Below, piece after piece: positions 1 to 64,000 of a DNA stretch of 64,000 bases. The stretch lies in NCBI RefSeq assembly GCF_000315625.1, contig NW_005434503.1:1-64000 (forward strand), given 5' to 3'. Origin of the DNA: Guillardia theta CCMP2712 (Eukaryota; Protista; Cryptophyta). The number at the start of each line of letters is the position of its first letter. Position 1 is the stretch's first letter. The notes under the pieces are model-generated. The model saw nothing but the letters and a program-made list of their open reading frames with translations. It was not told where the DNA came from and made no database searches. Both the position numbers and the translations under genes were made by a program.

Positions 1-3000
1 GACCTTGTTCCGCCACGAGCGCTGGGTCCCCTCGCAGTTCCGCGTCCTCTAGCTCTCTAACCTTCTGCATTGGGAGATGATCCGTGAGATCACGGTATCC
101 TGCTATCTCCCATGTTGTTTTATCCGATTCTTCTAGTGCTACAATTGCTTTCGTGATTGTGTTTGCAGGTAGCAGTGATAGAAAGATCCAGTCATCTGTC
201 CCTTCTCGCTCGATCCCAATCATCAGTTGCTGGTTTGCACTCCAAAATGCTCTAACGCCCCTCGTGTCTTCGCTAGATAAGGTTGCTTCGATTTGGTTGA
301 TGAGCTCGTCGGCATTGTCGACTATCTTGCCGAGCAGTCGAAGAGCCAAGCCTTTGTGGCAACGAAGGGAGTTAGGGTGTTTTTTCTTGATGTCTTGACT
401 TATCATCGGTTCTTTGGGAATGAAATCATTCTTGCGTCCCATTGCATTCTGGGATTCACGGCTGCCTACCGTGCCTAGCCGTGTTTGCTGCTGTTGGCAG
501 ATCTCTTGGAAAACTTCGTTGTTTTGTTCTTCACATATCGTTCTGAACCTCTCGATCTTAGTTCGCAATTCTCTTTGTAATGTAGCTTCCGTAGGTACAC
601 CAGTCGCTGGGCTTTGCTGTGATGCTTCCCTAAGTTTAGTCCGCAAGTTGCGGATCGATCTCTTCAAATCCATTTGTTCTTTGTTCGAATGTCGCCTCCC
701 TCCCTTTCTGATTTTCACCTCCTTTAGTGGTAGAGAGTTGGCGAGCATCTCACAAATGTTACATTCTTGCGCCTTAGCTCGCATGTCTCGTATGTTTGCA
801 TCTAGTTGTTGCGCCCATTCGATCTTCTTCTCCTCCCACGAATCGCGATCCAGCACCCATCTGCTTTTAGGGGTTTCCCCCTTCTTCTGTCGTGAATTCA
901 TCTGATGCACTTCTACTCGTGGGATTAGCTGCGTCTCCTCGGACGTGAACTTGGTGTGTACTTGCACCACCAGGGCTCTGTGATCAACTGCTCCCCCTAT
1001 CACACAGCCGTCGACCGTCCACGATTGAAGGGAGATGTTTGGAAAGTTGTCCTCGTCACTTGGGGGGTGAATAGCGAGAACTGCGTCGAGTTTGGCTTCT
1101 ATTAGTTCTTGTTTGTACCATGTTGAGAAGGTAAATGTTGTCCCAGTCTCGCTGATCTGTTCATATGAGAGTGTACGGTGTGCGGAAAGGTCTGCCAGGA
1201 ATTTCTCGAATCTCTCATCTGCTTTTGCGGTGATAGATGAGGGGGAATATCCTCTCCGCATTGGTGTTGTTGTGTTGGTTCTTGCTGCATTAAAGTCTCC
1301 GGCTATGATGTGTGTCTCTCTCGTTCCCAGAGCGAGGTGTAGCAGCTCTGCCCACAGTTCCCCTTGCTCTCGAATCGCATTTTCCGCAGGTACCTGATGG
1401 AGGTTTGTGACTAAGAAAGAGTTTTTCCCTGTTCCGACTTTGATCGAAAACACTCGGTTTCGATATTTCTTTTCTTTGTTGCACGCCTGGTGAGCGGCAG
1501 GGGAAGGGGAAGGCGACAGGGCCGCATGTACCAGCGTTACCAACCTCAGGTCTCCTTTCCCCTTCTTCGCATTGATCTTTGCAGGCCCCAGGAAGATTCT
1601 GTAGCAGGCCCAGTTCTCCTTGATCATCTTCCTTAATTTGTTCTCGTCGCGGGCCGAGACCCTTACCTCTTGTAGTAGCACAACCCCAGGTTGGAAGGAC
1701 TGGATTAAGTATGCGAGGATGTGCTTGAGAACAAAGTGATTGCAACCATTCACATTTTGTGAGATGAGGAAACCTGGGTCTGAGCTTTTTCGATGCATCT
1801 GCGCCCAATCATTGCCCCTTTGCTCCTCCTGCCTTTCCCCCCTCCGCTCCTTCCCTCTCTGGGAGGTTTTCTCTCCTGATTGTGCATTCTCCTCCATTTC
1901 CTCACCCAGATGTCTTGGTTGGGGCTTCGTGGAGGTCGCCTGCCGCTGGATTGCGATCGGCTGTACCTCCTCCTCAAGCTTTGTCGTCGAGGTCATCAGC
2001 CGCTGGATTGCGTGTGGCTGTACCTCCTCCTCAAGCTTTGTCGTCGAGGTCATCAGCCGCTGGATTGCGTGTGGCTGTACCTCCTCCTCAAGCTTTGTCG
2101 TCGAGGTCATCAGCCGCTGGATTGCGTTCGGCTGTACCTCCTCCTCCGGCTTTGTCGTCGATGTCAAGTTCTCTTGCACCCTCGCCTCCTTCGGCAGAGA
2201 TCGCAGAATTACCTGGGCCGTTTCCTCCATCTTCTCCAGATGGGTGAGAGCTTCGATCAGTTGTGTTCTGGTTTGCATCAGCCATTCTTGCGGAGGTCTT
2301 AGTCTTGTCCTCGTTTCCATCGTTGCTAGCCAGTCTTGATTTGTCTCGCAGAGCAGTAGGGTGTGAAGGATAGCGAACACTCCGCAGTTGAAGTTATCTT
2401 CCTGTTGGAAGGCTGAGCACCACTTTACCTGCCATGGGGCGTTGGTCTGATCGTCAAAGATGTGTTCGATCACTCCGATTGTCAGCTCAGCCATTTCACT
2501 TGCTCCGTGCTCCCCCGTTGTTGCAAGATTCCTCGCTCCCTCGATCCCTCGTGGGTCCCTCGTTGTGCTCGTTCTGTCCTCGCAGAGAGGGTCCAATATG
2601 TACGCGCATCGCCGATCATATCTTAATGCAATTAGAATCCAGTGGTTGCTGTGGATGATAGTTGGAAACAGGAAGGTGTGTTGCTCATCTCTCAAGCTGC
2701 TGAGGTGAAATCTGTTCCCGACTCTCAAGCGGGACGCCTCGTCTCGCAGACTGGATATTACCCTTGGCAAGAAGATGATGTTCCGCGTTTGCTGGTCCTC
2801 GTGGGCTCTCCCTTTGCGTACCATGTGTATTGCTCGTCCTCCTTGAAGAGCCTTGCTCATCTCATTGAGAGTAACTTCGATCATGTTCTCGCATAAAAAT
2901 CCGCTTACTCCTCGATTGTTCAGGGCAGTGATGCCAAATTCCTTGTCGCCTCGTTTGTCTGACCATGGGATCTCCTCGATCCAATCAAAAAAATACAGTG

Positions 3001-3100
3001 TTCTATCTACATGTTGCGTTTCCTTTGAAACCGTTTCCATCTCCCCCCCTTGCCTACTCCCGGCACTCCCCCCTTCCTCCTCCCTTCCTCCTCCTGTCAT
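1..3100 (-). CDS. Retrotransposon ORF2 (partial, >1030 aa): Ulp1/C48-like cysteine protease, 19-aa repeats, AP endonuclease, long linker
   Basis: Manual translation from ATG 3100 is open to position 2; it is absent from the ORF track because no stop lies in the window. Protease motifs FPTIIHSNHWILIAL..YILDPL..QQEDNFNCGVFAI (~2340-2700). APE motifs ISQNVNG, VVLLQEV, IIAGDFNA, KLDAVL, VDHRAL (~970-1760). Confidence 0.9.
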   Translation of the reverse strand, partial: MTGGGREEEGGSAGSRQGGEMETVSKETQHVDRTLYFFDWIEEIPWSDKRGDKEFGITALNNRGVSGFLCENMIEVTLNEMSKALQGGRAIHMVRKGRAHEDQQTRNIIFLPRVISSLRDEASRLRVGNRFHLSSLRDEQHTFLFPTIIHSNHWILIALRYDRRCAYILDPLCEDRTSTTRDPRGIEGARNLATTGEHGASEMAELTIGVIEHIFDDQTNAPWQVKWCSAFQQEDNFNCGVFAILHTLLLCETNQDWLATMETRTRLRPPQEWLMQTRTQLIEALTHLEKMEETAQVILRSLPKEARVQENLTSTTKPEEEVQPNAIQRLMTSTTKLEEEVQPHAIQRLMTSTTKLEEEVQPHAIQRLMTSTTKLEEEVQPIAIQRQATSTKPQPRHLGEEMEENAQSGEKTSQRGKERRGERQEEQRGNDWAQMHRKSSDPGFLISQNVNGCNHFVLKHILAYLIQSFQPGVVLLQEVRVSARDENKLRKMIKENWACYRIFLGPAKINAKKGKGDLRLVTLVHAALSPSPSPAAHQACNKEKKYRNRVFSIKVGTGKNSFLVTNLHQVPAENAIREQGELWAELLHLALGTRETHIIAGDFNAARTNTTTPMRRGYSPSSITAKADERFEKFLADLSAHRTLSYEQISETGTTFTFSTWYKQELIEAKLDAVLAIHPPSDEDNFPNISLQSWTVDGCVIGGAVDHRALVVQVHTKFTSEETQLIPRVEVHQMNSRQKKGETPKSRWVLDRDSWEEKKIEWAQQLDANIRDMRAKAQECNICEMLANSLPLKEVKIRKGGRRHSNKEQMDLKRSIRNLRTKLREASQQSPATGVPTEATLQRELRTKIERFRTICEEQNNEVFQEICQQQQTRLGTVGSRESQNAMGRKNDFIPKEPMISQDIKKKHPNSLRCHKGLALRLLGKIVDNADELINQIEATLSSEDTRGVRAFWSANQQLMIGIEREGTDDWIFLSLLPANTITKAIVALEESDKTTWEIAGYRDLTDHLPMQKVRELEDAELRGDPALVAEQG
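1942..2162 (-). repeat. 57-bp in-frame tandem repeat (~3.8 copies; TSTTKLEEEVQPHAIQRLM) between protease and endonuclease
   Basis: Unit cgctggattgcgtgtggctgtacctcctcctcaagctttgtcgtcgaggtcatcagc is repeated. Confidence 0.9.
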
Positions 3101-3109
3101 GATTCGGTT

Positions 3110-5221
3110 TTAGAGTTGAGAGGCAACCTCTCCCTCTTGGTTGCCACTCTCCTCTTCCATCTCCAGTCCCATCTCCTCCTCTGCCTTGCTCAAGAGAAAC
3201 TCAATTTCGTCTCCCGAGCCAACGCTGCCTTGATAGGTTAGCGTAGCTGTGGAAACTACTTTATTCAGGGCAAGAAACAAGAGGTCAGTTCGAAATTCTT
3301 TTTGTTGTTTCTCCCCTCCTCTCCCTGTTGCTTTTGCAAAGGCTCCCTGGCGTCTTCTTGATGCTACCGTCTCCCACGCATGCTGCTCGCTTACTCTTGC
3401 AATCTTACTCTTCAAAACTTGCATGTCGTCGTCCTGGGTTGCCGAGGATGATTCCGCCCATTCCTTCAGTGTCGGAAAACATGCATTTCCAGGAGATGAC
3501 AAGCTGTCGTACAGGCCGACGATGGCTCCATCGAGCCTGAGTTTGCAAGCTTGGTTTTCTGCACTCTGTCCCTGGTTGACAGTCTCCTCTAGAACTTTGT
3601 AGATGTCTTCGAGGACCACGTTTGCCTCTGGTTCTGGGATGTTGATCTCATTCTCGATCCGTTCGAGATCTACCTGAGCCCAAAGAGGCTCTGTAGGGGG
3701 TTCTGTAGCGATCGCTTCCCAGATGTTGGCACTGCCTGGCTCTAGGAGAAGAAGTTTCCCTGCCCTGTCCCATGGCGCAAAGGACCTGAGGATGTCAATC
3801 GCCGTTTCTTTTTCTGAGAAGCTGAGCACTAGATGTTCACCGTTCCAGCTGTTGGTCTCGACATCTTCTTTCGAGGAGATCTTGACGATGTGCTCAGCCG
3901 CTGACTCCTTCCAGCTCGCCACGATCCGTCTCAGTCCTCGAATTGTCATGCCCATAGAGAGATCCTCCCCGTCGCAGATCTGTTCAGCTTCCTCTCTGGT
4001 GAACCTTCCCTTCTGTGCTTTACTCTTGACCAGTACCTCATAGGTCACTCTTCGTGGTACTGCTCCTAGCGCGTCGGGCAAGAAGTCCAACCTAATTGGA
4101 TGCTGTCTCGTTACCCTGGTGATTGCACTAACCTGAGTAGTGAACCATTTGAGGATCTTTTCATCTTCCGACATCAGTCCGAGGTGTATGCTTCCTCCAT
4201 TCCTGTCGTCTCCCTCAAACATCCGTAGCGTGGTGCTCAGGACGTCCGTCGAAGAGCATCTCGCAATCCAATCGATCTCTCTTCCTTGTCGTATCTCGTC
4301 CACTCCGGCTGCTGCGAAAGTGCGTTTGTTGGGCTGACCTTGAGGTCTCCTCTTCGTCTTGACCTCTAGCTGCATGCCCGCTTCCGGCTGCACCTCCAAC
4401 ACAGCTATTCCTTGTTGCAGCAGGTGTTGACGATAGATCTCCGTAATCCCAGCTGAGTTCATGCCATTCATCTTGAGGAGGTGAGAGAACTCAGCTAGGG
4501 CCCCCGCCTTGCCAGAGTGCTTATCCTTCTGTGGCCTTATCTTGAAGGAGCAAGGATGCTTCGAATGCGCGTTCACCGCGCGGATCATCTTTCCGTCGAT
4601 CCTGAAGTTCGTCTGTCCTTTCCACAGCAGTTCTGCTGCGTCGTTCAATTGGAGTGTTGCCACGACTGGGATTTCATCCACTGTCGGAATCAAATCTTTC
4701 TTGATCGGGGCTCTCCACGAGATGCATTTCTTGCCCTGCTCCTCGTGCACCAAGAGTCCTTGATCCTTCAACTTCTCACACAGTACCTCAACTTGTTTTA
4801 TGTACTGGGTAGGAACTCCGAGGATAGCCATGGTAATCAGTTTACCACTCTCGGGGGACGCTCCTGAAGCATCGATGCAGGCACTCTTGTCTAGTACCTC
4901 CTGTTTGTCTGCGTTCCATGCAGAGACATACCACGACTGTCCTTCTTCCCCCCATTCTTTGATGGCATCCTCCTGGCTCCTGACTTCAGCATGTTTGCAG
5001 GTCTGTCGAATGGCTTCGGCTAAGGCGTTCATCGAGACTTCCTTGGACTGCAAGGCTCTGCCTGTCCTGCTCTGAGGGTACTGCCTGACGAAGTGTTCCA
5101 ATCTTCGGATCAGCTCTCCTAGCGAAGGTGCTGAAGGCGTCGTGTCCTTGTTTAGGAACTGGGAAACTCGGACACGAGCAATCTGTTTCCTTTCCTCTTT
5201 GGATAGATACCACATGATCAA
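3110..5221 (-). CDS. Retrotransposon ORF1 (703 aa), no recognised domain
   Basis: Long intronless ORF directly upstream of ORF2 and in the same frame. No CCHC knuckle seen. Confidence 0.8.
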   Translation of the reverse strand: MIMWYLSKEERKQIARVRVSQFLNKDTTPSAPSLGELIRRLEHFVRQYPQSRTGRALQSKEVSMNALAEAIRQTCKHAEVRSQEDAIKEWGEEGQSWYVSAWNADKQEVLDKSACIDASGASPESGKLITMAILGVPTQYIKQVEVLCEKLKDQGLLVHEEQGKKCISWRAPIKKDLIPTVDEIPVVATLQLNDAAELLWKGQTNFRIDGKMIRAVNAHSKHPCSFKIRPQKDKHSGKAGALAEFSHLLKMNGMNSAGITEIYRQHLLQQGIAVLEVQPEAGMQLEVKTKRRPQGQPNKRTFAAAGVDEIRQGREIDWIARCSSTDVLSTTLRMFEGDDRNGGSIHLGLMSEDEKILKWFTTQVSAITRVTRQHPIRLDFLPDALGAVPRRVTYEVLVKSKAQKGRFTREEAEQICDGEDLSMGMTIRGLRRIVASWKESAAEHIVKISSKEDVETNSWNGEHLVLSFSEKETAIDILRSFAPWDRAGKLLLLEPGSANIWEAIATEPPTEPLWAQVDLERIENEINIPEPEANVVLEDIYKVLEETVNQGQSAENQACKLRLDGAIVGLYDSLSSPGNACFPTLKEWAESSSATQDDDMQVLKSKIARVSEQHAWETVASRRRQGAFAKATGRGGEKQQKEFRTDLLFLALNKVVSTATLTYQGSVGSGDEIEFLLSKAEEEMGLEMEEESGNQEGEVASQL

Positions 5222-5300
5222 ACAACCGTTTCTGCACAGAAAAATATCCTGTTCAGCACCCTAGCTCGCAGGGATCCCCTCAAACTGCAGGGGAGGAGAG

Positions 5301-5611
5301 CATGTCTGTTACTCCAGCGGCTGTCTGTTACTCCAGCGGTCTGTCTGTTACTCCAGCGGTCTGTCTGTTACTCCAGCGGTCTGTCTGTTACTCCAGCGGT
5401 CTGTCTGTTACTCCAGCGGTCTGTCTGTTACTCCAGCGGTCATGTCTGTTACTCCAGCGGTCTGTCTGTTACTCCAGCGGTCTGTCTGTTACTCCAGCGG
5501 TCTGTCTGTTACTCCAGCGGTCTGTCTGTTACTCCAGCGGTCTGTCTGTTACTCCAGCGGTCTGTCTGTTACTCCAGCGGTCTGTCTGTTACTCCAGCGG
5601 TCTGTCTGTTA
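5301..5611. repeat. 20-bp tandem array (CTGTCTGTTACTCCAGCGGT) ~15 copies in element 5' region
   Basis: Near-perfect direct repeats; CATGTCTG variant at 5301 and 5441. Confidence 0.95.
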
Positions 5612-5676
5612 CAGTATACCAAGCCCTGCTCGCAGCTTCCTCCGGTCCCCTTTCCCTACGCGCCGCGGATGTGCAT

Positions 5677-5776
5677 GCCTCGGGAAGGGGCCCGGTGCCT
5701 CGGGAAGGGGCCCGGTGCCTCGGGAAGGGGCCCGGTGCCTCGGGAAGGGGCCCGGTGCCTCGGGAAGGGGCCCGGT
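5677..5776. repeat. 20-bp tandem array (GCCTCGGGAAGGGGCCCGGT) x5 at element 5' terminus
   Basis: Five perfect copies ending exactly at the telomeric repeat. Confidence 0.95.
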
Positions 5777-5843
5777 CCTAAACCCTAAACCCTAAACCCT
5801 AAACCCTAAACCCTAAACCCTAAACCCTAAACCCTAAACCCTA
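5777..5843. repeat. Telomeric repeat (CCCTAAA)n / (TTTAGGG)n, ~9.5 units
   Basis: Perfect plant/algal-type telomere repeat. The C-strand is on +, so the chromosome end lies toward position 1. Confidence 0.97.
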
Positions 5844-6328
5844 GTAGTAGTAGTAGTAGTAGTAGTCGATTTTATTAGAATGCTAGAGTAGTCGCATCGG
5901 GTACCTTCCCGGTCTAGTCTAGTCTAAATGGGTTCTCACGCTTGGCAGAGCGGCCCTTCTTGGATGGCCCGTTGTGGCATCCAGGGTTCTATCGTTGTTT
6001 CGCTGTTTCTGTTGTTTCCATAGTCCTCAGTTCCGAGCCGCCGGTGCGGCCATGTCTCCTCCGGGCCCGGGTTGACGGTTTCAGTGTAACCGTCCACCTG
6101 TCCAGTTTTTGCGCTAAGTCCATGTCCCTTCCCCGCCTGCCGCCTGTGAAGCTTCCCCGTCAGTCTGTCCTTGTTGACCTTTCCCCTGTCGTCATCCATC
6201 TGTCTCCTGTGTCCTTGCCCCTTCCTTGCCATGTTGGTTGTTTTTCGCCTATGAGGCTTCACCTTCGGTCTGTCCGTTGACCGTTGCCCTTTCGTCTCCC
6301 ATCTGTCTTCTGTGTCCTTGCCCCTTCC
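5842..6328 (-). mobile_element. Probable 5'-truncated retroelement 3' end with AATAAA and (CTA)8 tail, between telomeric repeats
   Basis: Minus strand reads ...AATAAA atcg a(CTA)8 GGGTTTAGGG. Telomere-type repeats lie on both sides. Internal ~30-bp direct repeat at 6196 and 6299. Confidence 0.65.
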
Positions 6329-6365
6329 AAACCCTATACCCTATACCCTAAACCCTATACCCTAA
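6329..6365. repeat. Degenerate telomeric repeats (CCCTATA/CCCTAAA)
   Basis: aaaccctataccctataccctaaaccctataccctaa. Confidence 0.9.
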
Positions 6366-6521
6366 GTCGAGGGGAGCCTCGGAGAGGCAACTCTCCCGAC
6401 CGAGGCTGCCTAAGCCAAGAGAAAATTGCAGAAGCACGGTAGAAAGAAGGAAGAGACCTCAGAAGAAGGGTTAGCATTGTAGGCCGTGTACTCCCAGTGC
6501 TCCGAGCCTCTTTAGACTAGA

Positions 6522-6556
6522 CTAAACACTAAACCCTAACTAAACCCTAATCCCTG
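6522..6556. repeat. Innermost degenerate telomeric repeats
   Basis: ctaaacactaaaccctaactaaaccctaatccctga. Confidence 0.8.
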
Positions 6557-6619
6557 ATTTTTCACAGGAACCACAACCAGGGACGGATCGGACTGGCCAT
6601 ATTTTTTGGCTACGCGAGG

Positions 6620-9330
6620 ATGGGAGGATTGATGGTTATGCTTGTTCTCATAGTCTTTCTTCATCCCAATGAAAAGATCTCTAAGATTCGAAACAGTATC
6701 TGTCAAAAAGCTTATCCGCACTATTTGACACAGAGGCATATTCCGACAAAACCATGTGATGTACTCAAATTCTGGTTCAAAAAAGACTATAGAAAGCTTT
6801 TCAAAGAACTTTGGTTTACAAAAGAAGGAAGTGAAGAAAGACGAATAGCAGACGAGCTGGTGAACTCGACCTTCTTCAGTACTGTGATTCAAGCCGAGCA
6901 GGGTCAACTAGAGATTTGGAAAAGAAGTGCTTCAGATATCACTGCTTTGATTATAGTATTGGATCAATTTTCGAGGCATTGTTACCGTGATGAACATGAC
7001 GACTGGAAAATAAAACGCAACAGTGAGGCTGCTAGGCAATTGTCGATGGATCTGCTATCCAAAAATTGGCTTGAAAAGCTCAAGTATGAAGAACGGGTTT
7101 TTGCAATGATGCCTATAAGACACTCACCTGACCAAGGCTCCTTGAAGCTTCTCATAGATATGACAGAAAAATGGGAAAAGGAAGCAAGAAATGCAAAAGA
7201 TGAGCGATCACTTGAAATCCTTGTTCGATTTAAACGAGCAACTCGTCGGCAACTTGACAACCTGCAAGACAGCCTAAGATATGATGGTGAGTTATTCGAA
7301 TTCAGAGGGTTTGATCCCATTGATCCATCTCAAGCCCTGGAACATCAAGTTTGCAAGACGATAAATTGTTTTCTAGAAACTCATTGCAGCAGTGGCTCAG
7401 TGGTGGTTTCGTTATCGGGAGGCGTAGACTCAATGGTTCTTTGTCAGTGTCTCTGCTACATCAGAGATGTGAAAAGTAAGTCAAGTAAAACAGTCAGGGG
7501 GAAACCTGCATGTGGTGCAAAACAATATTTTCTTCGAAACATATCTGCCGTACACATCAATTATGGAAACAGAAAGGAAAGTTTCGAAGAAGCTCACTTC
7601 CTGCAAAAGTGGTGTCAGCAAAGAAATATTCACTTTCACTTGAAAAATGTCGAAAACCTTACAAGGAATCAAAAAGGAGTAGATCGTTCTGATTACGAAA
7701 TTCAGACACGTGAAATTCGTTTCTCAGCTTATTCGACTGCGCTTTCAGGTTGTTCCATTCTGGTTAGCCCTGAGGTTTAACAAGTTTCGTAAGAAAGCGG
7801 AGCAACGGGGATAATGCTCGGTCATCATCAAGGAGACGTGGAAGAAAATGTCATCTCTAATGTTATGAAAGGAAGTAGCGTCCTTAACCTAGCGGTATAC
7901 GATGCATGGAAACGGAATTGAAGTTCTGACGTGATCCCAGGGAATGAAAGAAGTGCAGTATATGACGCAGTACAGGGTTGAGCTTCAGCGGCCCTTGCTC
8001 TCTTTGCACAAGCATGAAATCTACAATTTCTCAATGACATACGGAGTTCCTTACTTCAAAGATACCACGCCAAGCTGGAGTACTCGAGGAAAATTAAGAG
8101 GGTGTGACCATGCATCCAAGAGCAGACTTCGTTTTACGAATTGATTCTCCAGCGTGCTGATTCCTGTTCTGAAGGACATTTATGGCGACGGTGTAATGTC
8201 GCGGTTGGGTTGAAATATTGGCATATCAACGTTTTTACTGATTGTAAATCTAGGCTTAGCTCGATAGCCAAGGACGCTTATGAGCTTTCATGTCTGGTGC
8301 AGTCTGAGATCTTTGAGACGTTTTGGTCAAGCATTGAGTTTCGAGAGCTAGGAAACAGTTTGAAAATGAGAAACGGCAACCGTAACAAATGTAACAGGTG
8401 CATGGATTGATTGTCAGCCATTCTTGAACAAACCTCCTTATTTCTGGATGGAGGGTAAGAGCGAATCCTTTTGAGCTCTGATAGGGGCATAACACGTGCA
8501 ATTCGATCTATATGCCATCAGCAATTCGATCTATATGCCATCGACTTGGATATAGTACTCCTCGGCCGTCAGCTGTTGATCTCATTCTGAAAAAATTACG
8601 TGAAGCCAAAAGAAACGAACATGGTAAGCTCAGTCAAGCATCTTTCTGTAACGCATTATGTAATTATGTTCAGAATACCACCAAAATCCTCAATCGAGAT
8701 GGATACATGCTCGCCAGGTTCTGGTTTAGATCAAACAACAAGTTTCTGACTTGCTCCGAGACCCTTCAAGTACTTATCAAGGGTTTGAGACTATATTTTT
8801 TGGATGCATCCTTATTGCAACCTTGGCAGTATCCTTGCATGTTGACTTTTGAAAAGCGACTGACATTTGCGCGAGGCCAAATCAAGATATTGAATTTAAA
8901 GTTAACAGGTCAATTGCATTCAGTTTTTCATACCTTGCTTGAGTCAAAGACAGCAAAAGGATCTTTGGAATGTGGGAAGTTGAAATTTCTCAGCTGGAAT
9001 GCAACGATGCAAAGCTACTTTTTATTCAAGAAAAAGTTTCCTTAGAAGAAATTCTCAGGTACAGTCATGACAAGAAATGAACTCTTGAAATTCAAATTTT
9101 CACAGAGGTTCATTCGCGTACATTTTGAGCAGCCATGAGCCTGTATCATTCCAGTACCAGTCAAGCATTGCTGCACTTCGACATGTTGATCCTCAGGTAG
9201 AAACTCAATCTGCAGGATTTCCTCCTAGATCTGATAGCAAGTTGCATAGATTCGATCTTCGCTTCCCCTCATAGGTGTGAAGAAGTCAGAACACTCGAAC
9301 TCTGGAAAGAAAAACCAGAAGGTGACCATT
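6620..9330 (+). CDS. tilS: DUF924-like domain fused to TilS-like (tRNA-Ile lysidine synthase, PP-loop) domain; multi-exon, 3' end approximate
   Basis: N-terminal part: VLKFWF..LWF..ALIIVLDQFSRHCYR..ERVFAMMPIRHS. C-terminal part: VVVSLSGGVDSMVL, HINYGNR, R..RF, LGHHQGDVEEN, RPLL, GVPYFKDTTPSWSTRGKLR. Confidence 0.8.
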
Positions 9331-10564
9331 TGCTGCAACTGCTGCTTCTAATGCATGTTTTTGAAGGATCGTGGTGTCCTGACACATTTTCTGTGCAAAT
9401 ACAGCCTCAAATAGCAAGGCTCTTGTTGCTATCATTAGAATTCTATATGTGGGTACAATTTTGCTTTAAGCATGGTAAAAGAAGACGAAGATTTAGGGAA
9501 TTGATCGGGATCGTGTAAAACGATTATCGAGGCTTTGGTAGGCCAGTAGTCCATGGATGACGACTGTTGTTCGGCAGCATTACAAAGCTCCCCCATTTTT
9601 GAAGAGGTCCTTTGCAACCGTCTTCCACCTTTTCTACTTGTGTTGGCTCTTTGCCGAGAACTATCCAGACTAGCATAACTGTTAGAAACAAAATTTGGAG
9701 AAATCTGTTTGGATGTAACAGTAAAGCAATCATCTGATTTCTGTATGCTCCACCCAATTTGAGGCTGCTTGGAGAAAGCGGTACCATGATTGATCAAGCT
9801 GCTTGAAGCCAGAATGGGACTTTTCGGCAACGCGGAAACAATCGAAAACGGAAAGACGTAAAAGAGAAAAACTGCACAAAAGTCGAGCATCTCTCAGCAA
9901 TACGTAACAGCAGTGATATGATGAAGGGCAATGGTTTCCAGCTCGTCAGGATCAAATAAAACACATAGTCGAGCGTTCCAAAAATAGCTACCAAAGAGAC
10001 GCAAGAAAGATCCTGAATCAGAGGTTCAGGGTTTGGGTCGAGATCAGAAAGAAGACCGGGAAAGCAAATTTGATTCGAACATTAAGAATCATAATGCCAA
10101 ACAAGCTGTCCACGTGAAGAATGCAGTTGTCTCTACAAGATCGGGGGAGAGAAGATCGCAACGTAAAGCACTGGTTCCATGGAAAGGATCCTAAAGAACG
10201 CCACCTGGTGGGAGTAGGTGGGTTGTTATTTCTATGGGTACATTTTTTAACTTCGAATTTGACGATTAATTTTAAATTTGTGACCAGAACGAAAAGAAAT
10301 TTTATTGAGTCTTGAAGGGGGTAGGGGTACGTTATGATGTCCTCGTGCAAGGACTTGCAGGAGATTGTTACGAGATATTTCTGGACCGGAACGGTTAAAA
10401 AGCAGATTGGTATCTGCAATGAACAGGTTCTTTTTCAAGAAAACAATATTTTTATATATTGCCTCAAGATCCATGGAGATCCATCCGCTATTATCAGTAG
10501 TAGTAAAAGAAATCATCTCGATCACTACAACCAGGTGAACTTTACTCAACAATGCCATTGAACA

Positions 10565-12021
10565 TCAAATCGGGCAATCCGCCAAAAAGCATGGTTCAGG
10601 CACTCCAGACACACCTTCGTAAAACATCAATACAATGTGCAATTTAGACTCAAAGCTTGTAAAACGAAGCACTTTAGGATAAGCTCACCTTCGGGAAGTT
10701 TTACTGCCCAGAGTTGCCCTGCTCCTGGTTGCTCTTTTCGCTTGAAAAGATCATCAAAACTCCTGATTTCAGCATCAAAGCAGACAAACCTCTTCCTCGC
10801 TCAGCCGATGCCTTGCCGTAGTTATGTAAAGAACGCCATCCCCGATCGCACAAGATGTTGGGTTGTTAAATGGGAGATTGATCTGCACAATGATCCATTC
10901 TTACAGAAAAAAAACAAGGAGGTACTAATCAATCCAACCTCATAATCGACAGCACCATCTTCAGGTCTGTGTCGAACAACCTACGTGTGCATTTCACAGT
11001 CACACCAAAAGAAAAAAATAACATAAAAAACAAAAACACGCTCGGGCACCTTCCAATTTCCAGCCTGTGCCTCCCATAGTCCTCCTTGGTTGTCAACAGT
11101 CGCTCCGTCCGGGCCTCCTTTTTCATCCTGGCGTAAAAGAACTGAATACAAATTGAACGGCTTATCATGATTAAACCTCCGACATCTTCCAGAACGACAC
11201 TTTGTTTCTGAGTTTATCATTCGGTGAATAGTCAAATCGGAAGATCTCCTGCGTCGGTGTATCACAAAAATACATCTTGTCACCTACAAATAAAATTATG
11301 CATTGCAAGGGAATCACGAGATCACCCTCAGCGCTAAATGCGATGGTATTGGAGCATCGAAAACGATAATCGAGGATCTCCTCAAGCTCGAGGGTCTGTG
11401 CATTTAATCTCCACAAACCAGCGATGTTTTTCTTGTCTTGACGATGGTTGTTATTGTATGAACCAATCACAAAGTTTCCCTATTACAAATAAATAAGTTT
11501 TTCAAAAGCAATCGTGGTTGAAATACCTCGCGGTCGCATTTACCGTCGTTGGGTCTTGTTGGGAGCCCCTCTTCGTATGGACAGATGAGCCTTCTCTCGC
11601 TGGTTTCAAGGTTGTACCATGACAACCCGCTAGCAAAACCCATCAAGAACCCGCCAGATTTGGTGAATGCAAAGCTGCCTGCAACCTCAGGTAGATCCCA
11701 ACTCTTATAATCTTGAGAGTTTGGGTGATATCTGCACATCTTCTTGCCATTTATGTCAAGCCAGTATAAAGCCTTCTGCTCCTCGTGCCACATCGGAGCT
11801 TCACCGAGTAAATTGTCACATCGAACAACCTCTTCTGCTTGAAGTTGAGTGATTCCTCCGCCCCGGATCCTCAGCACCTCCAAGCTACCACCAACCCGAT
11901 ACGGCATGAAAGAAGCTAGCGATTTCAAGCCTCGACTTGGCGAGTGCGATGCTCCCATCATCGAGCCGCATGCATATCCCATGGCCGCGAACAAGGCCAT
12001 TATGCCTAGCGGGGAGGCCAT
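10565..12021 (-). CDS. SMP-30/gluconolactonase/regucalcin family protein with signal peptide; multi-exon
   Basis: LGEAPMW..LYWLDI, RPNDGKCD, SNTIAFS, MYFCDT, PDGATVDNQGGLW, NPTSCAIG..LYITTAR. Confidence 0.9.
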
Positions 12022-13031
12022 CAGGCTCTATGCTGGGCTCTATGGCTGAGCCAGCGCGATAGCTAGCGAGAGCGGCGCTGCTAGCGTGAAAATCAGCCCG
12101 CCTTGACTGCGAGACTTGCAGGCATGACCATTCCTCTGAGGATTCTTCAGTCAAAAATGACTGAAAATCAGTATCACAACACAAGACTGTGAATAAAGGT
12201 ACAACCGATATTCCCTGCAAACATGATGAGTCACACATGTACCACCCACTCAACATGACCCCCACCAACAGCATTTTCCTCGTACCCATCTGAGAGACCA
12301 GAGCGGTACCCCTCCTTCGAGACTTGATTTCGCATCATACCCCTATTGTCTATTGACCCTACCCCATAATTCCAATCACGGCTAGTAACTAATCTAGGCG
12401 AAAATGGCTTGCAGGGCTTCACAGACCGGAAGGACATATCTACTTCACCAGCTTGTCCAACTCAGAATTCTTGTTCTAGGATGTTAGATCAATTTCATTT
12501 TTACATCCACGCTCACGCCCTTCATATTCTATCAAATATTTGCTTTTGCAGCCATCATTCCGCTCCTTGTTCTCTCCACCCTGATGTTCAACTTTTGCTC
12601 GCAGAATCTCTCGATGTATTTTAGTGTCCTCCGCGATCTGCAGTTTTCCACTACGGACCTCTCTTTTGATGACGTGAATGTCCTTCATTTAGGTGTTTTC
12701 CTGATGTTGTTGGTTTTTCTACCTTGTATCGTTGTGCTTTTTTTCTGCCTAGGAGTGTCTAGATTGTTTGGCCTTACAGTTTGAATCATATAATGATCTT
12801 CGAAAGTGTTGTAGAGCTATCTCTACTTGTCTGTCCAAAAATATTCTAATTCTTTGCTGTTGAACTTTAGAACAGGAAACTCCAGGAAAAGATCACCGAG
12901 GGTATTTCTTTTCTATTTGCTCGTCAACTTCGATCGAATCATTGGTATCTTGGCCCTGTGCGATCTGAATCCTTCTTCGCACAGGGCACCAATTGGACAT
13001 ATATCTTTTTATTACTCGGATCAAAGCCAAA

Positions 13032-15325
13032 ATGACCATAACAGCAGCCGAATACTCCCTGTATCTATTCTTCTTTAGCTGGTGCTGGCTTTCAGTTGCT
13101 GTCAGTGCTTTCACGGATGTGTTTGTGTTCGCAAAAGAAAGAAGAGACATTCTGACGGCTACTGAAGAATTCCGGTTAAACCCTTCAACAAGGGCGGCAG
13201 TGTACAGCTCATTTTATCTGGGTTGGTTGTTCGGGGACCCATTCTTCGGATGGATAGCTGACAAATGGGGAAGGCAAGTTATGCTGCGCACTCCTCTCAG
13301 TTTGTCATTGAAGTGATAGGCATCCTTCTGTCTACATTGCAACAGCGCTTGGCCTTATTTTTCAAGCATCATGTGCGTTGGCTGTCGGTCCATATTCTTT
13401 GTTCTCCCTGCGCCTTTTTGCAGGAGTTTGCATGGTAATTGCCTTCGTATGAGTCAACTATGTCCTACATACCTAGTCTGAATCGATTCCTTTTGCCAGG
13501 GCGGTGCAGATTTGGTTGCTTATGTACACTGTATCGAACTTTCAGGAGTGCAACAGCGAGCAACGAGCGGATCAGTGATGCAGGTTACTTGATTCTCCAT
13601 ACAAAATAACAGGGGGCATATCTGAACACTGTATAAATTAGTGTTTCTTTGCCTGCGGCTTGTGCTTAGCAGCATCTTTTGCTGTAGTATTCCCAGATTG
13701 GCGCCAAGTAAGTCCATTTCTGCTGCTGCTACATGATTGTTGACAACAATGTACAGCTGTATTTCGTTGCAGCTCTGCCCACAGCACTTTTCATAGTGCT
13801 ATTCATCATTCAGCGTTCATCAATCACTTATTGATTTGCATCAGATTTCATGGTGGTGGATTCCGGAATCACCCAAATGGCTAGCAAATCAATTGAGTAA
13901 TATATTACTTGAATCCAATCTTTTACTTTGATTTTTGCTTTCCTCCATTTAATAGAGCAAACAGGGAGTGGGAAACTGAAGGGCGGAGAAAAGTTGCAAC
14001 ATTCTGTGAGATTATCATGTTTTCTCAAATAATTTCTTTTGGATCAAGTTACTTGTAATTCATTTCAAACAGAAAGCTGAGACTGCTGATCAGCACAGAG
14101 CTTTGCTTCATGTTACGGTGAAATTGTTCACGATATCATGTGTCATAATAGTAGATTGACGCTTCACTTGTCATTAACAGGAGGAAGCTGGACAAGTTGT
14201 TGGTGATGGTGGTAGTGAGGATGAGAAGGGACACAGAAATCAAACAGAAAACGGGGACAAAGAGTTCACGTACAGCATGCTTTTGAAGGCAAGTTATTTT
14301 GGGATGGATACTTCCAAGTCATGCCATTGCAGGATTCGGATACAAGTCAGCTGCTCATGACTGTCTGAAAACAAAATTTCTTAGACGTGCGTGATATGAT
14401 GCAGGTATGTGTAGTCTGGCTTATTGGAGGATTTGTGTATTATGGAATTACTCTGAGTGCCGGGAGCATTTCTAAGGAGGTAAATGAAAAATTTTCTGTT
14501 CTACAATCTCAAAATTCATAGATACACTTGAACATGTTCCTTATGGGCCTGGTTGAAATTCCTGCCTACGTGCTTTCGAGGTCAAACCATTCCTTCTGTG
14601 TACATACCTTTACGAAATTTCTCAAGGTACCTCGCGGACACAGCGGGAAGAAAATCTTCTTATATCAGTCTTACGCTCTTGGCTGGTAGAGCAGAGAACT
14701 TTGTGACTGACTTAACAATGATCTTTTTTCAAGCATTCTTCTGTCTGGTTTCCTGGTCGTATCCCCGAAAAGGAGGGAGATTACTATTTGCGCTTGTTGG
14801 GAAGATCTTTGTTAGCTCATGCAGTTAGTCTGGCATGTGTTAACACCACTTCAGGCTTCTGGCGCTTTTTCATTGGTGTGGATGTGGTCGCCTGAGATTT
14901 TTCCGACAGGTGCAAGGTAATTTCAGGACTCAGATGTTTATGAAGCTTAGATTTCTTCAGGTCCTTAACGACTGCGATTGGGAGCCAAGCAGCACGTGTT
15001 GGGTCCATCCTCGCACCATACGTTCGACACAGCGGAAGACATTTGAACACTCTTTCTAATACAAAAATTCAGGTTGTTGTTCTCATGTCTGAAATGGAGA
15101 GCACAGTCGACGGCTCAGGTTGCATACTTGATGCAATTCCATGTGCACGCAGGGTAAAAATCAATGCAGGAGTGAGTCATCCACCTCTGCCCCAACCGGT
15201 TTCATTGAATTCTTTCCGCACATTGATTCATTTAAAACAATTTGCAGATATTTGCTGCCGTTGGCTGCATCAGTGCGCTGGTTGCATGCTTCCTTCCCGA
15301 AACAGTCGGGGTGGAAATGATATAA
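13032..15325 (+). CDS. MFS transporter, SLC22/organic cation transporter-like; many short introns
   Basis: GWIADKWGR, PESPKWL, YYGITL, GLVEIPAY, DTAGRK, EIFPT, AARVGSILAPY, LPET. Confidence 0.88.
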
Positions 15326-15905
15326 ACATTCAGTCTCCAAGAATTGGCCAGCCTTACTTGGAGTCAAACTCAACGGCGTACTCGCAGCGGGAGATCACTT
15401 AGTTCAATCATTATGTTGTCAGGAAAGGGCTTTTCGGCGGTGGCGCACAGTCGCTTCAGTGATAATGGCCTCTGACAAATATGCTCCGGCCAAGTGATGG
15501 TCCGCAGTCACTGTTGACACACCACACGGTGCTTTGTAAGGCCGCTCGACTGGCGAGCTGTGTGGGCCATCCCACAAATCTAAGAATGTTGGCTGGCACG
15601 CAGCCCGCCGCCAGTCACGATAGCCAACCAGTAAGTTGAGTCACTTGCACGACCATCCTGTGCTGGAGTACTTGTGTACGTCAACGTCCGCGGTCCATGT
15701 TTGACTAGATCTCGCCATACCTTGATTAGACCGAATCCTATGGCCTTGGCTATGGCTTTTGGCCAAGGAACCAGTGCCGAGTGGGGAAGCAGGCGGCCCA
15801 AAAACCGTCCGGGATTGAATCATACACGTTGGTTGATCCATGAGTCGAAAAGAATATACTGAGGGAAAAAAAGTCTTTGGAGTCCTGCTGTTCTTTAACA
15901 GTTTC

Positions 15906-17126
15906 TTACGCTATTTCTCGCCGTCTTTCAATCCTAGCTTGGAAGGGTCGAAACTCAGATGCTAGCAGCCTCTTTGAAATTTTTTGCCGAAGTTTGATGA
16001 AGTGGAGCAAGATAGCATATCCCTTGCGATTCACCAACAAGAACTGTCGAAGCTCCGTCATGGACATGCATTCTAAAATTTGAGCAAGAACACCCCCTGG
16101 AAGGTGATCACATAATCTGCATCCCGAAGCTTGAAGCTGACTGACAAAGGTTTCTGTCTGAGAAATCAAATATGTCCTAAGTTGCTCATGTGTGCACAAA
16201 ACATATTCCTTTCTCGCAAATGCACGCACCATACATTCTGCCATGCAAATTGCGTTCTCAGAGCTCTCCTGGACTGTCTTGAAGCACACTAAATGTAGTT
16301 CTGTTTCCATGGATGAGAATTTGGCTTCTTTGTTAAAAAAAAGGGATCTGACATTATCCACTAGCCTTGGATCTAGCCTGCCGCGACTGAGACTGCATAA
16401 TACTTCAAGTTTCAATTTCTTCTTGTTGAGAGACATCCGGTTGGACCGCTTATGGCACTCACAATCAATCCAAGATCTCAGAAAGGATTGAAAAAGATTG
16501 AATTTGTCATGATCAGTCTGAGATACAATGTTTTCATGACAAAAGTGAATTGTTTTGATGAAAGGATTGCATCCTCCCTCGAGCAGATCAAAAATGAGGT
16601 CTGCTGAAGTACACGGAGGTAAAATACTCAGAACATTGGTATCCTGACCACCAGTTAGCGGACTAAGGCGAGGAAGAGATTCGTTGGGATCCGCGCCTTC
16701 ATCTAAAAGCCTTTTAATGATTGTGGTTGTGTGGTTGTTGAGGAGCAGACTCTGAGTATCTCGGTAAACGCAACATGCAGCAAGGTGAAGGACGCTTCCG
16801 ATTTCCCTTCCTTGCTTCGACAAGTCAAGCGTATACCAAACCTTGTTATTCTCATTCTCAGCTTCTGCAAAAAATTTGTGATACTTAAAAAAACATTCGA
16901 CGATTGAGGAATCTTTTTGAAGAATAGCCATTGCAAGAGCAGATGTTCCAGCTGATTCACAAATTACATTAGGGTTCGCGTTGCACCTCAAGAGTGCCTC
17001 GACTTCTTCCAGTTTACCATCGATCACAGCTTGATGAAGAGGTAATCTAGAGCGGTATTGTACCTTTTGTATAGCATTTCGAGGTCGTTGGGTTCCAGGA
17101 AGCACTAAGTCGAATGTTCTTACCAT
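15906..17126 (-). CDS. Intronless ankyrin-repeat protein with C-terminal F-box-like motif (406 aa)
   Basis: PLHQAVIDGKLEEVEALLRCNANPN, SVLHLAA, LLDEGADPN; C-terminal DHLPGGVLAQILECMSMTELRQF. Confidence 0.8.
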   Translation of the reverse strand: MVRTFDLVLPGTQRPRNAIQKVQYRSRLPLHQAVIDGKLEEVEALLRCNANPNVICESAGTSALAMAILQKDSSIVECFFKYHKFFAEAENENNKVWYTLDLSKQGREIGSVLHLAACCVYRDTQSLLLNNHTTTIIKRLLDEGADPNESLPRLSPLTGGQDTNVLSILPPCTSADLIFDLLEGGCNPFIKTIHFCHENIVSQTDHDKFNLFQSFLRSWIDCECHKRSNRMSLNKKKLKLEVLCSLSRGRLDPRLVDNVRSLFFNKEAKFSSMETELHLVCFKTVQESSENAICMAECMVRAFARKEYVLCTHEQLRTYLISQTETFVSQLQASGCRLCDHLPGGVLAQILECMSMTELRQFLLVNRKGYAILLHFIKLRQKISKRLLASEFRPFQARIERRREIA

Positions 17127-18019
17127 GCCTGTGTCAACGTATTGTTGAGAGACGTGGATTTGACCAGGATCGGATGTTCCAAGATGAATTCAAGCCAGGA
17201 CTTCGAACTATCTCTTCATAACACACCTGATAATAACATTTTCAGAGTGCATTCATGTTATATCAAACCAGAAAATTGATCAAAGACAATTGAACATTGT
17301 TCACAATCATTTTGACGCTTCCATTTCTTTCGTGAGATTCCTACAAGGTGAAATGCTTGATCTCGTTGCTGCTTTCATAGCTCTCTCGTTGTATCTTTTG
17401 CTTTCTCGTTTTATCTTCTTCCCTTTACCAACCTTAACCTCTCCCTATCCTTCCATTCCCGTCCTTCGAAAGTCTCGATGACTCTTGCCCTCTTGGGGCT
17501 CCGATCCGCCTTCCCACCCCGAGACCCTACCCTTCCCCTTCGAATACCCCTCTATCAATCATCATACCTTACTCATTTGAAATTTTATTTCAAGAATACT
17601 AGGCTGAGACTTGAAATCTTCCAATAGGATTATAAATTATGAGATTTTATTTCACAGTACCCATCTCCTACATCACTCAAACCTTGAGTCGCAATTGACC
17701 TTCACCCCCTACCCCCACAGATTTCGGATCGTTGCGGTATTGCGCCGCCCTACAGATCCTCGTGCCCTATACTACACCCCGACGACATAAATACAACCCC
17801 TACACCACCCCCGGGAAAATATGTAGTGAGTACCCCACCCTCCTCCTTCATAGCGACTATGTTCCGATTCCGGGCTGTCTTTCTTTTTTTGGTTGGTCCC
17901 TGAAAACACACGAAATCAGGGACAGAACAGCCTCAAGAGTCGTTCGGCACCTCGGGTCGTTTCGAATGAGAGGGGAAGGGTGGGCACCGGCAGAAGCACG
18001 ATCACATTGATCCCGGATA

Positions 18020-18960
18020 AGATCAGACTGTCACGGTCCGGCCGGGCCGCCGGGGCTCAGCGTCGATCGGCGCGGCCCGGCCGCCGGCGGACTCCCGACC
18101 GTCCACTCTGAGCCTTTACTCAAAGTTAAGTTAAAAATCAGTACGAGGACAATCAGGAGAGTCGAGGAGGCTTGCCCCTGACACTGTCGCACAGGCCAAA
18201 CGGCGAGACTTGAAGAGAAAAGACAGCGAGAACCAAACCGTCCAATCCTGCCAACTGCTGTCCCCCAAACTTAACTGATACCTTCACTTAACTGCGCGCT
18301 GGACAAGAGCCCGGCCGCCGGGGGCCGGGGCCCACTGAGCCGGGCCCGAGCGGCAGGGCCCCCGGATGCACGGTCAGCCGTGCGACCGTCTTCACTGACT
18401 CCGGGAGCCTCAGCGGGAGTCTGACGCCGGTCCGGCCGGGGCCACGGCGGCCGCCGGTACCGTCGTACCGACCCGGGCCGGCGGACTCCGGGACCCGGGG
18501 TCGGATCCCCGGGGCCGGCCCGCCGCACCGGGTACGGTCGGACGCCACCGTGGCACTGGGCAACGGTCGGCGACCCGGCGGTCCGCCGGACCCGTCCGGA
18601 GAGTCCGACCGTACTCGCCGTGCGTGCCAGACGGTGGGCCGCACGCCGGGGCCGCCGGGCCGGGGGGCCCCTGCGCGGCCGCTGAGAGTCCCGAGTACCG
18701 GGTCCGCGGCCGCCCGGGCCCGGCGGCGGCTGTGCGGCAGTGCCGCTGTGCGGCAGTCACCGGTGACCGGGCCGGGCCCGGGCCCACGGCTCACGGCGGG
18801 TCCGATCACCGGCGGATTTCGTCGGAGTGCAACTCCGACACTGGCAGGCTGAGTCAGTGCCCGGCCGCCCCGGGGCGCGGGCCGGCGGCTCAGTGCCCCG
18901 GGGGCGGGGGCCGGGGCCGCCGGGCCGGTCCGATCACCGGTCACTGAACCGGGAACGGTC
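18020..18960. other. GC-rich intergenic island (CCGG/GGCC word-rich); similar islands at ~22780-22870, 37700-38470, 41100-41830, 47195-47540, 54860-55330
   Basis: Abrupt GC rise and a low-complexity vocabulary (ccgg, ggcc, cggtac, tcagtg). No credible protein. Confidence 0.8.
18112..18197 (+). repeat. Dispersed ~85-bp repeat, cleanest copy (others 41896-41966 +, 54813-54849 -, 54998-55120 +, degenerate 54760-54790 -)
   Basis: Shared core TTTACTCAAAGTTAAGTTAAAAATCAGTACGAGGACAATCAGGAGAG..GAGGAGGCTT..CTGTCGCACAGGCC. Confidence 0.85.
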
Positions 18961-19112
18961 AATTAATTTTTTTCGGCTAAAAAACTTTGAAGGCTCTATA
19001 AAGAGAGACTTGAAAATCAAGTTGTATCGGACTGGAAATTTTGACAGATGATGACCGATCGAAGGCTGACCGTCTGAGAGAGCAACGGGGGCCGGGCCGG
19101 GAGGGGGGGGGC

Positions 19113-19179
19113 AGACAACAGACAGACAGACAGACAGACCGTACAGACAGTGACCGTACTGAGACAGTGAGAGGCGCGG

Positions 19180-19278
<99 letters not shown>

Positions 19279-19515
19279 CCGGGCAGTGAAAGGAAGTGAG
19301 AGGCACTGACAGACAGACAGACAGACAGGCACGCAGACAGGCAGGCAGGCAGGCAGCCTGCAGGCAGGCAGGCAGGCAGGCAGACAGACAGACAGGCACT
19401 GGCAGGGCGACTGACTCACTGACTGAGAGAGATAGACTGAGACTGAGACTGAGTGAAAGAAGGACAGAGACGGTGACATACGCAGTGAGATAGAGACAGA
19501 GACAGAGACAGAGAT
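19113..19515. repeat. Compound microsatellite (CAGA)n/(GCAG)n/(GAGACA)n
   Basis: Direct observation. Confidence 0.95.
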
Positions 19516-19571
19516 TTTCGCACAAGCATTAATAGAAACTGATTATTTGTTCAGAGTGGGATACATTTCAC

Positions 19572-20460
19572 ATGCTGAGAGCATTGATCAAGACACTCCT
19601 ATGGACTCTGTTTTTGTTCTCCGTTGGAATCGATTCAAACGATGGTGTGAAAGCAGGACGTGAAAAAGAGCACTGCTTGATCGATGTATTCGAGGTGACA
19701 CTGTATAACGAAGCGTTGTTAACTCTCAATCTGTCTTTATGCTTTGGAATTCTTTACTTCAGATGACTTTCTTCAATACTAGGACGAGCTGGGAATAATT
19801 GATCTTGACTTCTCAACTATAATGGCGCCTATGAATCCTTGCTGTGGAGGTCTGTCTCACTTTCTGCGCGTGATCGAATCATATGGTTATAATCCAAACG
19901 AAGGCATACAAGAATTTCTTAAGCTGGCCCAAGCCTCATCTCAACCATGGAAGTATCAGGGGAGGCGTCGATGGTATAAGGGGTGGCCAGGGGAAGATTG
20001 TCACGCTGTTTGTGACAATAACGGCGAGGTGACCAAATGTTGAACATCAGTCTCATATCACATCATTTCCAAACTGCCCCTGTACAGCCCCGCCGGCTTC
20101 GCACCGGCATCTCTTTCCGCTCCTTACTTTCTTTGATTTAGATATGCGACGATAATGTCACTGCAGCAAGCCTTGAGGTGACAACTTGTAGAGATGTCCA
20201 TCCGCATGACTCGATCTACAACACCAGGACCGAATGCTTCAGTCAGCACTTGCGCTATATGAAGGTGATTCAAATTGCACCTTTATCAATAAATATGGTT
20301 TGCATCAGAATGCCATCAATTGTCATCGATCTCGATGGAATCATTGCTTCCAGCGATTCTTCATGGTGAAGGTTGCACATGAAACTTTGACAATCAATCG
20401 CTAGATTTCATGAAAACTGCAGAGTGTGCGATCCGAACTGCGCAAAGTGACACAGTAAAG
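19572..20460 (+). CDS. Putative secreted Cys-rich protein of unknown function; multi-exon, bounds approximate
   Basis: Signal-peptide-like start MLRALIKTLLWTLFLFSVG; Cys-rich exons (WYKGWPGEDCHAVCD). Confidence 0.45.
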
Positions 20461-20786
20461 GTATTACTGCCACTCAAGTTTCTCCGCCACATGACCCTTC
20501 TCCCTATGACTTAGATTTCCTGTTCCGCTTTCCAAAACAACGCAAGCCGATGGTGTCCATGCAAACTTGGAGAAGGAGACTGGAAAGTAGTAGAGAAGGA
20601 AGTTGAGGTAGGAACGAAAAAGATTCTTGCGTTGATGACTCACTTTGATTGTTAATTTATAGATGAATGGCTGCATTCAAGCTATCAAAGCCATGAATTT
20701 AGAGGTTGAAAGAAGGATTTTGAGGTTTTGCTCTGCGTTGATGGGTATGGAATCACAAATGATCCAGAAAAGAGCATGAAAGACAG

Positions 20787-21644
20787 ATGAATGATCGACC
20801 ACAATCAGAAAATCATGATGCTGAAGAAACCTCTTCAGACTCAGAGCACGATGCCCAAAATCCATCGACAAGCGGGAAGCATTCTACCAAGACAGGTTTT
20901 GTGATCATGCGGAACTTGACTGATCTACCACTCACAGATGCCCTCAAACAAAGAATGCAAGATGCGTACACTAAGTCATTCGAACAATTCAAACTCAAGA
21001 GGGTAGCTCATACGTTGCTGCTTGCAACACATTTAATTTGTTGAAATTTTGCAGGCAGGTAGTGCAGACTACAACAAAACAGAAGAAGAATACTTCACAA
21101 CTTTGTACTGTAGTTGAGTGGTACGGTTTTCTCTCACGCGGAGTTTGTCAGGTACAGAAAGTATGAGGAAGAATTGAAAAGCATTGAGGATAGGCCCACG
21201 CATTTTCGCTACTTCAACTGGCTTTTCAAACCACAGCGCATGACTCCAACCGCGGATACCACAAGTCAGCCATCATCAGCATCGCAAGAAGACAAAGGCA
21301 GCCAAGACTTGTCGTACAGGACTGCAGAGAAAATGAGGTACAGACCCTTCTCTGTCCATTCTGTTTCACAAATGTTCGAAACAAGACAGGAGATAGAAGA
21401 GAGCAACATTCTCATGCGCGAGCGCTCCGGCATTCAACACCCTTCAGCACTGGGCTGTGAAGGTGAGAACCTTCAATTTGATTCAAGTATGAACATTGAA
21501 GCAGCTCCTGCAATGATTGATTTCACGGCACATGAGCACAAGCATATGCTACAGGAGGAAACCTTTCGACAACACAAGGAGGTGAAATGGAAACAAGACT
21601 CGCAAGCTGATGAAGAATACAATTTTTGGCGTTATGATTGGTAA
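20787..21644 (+). CDS. Hypothetical protein, multi-exon
   Basis: Consecutive hydrophilic ORFs separated by ~50-nt GT-AG introns. Confidence 0.5.
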
Positions 21645-22912
21645 GAATAGTATGAATCAAAGGTGCTTTCAGCTTTACCATTCACACAAGCAATTGTCCA
21701 TCGACAAAATTACAATTCTTGAACAACTTCCACCACCCATCTTCGAAAGAAAGAGTTCGATCTGTTTCTTGTGATGGCTTACGCCTGGCGGTAGTCACAG
21801 TTGAAGTGTCCTGCACGGTCACCATCCATTCCGGAGACGAAGCCAGAAGGAGGGTTCCACATGGTCTGCAATTAGAGTCATGTTGCTGCATCTCGAATCG
21901 ATCGTATAATCACCCCATAGAAGTCATGTCCGGAGCCCTGTCCATCAAAAACACCAGGAGGGGTGTGGTCGAAGAGGCAAGGAGGGAGGTTGGTAACGCA
22001 AAGCATCTGCAAGCCATCTTGTCTCAGTATTTGAATATCCAGTGATTCCACATCGAAGATCATATCGACTTTAAGATTTCTCATCCTTGTCAACTTCCAC
22101 AGCACTAGAATCAACACAAAGGGTATCAAACTTCTTAATCAGCACTGTTCATCACATTTACATAACAATACATAATTGAAGTCTGATCGGCGTTGACGTA
22201 GGTAAAGGACATTCAATGGTCAATGTTGCACAATCGACAAGGGAACTCAATCGAGCAGAGTAAATTCTTATTCAAAATTACAAATATCAAGATTTTCAAA
22301 GAGTTATGCAGACAATCATTGCGAAACACTGAATCAAGCTCTGCATTAGACGCATAACTAGCCATCGACCACTCCACCCATCAAACGAAGAACAAGCCCA
22401 AGAATGAACAAGCAAAGATTGAGCCTTTGGGAGAGGGAAAGCAGGAGATAACGATCAACTTTCTCACACACTAAAGCCACATGCGTTCACATCTGTGCCA
22501 TCCCAAGCTTCCCTTCGATTCTGTTTCCTCACCTGACGGAGCATGGCTGCGGCGGGCTGCTTTAGGGAAGTGAGATCACTCCAGGGTAGGGTACATTGAG
22601 CAAAAGGGTCCTCACCTAAGATGGGTGGTAAACACCGGTAATTGTAGAGGCACAGGAAGGGGTATTTACGATGTCTCTGAAAACTAAGGAGGTCGTAGGT
22701 GTAGGTGGGGTAGTGAAAGATCAGTGAAGCCGAAGAGCCACGCGACTCTTCATCTACTCAGTTGATAGCTGCTCTCCGACCGGGCCAAGTAGTCCATCGG
22801 ATGGCCCGGGGCCCGGCCCGGCCGGGCCAGCCCACTGGTGTCCGGGTGCCACTGATGGGGCGGATCCAGTTCGTCCAGTTCTACATTTCATGCTAGTGGA
22901 GGGAAAGCAAAC

Positions 22913-25900
22913 ATGCACGCCAGTTTGCTGCTAGCGCTCTTGTGGATGATGCTATGTTGCAGAGCACAGACGGGTGAGATCGCTTGACCATCTCCTGACG
23001 TTGGACTGACATGCTGATGGAAGGTGAAGAGCTTGAATGCGCTTCTCTCAAGGTGACGTGTCGCCTTCTTAAGCGCACATGTCAAGCTTTTCCTCACAGG
23101 ATTGTCTCAATTTGGCCAGCGTGTACAGCTCTTCCGCCTTACAGCACGAGCGGATGAAGGCCCATGCTCTCTATGAGGTATGACTTGTTCATTTCGGTTC
23201 ATCACATGCTGATTGTGTCAGAGAGCATGCCGATATGGGGAAGATTCGAAAGACGCGTGGTTGGGGAAAGGAGCGCTTGAACAAGATGCTGTATTAAGAT
23301 GTGCAACGAGTTACCCAATGTATTCTGACGTAGCCATTACAGGGACGGCTAGAGGAGGCGTGGAGAAGCTTATGCGTCGCTTTCCTGTTGGACCCTTCCT
23401 GTTGGCGCGTTGGTATCAACATGGGAAACCTTGCGGCTCGTCGACAGCAGTTTGTAAGCAGAGGGCGCCGCTTGAAGCCACGTGAGATGATGCACAGGGT
23501 CTGGCTCATCGTTTGTTCAAACACCTTACGAGAGTCAACCCCTTCTTGCCACAAGCTCACTACTCCTTGGGGTTCCTCAATCTGTTGTACGCTCGTTATC
23601 CTTCTCATGGCATGGTCGATTGAAAATGAGCGTCTAAAGATCCGGGCGAAACCGCCATGCTTGCTTCTACTTTCAAAAGGTACCTATGCTTGTAACAGCT
23701 ACAAAGAGGAGTAGTTGTACTGTCGGTTGAATGAGCAAACAAACAGGCGTGGGGAATAAAGCCAGATTTTCATACAATGGAGGGATACGAAATGGCGATT
23801 GACGGTCTAAAAGCATTGAAACAGCTTGGTAAATCCTTTGCCATATATGGGAGCAGGATACTGAGGGGAAGAGAATGACTGAAATCATTTCATTCAGGCG
23901 TTAGGTGCCCAGTAAAGATGTTCAATTCGACATCATTTAGCTACTATGACGATCCTTCACCATTCAAACGTTTGCGCTGTCATTGGAAGGAAGATTATCT
24001 CTTGCAATCAATTCCTTCAAGTTCGTGCGAATTCAGTGTTTATCAATGGAATGTTGATTTCTCACAGATTGTTCTGAACTTGATATTGTTGCCTTCCTCT
24101 TCGACGCTGCATCTGTCTGCCATACAGACGCCTCCTACATACTACATGTCATGCCAAGTGTCCGAGAGTTTGTTGGAAATATTCATGCGCTTTTCGGATC
24201 TCATTGCCAATCATCTGTCAGGCTACATCTTGTGCATGACGGGCAAGCTTTACTCTTGGATAGGGCCGATGTGTTTTAAGATTGTATTGCAGGCCTGAAG
24301 AGCTCAGAGATATCACCATCTCGGAAATCAAATCTTGGGACCTAACAACATTGCATAGCTTAACATCAGAGGGGTCTGCAGCAGAGGAGAGGAGGAGACT
24401 TGCTTGCTTTGCAGAGGAGCATGGGACAGAGGAGTCCTTGAAGTGGAAGATGACAATGCTGAACTTTATGATGAAGCAGGGGCAAATTCCTACTACAGTT
24501 GTTGTCATTGACATTGGCGTCTGGCTGAATCATGCCAGCGGGATTTTTCGAGTTTTGCAACCAGTCAAGAACAAAGAAAGCACATTGAACCTGGTGAGAG
24601 ATCGAGGGTTATGCAGGGACTGGACGTTTGCTGCAAGACTTGGGGGGGACAGTGAGGAGCCAAAACAATTCAGATGCAGCGGTGTAGAGAACGAGCTCCT
24701 TCGACCGAAACCAACAAATCCCGTGCTGATTGTGGGAAGCTCAGAAGCCTCCCTCGAGCTATCTCGAATTTTCATGAACAGCCGTATCTCTTCCCGCCAT
24801 CGTCCTGACATTCCATTCGGCTCGAAACACAGTCACGCAGAGCAAGACGACGTCAAAGTTCTTGTTGTCATTGTCACTTATAGTTGTCAAAAAGATTCGG
24901 TCAATTATGAGAATCAGTCTCTCTATCAGCAAGTAGCACTCTTGCGGTCTGCAAGGAAGGAGTTAAGCTGCTTTGTATTGCTGCTTGATGGAGTGGAACT
25001 TTCCCGAGCTGCGTCCAGCTCCATGGCAGGCTGTGTCTTCATGAGACGATCCTCTCCAATCCGATACTCGGTATCCTTGGACGCTGATATTCCTTCTCAG
25101 CAAGACATTTCTAAACTTGTGAGTGTGAAGTGTTTGGTAAAGGAGCGATAGAGGTCATGTGATCACTGCTGGCAGGTAGAAAATGTCGGAATTATTGTCT
25201 GGCCAGCTGGAGACAGAACTCGAGTGCCCATGGCGAAGTGCTACCTACGTTTGAAATTCAAGGTCAACAAGATTGATGGAGCCAAGGTGTTGCTGACTTG
25301 ATCTTAGGTCCCAACACCTGATCGGAACTATTCTTTTCCTTCTCATTACCATCAAAGAACCAAGATTTGTTTGTGCGTGCCAACTATTACACCCCCTGGT
25401 GTATCGAAGGTATCAGCGCTTCCGTTCATCAACACCTTCTTGCCTTCGCTAGTTGCTTCGATCAGCGATGACTTTTCGTTCGAAAACTACATTTTTGTGG
25501 TGTACGTTGCGTATGATCAGGGAGATCCGTTGTATGACAAGAATAGGAGTTTGATTGAACAGCATACAAAAGATCAGACCTTCAACCGACCAATCTTCTT
25601 GAAATTCTACAGGATGCCTCCATCTAAGGTCATATCATCCTGCTTTTCGGAAACGTATGACACAACGCAGGGAGGGATCGCGTTTTTATGGAATTCATTG
25701 ATGGCTGCAGCATGGCAAGACGGCTGCGACTATTTTTACCAAAGCAACGATGATGTGCAATTTGTCACCAGAGCCTGGGCGAAAACATTCGTTGAAACCT
25801 TGCAAACTAGTCTTGTTCGAGCAAACTTCGGGGTTGTTGGAGCTGTGGATCTGAACAACAATCTGGTTCTTACCCAGAGGTTTGTAATTTACTTTTGCAA

Positions 25901-26267
25901 CATTCGAGAACTACTGACCAGTTTTCTTGCAGCTTTGTTCACCGAACGCATCAACACATATTTAGTTCTCACTTTCCGATGACCATCAAGAATTGGCATC
26001 TGGATGACTGGATCTCTCAAGTCTACCCCGAGAATGCTACGTTCAGGCTGAAGAATGTATTCATCAAGAACACCAACATGTTTGGCACAAGGCAAAATAT
26101 TGAACTTTGCGGTGCACCTTATGACGGTTTGCAGGTATGCGGAATGTAGAGAAGACAAAACTTGGTACGAGAACGAAGTGCTGCGAGGGCGACGCTTGAT
26201 CCAAGATTGGATGAAAATGGCGGAGAACGACGATGAGAAGGGAAAGAAGTTTCGCTCTGCAGCATGA
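22913..26267 (+). CDS. Secretory-pathway multidomain protein with C-terminal GT-A (GT2-like) glycosyltransferase; may be more than one gene
   Basis: Signal peptide MHASLLLALLWMMLCCRAQ; C-terminal YVAYDQGD, WNSLMAAAWQDGCDYFYQSNDD, GVVG, LTQSFVHRTH..IF..KNWHLDDWISQVY. Confidence 0.7.
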
Positions 26268-27654
26268 CCTAGAAGTTTCGCTTTCTCACAAGCTTGATAA
26301 GTAAAGATATTGCCTGCTGCAAAATGAGGCAAAGCAAGGAGAGGAAGCGAGATTCGGCACGAATCATTCAAATGGTATATACTAACGCTATGAAAGAGCA
26401 AGAAAAAATGATTCCAAAAGTCAGGCAGGCAGAGAGGCAGAGAGAAAGTCAGTAGCGATTTGGCAATGGGGTAGAGTGAGGGGAATTGTGGGTAGTGAGC
26501 GAAACTGTTTATGACAAGAGACTAGATGAGGAAAGGGTAAAGAATAGGGAGAGATTATTGTCTGAGCAGTATCTCGGCATTTCCTTCCTGTTTCTCCTAT
26601 GACATGCCTCAGCATTACTGCTGCGAGGAACATTCGCAAGTTATCCCGAGATTATTCTGGAAATTCTATTTTCTCAACACACATTGTTTGGGTCTGTATG
26701 GCTAGCTAGAAAGGCTCCAAAAGACTAGTTTTAGAGTACAAGTCAAGGAGCTTACAGGCGAAAAGACCGGATCCCATGTGATCTGGCGACATCACGAGAC
26801 AGGTGAAAGTTAGGTCTTTACGTTTGGGGGGTAGTGTGTGAAAGTCATAGACTGTAGCAGGGGTACTTTACCATCATAAATGTGTCATAGAGTGAGGTGG
26901 GGTTGTAACTCGAGTAGGTGGGTAGTAGTCATGATCACAGTGACATGCAGCTGTGGCCGTAAATTCGTACGAGGGGGTTGGGCATCCCGTGGGTGGGGTG
27001 GAGTCGAAGTCGACTGGAGGTTTTGACTTCTTGTGTTACATGCGGGGCACTTGGTGGGTGATGAGACTGGTTTTGATGGGGTGGGGGTGAGCTGCCGTCT
27101 GTGATATAGTCGACTCAGGGGTGGGGGGTCGCACGCCTTAGGGGGAAAAACAAGAGCTATGCAGCGATGGATAGATCAGAGGAGGAGGCAAGGAGGGAAG
27201 AAGATTGCGATCTTTTTCATTTGAATGGCAACATACATCTATCAACTTCATTCGCGTTTCATGAGAGGCAACTTCTTTCAAAGGAAAGTGAGGGATTAGA
27301 TGCTAGATGGTGTCCAATCGCTCAGGCGCGCCAAGAATGACTGTGAGCGTGAGCTGGGCCTCAAGCAGGACGGTAGAAATATTGTAAGAAATCCCCTTTG
27401 GACAAATCAGAATCTCGATTTAAATCATGCATTGATTCAGGAAGGTGTAAGATAATCTCAGTTACAACCACGACAATTGGTTGTTGTCGTTTTTCTCAAT
27501 GCTTACTCGCTTTTGCCAGACGTTTTCAATGCCACTCTGTCTATTCGATCTCATTCGATAGTGCAGCATCAAGGTAATATCTGTAGGCTGTATTTGCAAA
27601 GTCAGCTAACTGTAGTTCCGAAAAGGGATAGGTGAGCATGGAACAGTAGTACGA

Positions 27655-28221
27655 TTGGAAGCAGCAAACGTGCATCAAACTCAGAAACACACCTCTTTGA
27701 TCTTCATGATGGATATGAGCTCTGCCAATATTCCTGGAGATGACATTATAGATGGGAAAGAATTGTCAAAAGCAGACCTCCAAAGCACTGGACTTACCGA
27801 CAATTTACAGAGAAATCCAGGAAGCAGACATTCTTACGGTGTAACAAGCAAGTCGTCGCTCTACAAAATGAGGAGATGGCTGTCGTCAAGCAGACATCCA
27901 ACTAGGGTTGCGTGTAGTGGTTGTCGAGGTGCGAAGGCAAAGTGCGACGACGAACGACCGTGCAGAAGATGTATGGCAAGAGGCATTCAGTGTGATGGCG
28001 AAGGTGCTAGCCGTTCGCGACGCCAAAGTGTTGGAGAAGCGTCAGAACGGTCATCCGAGGGTGATAAATATGCCGATGATGAGACACTGCGCTCGCAGAG
28101 CTCTGGAGACGAGCATACTGTGATGTCTCTCGAAGAACATGACGAGAACTACAGCTGGGATACAAGTTTTGATGCCGGGTTGCTTGATGAAGCGTTGCAA
28201 CATGTACAGAGTCGAACCTAA
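27655..28221 (+). CDS. Zn(II)2Cys6 binuclear-cluster transcription factor (true start probably ATG ~27706)
   Basis: ACSGCRGAKAKCDDERPCRRCMARGIQC. Confidence 0.9.
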   Translation: MEAANVHQTQKHTSLIFMMDMSSANIPGDDIIDGKELSKADLQSTGLTDNLQRNPGSRHSYGVTSKSSLYKMRRWLSSSRHPTRVACSGCRGAKAKCDDERPCRRCMARGIQCDGEGASRSRRQSVGEASERSSEGDKYADDETLRSQSSGDEHTVMSLEEHDENYSWDTSFDAGLLDEALQHVQSRT

Positions 28222-28540
28222 GAACATCCAGGAAATCATTTCTTGATAGGATGATATCAGAACCTGTTATTCTTTCTTGATTGTCAATCATGACCTCAAT
28301 CAAGGTAGCTGGTCTTCCCTCCCCTCCCCCCAAAAATCAAACACGGAACCCTCGACAAGACCTTATAAATAGTGAATGAAAATAAAAGCCATCTAAACGG
28401 ATAGAATAATATGCAGGAATTTCAAAATCGGCATCATCCATCCTTTCAATCAATACATCAACGCCTTCACTTTTACCTAACCTCTGTCAAGATTATTTCC
28501 TTCTTACTGGTTGCTGATGCATACAAGACACGTATCCTCC

Positions 28541-29278
28541 CTACTGTGTGTATGCATATTCAGCCTTGTTATGCATGACCATCTTGTCTCCGACAAAGTA
28601 GAAACTATCTGATTTCGTTTCATATGGGTTATCGATCATCGCCTTTTCCGTCTCGGCGTCGAGCTCCGGAAGTGTGTAGATGACCTCCCAAGTGTTGCGA
28701 GAATTCGGCATACAAAATCCAAGAGTAAAATCAAACGACTTCAGGAGCTTGTCACGAAAGTAATGTCGTTCTATCATTCGGAACGACTGAACCTAAACAA
28801 AATCAAATCAAAAATCGGTGTTGAGCAAAAGAATGACAAAAATCAAGCATTGAGGGGACAAAGGTGATTCTTCACCTCCTTGTCTCCGACAGAAAAGACG
28901 AGAGACGTGCCGATAGTCCTTGCCTTCAAAAATTCTGATGGGAATGCATACTGAATGAGCCGGTAGAGGTCTTCCTGTTCTGGCGGGATGTCCGTGATAG
29001 GCTCCGATGGCTAATTTAACTGTCAGCTAGAACAAAGGCAGGACACAAAACACGCACTGCGTCATCGGGTTTTTTAACGTGGTATAGATCTCGTTGCTGC
29101 CCTTCCATCTCTCGAATTCGAAATTCAAGGAATTCTATTCCATAAGTGTTCGCACTCATCGGGCACAAATATCCTGTTGCACGAGTGAATGGAAACAAAC
29201 AAGCAAGAATGAATCACCTTCGCATGGTGCAGTAAGCTTCAAACATTCGTCAGGCGTCCACTCCTTCGCTTCTGACAT
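28541..29278 (-). CDS. UNC119: UNC119 (PDE-delta family myristoyl-binding ciliary trafficking protein); multi-exon
   Basis: [21 protein letters not shown]; [31 protein letters not shown]; [21 protein letters not shown]. Confidence 0.95.
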
Positions 29279-30219
29279 TGCGCGTATCGTCGTGCAGGTC
29301 GCCCCTGCTTTCAAGTCTCAGCCAACAGCGCGGAAACTGACGTTATGCCCAATTCAAACTTGAAAGCTGCACTCTACACCCCTTTCCCCTCACAGACAAA
29401 AATCCTCCTTCCAGGCATTGTTCTTTCCTCGATACAATCAACTGGTTTCAGCGGCAAATTATTCGTTCAGCACTTTCAAGATATCTCTGGGCCCCTCAGA
29501 AGGCATTTAGGTTATCATGGAGAAAAATACGACGGGCATTGCTTCAGTAAGGGGCGCATCTCTGATATGAGTTAGCAAGAACAAACCTTGCTAGTTCATA
29601 CCTTTAAAAACATTAGGCAAAGAAACAACCCTGAACAACAATCGAAACGTCGATCGCTCCCAGACACTCTATCTGGATTGAAAACAAAGCATTTCCATAT
29701 AAACGCAAGCAAAGCAATGAATCCCAAATACATCACAAGGCATCTACTTGACTTACAAGATTCCAAAACGCAAGACAAAATTGATCTCTTCAGCCTACAC
29801 TGTACTAGAACTGCTGTACACAATTCATCATAGTCCTTTCCAACAAATTCAACTTGTCTGATGTATTTGAAGAAAAGCTAGCTTTCAGTCACAGATCCAT
29901 GACATCTACGGAAAAACTTGATTGCTCCTCTGAACATTATAAAACATCCACCTTTTCATATGCTTCCAGGTTGCAGACTCCTTTTTCAAGCACTTTTACC
30001 CTTTCCCATGTGGTGCTAAGGGAGGTTAGATAGCTCTACGTCAGCTCTCTACCTTCAAATCTACAGATGGCTCTGTTTTTTCCTCTTTCCCAAATTCTCT
30101 TAGTCATGTTCTTCCAATCGCCATCATTTCCTCGCGTTCGGTGACTGTCTTCGATATGAATGCCCTTCTCCCTTGATCGTCCTCTGCCGCTGGAGCAGCA
30201 GCATGAAGTCACCCCTCCC

Positions 30220-30340
30220 ACCGGGGACACCTACCCTACCCTACCCTACCCTACCCAGGTACTATACCCTACCCTAGCTTACCTCAGCTTACCCTACCTT
30301 AGCTTACCCTACTTTTCAAACATGTCACCCACCCTAGTTG
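30220..30340. repeat. (CCCTA)n-rich degenerate repeat in divergent intergenic region
   Basis: ctaccctaccctaccctaccctaccc...agcttaccc. Confidence 0.7.
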
Positions 30341-30694
30341 TGCACTATCCTTGCAAAAGACAACAACCCACCCCCCCCCATTGTTTCCAAAAACCGCAAC
30401 AATGGACTACCTGCATGATTGCCAACCTCACCTCGACAATCTACTACCCCTGCAGAACCCTGGTCGACTACCCCTGTTGTTTCCAGGCATGCGCAAGGAG
30501 AGCAGGTCTTGGGTAGGGTGGTTGCAACCAGCGATTCTTTAACGGATTCAATTTATGTCTTCTTTTTTGAAACTTTGTAAAATATTTTCAAATACGAGAC
30601 ACAAAAATACGAGAGATATCCAGGTTATTCCGTTACAGATCCGTCCGTTACAATGCATCCTACGAAACTTCGATTGGGAAACCAGTTTGTCGCC

Positions 30695-32916
30695 ATGGAT
30701 CTGATACAGGAGGTGGCGGAGCAAGGAGATCAGGTGGACAATGAGACCAGGAAAGTAGAGCACAAGATACTTCATATCAGGTTGTCTTGAATGTAATGCA
30801 AGCAGCTTGTGAGGGGAAAAGAGCCAAATATGCCCACTCAGTGCTTGGCGTCCAAAGAGAAATGCTGGCAAGACCTCGAGTCTCTCTTTCAATCACATGG
30901 TGACACACAAGTGAAATGGAAATTGCTTGCAGAAGCAGGAGAAACGCAGGGGACCGTCCCTGCTGCCCGTGAATGGCTTCTCCGGTACAGCGCTGACTCA
31001 ATGGATGAACTTCCATTGTTGGTATGCGCTATCGCAATTTTCTCCGAACAAGGGGACGAATGTGCTGTCGAGAGAGTCTGCCGTGAGCTGCTCATGGATC
31101 AGAGCAATCCGAGTTTGATTGAGGTGCGAAGTTGTGCCGTGAAATTCCGATCGATAGTGATCATAGTGGTGTTTGATGTTAGGCTGTCATCTGGTCACTG
31201 GAGAAGCTGTATCGATATGGCCAACAGAGCGATCCAAGCGCCTTGAGGGCCTTGTTACAGATATGCTGTGATAGAGCTTTGGATATCCGGCAAGTGAGCA
31301 AAGAATCTCTTGTCTCTGCCATCTCGCTCCTCCTCGTGGCGGTCAACTCAACGGAGGGGCAGGTAATTTTGTTGCTGTGAAACATGTAAATTGTGACTAG
31401 AGGCTAGAAGTTGAGTCAGGTAGCTCACGACGCTCGACGCCTGACGGCGCAAGAGAACGAGGATGAAGGTACACTCACGTACAGCTCAGCCACGACCCAC
31501 GAGATCGAGCTTCTTTGTCGCTTCATCCAAGATAGATGGAGCACGCGCTCTGAAATCGATGCCAGCTTAGCTGGTCGAACCGCCGCCGACTGGGAGGTGG
31601 CTCAATCGTTAAGCGAGCAGCTTTGGAGCAGATTTTATCAGAGATCTCGGAAGGTTTTGGAAGAAGATGATGAGGGGGAGGAGACAAGTTGTTCGAGGAT
31701 GACCAGCAGGAGGAGTCTTTGGCATCTAGTCAAAGCAAAAGCTGACGGCGTGGACTTTGTCTCCGGGTTGGTCTCAGCTGAGAATTTTGACCAACGAGAT
31801 GAAGAGTACGAATCGATCAAGTTGTTTTCGGGCCTGGAGAATGGTCTGTTAAACTGGATGAATCCAGAGGAAGGAAGTGAAAATTCGTGTAAGCATTCAT
31901 GCGAAGAGGAGGCTGATGCCCAACTCATGACAAGCCAGTGTCAATTACTTGTTCGCCTCCCTCCAGAGCTTTTCGATGACAAACTTCATGAGTTTACAGA
32001 CGTCAGACTGGTGATGCTTTCTGTGGCAGCCTACTTCTTTGATGAGTTGGCGCAGATTGTACACGGAGATCCCCGCGAAGGACTGATTGGACAACATGTG
32101 AGTGTTTGTAGACAGTGATTGGTGGGAGGAAAACCTCAGATTCTATCATTGTGTGACCAACCCTTGCACTGAGAACGCGCCATGATAGCTTCTAATCAAA
32201 GCACAATCAGGGTTTATTTGCAAAGAAGCTTATCCCACGTCTGACCATCTTTCCTGTCTCTTGCCCAGTGCGTAGCCGTTGCGCTCTAGAACGAGGGTGA
32301 CCAGACAAACAGGTTTACAAGGAAGAAGATTTCTACACGACTCGCGCTGGTTTGTTTCAAATGGAACTCTCAGAAAGGTTCAGTGAAAGAGCGAGGGAAG
32401 GATCGAAAGCTCATGTAGACGTGAAGGTACGCATATGAGTTCAGAACGAAACCCAAGAGAGGGTTAGAAGGCATCTGCTTTGAAGACCATGAAACCATCG
32501 TTGCTGATCTCTGGTCTGGGAATGAAGTGCGGTTCAATTTCTCTTGATATATTGATTTGACGACTTGTCACTATCAGGTGAAATATGTCAACGACTACAG
32601 GAATTCTTTCTTTGCGGCTAATGTTGAATTCTGTTGAGCTCAGCCTCCCTCATTCGACTGCTCATCACCATGAGCAGGTGAGATGCTGATCTACGGCCAG
32701 CCCCATCTCATCCTCGTCACTCTCTGCGACATTGAGCCCGACCAGGAGCTTCTGACGGACTACGGCAGCAGGTGGAGGAGATTGTCCTCCCTCCTCCGCA
32801 TCTCATCCCAATGCAGTTACTGGGAGAATCGCTCGCTCAAGGACGAGCTCCTATGGGAGGTCAAATCTCGCATCCTCCGGCTCTTTCAGCTCCTGCACAA
32901 GAATCCTTCGTCCTGA
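30695..32916 (+). CDS. Protein with TPR-like N-terminus and C-terminal SET domain; multi-exon
   Basis: FAKKLIP, YAYEF, GNEVKYVNDYR..ANVEF, LCDIEPDQELLTDYGS.YW. Confidence 0.75.
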
Positions 32917-33008
32917 GATAAAGATCCCGAGGAGCAGCAGGGAGCCTGCTTCTACCTGTGCGGTGAAGGTCTTTGGCTCCGGCCTTGTAACGTGTCCTGA
33001 CAGTCATG

Positions 33009-36000
33009 TCAAGTTGCTGCGCTGGTCTGGGCTTGCTCCAGGTCGATTCGCTGTAGTTCACGAGCTACCTCTTCTTCGTTTTCGCTCGTCAATCTCCTTG
33101 CTCTCTCCTCGTTCAGCTCGCTCATTCCGCTGGCATTGAACTGAAGTGCTTTCTGAATGACTTTCTCTCCTCCCTGCTTCACCTCGAACGCAAACAAGTA
33201 GATGCCTCGCTGTGTCAACATCATCGAGGTGCGGACAGCTGCTCGCCGCTCCATCAGGTTGCCTTTCCCCCGGCAGTGCTGCACCACAAGGTGAGGGTGC
33301 AGACGGAAACAGGCGCGTCCTTCCCAGTGCCCCATCACCAAGTTCGTCTGCTGCGCATGCGACGGGAAGTGATACGACACCATCGGCTGCAGAGCGCCCA
33401 AGTCCATGGTGTGTGTCTGAGACTTGTGAGACTGAACATCATCGGCAGGAGGTTGAAGCACATCCCATGGCTCCTCACTTTCCCTCTGCGCATCCTCGTT
33501 AGCATTTTTCAAGGCTCTTCGCACGTGCAAGTTTACCTCTCTGTCCTCGTCGATGGTTCGGAGATGGAGCGGTCGAGCAGCAGCCTCAAAGCTCTCTTGC
33601 CCCCTATCCTCCGGACACATCTCCAGGTCTCCTCCGATCACAATGTCTCTCTCCTCTCCGTTGTCGAAGAGAACTTTGCATGAAGCTCGCAACAGCTTGC
33701 TCTTCTTGGACGGGTCACCCAGTTCCTTGACATCGACAATGGTCCCGCTCTTCACAGCAGGCTCGTCGCGCGCAGAAGAGGCCGACACGGTGACTCGCTG
33801 ACCTCGATGAGGGTCGACATCTCTCCCTATCACTGTCTTGACCCTGACTCGCTCCTGGGCATGCCTTTCTTCTCTCACCTCCCTCAACCTGAAGTGTCCT
33901 TCAAACCCCGTGCGGTAGTCGCCCATGTACCCGTTGTCCCACGTGACCTCACAAATGTCACCCGTCACCCCGTCGCCGTCAAGATCTGTGGGGTCAACCC
34001 AAGAGATTCTGCCCAGAGACCCCCCTGTCTCCTCTAAGAGGTGAGGATACTTGGAGGCGATCACAGACCTGAGCCCCACTCTCATCCCCACTGAGGGGAA
34101 CACATGGTAGCCCACCACATCGTCTTCTCCGTCTGAATCAACTTCGGAATCCATCTCAGAGCTTTCGTGGCGCTTTTCCTGCCCTTGTGACTTGTTCCCA
34201 GGGCTCCTCGGTGTTGAAGACCCAAAATTGAGACCAAGGATGTTGTCTTGATGAACGGAGACTTCTGATGCCGATTCCGATTCCTCATCACTTGGATTTT
34301 TACCCTGCTCTTCCTCCTCAACCGCGTGCTCTTCTTCTGTGTATTCAACAGGCTCTTGCTTCCAGATTTCTCCCCAGAGTTGAATCGCATTCAGACTTCT
34401 CGTTGGCTCCACACTGCCATCCGAGTAGACGAGGAAGACTTTGACTGGGTTGGCAGCGGTCGGAGCAGTCTTGCTTGAGGACGGCACGTGCAACCGGAAC
34501 ATGCCGGTGCTCGTATGCATGAGCTCGACTCCAACATTCATCGACCGATGCCACAGGAGCGAGTACTCCAGCCCCTCCAGGCTCCTCTCCACCACCACCG
34601 CGTCCCTCCCTGTCGTCTTGAATTGACTCAAACTCTCACTCGCGTCCTGACTGCGAAATCGCGAGGAGTGACGCGAGACATAGGGAGCTGTGCTGCCGTG
34701 CAACAAGACCCAGTCAAAACCAAAGTCCAACCGCCTCTCGCCCTCGAGAAGCTTCTCCTCCTTGATGATTCCGAACTTGGTCGCGAGCTGCACCATGGCC
34801 TCTTGGAAGGCAGTCAGGTCCTGGGAATCCATCTCAAGGCTCTGCAGCCATTGGCTGTCGTTGTGACGCATGGCGAGGTGTCTGAGGTCATTCATGCTGC
34901 TCTCGCTCAGGACTCTTGCAAGGTACTTGGAGAACTTGTGCCGAGAGAACCAGTTGATCAGCTGCAGCAGCTGGAAGTCATCGAAGCTCATCAGCTCCAC
35001 GTTTAGCCCGAGGCCCTGGACTTGCTCGCGGCAGTGATGCCGGGAGTCACAGTGGCTGATGACTTGCAGGGTCCTGATGCGAGCATGCTCGTCTCCAGAA
35101 TTGTCAGGAGGGCCCGACGAGCCTCGAGGGTCAGCTGACTCGCTGCTGATGAGTATGGTACACATGCAGATCTGACCGTGGGCTAGGAAGAGGTCAGCAA
35201 CCTTGTCCCAGGTCAACCCATGGATGTTGGTGTCTTGTATCTTCAACAAGATGTCTCCCTCCTTCACCCCTGATGAGACGCAAGAAACTTGTGTGAAAAC
35301 AAATTGTCCGTCTGCTCGCTTGACAAGAATGGCAGAACAACGAGCTTCGTCGCTATGCATTTGGGGAACATCGAACGATAAAGTCTTGACAACCTCGTCT
35401 TTTGACTCTGAGTTCCTATCAACTTTCATGATCCTGAAGTACTTCTTGGCTGATTCCTGAAGCAGCTCCTTGTTGGCTGTTTCCATCTGCTGCGGGTCAG
35501 TGTAGAACTTCAAGTAATCTATCTTCTCTTTGATCTTCAGCTTGAGAATCGCTCTATGCTTGCGCATTGTAATCCCAAGAACTTCGCGCATGTCTTTTTC
35601 GGACATGTCTATAAGCTGTTCACCATCAACCTCATTGCGCTTTGCTTGTCGAATATACCGATCTGTTTGCTCCAAAAATCTTGGTCGCAGTTCTTCTAGA
35701 AATTTGCAAACCTCTCGGCACGAGAATTCTGCAGGAAACAAGATCCGTCAACTCTATATCCAAACATGCGTTCAGAAAGCAGAACATGCAAACATTACCT
35801 AAAACATTCACACTGCGAATCAGTTGTTCTTCTCCCATTCTTTCCCTTCGTAGTCTCAGTGCTTTGTTGAACTTTCGTTGATCTTCGGGGGTAGCACAGA
35901 TATCAGCAGCATTGCTCTCCTTCTCGGGCGAAATGACTTGGCTTTGACTTTGATTGCTGTGAATCTTCAAGGCCAAGACCTCTTGCACCACATTCCTGTA

Positions 36001-37504
36001 AGCTCGTCGCACGTACGGGCTCCTGTCGTTCTCAGAAGAAGAGAGAAATTCCTTTGCTGAGTCGTACCCGGCCTTTGCAATCTCGCCCAGAAATTCCAGA
36101 GCAGACTTCCTAATATACCAATTTTCCCTTCCTTTGTTCTCAAAGAAGGAATTCAAGCTCAAATAATACGACGAGTTGTAACTTAGCATCGTACCAACTT
36201 TTGAAATGATCATTTCTTTGAGCGAGCTTACGCATTGTTGATATGATTCTAGATACATGGAGAGATCATTGCTGGTAGACTTTTCCTTTTTTTTGGCTCT
36301 TTGTAGTTCTCTGCCGATTGAAATAATCATTTCATCATTTTTCATCCCAAAGCTTCTAATTTTCTCAATGATTTCCTGTGTTTTTTGAGCCAACAAGTCA
36401 TCATTCAGACGTCCTTGCAGCTTCAGTCTTTCAGAAGCGATCCTGTCCCTGGAATTCTCCATGAATTCACGAATCGCATTTTCATGACGAGCCTCTACTT
36501 GTGATCTCTTGCTGCGAAGCTTGCTATTCCGTCGTCTCAACTGAGTTATCTTGATCTCAAGAGTTTTGCATCTTTCGATTTCCGAGGCAAAGCTGGAATC
36601 GGAGAGAAACAGCCACGCGCAGATTCGAACGGAAAACACCTGATGAGACAGCATTGCAACCAACCCCCGCAAGAAGGTGTCATCCTTGAATGCGATCGCC
36701 ATCTCTTGTAGGGTCAGCCAGGCACCACTTCCTACAAGCCCCGAGGCTGACAAATCCTCGAACTTGTCCGAGGAAGCACAATGGCCACGCAAACGCAAGG
36801 CTGTGTTACGATTGGAGACGGCTAGGTACATGTCGACATCGAGTCGGTCTTGTTCAATGCATTTCTTATCGCACATTTCAATCACGAGGCCGCGGACGTC
36901 AGCGTGATCGTCGGATATCGCTGATATAGTCGCTTCCATGATCGCTTTCTTTTCTGGAGTCACGGGCTGTCTAGCCGCGAACATCAATCTCTTGACGATC
37001 AGCCTTCTGATCTTGAAGGACGGCTCTTGATGCAAGAGCTTGAGAGCAAACTGTGTAGCATTCGAGACTCCTTGCTCCGCATAGTAACACACAACATTCG
37101 CCCAGCTCAACCTATCGATGATCGCTTCCGAGTTCATCACATCTGGATTCTCGACGAGATCTCTCTCGATGAGCTCCTCGTATCTGCTGCTCTTTGTCTC
37201 CATGTCTTCTGGAACTGCCTCAACCTTCCTTCCATTCTTGTCAATCATCCACTTCGTCCTCGTCTCGTCATGCGGAGTATCAGGACCCTGCAGATCGAAA
37301 TTACATTGACATAATATAAGTCACGGACTGGTATGCAATAAGCATGCGCACCGTGGCACTTTCAATGGGAACATCTCATTTCAGTTTCAAAAACAGACAT
37401 CAGGTGTAGTGTTCAGTTCTCACCATCACTTTCTCGGCGAAGCCAAAGTAAAGGTCTGAGGACTTGAAACCTCCCAAACGGAGCATCTTCAACAAGTTCA
37501 CCAT
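33009..37504 (-). CDS. Large HEAT-like/coiled-coil + SAM + PDZ + MIB/HERC2-like domain protein
   Basis: The 538-aa and 910-aa ORFs are joined by an intron (~35730-35798). SAM: NEVDGEQLIDMSEKDMREVLGI..HRAIL. PDZ: GVKEGDILLKIQDTNI.GLT. MIB/HERC2: CEVTWDNGYMGDYRTGFEG. Confidence 0.8.
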
Positions 37505-38613
37505 GCTTTCTGATCAAGCCTGAGTTGGCGGACTAGATCAAGACACGGCGACTTCAATCAGGCTCTTCACTGTCCGATCTCATGCTAGGATGGTCCGAGT
37601 TGTGGTTGACGGCTTATATCCGATCCTGCCATTTCAAATGCCCGCCGCTCTACAGCAAGCGGCGGCATCGTCGCTACCAGCCTGAGTCCGTTGATCCGCA
37701 GTTCTTTCAGCCTAGGGCTGTGGGGCCGGTCTTGACGGTGGGGCCGCCCGGCCCGCCGCCCGCACCGGCCGGGCCGACGCCGAGTCGCAAGTCTCCGAGG
37801 CTCAGCCGCATGGCACTCAGTTACAACTCGCCCTCAGCGGCTTCCTGCCGGTCCAGCCGCCAGGCCCCCCGCGCTGACGTTGGCCCGGCTGAGCCGGGTG
37901 CCACTGACGTCACGGTCCGGCGACCCCGGGGCCCGGCCGGCCGTGCGGCCCGTCACGGTGGCCGCCGGGCACGGCCCCACCGGCCCGTGGGGCTCGGATC
38001 ATCGGCCCCCCGGGCCCGGGCCCGGGCGGACGCCGGTCACCGTGGCACCGGCCGTCGGACTCCGCCGTGTGCCGGTGAGTTGTTTTCAAGTACGGCCCGG
38101 TCACGGGCCAAGCCTGGTGGGGCCCGGTGACAGCCGCAGAGTCGGCAGGATTGTACAGGCCCGGGGTTTGCCGGGTTCTCGGGGCCCGGCGGCGCCACTA
38201 CGGTCTTGTTTTCGGAAGTTCAGGCTCTTCCAGGGAAGGCTCGCCGCCGTTTGGCCAGTGCGCCGGCCCGCCGCCGCCGCCGCCGCTCAGTGTACGACGG
38301 TCAGGGTCAAGGCTGGCAGTACTACAGCGCGCCCTGGTCTGGTACCGTGACGGACAGTCCGGCCGGGCGGCCGGGCCGCCCGGGGTGCGTGCGGCTGATC
38401 ACACAGCCTCCATAACGCTATGCGGTCCCCGGCACTACGGTCCTGAGTACCGTACTCAAACGCGGCGGCTAGTTGAACCAAAACAAAAAGATACTACTGG
38501 GTAGCTCAAAAAGTAATCTTAACTTTGAGTCAATGACCGTATGCCACCGGATAACAGCCCTTTGAACTTTCAATAGTAGTATGATTTGGTCCTCTTGCCA
38601 AAAAGTTTACGCG

Positions 38614-38687
38614 TGCTTTCGCCCAGGTTCGAACTGGGGATCTTGTGCGTGTCAGGCACACGGATTAACCAACTTTCCCACGAAAGC
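38614..38687 (-). tRNA. tRNA-Val, anticodon GAC (copy 1)
   Basis: Cloverleaf GCTTTCG/CGAAAGC-A; anticodon arm TGTGC-CTGACAC-GCACA; T arm CCCAG-TTCGAAC-CTGGG; downstream T-run. Confidence 0.95.
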
Positions 38688-38726
38688 CCCACCACCTCGA
38701 GGCGGGATATCGAATGTGAGGTTCTG

Positions 38727-38879
38727 TGGGTTTATATAGTGAAATATGAAGTTGGGGAGCTGAAGCTTTGCTTGTACTATGCCATGATGGGGATGAGTAC
38801 ATGGGGATGAGTACATGGGGATAAGTACAAGCAAGCCTCAGCTCCCCAACTTCATACTAAGTTTGACTATATAAACCCA
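38727..38879. repeat. Imperfect inverted repeat (~55-bp arms) with a TATA box in each arm; spacer has 14-bp tandem ATGGGGATGAGTAC
   Basis: tgggtttatatagt..tatgaagttggggagctga..gcttgtact versus agtacaagc..tcagctccccaacttcata..actatataaaccca. Confidence 0.9.
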
Positions 38880-38949
38880 ACAATCACTCGAAATCTCTTC
38901 TTATACATATTTTTCTTACATCTAACATGGTGAGATAGGTTACATTCAT

Positions 38950-40435
38950 CTAAGGAAGTAATGTTGTGACAACAACACTTGCGAAAATGAAAATGGGCCA
39001 GGAAGAAGAAATTAACCTGTCTCCCTTTGAAACAGTACCTTGGAATTGAATATCCTGAAGAGAAGCAACATTGTTCAGAAAAATAAACAGCAGACAACAA
39101 TTACTCATTACATAGATGTGACTCTTCAGAAAATCGGAGTAGAAACTGATCTGTGTGTACACGCCATAGCGCCCAGGCGTCGCGCATAAGGGAGCATTTA
39201 ACGGTAACTGTGATCCCATGCTGAGCACTCCAACGATGTAGGCAGAGTTGCTGACAGAGAAAAAGGCTGGGCCACCTGCTCTCCCTTAGCACGCTGTAAA
39301 AGATTTTCATTCAGGGGCCGTACCTGAGTCTCCTTCGCAGCTGTCCTTCTGCCCTTCTCCATCTACGCACAACCACACCCATCGAGAAGCGAAGGTTGCA
39401 AGAGAGGGATTGCTGTTCTTGCACGTTTGCTCTGTTGCGATAGGAACGGAAACCTGCGGCGCAGTCAGACACTCGATCCACGTACGTGTCACAGAACCTC
39501 GTACAATGCGAAGGGAATCTCAGGTGGCTTTCCCGACTGTATGTTTGCTGTCACCCCGAAGCCTGCAAGGATGATGGAATTCCCAGGGCTAAGAAGTCCA
39601 GCGGGCAGAGTTGTAAGCCCATCGATCTTTGGGAACTGGTTGTTGATCAGTGGGGACAGATCGACCGAGACCTGAAGCTATTTTTAGTAACGTTTCTTCA
39701 AAGAGTCCTAGCACTGTATCAACTGACCTCGATCAGCAAAATGTCATTTTCAAGCAGTGTTGCATTGAAATCTGGATGAGGAACAAACCGTTTGACTTGA
39801 ACTCGGTTGCAATTCGTTGATAGTGTGTTGCTGTTGCAGCCTATTGTTGTGTTATTTACATTGAATTTTCAAAACAGCGACTCATCACCGACGATGAGTC
39901 GGGCAGACGAAGCCGGCATTATCGTCCCCGTGTTCCAATCGACAACGCAATGGACCGCAGATAATGCCCAAGTTGCAGAGACGATCTGAGCCGTACTGCA
40001 ATGAGACAGTAACTCCATGATCCCCAAATACTGTCAATGATACCATAATGTGGTCGAATTTGGAAGGAACTCCACCAACCATGGATACGCGCCATCAACT
40101 TTTGTTCCTCCGATTATGCGAGCATCTTGATTGTGCTGTCCAGGCCACAGTCCTACACGATGACGTTCTCATTTCTCATTCTCTTGTTGTAAACCAATGA
40201 CTCACCCTCAAATGCTGACGACACTGAGTGGAACCAGGATTTTTCAGTTGCTGTCTGCATGCAAGTAAGTTCAAGAACACATGACTATACCTTTCCCTCC
40301 TCCCACCCAAACTCATACCGTGGGTATTGCTTTTATGACAGCCGGCTTTGCATCTGTGCAAAGAAAAACTCCAAGCGAGAATAAGAAAATGGGTTCAATG
40401 ACACGGCGACTATGGAAAATTCTTTTGCACGCCAT
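38950..40435 (-). CDS. Trypsin-like S1 serine protease; multi-exon, 3' end approximate
   Basis: RIIGG..YPW, WALSAVHC, NDILLIE, DSCEGDSG, VGVLSMG, PGRYGVYT. Confidence 0.92.
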
Positions 40436-40953
40436 GTCAAATGAACATGCACCTGCAAAGAGTGTTACCTATCAAAAATGAAGCCATATCCTTGCTCAAA
40501 ACTTTGTGACTAAAGTGGTCCTATTACATTAGAAGCTGTACAGATACCGATCCACTTTTTGACAGAAAACTTTTGTGATGATCCGATTCACTCGTTTTTC
40601 AAAGTTCACTCTCTTTTCACTTGTGGTAACTCTCCCTGTTTCGATAACTTCCTTATCGCTTTCCTCCTCTGCTCCTTCCCTTATCATCACTTCTAAGGTC
40701 CACCCCCTTTATACCTCCCACACGCGACAGAATGAAAACTCTCATCGGACCTGTCCGCCTGCATGCTTGTTGCACTTGTACAGCACTGGAGGATCAAGAA
40801 ACTACAGCATGCACGGCTCAGAAAGTTTGGTACAATGACAATTTTAAATTGTATGTACAACAGAAAGCAAAAAAATAAATTCCAGTACTACCTCTAAAAT
40901 CAATTGTTCCCAGGCGCTTTTGCTGTCCTCAATCGCGAAAAAAGTTATTCTCG

Positions 40954-41027
40954 TGCTTTCGCCCAGGTTCGAACTGGGGATCTTGTGCGTGTCAGGCACA
41001 CGGATTAACCAACTTTCCCACGAAAGC
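40954..41027 (-). tRNA. tRNA-Val, anticodon GAC (copy 2)
   Basis: Identical to copy 1; T6 terminator; upstream TATA disrupted. Confidence 0.95.
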
Positions 41028-42026
41028 CCCACCACCTCGAGGCGGGTCTGCTTCACTCTCGCCCCAAAGCCGTCATATCATCATGAGTCCGATCATTTTG
41101 CCGCAACCAGCCTACGGTACGGTACCGTACGGTCCGATCCCCGCTCAGTGACCGTTTAGTTGGGAGGGGGTCCGATCGGGTTAGTACTTAGACTGGGCGG
41201 CGGCGGTACGCACGGGCCATGGCCCCGGGCCCGGGCTGCTCACTGGGGAGTCCCGGCCGGGCTCAGGGCGGCCCAGGGGCGGCCCGTACTCCGGCGGGCC
41301 GAACCGCGGCCGCCAGTGTAAGTTCGAGTCGGGGGCCGGGCCCGGCGAACTTCCCGGCGGCGGCCGGCTATGCCAGCCGCCGAGTCAAGCCGTGCCAGCC
41401 TACGGTCAGATAGCGCCGAGCCTTAACAAAAACTGCCAGGCTCCTGTAGTGACCGTGTAAACTTTCACGGCAACTGGCGCCGCCCGGCCCGGCCGCCGGT
41501 GAAGACGACTTACTAAGTCAGTTACGTGTTTTCAAGGCGGCAATGTCAATGAGTCAGTGCAGAGACGAAGAGGAGGTGACCTCAGCCTGGCAGTTCAGAG
41601 TCACTGTCAACGTCCGGCCCGGCCCGTTTGAAGTTCCTTACTAAGGTTTTCTCCGATGATGTGGATGCTTGAGTTTCACATGAGTCGGACTCTCCAACTT
41701 GAAGCTCTGAGCCGGAGTCTCCCCTGCGGCAGCCCGCCGGGCCGGGGCCGGGCTCCCCGGGGCGGGGGCCGGCCGGGCGGCGGCCGCGGGCTGGCAGGGC
41801 CGAGGCTCAGCGCTTGCCGCGCAGTGCGGTAAAAAAGCTGATGGCATACTATGATAACGGCCCTTCGATCTCAGTTTAATAGATACCGTTTTCAGTTTTA
41901 CACAAAGTTCACTGAGTTAAAAAGCAGTACGCCGAGGACAATCAGGAGAGTTAGTCTAGGAGGCTTTTCAGTTACTAGTATGATTTGGCCGACCAGCACG
42001 CGTTTCTTTCCAAAAAGTTATCCTCG

Positions 42027-42100
42027 TGCTTTCGCCCAGGTTCGAACTGGGGATCTTGTGCGTGTCAGGCACACGGATTAACCAACTTTCCCACGAAAGC
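42027..42100 (-). tRNA. tRNA-Val, anticodon GAC (copy 3)
   Basis: Identical to copy 1; upstream TATATAAA at 42145-42152. Confidence 0.95.
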
Positions 42101-43009
42101 CCCACCACCTCGAGGCGGGTCTGCTTCACTCTCGCCCCAAAGCCTTTATATAGCAACCAGTCCCTGACTTGGGAGGGGGTCGGGGTAGTACCGTACGCAC
42201 CATGCCTGGTCACGAGGAGGGTCCTTGAGGGTCTGCAAAGGGGTGAAGTGGAGGGGAGAGGGGTATACCACGATGAAGTTGTGGAGTATGGAAATGGGGG
42301 CCAGGAGTGTCGCTGGTTGCGATGGTTGCATGGAAAGGAAACATCAAGCAAGAGTCGTGTTAAGACAACAGAGAGAAAGATGTTTGGCAGATGAATACGA
42401 TCATTAGGATCAATCTCTGAAGTCCTGCTGAAACATCATCATTACTACAAGTGGAAGACGTAGAAAGGGATATGATTAGCTGAATCTGAGCAGGGAGCAG
42501 GTCTACCTTGACTTCTAAGATATTCATGGAAGCAACATAATTGAGAAAGACAAAGAATTGTGAGATGTTGAGTCAGCAAAGAGCAAGCGACAACGGACAA
42601 TCACCATAAGTAGGCATTTCAGATCTAGAAACTGAGCAAAAGACTGGGTAAAAGGTGGAAGACTGTGTAATGACAACTGATGTGTAGGTGATACTTCATG
42701 TGAACTGTTTAGAAATGTGCTTTCCTCGAAAGCAGGATGAGGCTTGTATGCGACACGGCCGAGCGAAACTTTTCTCATTGGGGCAGACAATGTCAACACA
42801 GTGTGAGAGGACGAGCGAGATTCAGAATCGTTGAGAGGTAGACAAGCCCAGTGTCAACATGTGTATACAATCTTTGTAAATGTGCTGAAGTTCAAAAAAC
42901 AAAACAAGAGGCACCAGAGATCCTGAGGAAGGAAATTGCAAGAGAGATGTTTGGCCACCATTTGCCGCCTCCTTCTCTGGCTCCTCCTCCTTCTTTTGCT
43001 CCTGCTTCT

Positions 43010-44155
43010 CTATAGGTTCTTCGCGAGTTCCCGGAGCTTAAACTTCTGAAGCTTCCCCGTGGACGTTTTCGGCAATTCCTGTAGAAAGTGAGGCGAAGGA
43101 TCAAGTGATTGAAGAAAACAACCTGGAAGACGAAAGTCTTGGGGACCTTGAAATGTGCCATGTGCTGCTCATAATTAGACCAAGACTTATCATTAGAAAA
43201 GTGAGTTACTTCACGACAGAAATTCTTCAAATCCTCCTCAACCGAGGCATCGTATCCTTTCTGAGAACTGTAGTGAGCAGAGGAGAGGAGAAAAGCAGAA
43301 CAAGGCAGAGCTTTGTCCTTCACCTTCAGCTCCACGAACGCGCATGGTGTCTCGCCCCACTTCTCGTCGGGTCTGCGTCAGGAGGTTAGGCAAGAGACGA
43401 GCAAGCAAGAGGTACCTCGCGACCACCGCCACCATCTCTACAGCAGGATGAGACGTCATTATGCCTGCAAGGAAGAGAGTGAGCGTCAAGGACGACGCCA
43501 GAGAAGATGCGAGCCCTTGACTACCTTCAACTTCGATGGAAGAAATGTTCTCCCCTCCTGATATGATCACATCTTTGGAGCGATCCTGCCCCTCAGTCAG
43601 TCGCTGGACACGCACGGCCCGAGCTCAGACCTTGAGCTCGATGTAGCCGTCCGAGTGCATCACTGCAAGGTCCCCGGAGTGGAACCATCCTCCTCTTAGA
43701 TCCTGAAAACGTAGATGGGCGATCAAGTGCGAAAGGGTGAGGACGGGGTGTAGTAGTGAGATCAGAAAATTCGTCATTGATTGGTTGTAGGAGATAGGGC
43801 AAAATGGAACGAGAAAGAAGCAGAGATGTTGGAGGAGGCAGGAGAAGAAACTGAAGGAGCAGCAGAGGGAAAGGAAACGACAATCAAGGGAGAAAAGAAC
43901 CTTGCTGGTTGTGGCGGGGTTCTTAAGATATCCCTTCATCACGACGTTTCCGCTGTAACAGCTTTAGGAAACTCCCCTGCATTTTCTGTCTTACCGAAAC
44001 ATAACTTCTCCAAGAGTTTGTCCATCGGCAGGAACAGGTTGCAAAGTCTCGGGATCCAGAACCTTGATGAAATGTGAATACATGAAATCTCCCTCTACTT
44101 TCATCGCCTCCTCGCCTCCATCTCGTCCTTGTCTTCCTCCTCCTCCTCCTCCTCC

Positions 44156-44205
<50 letters not shown>

Positions 44206-44237
44206 TGAGTCTCAATCATCATCATCATCTGAGTCTC

Positions 44238-44292
<55 letters not shown>

Positions 44293-46493
44293 TGAGTCTC
44301 AATCATCATCATCATCTGAGTCTCAATCATCATCTGATTCTCCATCACCTCAAGGTCTTCCAATACATGGTAATTAACTCCTTGTCTCGATCGCATCTTG
44401 TCGATCATCAGAGGGAGAACCAAGCAAGAGGGTTCGAAACCTTCGCCTGCTGCTCCAAGGGAAGCGCATCCCACTCTCCTTTCCATGAGCAAATGACAGC
44501 AGGACCTCCAGAATGGTCGTCAGTCAAGATCAATTTGCAGAATTGTGTCTCTTCTCCTCCTCTAACTTGTCTTGTCACTCTGCTGTGTGGCCCGTTCCCT
44601 GTCCCCCTCGTCCATTTTTCATCCTTTGCATCTCCTCTCCAAAATGCCTTTTCCTCGTCTTTAAAGGTTCCTTTCCCTCTTGTACATGTTCCTCAACTCA
44701 CCGTATGTTTCCGTCAGCCCGTAAACGTGAGTGACTTCGAACCCTTGCTGCTGCATTCTCTGCCTCTGGGTCACGATCTCTCTCTCTCACGCATGACCTC
44801 TCGTACCTGCAGGGTGGACGGAGGAGGAGGAGCTGCAGCTGTCATCACCTTGACCTACCACAAAATCAACCTAGGAGGAGGATCGCTGACTCATCCCAGT
44901 CTCACCTGATGCTTGAAGGAACGACGACTTTCAGGAGGAGCGTTGATGATCGTGTTCAGAACTGCAGATGGCAGTGAGAGCAAGTGCATCGCAATGTCGA
45001 GTACCTATCGGGGCGCCACAGAGACGATCGACTCCATGGTCAGCGATAGAGTTGTAGATGTTCTCGGCTGTGACCTGTGAAAGGTGAATCAAGAGGTGCC
45101 TGGTAACAACTGGAGGGAGAGTCTTGTGTACAAAATGTGACGGAGGGGTAGAGAAACATGGAGCATGTAGAAAGTGGCAGGAAACATGCGGAAGGAGGAT
45201 CGCGGGTAAGAAGAAAATTAAAGACAGAAAAGAAGAATGAGAGTGACGAGGGGGGCAGGGCGATGAGCATCCAAGAAATGACAAGGAGCGGGTTTAATTG
45301 AGGGGAGCTTATGGGGGAAAGATGAGGAGGAGGTGGTCTGGAGATCCACTTACACACCTTTCTCAGGCACACCGACGTCCCCCCGACTGCTGCGAGAGTC
45401 CAAGGAAAGCACCTGTCGTAGCGATAAGAACCCTAGCCCTAGTAGGTAAAGACGCACCAGCCGTTGCAATGAAACATGGGAAGAGTCCACAGGTATCGGG
45501 AATGATGTCCCATATCCCACACGATGATGTTGCTGAGAGAGTTGAGGTATGCTCCCCTGTGATGTGTCACCACGCCCTGCAGTATGAAGCATTCAGTCTC
45601 GCCTCCCACCACTACGGCTTCTACACATCCTCCTCTCCTCCTCTTCCCTCCCTATCTCAATCCATCACTAGACCTTAGGGTCGCCTGTTGTTCCTGAAGT
45701 GTATCCAAGCGCAATGGCATCCCACTCGTCGAGAGGCCCGTCGATGTTCCCGTCCGGCGAGCCCTCTGTCAGCAACTTCTCGTAGTCCGTCTGTGGAAAA
45801 CGCGTCACAAGGACTCTGACCTCCTTCCCTCCAACTCACGTCGCTCAGACGATTGGCGGGAACGTTGAAGTTTGGCGCTTCCGAATCACAGATGTCGATC
45901 ACCGAGATCTTCCTCTTGATCATCTGGAGAAACAAAACTTGTTAGCAACGGCTTCAAGTCACGTAAGCTCGATACCTCCAACGCTGCCTTCACGTTCGGG
46001 GCAAACTCAGTATCAGTGATGAGGAAACTTGTCTCGGAATGGTCGAGGATGAAAGCAATCGCTGCAGGATCCAACCTTGTGTTGATGCAGTTCAACACAG
46101 CTCCTGAAACAGCTTTCATTCCCTGCTGCCTCAACTTTCGTCCTTGCCTGTCATGGGCACACCGAAATGGCATTCCTTCATCTCAGGTGTGTTGGTGGCA
46201 ATCACAGAGACAGTGTCACCCTGAATCATCAAGCACAGAATCCCGTCAGAAAGTTTTCAGGGGACAGAAGGCAGCCAGAGTTTTACCGGCTCGACTCCTC
46301 TCCTTCTAAGGGCTGAAGCCAGTCTCCGGCATCGCTCTGCTGTCTCTTTCCACGTGAAGGTCTTGGACCCATGGATCACGCTCTCATATGAGGGATAGAC
46401 TCGCTCAACACGTCGAAGGAAAGAAAGTGGAGTGAGCTAATCACTCGCGTCAAACCGCCTTGCGCAAGAGGATTCGGTTCCTTACCGGGACAT
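43010..46493 (-). CDS. AMP-dependent acyl-CoA synthetase / acyl-activating enzyme (AAE1-like); many introns
   Basis: [95 protein letters not shown]. Confidence 0.95.
44157..44335. repeat. Intronic (CAT)n microsatellite with repeated CTGAGTCTCAAT interruptions
   Basis: Direct observation. Confidence 0.95.
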
Positions 46494-47837
46494 AGTTCGC
46501 CTTGTTCTTCGGGATTTCCCACATGCCCGATCCAGCACTGAAGTTCGAGCTGTTTTCGCTCGAGAATGCACGTATTGTACTATAACCAATCTTGATGGCT
46601 GGCTTCCATCGTAACAAAAACATCTTGACAAGGGAGTCAGAAATCTTGACGGAAAAGTAAACTTGAGAGGAAGCATATCGTCAATCACTGGTTTGAATAA
46701 GCAGTAATCAATTAATCCCTTTCTGTTGCGTCCTGTCCTGACATCCAGAAGAAGAATCTACAATAAACACACCAATCTCGAATGGTCCTCTTTGACCATT
46801 TCCTTACACCCTTTTGTCATTCTGTAGTTCTGCCATAGTTCTCCTACCAAGATTATGTTGCAGAAACATTATCATCCTTCTTATTCGTCTGCAGGGCATC
46901 AAATCCTCTAACATGTTTCTCCTTCTTCCGACAATTTCCACTCCCCGAGCTGCTCTCCTCCAGTTTGCTCTCAACCTATCCTTCCATGCGACCGATTCTT
47001 CTTATCCTACAAGAGATGCGGCAGGACATGTTCTGCGTGCATGATCTCAGTAGATCTTCTTCTTCTCTTCCTCTGCTCCCCCTCCCTCCCCCTCCCCGAC
47101 TTGTTCCGAGCTCAACACCATGTTGCAATCCTCATCGACTCAGTTGCGCCTCCCCCTCCGTTGCCAGGAATCGATTCAAATCGAAACAAACTTCAAGCCC
47201 TCCGCGGCCGGCCGGGCCCGCCGCCCGGGGGCCCGGCCGGGCGGCCCCGCGGCCCGGCCGCGCCTGGCACTGCCGGGCAGCCTGAGTGCCATGATGCCGT
47301 CCGGTGAGAGTCAGTGACCGCCGGGGCGCACGACGAGTTCGTCGGACGGTCGCGGGGCCCTTCGGAAGTCGCGGCAAACGGACTCGTTACTAGTTACTAC
47401 GGTACTACGGTACGGCCCAGTACTACGGTATCAATGATTCAATTCAGTACCCTGACCGTGTACTAACTTACTGGGAGCGCAACGACACTAGGACGGGCGC
47501 GGCCTGGTACTGCGGCCGCAGAGTGAGTGACCGGGCCACAATCTGTCAAATTCCCAGCTGGGATTTCAGACCCCAGGGATGAAATTCCTTCCTGCCATGT
47601 ATAGTGAGAAGCATGAATCAGCAGAGCGGCAGGGGAAGAGAGCAGACGTGATCTCGTTGTAGATGAAGCAGAAGGCGTCTGATGACTGTGGGTCCTGAAG
47701 TGCCGGTGAGGTCGAGTGACTGAGAGCAGAGTCAAGTTTCAACAGTTGTCAACTAACCTGCAACTTCTTTTTGACACTGACAAGCTCCACACAGGGATGG
47801 TCGTACTGACAGACCCAAACCTCCTCGATCCCCGTCA

Positions 47838-50149
47838 CTATGAGTCTACCGAGACCACCTGCGCAAACAGCATGAGCATGAGCATGAGCATGAGCATGAG
47901 ACCTGTGACGAAGGTTTTCTTTCCTCCACGTCGTGAGAGCGATCGGATGATGGTTGTCCAGGTCTGGTTCAAGAAGCATTGCCGAGTGACTTGCGGGTTC
48001 AGAAAGCGGAGCACCACCACCCCCGACCCTCCATCGCCAGCATCGCCAACAACGTTTCCATGTCCTCCATTGCCCGTGTTGCTGGCGGCAGGAGATCGCG
48101 GAGTCGTCATGTAAAACTTCCAAGGGTAGTGATCGACTCCGTCGCCTTCTCCTCCTGCTGCGTACCTCACCACTTGCTCTGTAATGCTGAACGCCCTGCC
48201 TGGTCCACCTAGGCCACCCAAGTTCTTCCATGTCCCTGTAACCCCTGGCCCTCCTCCTCCTCCTCCTCCTCCTCCTGTGGCACCCCACCAATTGGAAGGC
48301 GCATATGAGCTTCCTCCTCGATGCCCTTGCCCTTGCATGGGAGCACCTCCCAATCCAAGGTAGTCGCCTCCTCCACCTCCTGATCCACCACTTCTTCCTG
48401 TAGTGTAGGCATCATTTGGCCCAGCCCATCCTCCTCCTCCTCCTCCAAAAGCCACGAGGTTGTCGAACTGAGAGTTCTGACCATCGTTACCAGTTCCATC
48501 AGCATGCAAGCCCCCTGCTCCAACGCGGACGATCTTGGTTCCTGCCCGTACCAACTCTCTCTTCCGGTAGATCAGGCCTCCTCCACCGCCGCCGCCTCCT
48601 CCTCTGTTGCCGTAACAAGATGGACACAGCTTGCCTCCAGCTCCACCTCCAGCTACAATCAGGATGTCACAGAAAGCGTCAACAGAGAAGTTGACAAGGT
48701 ATTGGACATTGGGTCAGTGAAGCGAGCATACTGAAAGCTGGTTCCCGGGATGTCATGAACTGCAACAGGCGGAAGGAAAGAGATATTGAGAGTCTCTTGC
48801 TGCCCCTCTATCAAGTAACTGCTCGAGCTAGCCACCGGTTTGACTCCAAGACACGTTGCAGATGTGTTAGAGCACTGCGGTGAACCCACATCGTACAAGA
48901 CTGACGGCGGCCATGACGGTTGATAGCAGAGGTGGGAAGAATATTGAAAGTTCATTCGCACGTCGATCTCGCGTGCTGTCATGAGCCCGTCGAAGGCGTC
49001 GCTTGACACGCAGCTGAGCTCATTGTCTTCCAGCTCGAGATACTCCAAGCTCACCAACCCCGAGAAAGTGTTGCCCTGTATGCTCGACAGCTTGTTGGAG
49101 TGCAACGTGAGATGCGTCAGGCTAGAGAGCTGCTGGAACAAACCAGCCTGAACCTCTCCGATCTGATTGATATGCAAGTACAAGCCCTGCAGATTTGCGA
49201 GCGAGTCAAACAAGCCTAGCGGGAGCTCTTCCAGCTCGTTGTAGGACAACCAAAGCTCCTGTAGACCAGTGAGAGCGCTGAAAGTGTTAATGGGGATGGT
49301 CGAGATCTTGTTGTCGAAGAGATACAAGAACTGCAAGTTCTCAAGGCCTTTCAGCATGTTGTTCGATACGGAGGACAACAGATTGTTCTCTAGCCTGAGC
49401 TCCACCACCGACGACAACCCTGCAAACTCACCGTCTGCAATCTCCGCGATTTTGTTGCCATGGAGGTAAAGATACTGAAGACTAGCCATATTGGTGAAAG
49501 TTTTGTTCTTCAACGCCGTCAGCTCGTTTCCGTACAAAGTCAGATGAGTGAAGCTTGAGTTACGGCACAGCATTCTCTCAGGTAGACTTGACAACTGATT
49601 GCTGTGTAGACTCAGCCAGTTCAAGCTGCAAAGTTTCTCAAAGATTCCCTCAGGGAGGGAGGTGAGACGGTTGCCGTGCAAGTCGATTCCCTGGAGACTC
49701 AGCAGCTTGTCGAAGATTCCTGGAGGCAGCTGGGAGAGGTAGGTGTCGAACAAGGTGAGGTAGCTCATGCCCTGCAAGTGATCGAAGAGTCCAGCTGGTA
49801 CGCTGTCAAACTCATTCACCTCTAGAGCCAGCCCCTGGAGCGTGACGTTTGAGAGACCATCGAAAATGCCAGGAGGAAGCGTCGTGATCTGATTGTGATC
49901 GATTCCCAGGCTCGTCAGGCCTTCAAGGTCCGCGAAAACACCCGGAGTCAAGGTTCGGATGCCTTTGGCCGCAAGATTGAGCGTGCTGCAATCTGAGAAG
50001 CAGCTGCCCTCCCTTGTGAGCACACCAGCATCGGATACTGTGAAGGTGCATCCGCCGCATGTCACTGCGGTGTATCCTCTTGCTTGACTCACGTTCTGTG
50101 CGACCAAGATACACAAAAGAAAAGTCGAGGGCAGGAGATGTCTGAGCAT
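47838..50149 (-). CDS. Secreted LRR protein plus glycine-rich domain, split by a 1-nt frameshift near 48700
   Basis: Signal peptide and ~13 typical LRRs (LxxLxLxxNxL..LP.GIF). The shifted frame continues YLVNFSVDAFCDILIVAGGGAGG...NTGNGG..GDGGSGVVVLRF. Confidence 0.85.
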
Positions 50150-50192
50150 GATCTATTTTTGAAGGCCTGCAGATTTTGAAGCAACCCACTTC

Positions 50193-50234
50193 CTGTCTCT
50201 CTGTCTCTGTCTCTGTCTCTCACTCACTCACTCA

Positions 50235-50269
<35 letters not shown>

Positions 50270-50320
50270 TCTCTCTCTCACACACACACACTCTCTCTCT
50301 CTCACACACACACTCTCTCC
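50193..50320. repeat. (CT)n/(CA)n microsatellite
   Basis: Direct observation. Confidence 0.9.
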
Positions 50321-50849
50321 TCTCTCCTAGCTCGTGTGCCGGTAGAAGCAGAGTGGTCGAGCTGGGAGCTCCCCCCAGATTTGCAAAGCTGCTAATTATC
50401 TGAGCCCGCCTTACCACTCAACGCAGGCAGAAGGGAGACAGCGAAGAAATGACTACCTGCAGCAGTGGTGCCGCCAAGACGAGGGAGGTAAAGATAAGAT
50501 GCCAATCCCAACTGTCAGGTTGGCCTGAATTAGCTGCAACCATGATATGCATGGAGTCACGGGCGACGTCAGTGAGTGGAAGAGGGAGAATGAAGCGATC
50601 GCTTAACAAGGAGAGAGAAAAGACGTCAGTGAAGCAAGGAAGCGAAGGAGATGCAAGCACTGTGGAGGGGGAGCGAACACCGAGCGGAGCTTCATTTGAA
50701 CACCATTGTATGAGAGTCGAGTAGACTTGAGGAGTGAAATCAGGAGAAGAACGAGCAGAGAAGAGTCACAGCGCTTTATCTCGCATTGAAGATGAGTGAA
50801 CCACAAGGGAAGGGAAGGAGGCTGAGATAGAAAACCTATGGCCAGTAAA

Positions 50850-53800
50850 CTTCTAAACAAGAAATCAGCGACGACTCTGGGCTATGTGCAATCAGTCATG
50901 GCAGAGGTGGGACACTGACAAGTTCCGTGGATCGAACTTGTTCTCCTTGAAAGAGAAAGCATCTTGGTCACTTCAGCTCTTCGTTGGTATTTGTGCTCGC
51001 AAGCATCTCGAAAGGTCGCAAGATATCAATACTCAACGTCTGCATGCTTCTTCTGCCCCCTCTCGTTCTCTCGGCCTTGCTGGAGAGAGAACATTCCTGT
51101 CTCACTTCCCATGCAGCTTGTCTGAAGACTCCTGACAAGTGCGGAGATAGGGATGAAAGACACCGGGTCTTAGCAGCACAACCTCAGTGTCTTGTCCATG
51201 CACGTGGTCTCATGTCGCAGCCTCTTGCTAGACGCTAGTTGCTCTCAGCTAACTTGTTCCCCCATCAGCCGGGTGCCATCGGCTACCGGGCTCCTCTTTC
51301 GTCCATCCAGCATTTCCCTCATCCCTTACCCCAAACGAACATACGATGATGCTCTCAGTATCGAAACTTGCATGATTGATGAGCTTTCTGCTCCACAAGA
51401 GACAAGCACTCAAGGCTAGCTTCGTCTTCCTGCTCCTGACTGGATCCAGCTCAGAGACTGTTTGTGGACAACCTCGTGACCTCTTAGGAGGTGCGGCGAC
51501 TGCTTCTTGCAGACAAGCTCTGCGACTGGAAGTCACCAGGGCAGTCTGCTAGTAAGGCGCAGGCTCAGCATTCAGACAGTAAGGCTAGAGAGCCAGGGGG
51601 CATCAAGGAGGATTCTTGTGCGCTCTTATGAATCCTATCAGCTGCTTCTTCCACCAGTCGAAACCCATGTCGTCAAAGTCTGCCGGTACGTGTCGGAGCG
51701 CCTCTGCCAGGCCCGACGGACAATCGCCATGCTCGCTGCACATCCGCTCAAAGTGAAAGACCTGCACAAGAGTCTCAGAGTGGAGGCGACCAGACATCTT
51801 CTAACCCCATGCACATCCAGAAAAGAGCAGCTGCTGCCTGTACGCTCAGAGCCCAACAGAGCCTCTCTTGCATAGCGCATTCGCTCGTTGTCGTCTGCCC
51901 CCCTTTCCCCTGGATCTGCAAGCACGAGAGCTCGCTTGAGCGAGACGGCAATCGACAAGAGGCCTGCACAGAAGATGGCGAGGAAGGCGAGGAAGATGAG
52001 GAGAGGGATGGGAGAAGAACGAGAGGAAAGAAAACAAAATCAGCAAGATGAGAACAGTGAGAGCAGCCCGGCGCCTACCTGCAATGATCCCGTCTCTTCC
52101 AGCTGCATCCCACTCTTTTCCCAGGGAGCTCAAACTTTCATACATAATCAGATTCAAACGTCAAATGCCACTCCACCTTGGGACGCGAGCGACTAGCACG
52201 CTGGAAGCATTGCAGACTAAGGCAGGGGACGATCAGTGACGAGCAGGGGAGCAGAGGAGCTACCTGGAGGGTTTTGAGATGCTTCCAGAAAGTCCATGGC
52301 GTGCTTTTCATTTGCCTCTCCTCCACCAGCAGACGCTTCACAAGCGTCAGGTAGGAATGCCGCTACAATAATACCTTGCAAACAATCCCCCACGAAGAAC
52401 GATGCGGATAGAGAAGTTTGATATTCTTTCAACATACCATCAGTATCACTGCCTCAAAGTTGCTAAACATCTCAATCTCCATCATGACATCAAAGTGCAA
52501 AAGAGAGACAAGAATAACAAGAAAAATTAACCGTGATCGATAACGTCAACATCATGCCATCCATGTGACATTTGCGGCAACACGAAGTGAGTCAAACTGC
52601 AAAAAGAAGTCAATGTTTCTCGTCAAGGCGACAAAGGCTTCAAGTAAGAACGACCGATCAGTCACTGCTGCTCCTGTGAGGTGAGCGACTGTATGACCGT
52701 CGAGGAGGATAGAGAAGTCAAGATTCCTGGGAGCACAAACCTGCAAGAAGGATCATTCTACACGCGTCAACCTCCCCGCAACTCACTTGCTGCCTGCAAG
52801 GTCTGTCGCTTGTTCGGCTGTAGAGGAGGTATACAGCCACCGAGGCTGACGACACGCACGAGCTGTGGACCATGGATGAGACACCTGCTGCTCAGCCCCC
52901 ATCAAGTTGGAGGTAGGGCGCTTACCCATCTACGGGAGCAAGCAGCACGAGCTTGGAGATGGGCGAGGCTGTTTTGTGAGTGTGAGAGACAAGAAGGAGG
53001 GTGACAGAAAGGCACCTTGCCAGGAGTTTGGAAGGGAGAAGCGACGAGGCTCAGCCTGAGGAGGAGCATACCTTAAGAGCGCTGAGAGCACAGCACGGCT
53101 GACCCTACCTTGACATGACCGTGAAACACTCGCGACCAGACCTGCGACCACAAGATGAGGAGACTGTGAGGTCCCACAGGAGGGTTGCTCGAGACCTGGT
53201 CAACGGTCGATGCATTCGAATCAGCAGGGAAATGCTCGAACAAGAAATTCTGATGGGCGAGATACTCTCTGACTTCTTCTTCTTGATCCCATGAGTGATC
53301 CTTCGTTCTGACAGGTGACTTCATCAACAAGTAAGTATGCAAAGCATTCACCTTGACGCCTCCTCTGGTAGCTCCCAGTAATGCCAAGCTCCTTGCGGTT
53401 GGCCTCCCCCAAAGCCGTAACTGTTGACCCGCTTGCCTGCATCTTCATTGTAAGCGGAGTTTCATGTCACAAGCTGATTCTCCATCTCTCTCCTCCTCAA
53501 TCAAGTTTCCACAATATAGCTTGCTTGTAAGTTCTCATCCTTGAACATAGTCTCACGTGATGTTTCTTTGACATGAGCCGCCGTTTCCCTCCTCCTCGTT
53601 GAAATCATCATCATCAAACACGAGGAACTCACAGTGTTGTAGAGTCCATGCAAGAACAGAGAGACCAGCGCTAGGAAATCGTTTCCCAAAGTCTGCACCA
53701 CATCTTGTGTGTCGACTTCACGAGGGCATCAAGGAGCGCACCTGAAGAGAACGAATCTTCCCATCCCAGCTGCTTTCTTGCAGCTTGTATGAGCCAGGGC

Positions 53801-54739
53801 GAGAAGAGGAGAACACGATGGTCCTCGTCCTTTGTGATGTTTCCCCCAGCCGCAAACCTGCGGTGAAGTTGCAAGTGGCTCCTCAAGTCGTCGGGGATTC
53901 TGCGCCCTATGAGATCATGGCGGGAGCATCAGCGTCCTACCGCGTCAGCAGGTGCAGGATCCTCTCCCCATCCGACACTCTGCGTCGGGGAGCCGTTGAA
54001 TGATAGACAACTCGGAGGTCACTTCTTGTTCCCACATCGCCCTCGAACCCAACTGCCAACATTCATGAGCTTTTCTCTGCCAGCGGGCCCTCGCGTCATC
54101 ACCATGCTCTACGGCTCCTCCAAACCGAATCACAAGATCGTTCTTGTCGATCTCTTCACCAAAAGACGACCCCACGAGATGCCATGCGTTGCCGACCACA
54201 GCGCAGGTCCCGCATTTCTCCGCTCCGCACTTCCACCGCAAGACGCTCTCTGCTTGTTTCGGAAATTTCGTGAGGTTGTGTTGATCCAATATATCCAGCA
54301 GCTCCACAAGAAAGTCTAAACATCTGGGTTTGCTGACATGGCAGCCTTCCATCCTATACCTGCAAACTACTCAGCTTGTCGCCCCAGGTCACCAGGCATT
54401 GACACCTTGCAGGAAACCACGTGCGGGAGCTCCGTTCGGACCTTCAAGACAGGAGCTTGTCGTCATTGACGCATATCAGCGCATGCTTGCTTACATTCTC
54501 GCGCAGTCTTGCTTCGGCGAGCATCTTGAGGAGTCTTCTGCAGGCTCTTGAGGATCTCCCTCAGTATTTGCACTCGTGACAACGCTGTTCATGGCTTCGC
54601 CTGCCCAGACGTCTCGCGCGAGTTTCCCCTGCCATGAAGCTCTATGTTCCCGGGTGATGATCTCTTCGCTAGGACTCTCTCCTATCGCCCTCGAGAGGAG
54701 AAGAACCAACAGCATCCCTCGCATACTGAATGCGTCCAC
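50850..54739 (-). CDS. GT29 sialyltransferase-like protein (domain ~53270-54350) with long uncharacterised downstream exons; 3' extent uncertain
   Basis: Sialylmotif-L-like CGTCAVVGNAWHLVGSSFGEEIDKNDLVIRF, S-like FSSGALL, VS-like HSWDQEE; N-terminal hydrophobic segment. Confidence 0.75.
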
Positions 54740-55980
54740 TCGACTACTCCTCTGATGAGCACTGATCTTTTCACTTCACTTTGAGTGAAGAGTCCGAAGC
54801 TCTAGCACCCCCGTCCTCGTACTGATTTTTCACTTAACTTTGAGTAAAGAAGGCCCGTCATTTGAGTGACGGTGCTACGGTGGCAACTTGCTTGTCGGAT
54901 CAGGGAGCCCGGCCCGCGCGCGGCCCGCCAGCCCCCGGGCCCGGGCCCGGCCGGCGGTGGGAGTGACTCAGCCCGTTCACTCCGACCGGACCTACTCTTT
55001 TGACTCAAAGTCGGAAGTTAAAAATCAGTAGCCGAGGCCCGTGACAATCATGGGAGTCAGAAGAGGAGGCAGGCTTGACGGGGGCCCGGCCTGAGACTCT
55101 GTGACTCTGTCGCACAGGCCGCCATCAGTCCGATGATCATCGGATCATGCCTCCGACCCGGTCCGGCCGCCGGGGCCGCGATGGCCGCCGGAACAGTCAC
55201 TCAAAACTTGTCACTGGCCGGTGCCCCGGCGCCGCGGGCAAACTTTGAAAGCTGAGTGAAGTGAATCTGATCGGACTTGAAGCTGCAAGCGTCATGGCCA
55301 TGGCACGGCCGGGACCCTGCGCCAGGGCCTTTCAAGAGGGGGTCCCCCTGAAAGAAATAACTAGTAGGAACAGAAAGAATTTTTCAAAAGGACCACGACC
55401 CGGCGTACCAACCATCATCCACCCTACCCCCGGCAACCCACCCGATGACCCCCCTCTCACGCCTTTACGCGGGACTGGGAGCTCACCGTTGCCAGCCTTG
55501 AGAGAGCCTCTGATCTGATGAGCCTCAAGTAGTACCCCTACCACCCCCTACAGTCATCATGGCACCTCGGGACCGTCCTAGTAGTGCGGCCGGGTAGGGG
55601 GACCGGGATCCCATAGCTAGTTCATCATGTTTTACTCGCCGCTCGGCGGGACCAGATCTTCGTGACGCGGCGTCACTGCCCGATCGGAGCGGGGGTGACA
55701 GGAGAGGGGTGGGGTCATACCACCCCCACCCCTCTCAAGGAGGATGGAGGACTGCTACCTCGTGCTACCGAAACCGCCAGTAGTAACTTTTTATATAACC
55801 CAGTGGCACCGGGCCACTGAAGGTGGCCGGAAAAGCCTGGGGGTGGTGGGTGGTGAGAGGGTTGACTGTGTCAGGGTGGGATTCAAATTTCCTTCGGGTC
55901 CGGGGGGTACTCAGAGGTACCAGAGATACGGTAGATAGGGGGGTTGGGGGTGAAGCATATCATAGGCGGGAGGGGGTAGA

Positions 55981-57306
55981 ATGAAAGACATGGTACCTAC
56001 CCCCTTTCAACCCCGCTCGTCCTCCCCTCCTCTTGAGCAGGCACGGGCAATGCTGATTCAACCGATTCCCTTGCCTCGCTCTCCTCGTCGCCTCCTCCCC
56101 TTCCTCTTCCTCTTTCTCTTCCATACTGTCATTGGCAATGGCGAAGACGGTATCGAGAAGCATGAAAACATCCTCAATGTCAGCCGCGTGTTTTGGATCA
56201 CAGTCCATGAGGATCGGAAAGTTCCGGAGAACATTTGGCCAGGGGTTACGACAGAGCGATATATTGGATTGAGAGGAAGTGAGAGTCTTGTGAAATATTT
56301 GACTCCAAGGGCAAAACAAAATGTCCTTTATGGAAGAGATAGCGGGAAGGTGAGAATCTTCGCTCGATTTGAATGACGCGACTATGAGCATGTTCACCGG
56401 CGCATGCATCCTGCTTGCTTCGTTTGTCCTCATGGGCGATTCGATCTGCTCGCTTGGTGACATGTTTGCAGGAGCTTCCGTCATGGAATGCTGTTGCTCT
56501 TTACTTAAATCATGTCGAGATATGGAAAAAAATCAAGCCAGGAGAAATCGTAGCGATCTTTGAGGTACTGAGTTAAAAATTCGTAGCAGACTAGTGTTAT
56601 GCTCATGAATTTTTTGTCAGGAGGATGCTGAGATGCAGCATGGGACAAAGGAAATCCTTGAAAGCATGGACAGAGTGAGGATACGCGAAGGGAATCATAG
56701 TTGGTTTTACGGCGACAGCTTCTACCTGACGATGGACGCTTTCTGGGTCAAGGTACTGAATGTCTAAATTCACCTTCTTATCAATCCTTGGCACAATACT
56801 GAGAGTCGATGGTTGTGCAGGATTATGGCTGCAAGAAACCCTCGATTGATTTTGCTGAGGGTCAATGGATCAAGGACCTGCCATGTCACATGTGGTATGG
56901 AACATCCTCCTATCTCATTGGTGCTGGGGCTGCAAAAGAATTGCTTCAAAACGTGATGCCCATTGACATGCAAATCGATGCATATGTGGCAACGCATGCA
57001 ATCAGCAAGGGTAGCAGTAACGGGGGGACTGTACGATTTGCACAAACGACTCAGAGGTCTGTACTGCTGTAGCTCAGTGCTGAATGTTGCGATTCTGATA
57101 TCTATGCATTCAGGTTGTACAAGCAATCTCTGTTCATTTCAGAAGTACAGAAAGTGGACGCATACGCGTTATACACATGGAGAGACACGCTGCTGGTGTT
57201 GATATTGGGTACAGCTCTTCCGTGTTTTGGGTTGGGATACGCCACTGGCTGGTTACTAAAATCTCCAGCATCTGGCAATGGTGGGAAAGAATTATCGAGA
57301 TGTTGA
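55981..57306 (+). CDS. GT25-family glycosyltransferase; multi-exon
   Basis: EEDA-type motif; GTSSYLI..GAAKELL.NVMPIDMQIDAYV; N-terminal hydrophobic and C-terminal TM segments. Confidence 0.75.
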
Positions 57307-57839
57307 AATCTCGACTCAACGATATAGGGGGAATCACGACAATTATTCATTCATTCCACTTGATATGTAATTAGGATCAATCGAAATTTCAATCAGAAGA
57401 AAACAACCTTCTCTTAGGACAACCTTCATCCTTTCTTTTTCTTGTCATCAATGTGTTTTTTTTAAACGAAAATGAGAATACACTCCAATTCTAATAAAAA
57501 TCCTGTCAGAGAGCTGATGGTTGTTACATGCGGTGAAGTCGGTTCCTTGCAGTATCGCCTTCATGCTTGCCGCACATGAAAGCATGTCGCAGGTGAGGGT
57601 CGCCATGAGGCATGTTGTTTCATATCCTCGCACATCTTTCCTCTCTCATCATGACATGTGCAGTAACTACACCTTCACCCGCTCGCCTCCTCCACTGCAT
57701 CCTTTCCCGTTCCTCTCTTCCCGTTTATAACCCCATCATACCACCCCTCTAATTTACTTTCATGACCCCACCCTGAAAGCCCTGTTTCCTCCGACATCTG
57801 TTGGAAGCGAAAAGGAGGCAGGGCCGGGGAAAGCAGAAG

Positions 57840-58245
57840 AGGGAGGGGAGAGGGGAGAGGGGAGAGGGGAGAGAGGAGAGAGGAGAGAGGAGAGAGGAGA
57901 GAGGAGAGAGGAGAGAGGAGAGAGGAGAGAGGAGAGAGGAGAGAGGAGAGAGGAGAGAGGAGAGAGGAGAGAGGAGAGAGGAGAGAGGAGAGAGGAGAGA
58001 GGAGAGAGGAGAGAGGAGAGAGGAGAGAGGAGAGAGGAGAGAGGATAGAGCACAGAGGAGAGAGAGGAGAGAGGAGAGAGGAGAGAGGAGAGAGGAGAGA
58101 GGAGAGAGGAGAGAGGAGAGAGGAGAGAGGAGAGAGGAGAGAGGAGAGAGGGGAGAGGGGAGAGGGGAGAGGAGAGAGGGGAGAGGATACGGGATACGGG
58201 ATACGGGATACAGGAGAGGGAACAGGGGAGAGGGGAGAGGGCAGT
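57840..58245. repeat. (AGGAGAG)n polypurine satellite
   Basis: Direct observation. Confidence 0.97.
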
Positions 58246-58387
58246 GAGGAGAGAGAGAAGGAAAGGACAATGATGCAAAGAGGAACCTGGGAGGATGAAG
58301 AAGCTGAGAAGTGTTAGAGGACAATATCGGTGAAAAAGGTTTCCTGGCATTGCAGTAGATCTTCTGAGTTGAATCTTCAAACCTACG

Positions 58388-62211
<3,824 letters not shown>

Positions 62212-62699
62212 TAGTTGTTCCTCATGTTAACTGGCTGCTGGGCTAGAGCCTGTTAAGACTTGAGGTCATTGCCACGAGGAGGTAGAAGGAGATACGACAC
62301 AAGTAATATCACAAGTGATCTAACTACAAGTAACTTAGTAACTACAAGTGTAGAAACATGATGAGAGTCTAGTGAATCACAGTCACTGACCGTCACCGCT
62401 ACCGTCGGAAGGACTCCAACTTGGCTAGACGGGTACCAGCCTGAAGCCTTCAACGTTGCGATGACTCATTGGGATCGGTACAGCTTGAGGCGATTGTCTA
62501 CAACTGAGGGTTTAGTTTAGAACAAAACTATGTCAGATGGGGTTCGAATGATGGGAAAATGGGGGGTAGGGTGATTGAATGCCTTCAGTCTGGTTGAGGG
62601 TAGGGGTATTTATATAGACAAACACTTCGGGACACGGGGGGTGGGGTAGTACCGCATGTGCAGTTCAGGAAATGGGAGTTGATCCAGGGGATGGGAAGG

Positions 62700-62826
62700 G
62701 AGAGAGGAGAGGAGAGGAGAGGAGAGGAGAGGAGAGGAGAGGAGAGGAGAGGAGAGGAGAGGAGAGGAGAGGAGAGGAGAGGAGAGGAGAGGAGAGGAGA
62801 AGAGAGGAGAAGAGAGGAGAAGAGAA
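62700..62826. repeat. (GAGGA)n satellite
   Basis: Direct observation. Confidence 0.97.
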
Positions 62827-63137
62827 GATAGAATAGCTTAGTAAAATAGAATCCAGCAGCGTAGATGCAAGAAGACATTGAGAAGAACTTAGTAGTGAAG
62901 AGGAAGGGCCAAAGACCGTTTGGGCGAAGCTTTGTTTGCTATCAAACTTCTGATGTTGATTGGCAGAAGTCATCACGGAATTTGTTTCATCGCCTTCTGC
63001 TCCTTCCTAGAACAGCTGCAACAACAACTCACGTTGAGCTCACATCCTGCGAGAGAGATTGAGTCTCCCTCTCCCTCCCCCTCCTCCCCTTCTTCCTCCT
63101 TGCACAGACTCCTCCTGACGTACGAGAGAAGTAGAAT

Positions 63138-64000
63138 ATGAGCTCAAGCATTATCTCCAAGAGCGATCGAGCCTTCATTGAGCAGGCGGCGAAGGAGTCT
63201 CAGCGAGTTGACGGCCGCCGCTTGCTGGACCATCGCAGGGTAAGGATTCACTTCCATGTACAACCTGGCATGGTCGAAGTGCAGCTGGGAACATGCAGGT
63301 TGTGCTCGTCCTCGTCCACCTCGTCCTCCTCGTCCTCGTCCTCCTCGTCCTCGTCCTCCTTGTCCTCGTCCTCTTCCTCCCCCATCCCCCACTACCACCA
63401 TCTCCTCTTCCTCTCGCTGACTTCTCAACAAGAGTACTCGGGGTCGTGAGCGCTGCTCTCGTCGTTCCCCCAGCAGAGCGTCCAGCAGAAGGGATCGTGT
63501 CCCTCGACCTCCTGCCACTCCCTCTTGCCGACTCGTCAACAGACGCGAACCGAGCAAGCGAGACCATGAAAGACGGTCGAGCGATCTTGCAGGTGGCAAA
63601 GCAAAGGAGGAGAAGAAGGGAGGAGTGGGGAGTAGAGGAGGAGAAGGAGAAGGGAGCAGGAAAGAGAAAGACATCGGAGACGAGGAGGAGCAAGGACGGG
63701 GACAAGAGGAGGAAGAAGCGGAGGTGTTAGTCTACTGAAATTCTGTCAGCGAGCGATTGTCAAGAGCCGATGCGTGGACGTGGAGTCACTTTGTGTCATC
63801 GCCGGGAAAGCAGTGTGGAAGGTTACAGTGGAATTGAAAGTGCTTGGTGAGAGAGGAGGAGAGGAGAGGAGAGGAGAGTGGAGGGAGGGGAGGAGTAGAC
63901 GGAGCGGAGGGAACAAGCAGAGGGGAGTGGAGGGAGGCAGGGGACGGAAAGGGGAGGTAAGATTGAGTGTAAACGAGTTGATCATGTTTGATACAGAGAA
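63138..64000 (+). CDS. RRP45: Exosome complex component RRP45/EXOSC9 (5' part)
   Basis: FI..A..ESQRVDGRRLLDHR; VEVQLG.RV; P..ERP.EG; SRCVDVESLCVIAGKAVWK. Confidence 0.9.

Follow-up and report, generated by a model that had tools for sequence, protein, structure and literature searches.

A probable Dualen-type retrotransposon in TTTAGGG telomere repeats at a contig end of the cryptophyte Guillardia theta

The window analysed here comprises the first 64,000 nucleotides of contig NW_005434503.1 of Guillardia theta CCMP2712. Most probably, its left end is the proximal 5.8 kb of a young and full-length copy of a Dualen (RandI)-type non-LTR retrotransposon of cryptophytes, situated at a chromosome end in a head-to-tail array whose members are separated by short TTTAGGG tracts. 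Other Guillardia theta copies measure about 10.5 kb. They carry a 5′ UTR made of a variable count of 20-bp units, an ORF1 of ~700 aa, an ORF2 of ~2,504 aa and a 3′ UTR of ~0.5 kb terminating in AATAAA...(CTA)n. Read from its N-terminus, the ORF2 product has a C48 protease, an APE, a reverse transcriptase (RT), an RNase H-like region that is degenerate, a CCHC finger and, last, an R2-type PD-(D/E)XK restriction-like endonuclease (RLE).

The window copy lies on the minus strand and is cut short by the contig end alone. Translation bears out the ORF originally predicted to start at the ATG at 3100, which stays open for 1,033 codons up to the window edge. Positions 1..38 (no strand assigned) are non-element contig-end sequence replacing the ORF2 continuation: all other genomic copies align from base 39 onward, and the run contigs X1, X2 and X4 show another continuation before base 39, encoding HTRFFFSVNA like the full copies. 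The ORF2 part proper (39..3100, minus strand) thus holds the first ~1,020 of ~2,504 codons, with protease, repeat linker, APE and pre-RT region. It is preceded by the ORF1 stop TAA (3110-3112) and a 9-nt spacer (together 3101..3112, minus), ORF1 and ORF2 sharing the same frame. ORF1 itself (3113..5215, minus; ~701 aa from the ATG at 5215 in the ORF list) gave no recognisable domain in Pfam and Atlas searches. The family is young: the ORF2 part of the window copy shares 95-100% nucleotide identity with 11 other genomic copies, and a full-length open ORF2 of 2,482-2,506 aa is found on contigs C64, C176, C15 and C7. Evidence from RNA is weak: raw RNA reads cover three patches of the element only, and the remaining runs may be DNA. 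An antisense GT..AG splice was also seen on the element, and can be likened to the abundant spliced antisense RNA of Drosophila TART.

Upstream of ORF1, the unique part of the 5′ UTR (5216..5302, minus) was probed in 20 copies, 19 of which show 98.7-100% identity and one, the C176 copy, 94.9%. It is followed by an array in which a 20-bp unit (sense AGACAGACCGCTGGAGTAAC) recurs 15.5 times (5303..5612, minus), delimited with TRF and a survey of 5′ junctions. This AGACAGACCGCTGGAGTAAC array forms the 5′ terminus of most copies, its unit number ranging from <1 to >40. The window copy alone carries an extra segment (5613..5776, minus) in which 65 unique nucleotides are combined with another 20-bp unit, ACCGGGCCCCTTCCCGAGGC, present in 5 copies; no other copy matches past query base 613. 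Bases 5615-5691 match ~14 other sites at 82-90% (mostly ~89%), mostly at coordinates suggesting contig ends. Since this segment is similar to the 5′ ends seen in a different telomeric family, the 5′ end of the window copy is considered chimeric.

Directly 5′ to the element, and in its sense strand, stand the perfect TTTAGGG repeats that had been noticed from the sequence: 9.6 units by TRF (5777..5843, minus; the plus strand reads (CCTAAAC)9.6), with 7 overlapping 14-mer matches and 0 expected. The tract separates two elements and constitutes the target of the full-length copy. On its other side, the (CTA)8 3′ tail of a second, proximal copy (5843..5866, minus) is joined to GGGTTTAGGG, a junction identical in 13/13 copies examined. 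This second copy of the same family is 5′-truncated and retains the 3′ UTR only (5867..6330, minus), with 103-bp repeats and AATAAA; it is 94% identical to the sequence following the ORF2 stop in the C176 copy, and over 274 bp it aligns with other copies at their 3′ ends, with 91-100% identity. Degenerate telomere repeats (TATAGGG, TTTAGGG; 6331..6364, minus; TRF) lie proximal to it. They are followed by a fragment of the 3′ region of another telomeric element, inverted relative to the array (6365..6520, plus) and identified by its likeness to L050, one of two environmental contigs (L049 and L050) from different, unrelated JGI metagenome samples. At 87% identity, window positions 6413-6521 (plus) match L050:1-105, where an element lying upstream of a telomere tract of that contig has its 3′ end. 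The innermost degenerate telomere-like repeats (6521..6555, minus; TRF) mark the boundary with unique host sequence, and a host ORF begins beyond them at 6620.

The N-terminal domain of ORF2 (~aa 40-290; 2231..2983, minus) is a Ulp1-like cysteine protease (MEROPS C48, clan CE), as judged from profile, Pfam and Foldseek searches and from its catalytic residues. The predicted H-D-Q-C set is in place: His153 (NHWIL, 2642-2644), Asp170 (ILDPL, 2591-2593), Gln232/Gln233 (2402-2407) and Cys239 (FNCG, 2384-2386). The domain profile matches solely Ulp1, SENP and ChlaDub structures in the PDB, its H, D, Q and C aligning on those of Ulp1. The top 48 Foldseek PDB matches of the AF2 model are all CE-clan proteases (E 2e-6 to 9.5e-4), among them Ulp1, SENP, NEDP1, XopD and NopD.

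Could this domain be an inactive relic, or a module binding SUMO/ubiquitin-like proteins instead of a working protease? Against the Pfam Peptidase_C48 gathering cut-off of 20.7 bits, the 1,033 aa of the window copy score 13.1 bits and the N-terminal 300 aa of the C176 copy 19.3 bits, and a window copy below the cut-off would suit such a relic, as would the middling confidence of the model (pLDDT 60.8). Moreover, domain decay does occur in the ORF2 protein, since no catalytic residues are left in the neighbouring RNase H-like region. The full-length homologues P0009 and P0010 exceed the cut-off with 26.5 and 37.6 bits, as do the short phmmer homologues P0004, P0005, P0006 and P0008 (22-36 bits). 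What speaks against inactivity is that P0009/P0010, at 44% identity, and the short metagenomic homologues covering these sites all keep His, Asp, Gln and Cys, and that the spacing of these residues is that of Ulp1 (QQxxxxxCG). We therefore regard loss of activity as unlikely; the protease looks catalytically competent. Two roles are proposed: it would most likely either cut up the large ORF2 protein into functional pieces or strip SUMO/ubiquitin-like modifiers off host proteins. The roles suggested from the sequence alone, processing of the polyprotein or deSUMOylation of telomeric or silencing factors, are likewise guesses.

Between protease and APE, a 57-bp tandem repeat of 4.2 units (1927..2166, minus; TRF) encodes a linker of 19-aa repeats. 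The number of units differs between copies, one run contig omitting one of them, and the linker is not conserved in the alignment with P0009/P0010. The apurinic/apyrimidinic-type endonuclease (APE) that follows (~aa 440-716; 953..1783, minus; Pfam Exo_endo_phos) is complete, in agreement with the original prediction: Exo_endo_phos scores 34.9 bits over aa 447-633, for a cut-off of 24.5, and the catalytic N449, E478, D602, N604, D706 and H707 are all in place, with no change in any of the homologues. The more than 300 aa described after the APE as having no RT motif do lack one within the window, because the contig ends there. In full copies the RT is present downstream (RVT_1, aa 1169-1422, E 1e-34, Pfam), the APE lying N-terminal to it. 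Its best PDB sequence match is R2, slightly above L1 ORF2p.

Further towards the C-terminus, the RNase H-like region has the order of secondary structures expected for RNase H and a weak structural match (RNase H1 4e19, Z 5.6), with no match in Pfam. In our reading of the alignment, other residues occupy the expected catalytic Asp, Glu and Asp sites in all three homologues. The CCHC finger C-terminal to the RT (CCx2Cx8Hx4C) is defined by C2302/C2303, C2306, H2315 and C2320, invariant in three 44%-identical sequences. The restriction-like endonuclease displays IPDG, with PD at 2379-2380, the acidic E2395 15 aa on and downstream lysines, all invariant across 44%-identical homologues. When the model of the C-terminal region, a poor one (pLDDT 44.7), was compared with 48,161 PDB chains, R2Tg (Z 10.0) and R2Bm (Z 9.2) gave the best matches, both in their C-terminal endonuclease regions, and other PD-(D/E)XK nucleases ranked next. 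Foldseek returned nothing at E ≤ 0.001 for this model, and the sequence profile of the region gave no match to R2.

From the window alone, either a new family or a telomere-specialised relative of Dualen had been proposed. The evidence favours the second, given the APE, RT, CCHC finger and RLE of the full copies and their fixed-phase insertion in TTTAGGG. The architecture, on the other hand, is not new, because the layout of cryptophyte Dualen elements has already been published (Lescot et al. 2015, PMC5029228): C48 peptidase, APE, RT, RNase H, CCHC and RLE. As regards architecture, one of the grounds for refutation set out beforehand, a known family built in the same way, therefore applies. 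Those cryptophyte elements, of similar length (2,543-aa ORF), were assigned to Dualen and are found in Repbase under that name. Dualen-1_GCr, Dualen-5_CCu and the 2,543-aa Tara Oceans ORF (PMC5029228) share with the Guillardia theta family the same domain set in one giant ORF, a cryptophyte host and, for the Tara ORF, a similar ORF length. The Guillardia theta family differs from them by the absence of a SET methyltransferase domain, by a separate ORF1 and by an RNase H-like region without catalytic acidic residues. Dualen/RandI of Chlamydomonas (PMC4640811, PMC5029228) likewise encodes both APE and RLE, which is the defining trait, and RNase H too, but its copies are reported in centromeric TE clusters and not at telomeres.

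The name Dualen is thus given here on domain content and on what has been published about similar elements of cryptophytes. The family could also be a deep sister of Dualen, or a lineage apart in which APE and RLE came together independently. Either would be compatible with an RT whose best PDB match is R2, slightly ahead of L1 ORF2p, a result that fits any early-branching position. Searches yielded two full-length relatives only. Yet elements of the same layout and from the same group of algae were placed in Dualen by Lescot et al. 2015 (PMC5029228), and we hold an origin outside Dualen to be decidedly unlikely.

That the Dualen-type element targets TTTAGGG telomere repeats at fixed phase and orientation is strongly supported by the genome survey. 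All 12 near-full copies lie ≤16 kb from a contig end, where ~25% would by chance (669 contigs, 87 Mb); 11/12 point outward, the C176 copy inward. The 13/13 sequenced 3′ ends read (CTA)4-11 joined to GGGTTTAGGG, and 14/18 5′ ends read TTTAGG joined to AG(G/A)CCGCTGG. Among exact 3′ termini genome-wide, 9/13 run straight into the GGGTTTAGGG junction and 2 more do so with point changes; three of the exact termini (on C8, C26 and C134) may differ in orientation or place. There are also several shorter fragments, 72-94% identical, some of them at possibly internal coordinates.

The environmental relatives on L049 and L050 are 44% identical to the Guillardia theta family in ORF2 and 37-38% in ORF1. 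Their 3′ junctions, (ATA)n joined to GGGTTTAGGG, have the phase found in Guillardia theta. At the 5′ end, L050 reads TTTAGG joined to AAGG, in the same phase, and L049 starts within its 5′ units. In both, the ORF1 stop and the ORF2 start overlap as TAATG. In none of the papers that we found is telomere targeting described for Dualen or for cryptophytes; the main text of PMC5029228 makes no mention of TTTAGGG insertion, its sole match to ‘telomer’ concerning PIF1. This telomere habit, common to the environmental relatives, appears to be unreported.

Sequence exchange is common among subtelomeres, and identity between copies from different ends reaches 100% over 3 kb. The terminal arrays could accordingly be ascribed to subtelomeric recombination or segmental duplication between chromosome ends, spreading an element without target specificity. 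Such an origin is nevertheless very unlikely: the length of (CTA)n, the number of 5′ units and the length of the flanking tract are private to each copy while the junction phase is constant, the 5′-truncated copy has repeats on both sides, and distant relatives in other samples have identical junctions. Varying tail lengths and 5′ unit numbers, together with the repeat-flanked truncated copy, indicate that the copies arose by retrotransposition, not duplication.

For their insertion, we infer target-primed reverse transcription from a C-strand nick, as in SART1. One of the two nucleases would nick duplex telomere repeats on their C-rich strand, at or beside CCC^TAAA, and the freed 3′ OH would prime reverse transcription from the (CUA)n end of the RNA, possibly assisted by pairing with read-through telomeric RNA. 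Because the C-strand is nicked and primed from (CUA)n in this proposal, the sense strand would be the G-strand, with the 5′ end centromere-ward and the 3′ end outward, like silkworm SART1. Joining at the 5′ end, TTTAGG to AGG, would probably use AGG microhomology after a cut in the G-strand, perhaps made by the second nuclease.

An endonuclease-free attachment to naked chromosome ends, as for Drosophila HeT-A/TART and EN-minus Penelope-like elements, with telomerase then adding repeats, would also yield terminal arrays in which short repeat tracts separate the elements. It can draw on C176, where an upstream element of another family is broken on its 3′ side and repeat-capped; erosion and healing therefore do occur. 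Priming from the G-strand overhang predicts, however, a 3′ end centromere-ward and the sense on the C-strand, whereas 11/12 copies have their 5′ end proximal and the sense on the G-strand. As, in addition, the catalytic residues are kept in both nucleases and the phase of the 3′ junction is fixed, we consider this route extremely unlikely.

Among telomere-specific elements, the family can be compared with SART1/TRAS1 of Bombyx mori (R1 clade), which also have two ORFs and insert site-specifically in telomere repeats in one orientation, the sense of SART1 being the G-strand. In SART1, ORF1 and ORF2 are reportedly coupled by an overlapping stop and start, UAAUG, of which the TAATG of L049 and L050 is an exact match. 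SART1/TRAS1 belong nonetheless to an unrelated clade from an animal host with TTAGG repeats; they possess an APE only, without protease or RLE, and a poly(A) tail in place of (CTA)n. Head-to-tail arrays of retrotransposons at chromosome ends are formed by Drosophila HeT-A, TART and TAHRE and by Magnaporthe MoTeR, the latter inserting into telomere repeats. The Drosophila elements face the opposite way, with their 3′ end centromere-ward, and replace telomerase repeats; neither they nor MoTeR are known to have two nucleases or a C48 protease. For SART1/TRAS1, initiation of reverse transcription is dependent on the RNA 3′ end (PMC7265360). An N-terminal Ulp1-like protease is known in the nematode RLE elements NeSL-1 and Utopia-1_TSP (PMC4640811), which are devoid of APE and whose targets are not telomeres but spliced-leader or U2 snRNA genes.

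The protease and the two nucleases might together be adaptations to telomeric chromatin. The C48 domain would strip SUMO/ubiquitin-like marks off telomere-bound or silencing proteins, and the APE would cleave one strand of the TTTAGGG duplex and the RLE the other. The element and ORF1-only partner families would then represent a retrotransposon layer buffering or maintaining cryptophyte chromosome ends beside telomerase. We regard this as a speculative reading with a small chance of being right. Within it, telomere targeting would be ancient and shared across the lineage rather than accidental and recent, because the junction phase is common to relatives that are 44% identical.

In the window, the element occupies the minus strand. 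In sense order, 9.6 perfect TTTAGGG units (5777-5843) are followed by 164 nt that only this copy has (5613-5776), by 15.5 tandem copies of a 20-bp unit (5303-5612), by a unique leader of 87 nt directly 5′ of ORF1, and by ORF1 itself (3113-5215), which codes for about 701 aa and ends with TAA. ORF2 starts with the ATG at 3100, 9 nt past this stop and in the same frame, and stays open over 1,033 codons up to the window edge. The window is the opening 64 kb of contig C171, in an assembly of 87.1 Mb and 669 contigs, and its bases 1-38 are not element sequence: at this point all other genomic copies, like contigs of public runs, depart from the window and carry the expected ORF2. It is hence the contig end that truncates the element, whose natural length is greater. 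A 57-bp tandem repeat (1927-2166, minus strand) encodes a 19-aa repeat between protease and APE; its unit number varies among copies, one run contig omits one unit, and relatives do not conserve this linker. An Rfam search of positions 1-7000 gave no match.

The part of ORF2 missing from the window is supplied by full versions of 2,482-2,506 codons on contigs C64, C176, C15 and C7 of the same assembly. The APE domain announced by the original prediction lies in the window part of ORF2 and scores 34.9 bits with Pfam, above the cut-off; the catalytic residues (N, E, D, N, D, H) are intact and invariant. It is followed by a reverse transcriptase (RVT_1, E 1e-34, aa 1169-1422 of the full ORF2, with FADD at 1343-1346) and, near the C-terminus, by an invariant CCx2Cx8Hx4C finger (aa 2302-2320). 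Past the finger come IPDG (2378-2381), then, 15 residues on, an invariant Glu (2395), and conserved lysines at 2415 and 2419, an arrangement which is the pattern of R2-type restriction-like endonucleases (RLE). When a poor model of the C-terminal 474 aa (pLDDT 44.7) was compared with 48,161 PDB chains, the best matches were R2Tg (Z 10.0 over 170 residues) and R2Bm (Z 9.2), in both cases in their C-terminal endonuclease parts, and a run of PD-(D/E)XK nucleases ranked next. Foldseek with this low-confidence model found nothing at E ≤ 0.001, its top match, again R2Tg, being in weak agreement at 8.8e-3, and a profile of the same 474 aa gave only a chance-level match against PDB sequences. The stretch between reverse transcriptase and CCHC finger has a beta-beta-beta-alpha-beta-alpha order and weakly matches RNase H1 (Z 5.6); on reading the alignment, the expected catalytic Asp, Glu and Asp are replaced in all three homologues, and the stretch is termed RNase H-like and probably inactive.

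ORF1 showed no recognizable domain, Pfam returning only ZapD below threshold and the ESM Atlas no usable match; it is 37-38% identical to ORF1 of the environmental relatives L049 and L050, two metagenomic contigs. In these relatives, ORF1 and ORF2 overlap by a TAATG stop-start (2249-2255 in L049, 2439-2445 in L050), the window having instead TAA plus 9 nt (3098-3112, minus strand). In silkworm SART1, an overlap of the TAATG type drives translational coupling. The 3′ UTR, of about 0.5 kb, contains 103-bp repeats and terminates with AATAAAATCGA(CTA)n.

At the front of ORF2, the H-D-Q-C set of a C48-type protease is present as originally claimed: His153 in NHWIL (2642-2644), Asp170 in ILDPL (2591-2593), Gln232/233 (2402-2407) and Cys239 in QQEDNFNCG (2384-2386). 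Pfam Peptidase_C48 gives 13.1 bits for the 1,033 aa of the window and 19.3 for the first 300 aa of ORF2 on C176, with a cut-off of 20.7. Because the G. theta copies score just under this cut-off, the assignment was tested in four further ways. A phmmer search of 1.84 billion representatives with the N-terminal 287 aa found only eight matches, all short, four of which score above the Pfam cut-off, at 22-36 bits. Run against all PDB sequences, a domain profile (A1) matched exclusively CE-clan proteases, namely the Chaetomium Ulp1-like 6dg4 (1.4e-4), yeast Ulp1 1euv (9e-4), ChlaDub, SENP1, SENP2 and SENP5, and aligned the His, Asp, Gln and Cys of Ulp1 with those of the element. An AF2 model of the domain (pLDDT 60.8) had Ulp1, SENP, NEDP1, XopD, NopD or similar proteins as its best 48 Foldseek matches (E 2e-6 to 9.5e-4). 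Finally, the ORF2 proteins of L049 and L050 (P0009 and P0010), full-length homologues with 44% identity, reach 26.5 and 37.6 bits and keep all four catalytic residues. These residues are kept under long-term selection. A word-index search found no full-length protein with the same N-terminus. The predicted protease could process the 2,500-aa protein of which it is a part or could remove SUMO-like modifiers. A GGG at ORF2 residues 3-5 in window numbering (G6-G8 in the alignment) is invariant in the window family and in the L049 and L050 sequences; it could be a candidate cleavage site for a Gly-Gly-directed protease.

Telomere targeting is supported by the position of the copies. All 12 near-full matches to the ORF2 of the window lie less than 16 kb from a contig end, whereas with 669 contigs and 87 Mb only about 25% of random positions would be expected so close, so that chance does not account for this placement. 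Orientation is opposite between left-end and right-end copies, the sense strand pointing outward in 11 of these 12. On the 3′ side, 13 independent copies out of 13 show the same transition, (CTA)4-11 and then GGGTTTAGGG, and one phase out of seven found 13 times is not chance. Counted genome-wide, exact 3′ termini also number 13, with the GGGTTTAGGG-type junction exact in nine and altered by point changes in two more; flank inspection left out the exact termini on contigs C8, C26 and C134 and several older fragments. On the 5′ side, TTTAGG|AG(G/A)CCGCTGGAGTAACAGAC leads directly into the 20-bp unit in 14 of 18 cases. The number of these units goes from less than one to more than 40 among otherwise near-identical copies. 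A second copy inside the window (5867-6330), 5′-truncated and reduced to the 3′ UTR, has its own (CTA)8 tail, with degenerate repeats proximally. Retrotransposition, and not block duplication, is what leaves tails and unit numbers proper to each copy along with 5′ truncation; a purely recombinational spread is discarded on those tails and unit numbers.

L049 and L050, from two separate JGI samples, each hold a complete element built in the same way, with 712-713 aa in ORF1 and 2,573-2,575 aa in ORF2. Both elements are embedded in TTTAGGG repeats at the same phase and have the 3′ junction (ATA)n|GGGTTTAGGG. The 5′ junction of L050 is TTTAGG|AAGGTTC, and L049 begins within its own 20-bp 5′ units. 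Since build and junction phase are shared, targeting is a property of the lineage. TTTAGGG is the inferred ancestral telomere type of cryptomonads (PMC3622300).

The one exception in orientation is the C176 copy (G000:C176:9000-20100; L035/L019), with an open ORF2 of 2,504 codons, which points inward from the nearest contig end. Upstream of it stands the ORF1 of another family, broken on its 3′ side and capped with telomere repeats, and the copy itself breaks off within the 3′ UTR, where unrelated sequence takes over. It may represent a scaffold misjoin or the relic of an old, possibly end-to-end, rearrangement.

Because the sense strand of the element is the G-strand and its 5′ end is proximal, target-primed reverse transcription would start where the C-rich strand of the duplex repeats is nicked. 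Judging from the 3′ junction, this nick would fall at CCC^TAAA, or two bases beyond, should the UA at the end of the RNA base-pair with the target. The TTTAGG|AGG junction suggests that the 5′ end could be joined via AGG microhomology following a break in the G-strand. The apparent target duplication would be 2 bp modulo 7, the exact length being ambiguous in a target which is itself a repeat. As a working guess, each nuclease would cut one strand. The same geometry, with sense as G-strand and 5′ end proximal, is that of silkworm SART1, whereas priming from the chromosome 3′ overhang, as for HeT-A/TART, gives the opposite orientation; an end attachment of the HeT-A type is rejected on this ground.

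Other pieces of the array were also observed. The extra 5′ segment of the window copy (5613-5776, minus strand), found in no other copy, is made up of 65 nt together with five copies of a 20-bp unit distinct from the usual one; a GTAAC microhomology marks its junction with the normal array. In sequence it is close to the 5′ ends of a different telomeric family, at about 14 sites (82-90% identity, mostly about 89%). It has the look of template switching between the RNAs of two elements, or of one element inserted into the 5′ end of another. L049 opens (1-40) with two 20-bp units whose sequence is unlike the G. theta unit. Such 5′ units may be promoter monomers or may arise by slippage of the reverse transcriptase on the 5′ end of the RNA. 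Innermost in the array, within 6365-6555, a piece at 6413-6521 (plus strand) runs opposite to the rest, between degenerate telomere repeats. It shares 87% identity with the 3′ terminal region of a different element, carried by L050, the coding regions being only about 65% alike. The genome also harbors a second C48-bearing family of some 20 copies, with a protease region 32-36% identical to that of the window; its sites include C181:7379, C141:6847, C23:3515 and C159:130917. For eleven matches, a minus-strand position below 17 kb suggests left-end copies pointing outward.

RNA coverage of the element amounts to three patches of opposite strand signs, in 6% of the sole true RNA run; on such thin evidence, expression of a full-length sense transcript is not claimed. 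At 95-168 (plus strand), 74 nt are skipped in contigs of two public runs and in one raw RNA read. These bases, present in every genomic copy, have GT..AG bounds on the plus strand and a pyrimidine-rich 3′ end, which suggests a spliced transcript antisense to ORF2. This putative RNA recalls the antisense RNA of Drosophila TART.

The original prediction hesitated between a new family and a telomere-specialised Dualen relative, and only its second half holds: insertion into TTTAGGG at a fixed phase, with all 12 near-full copies at contig ends and 11 of them pointing outward, bears out the specialisation. A new architecture is to be abandoned, the same domain combination having been published in 2015 by Lescot et al., who reconstructed cryptophyte Dualen elements from transcriptomes (PMC5029228). 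Their Dualen-1_GCr combines SET, C48 peptidase, APE, RT, RNase H, CCHC and RLE, and with a related Tara Oceans ORF of 2,543 aa this configuration was termed unique to cryptophyte Dualen (PMC5029228). By domain content and this published description, the G. theta family is assigned to telomere-specialised Dualen, as a member without SET. No link between Dualen and telomeres appears in the main text of PMC5029228, in the available parts of the cryptophyte genome and Chlamydomonas papers or in passages of a target-specificity review, the founding paper and Repbase lying outside this scope; the same parts of the Chlamydomonas papers describe Dualen there in centromeric clusters.

The finding is of solid interest for the fields of retrotransposon target choice and telomere biology. 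Because of these element arrays, many contigs of the assembly end short of the true telomere. The telomere-specific retrotransposons known so far belong to a small number of lineages: SART/TRAS of the silkworm, HeT-A/TART of Drosophila, MoTeR of Magnaporthe, those of Giardia and EN-minus Penelope-like elements. A telomere-specific Dualen branch in a secondary-plastid alga adds an independent origin of this targeting. Dualen is commonly given an intermediate position, with RLE elements as the older group and APE elements as the younger. With two intact-looking nucleases and a short, known and repetitive target, the long-standing question of which nuclease cuts which strand becomes directly testable, and the Ulp1-like protease, conserved at the N-terminal side, provides a handle on whether retrotransposons manipulate SUMO pathways or process themselves.
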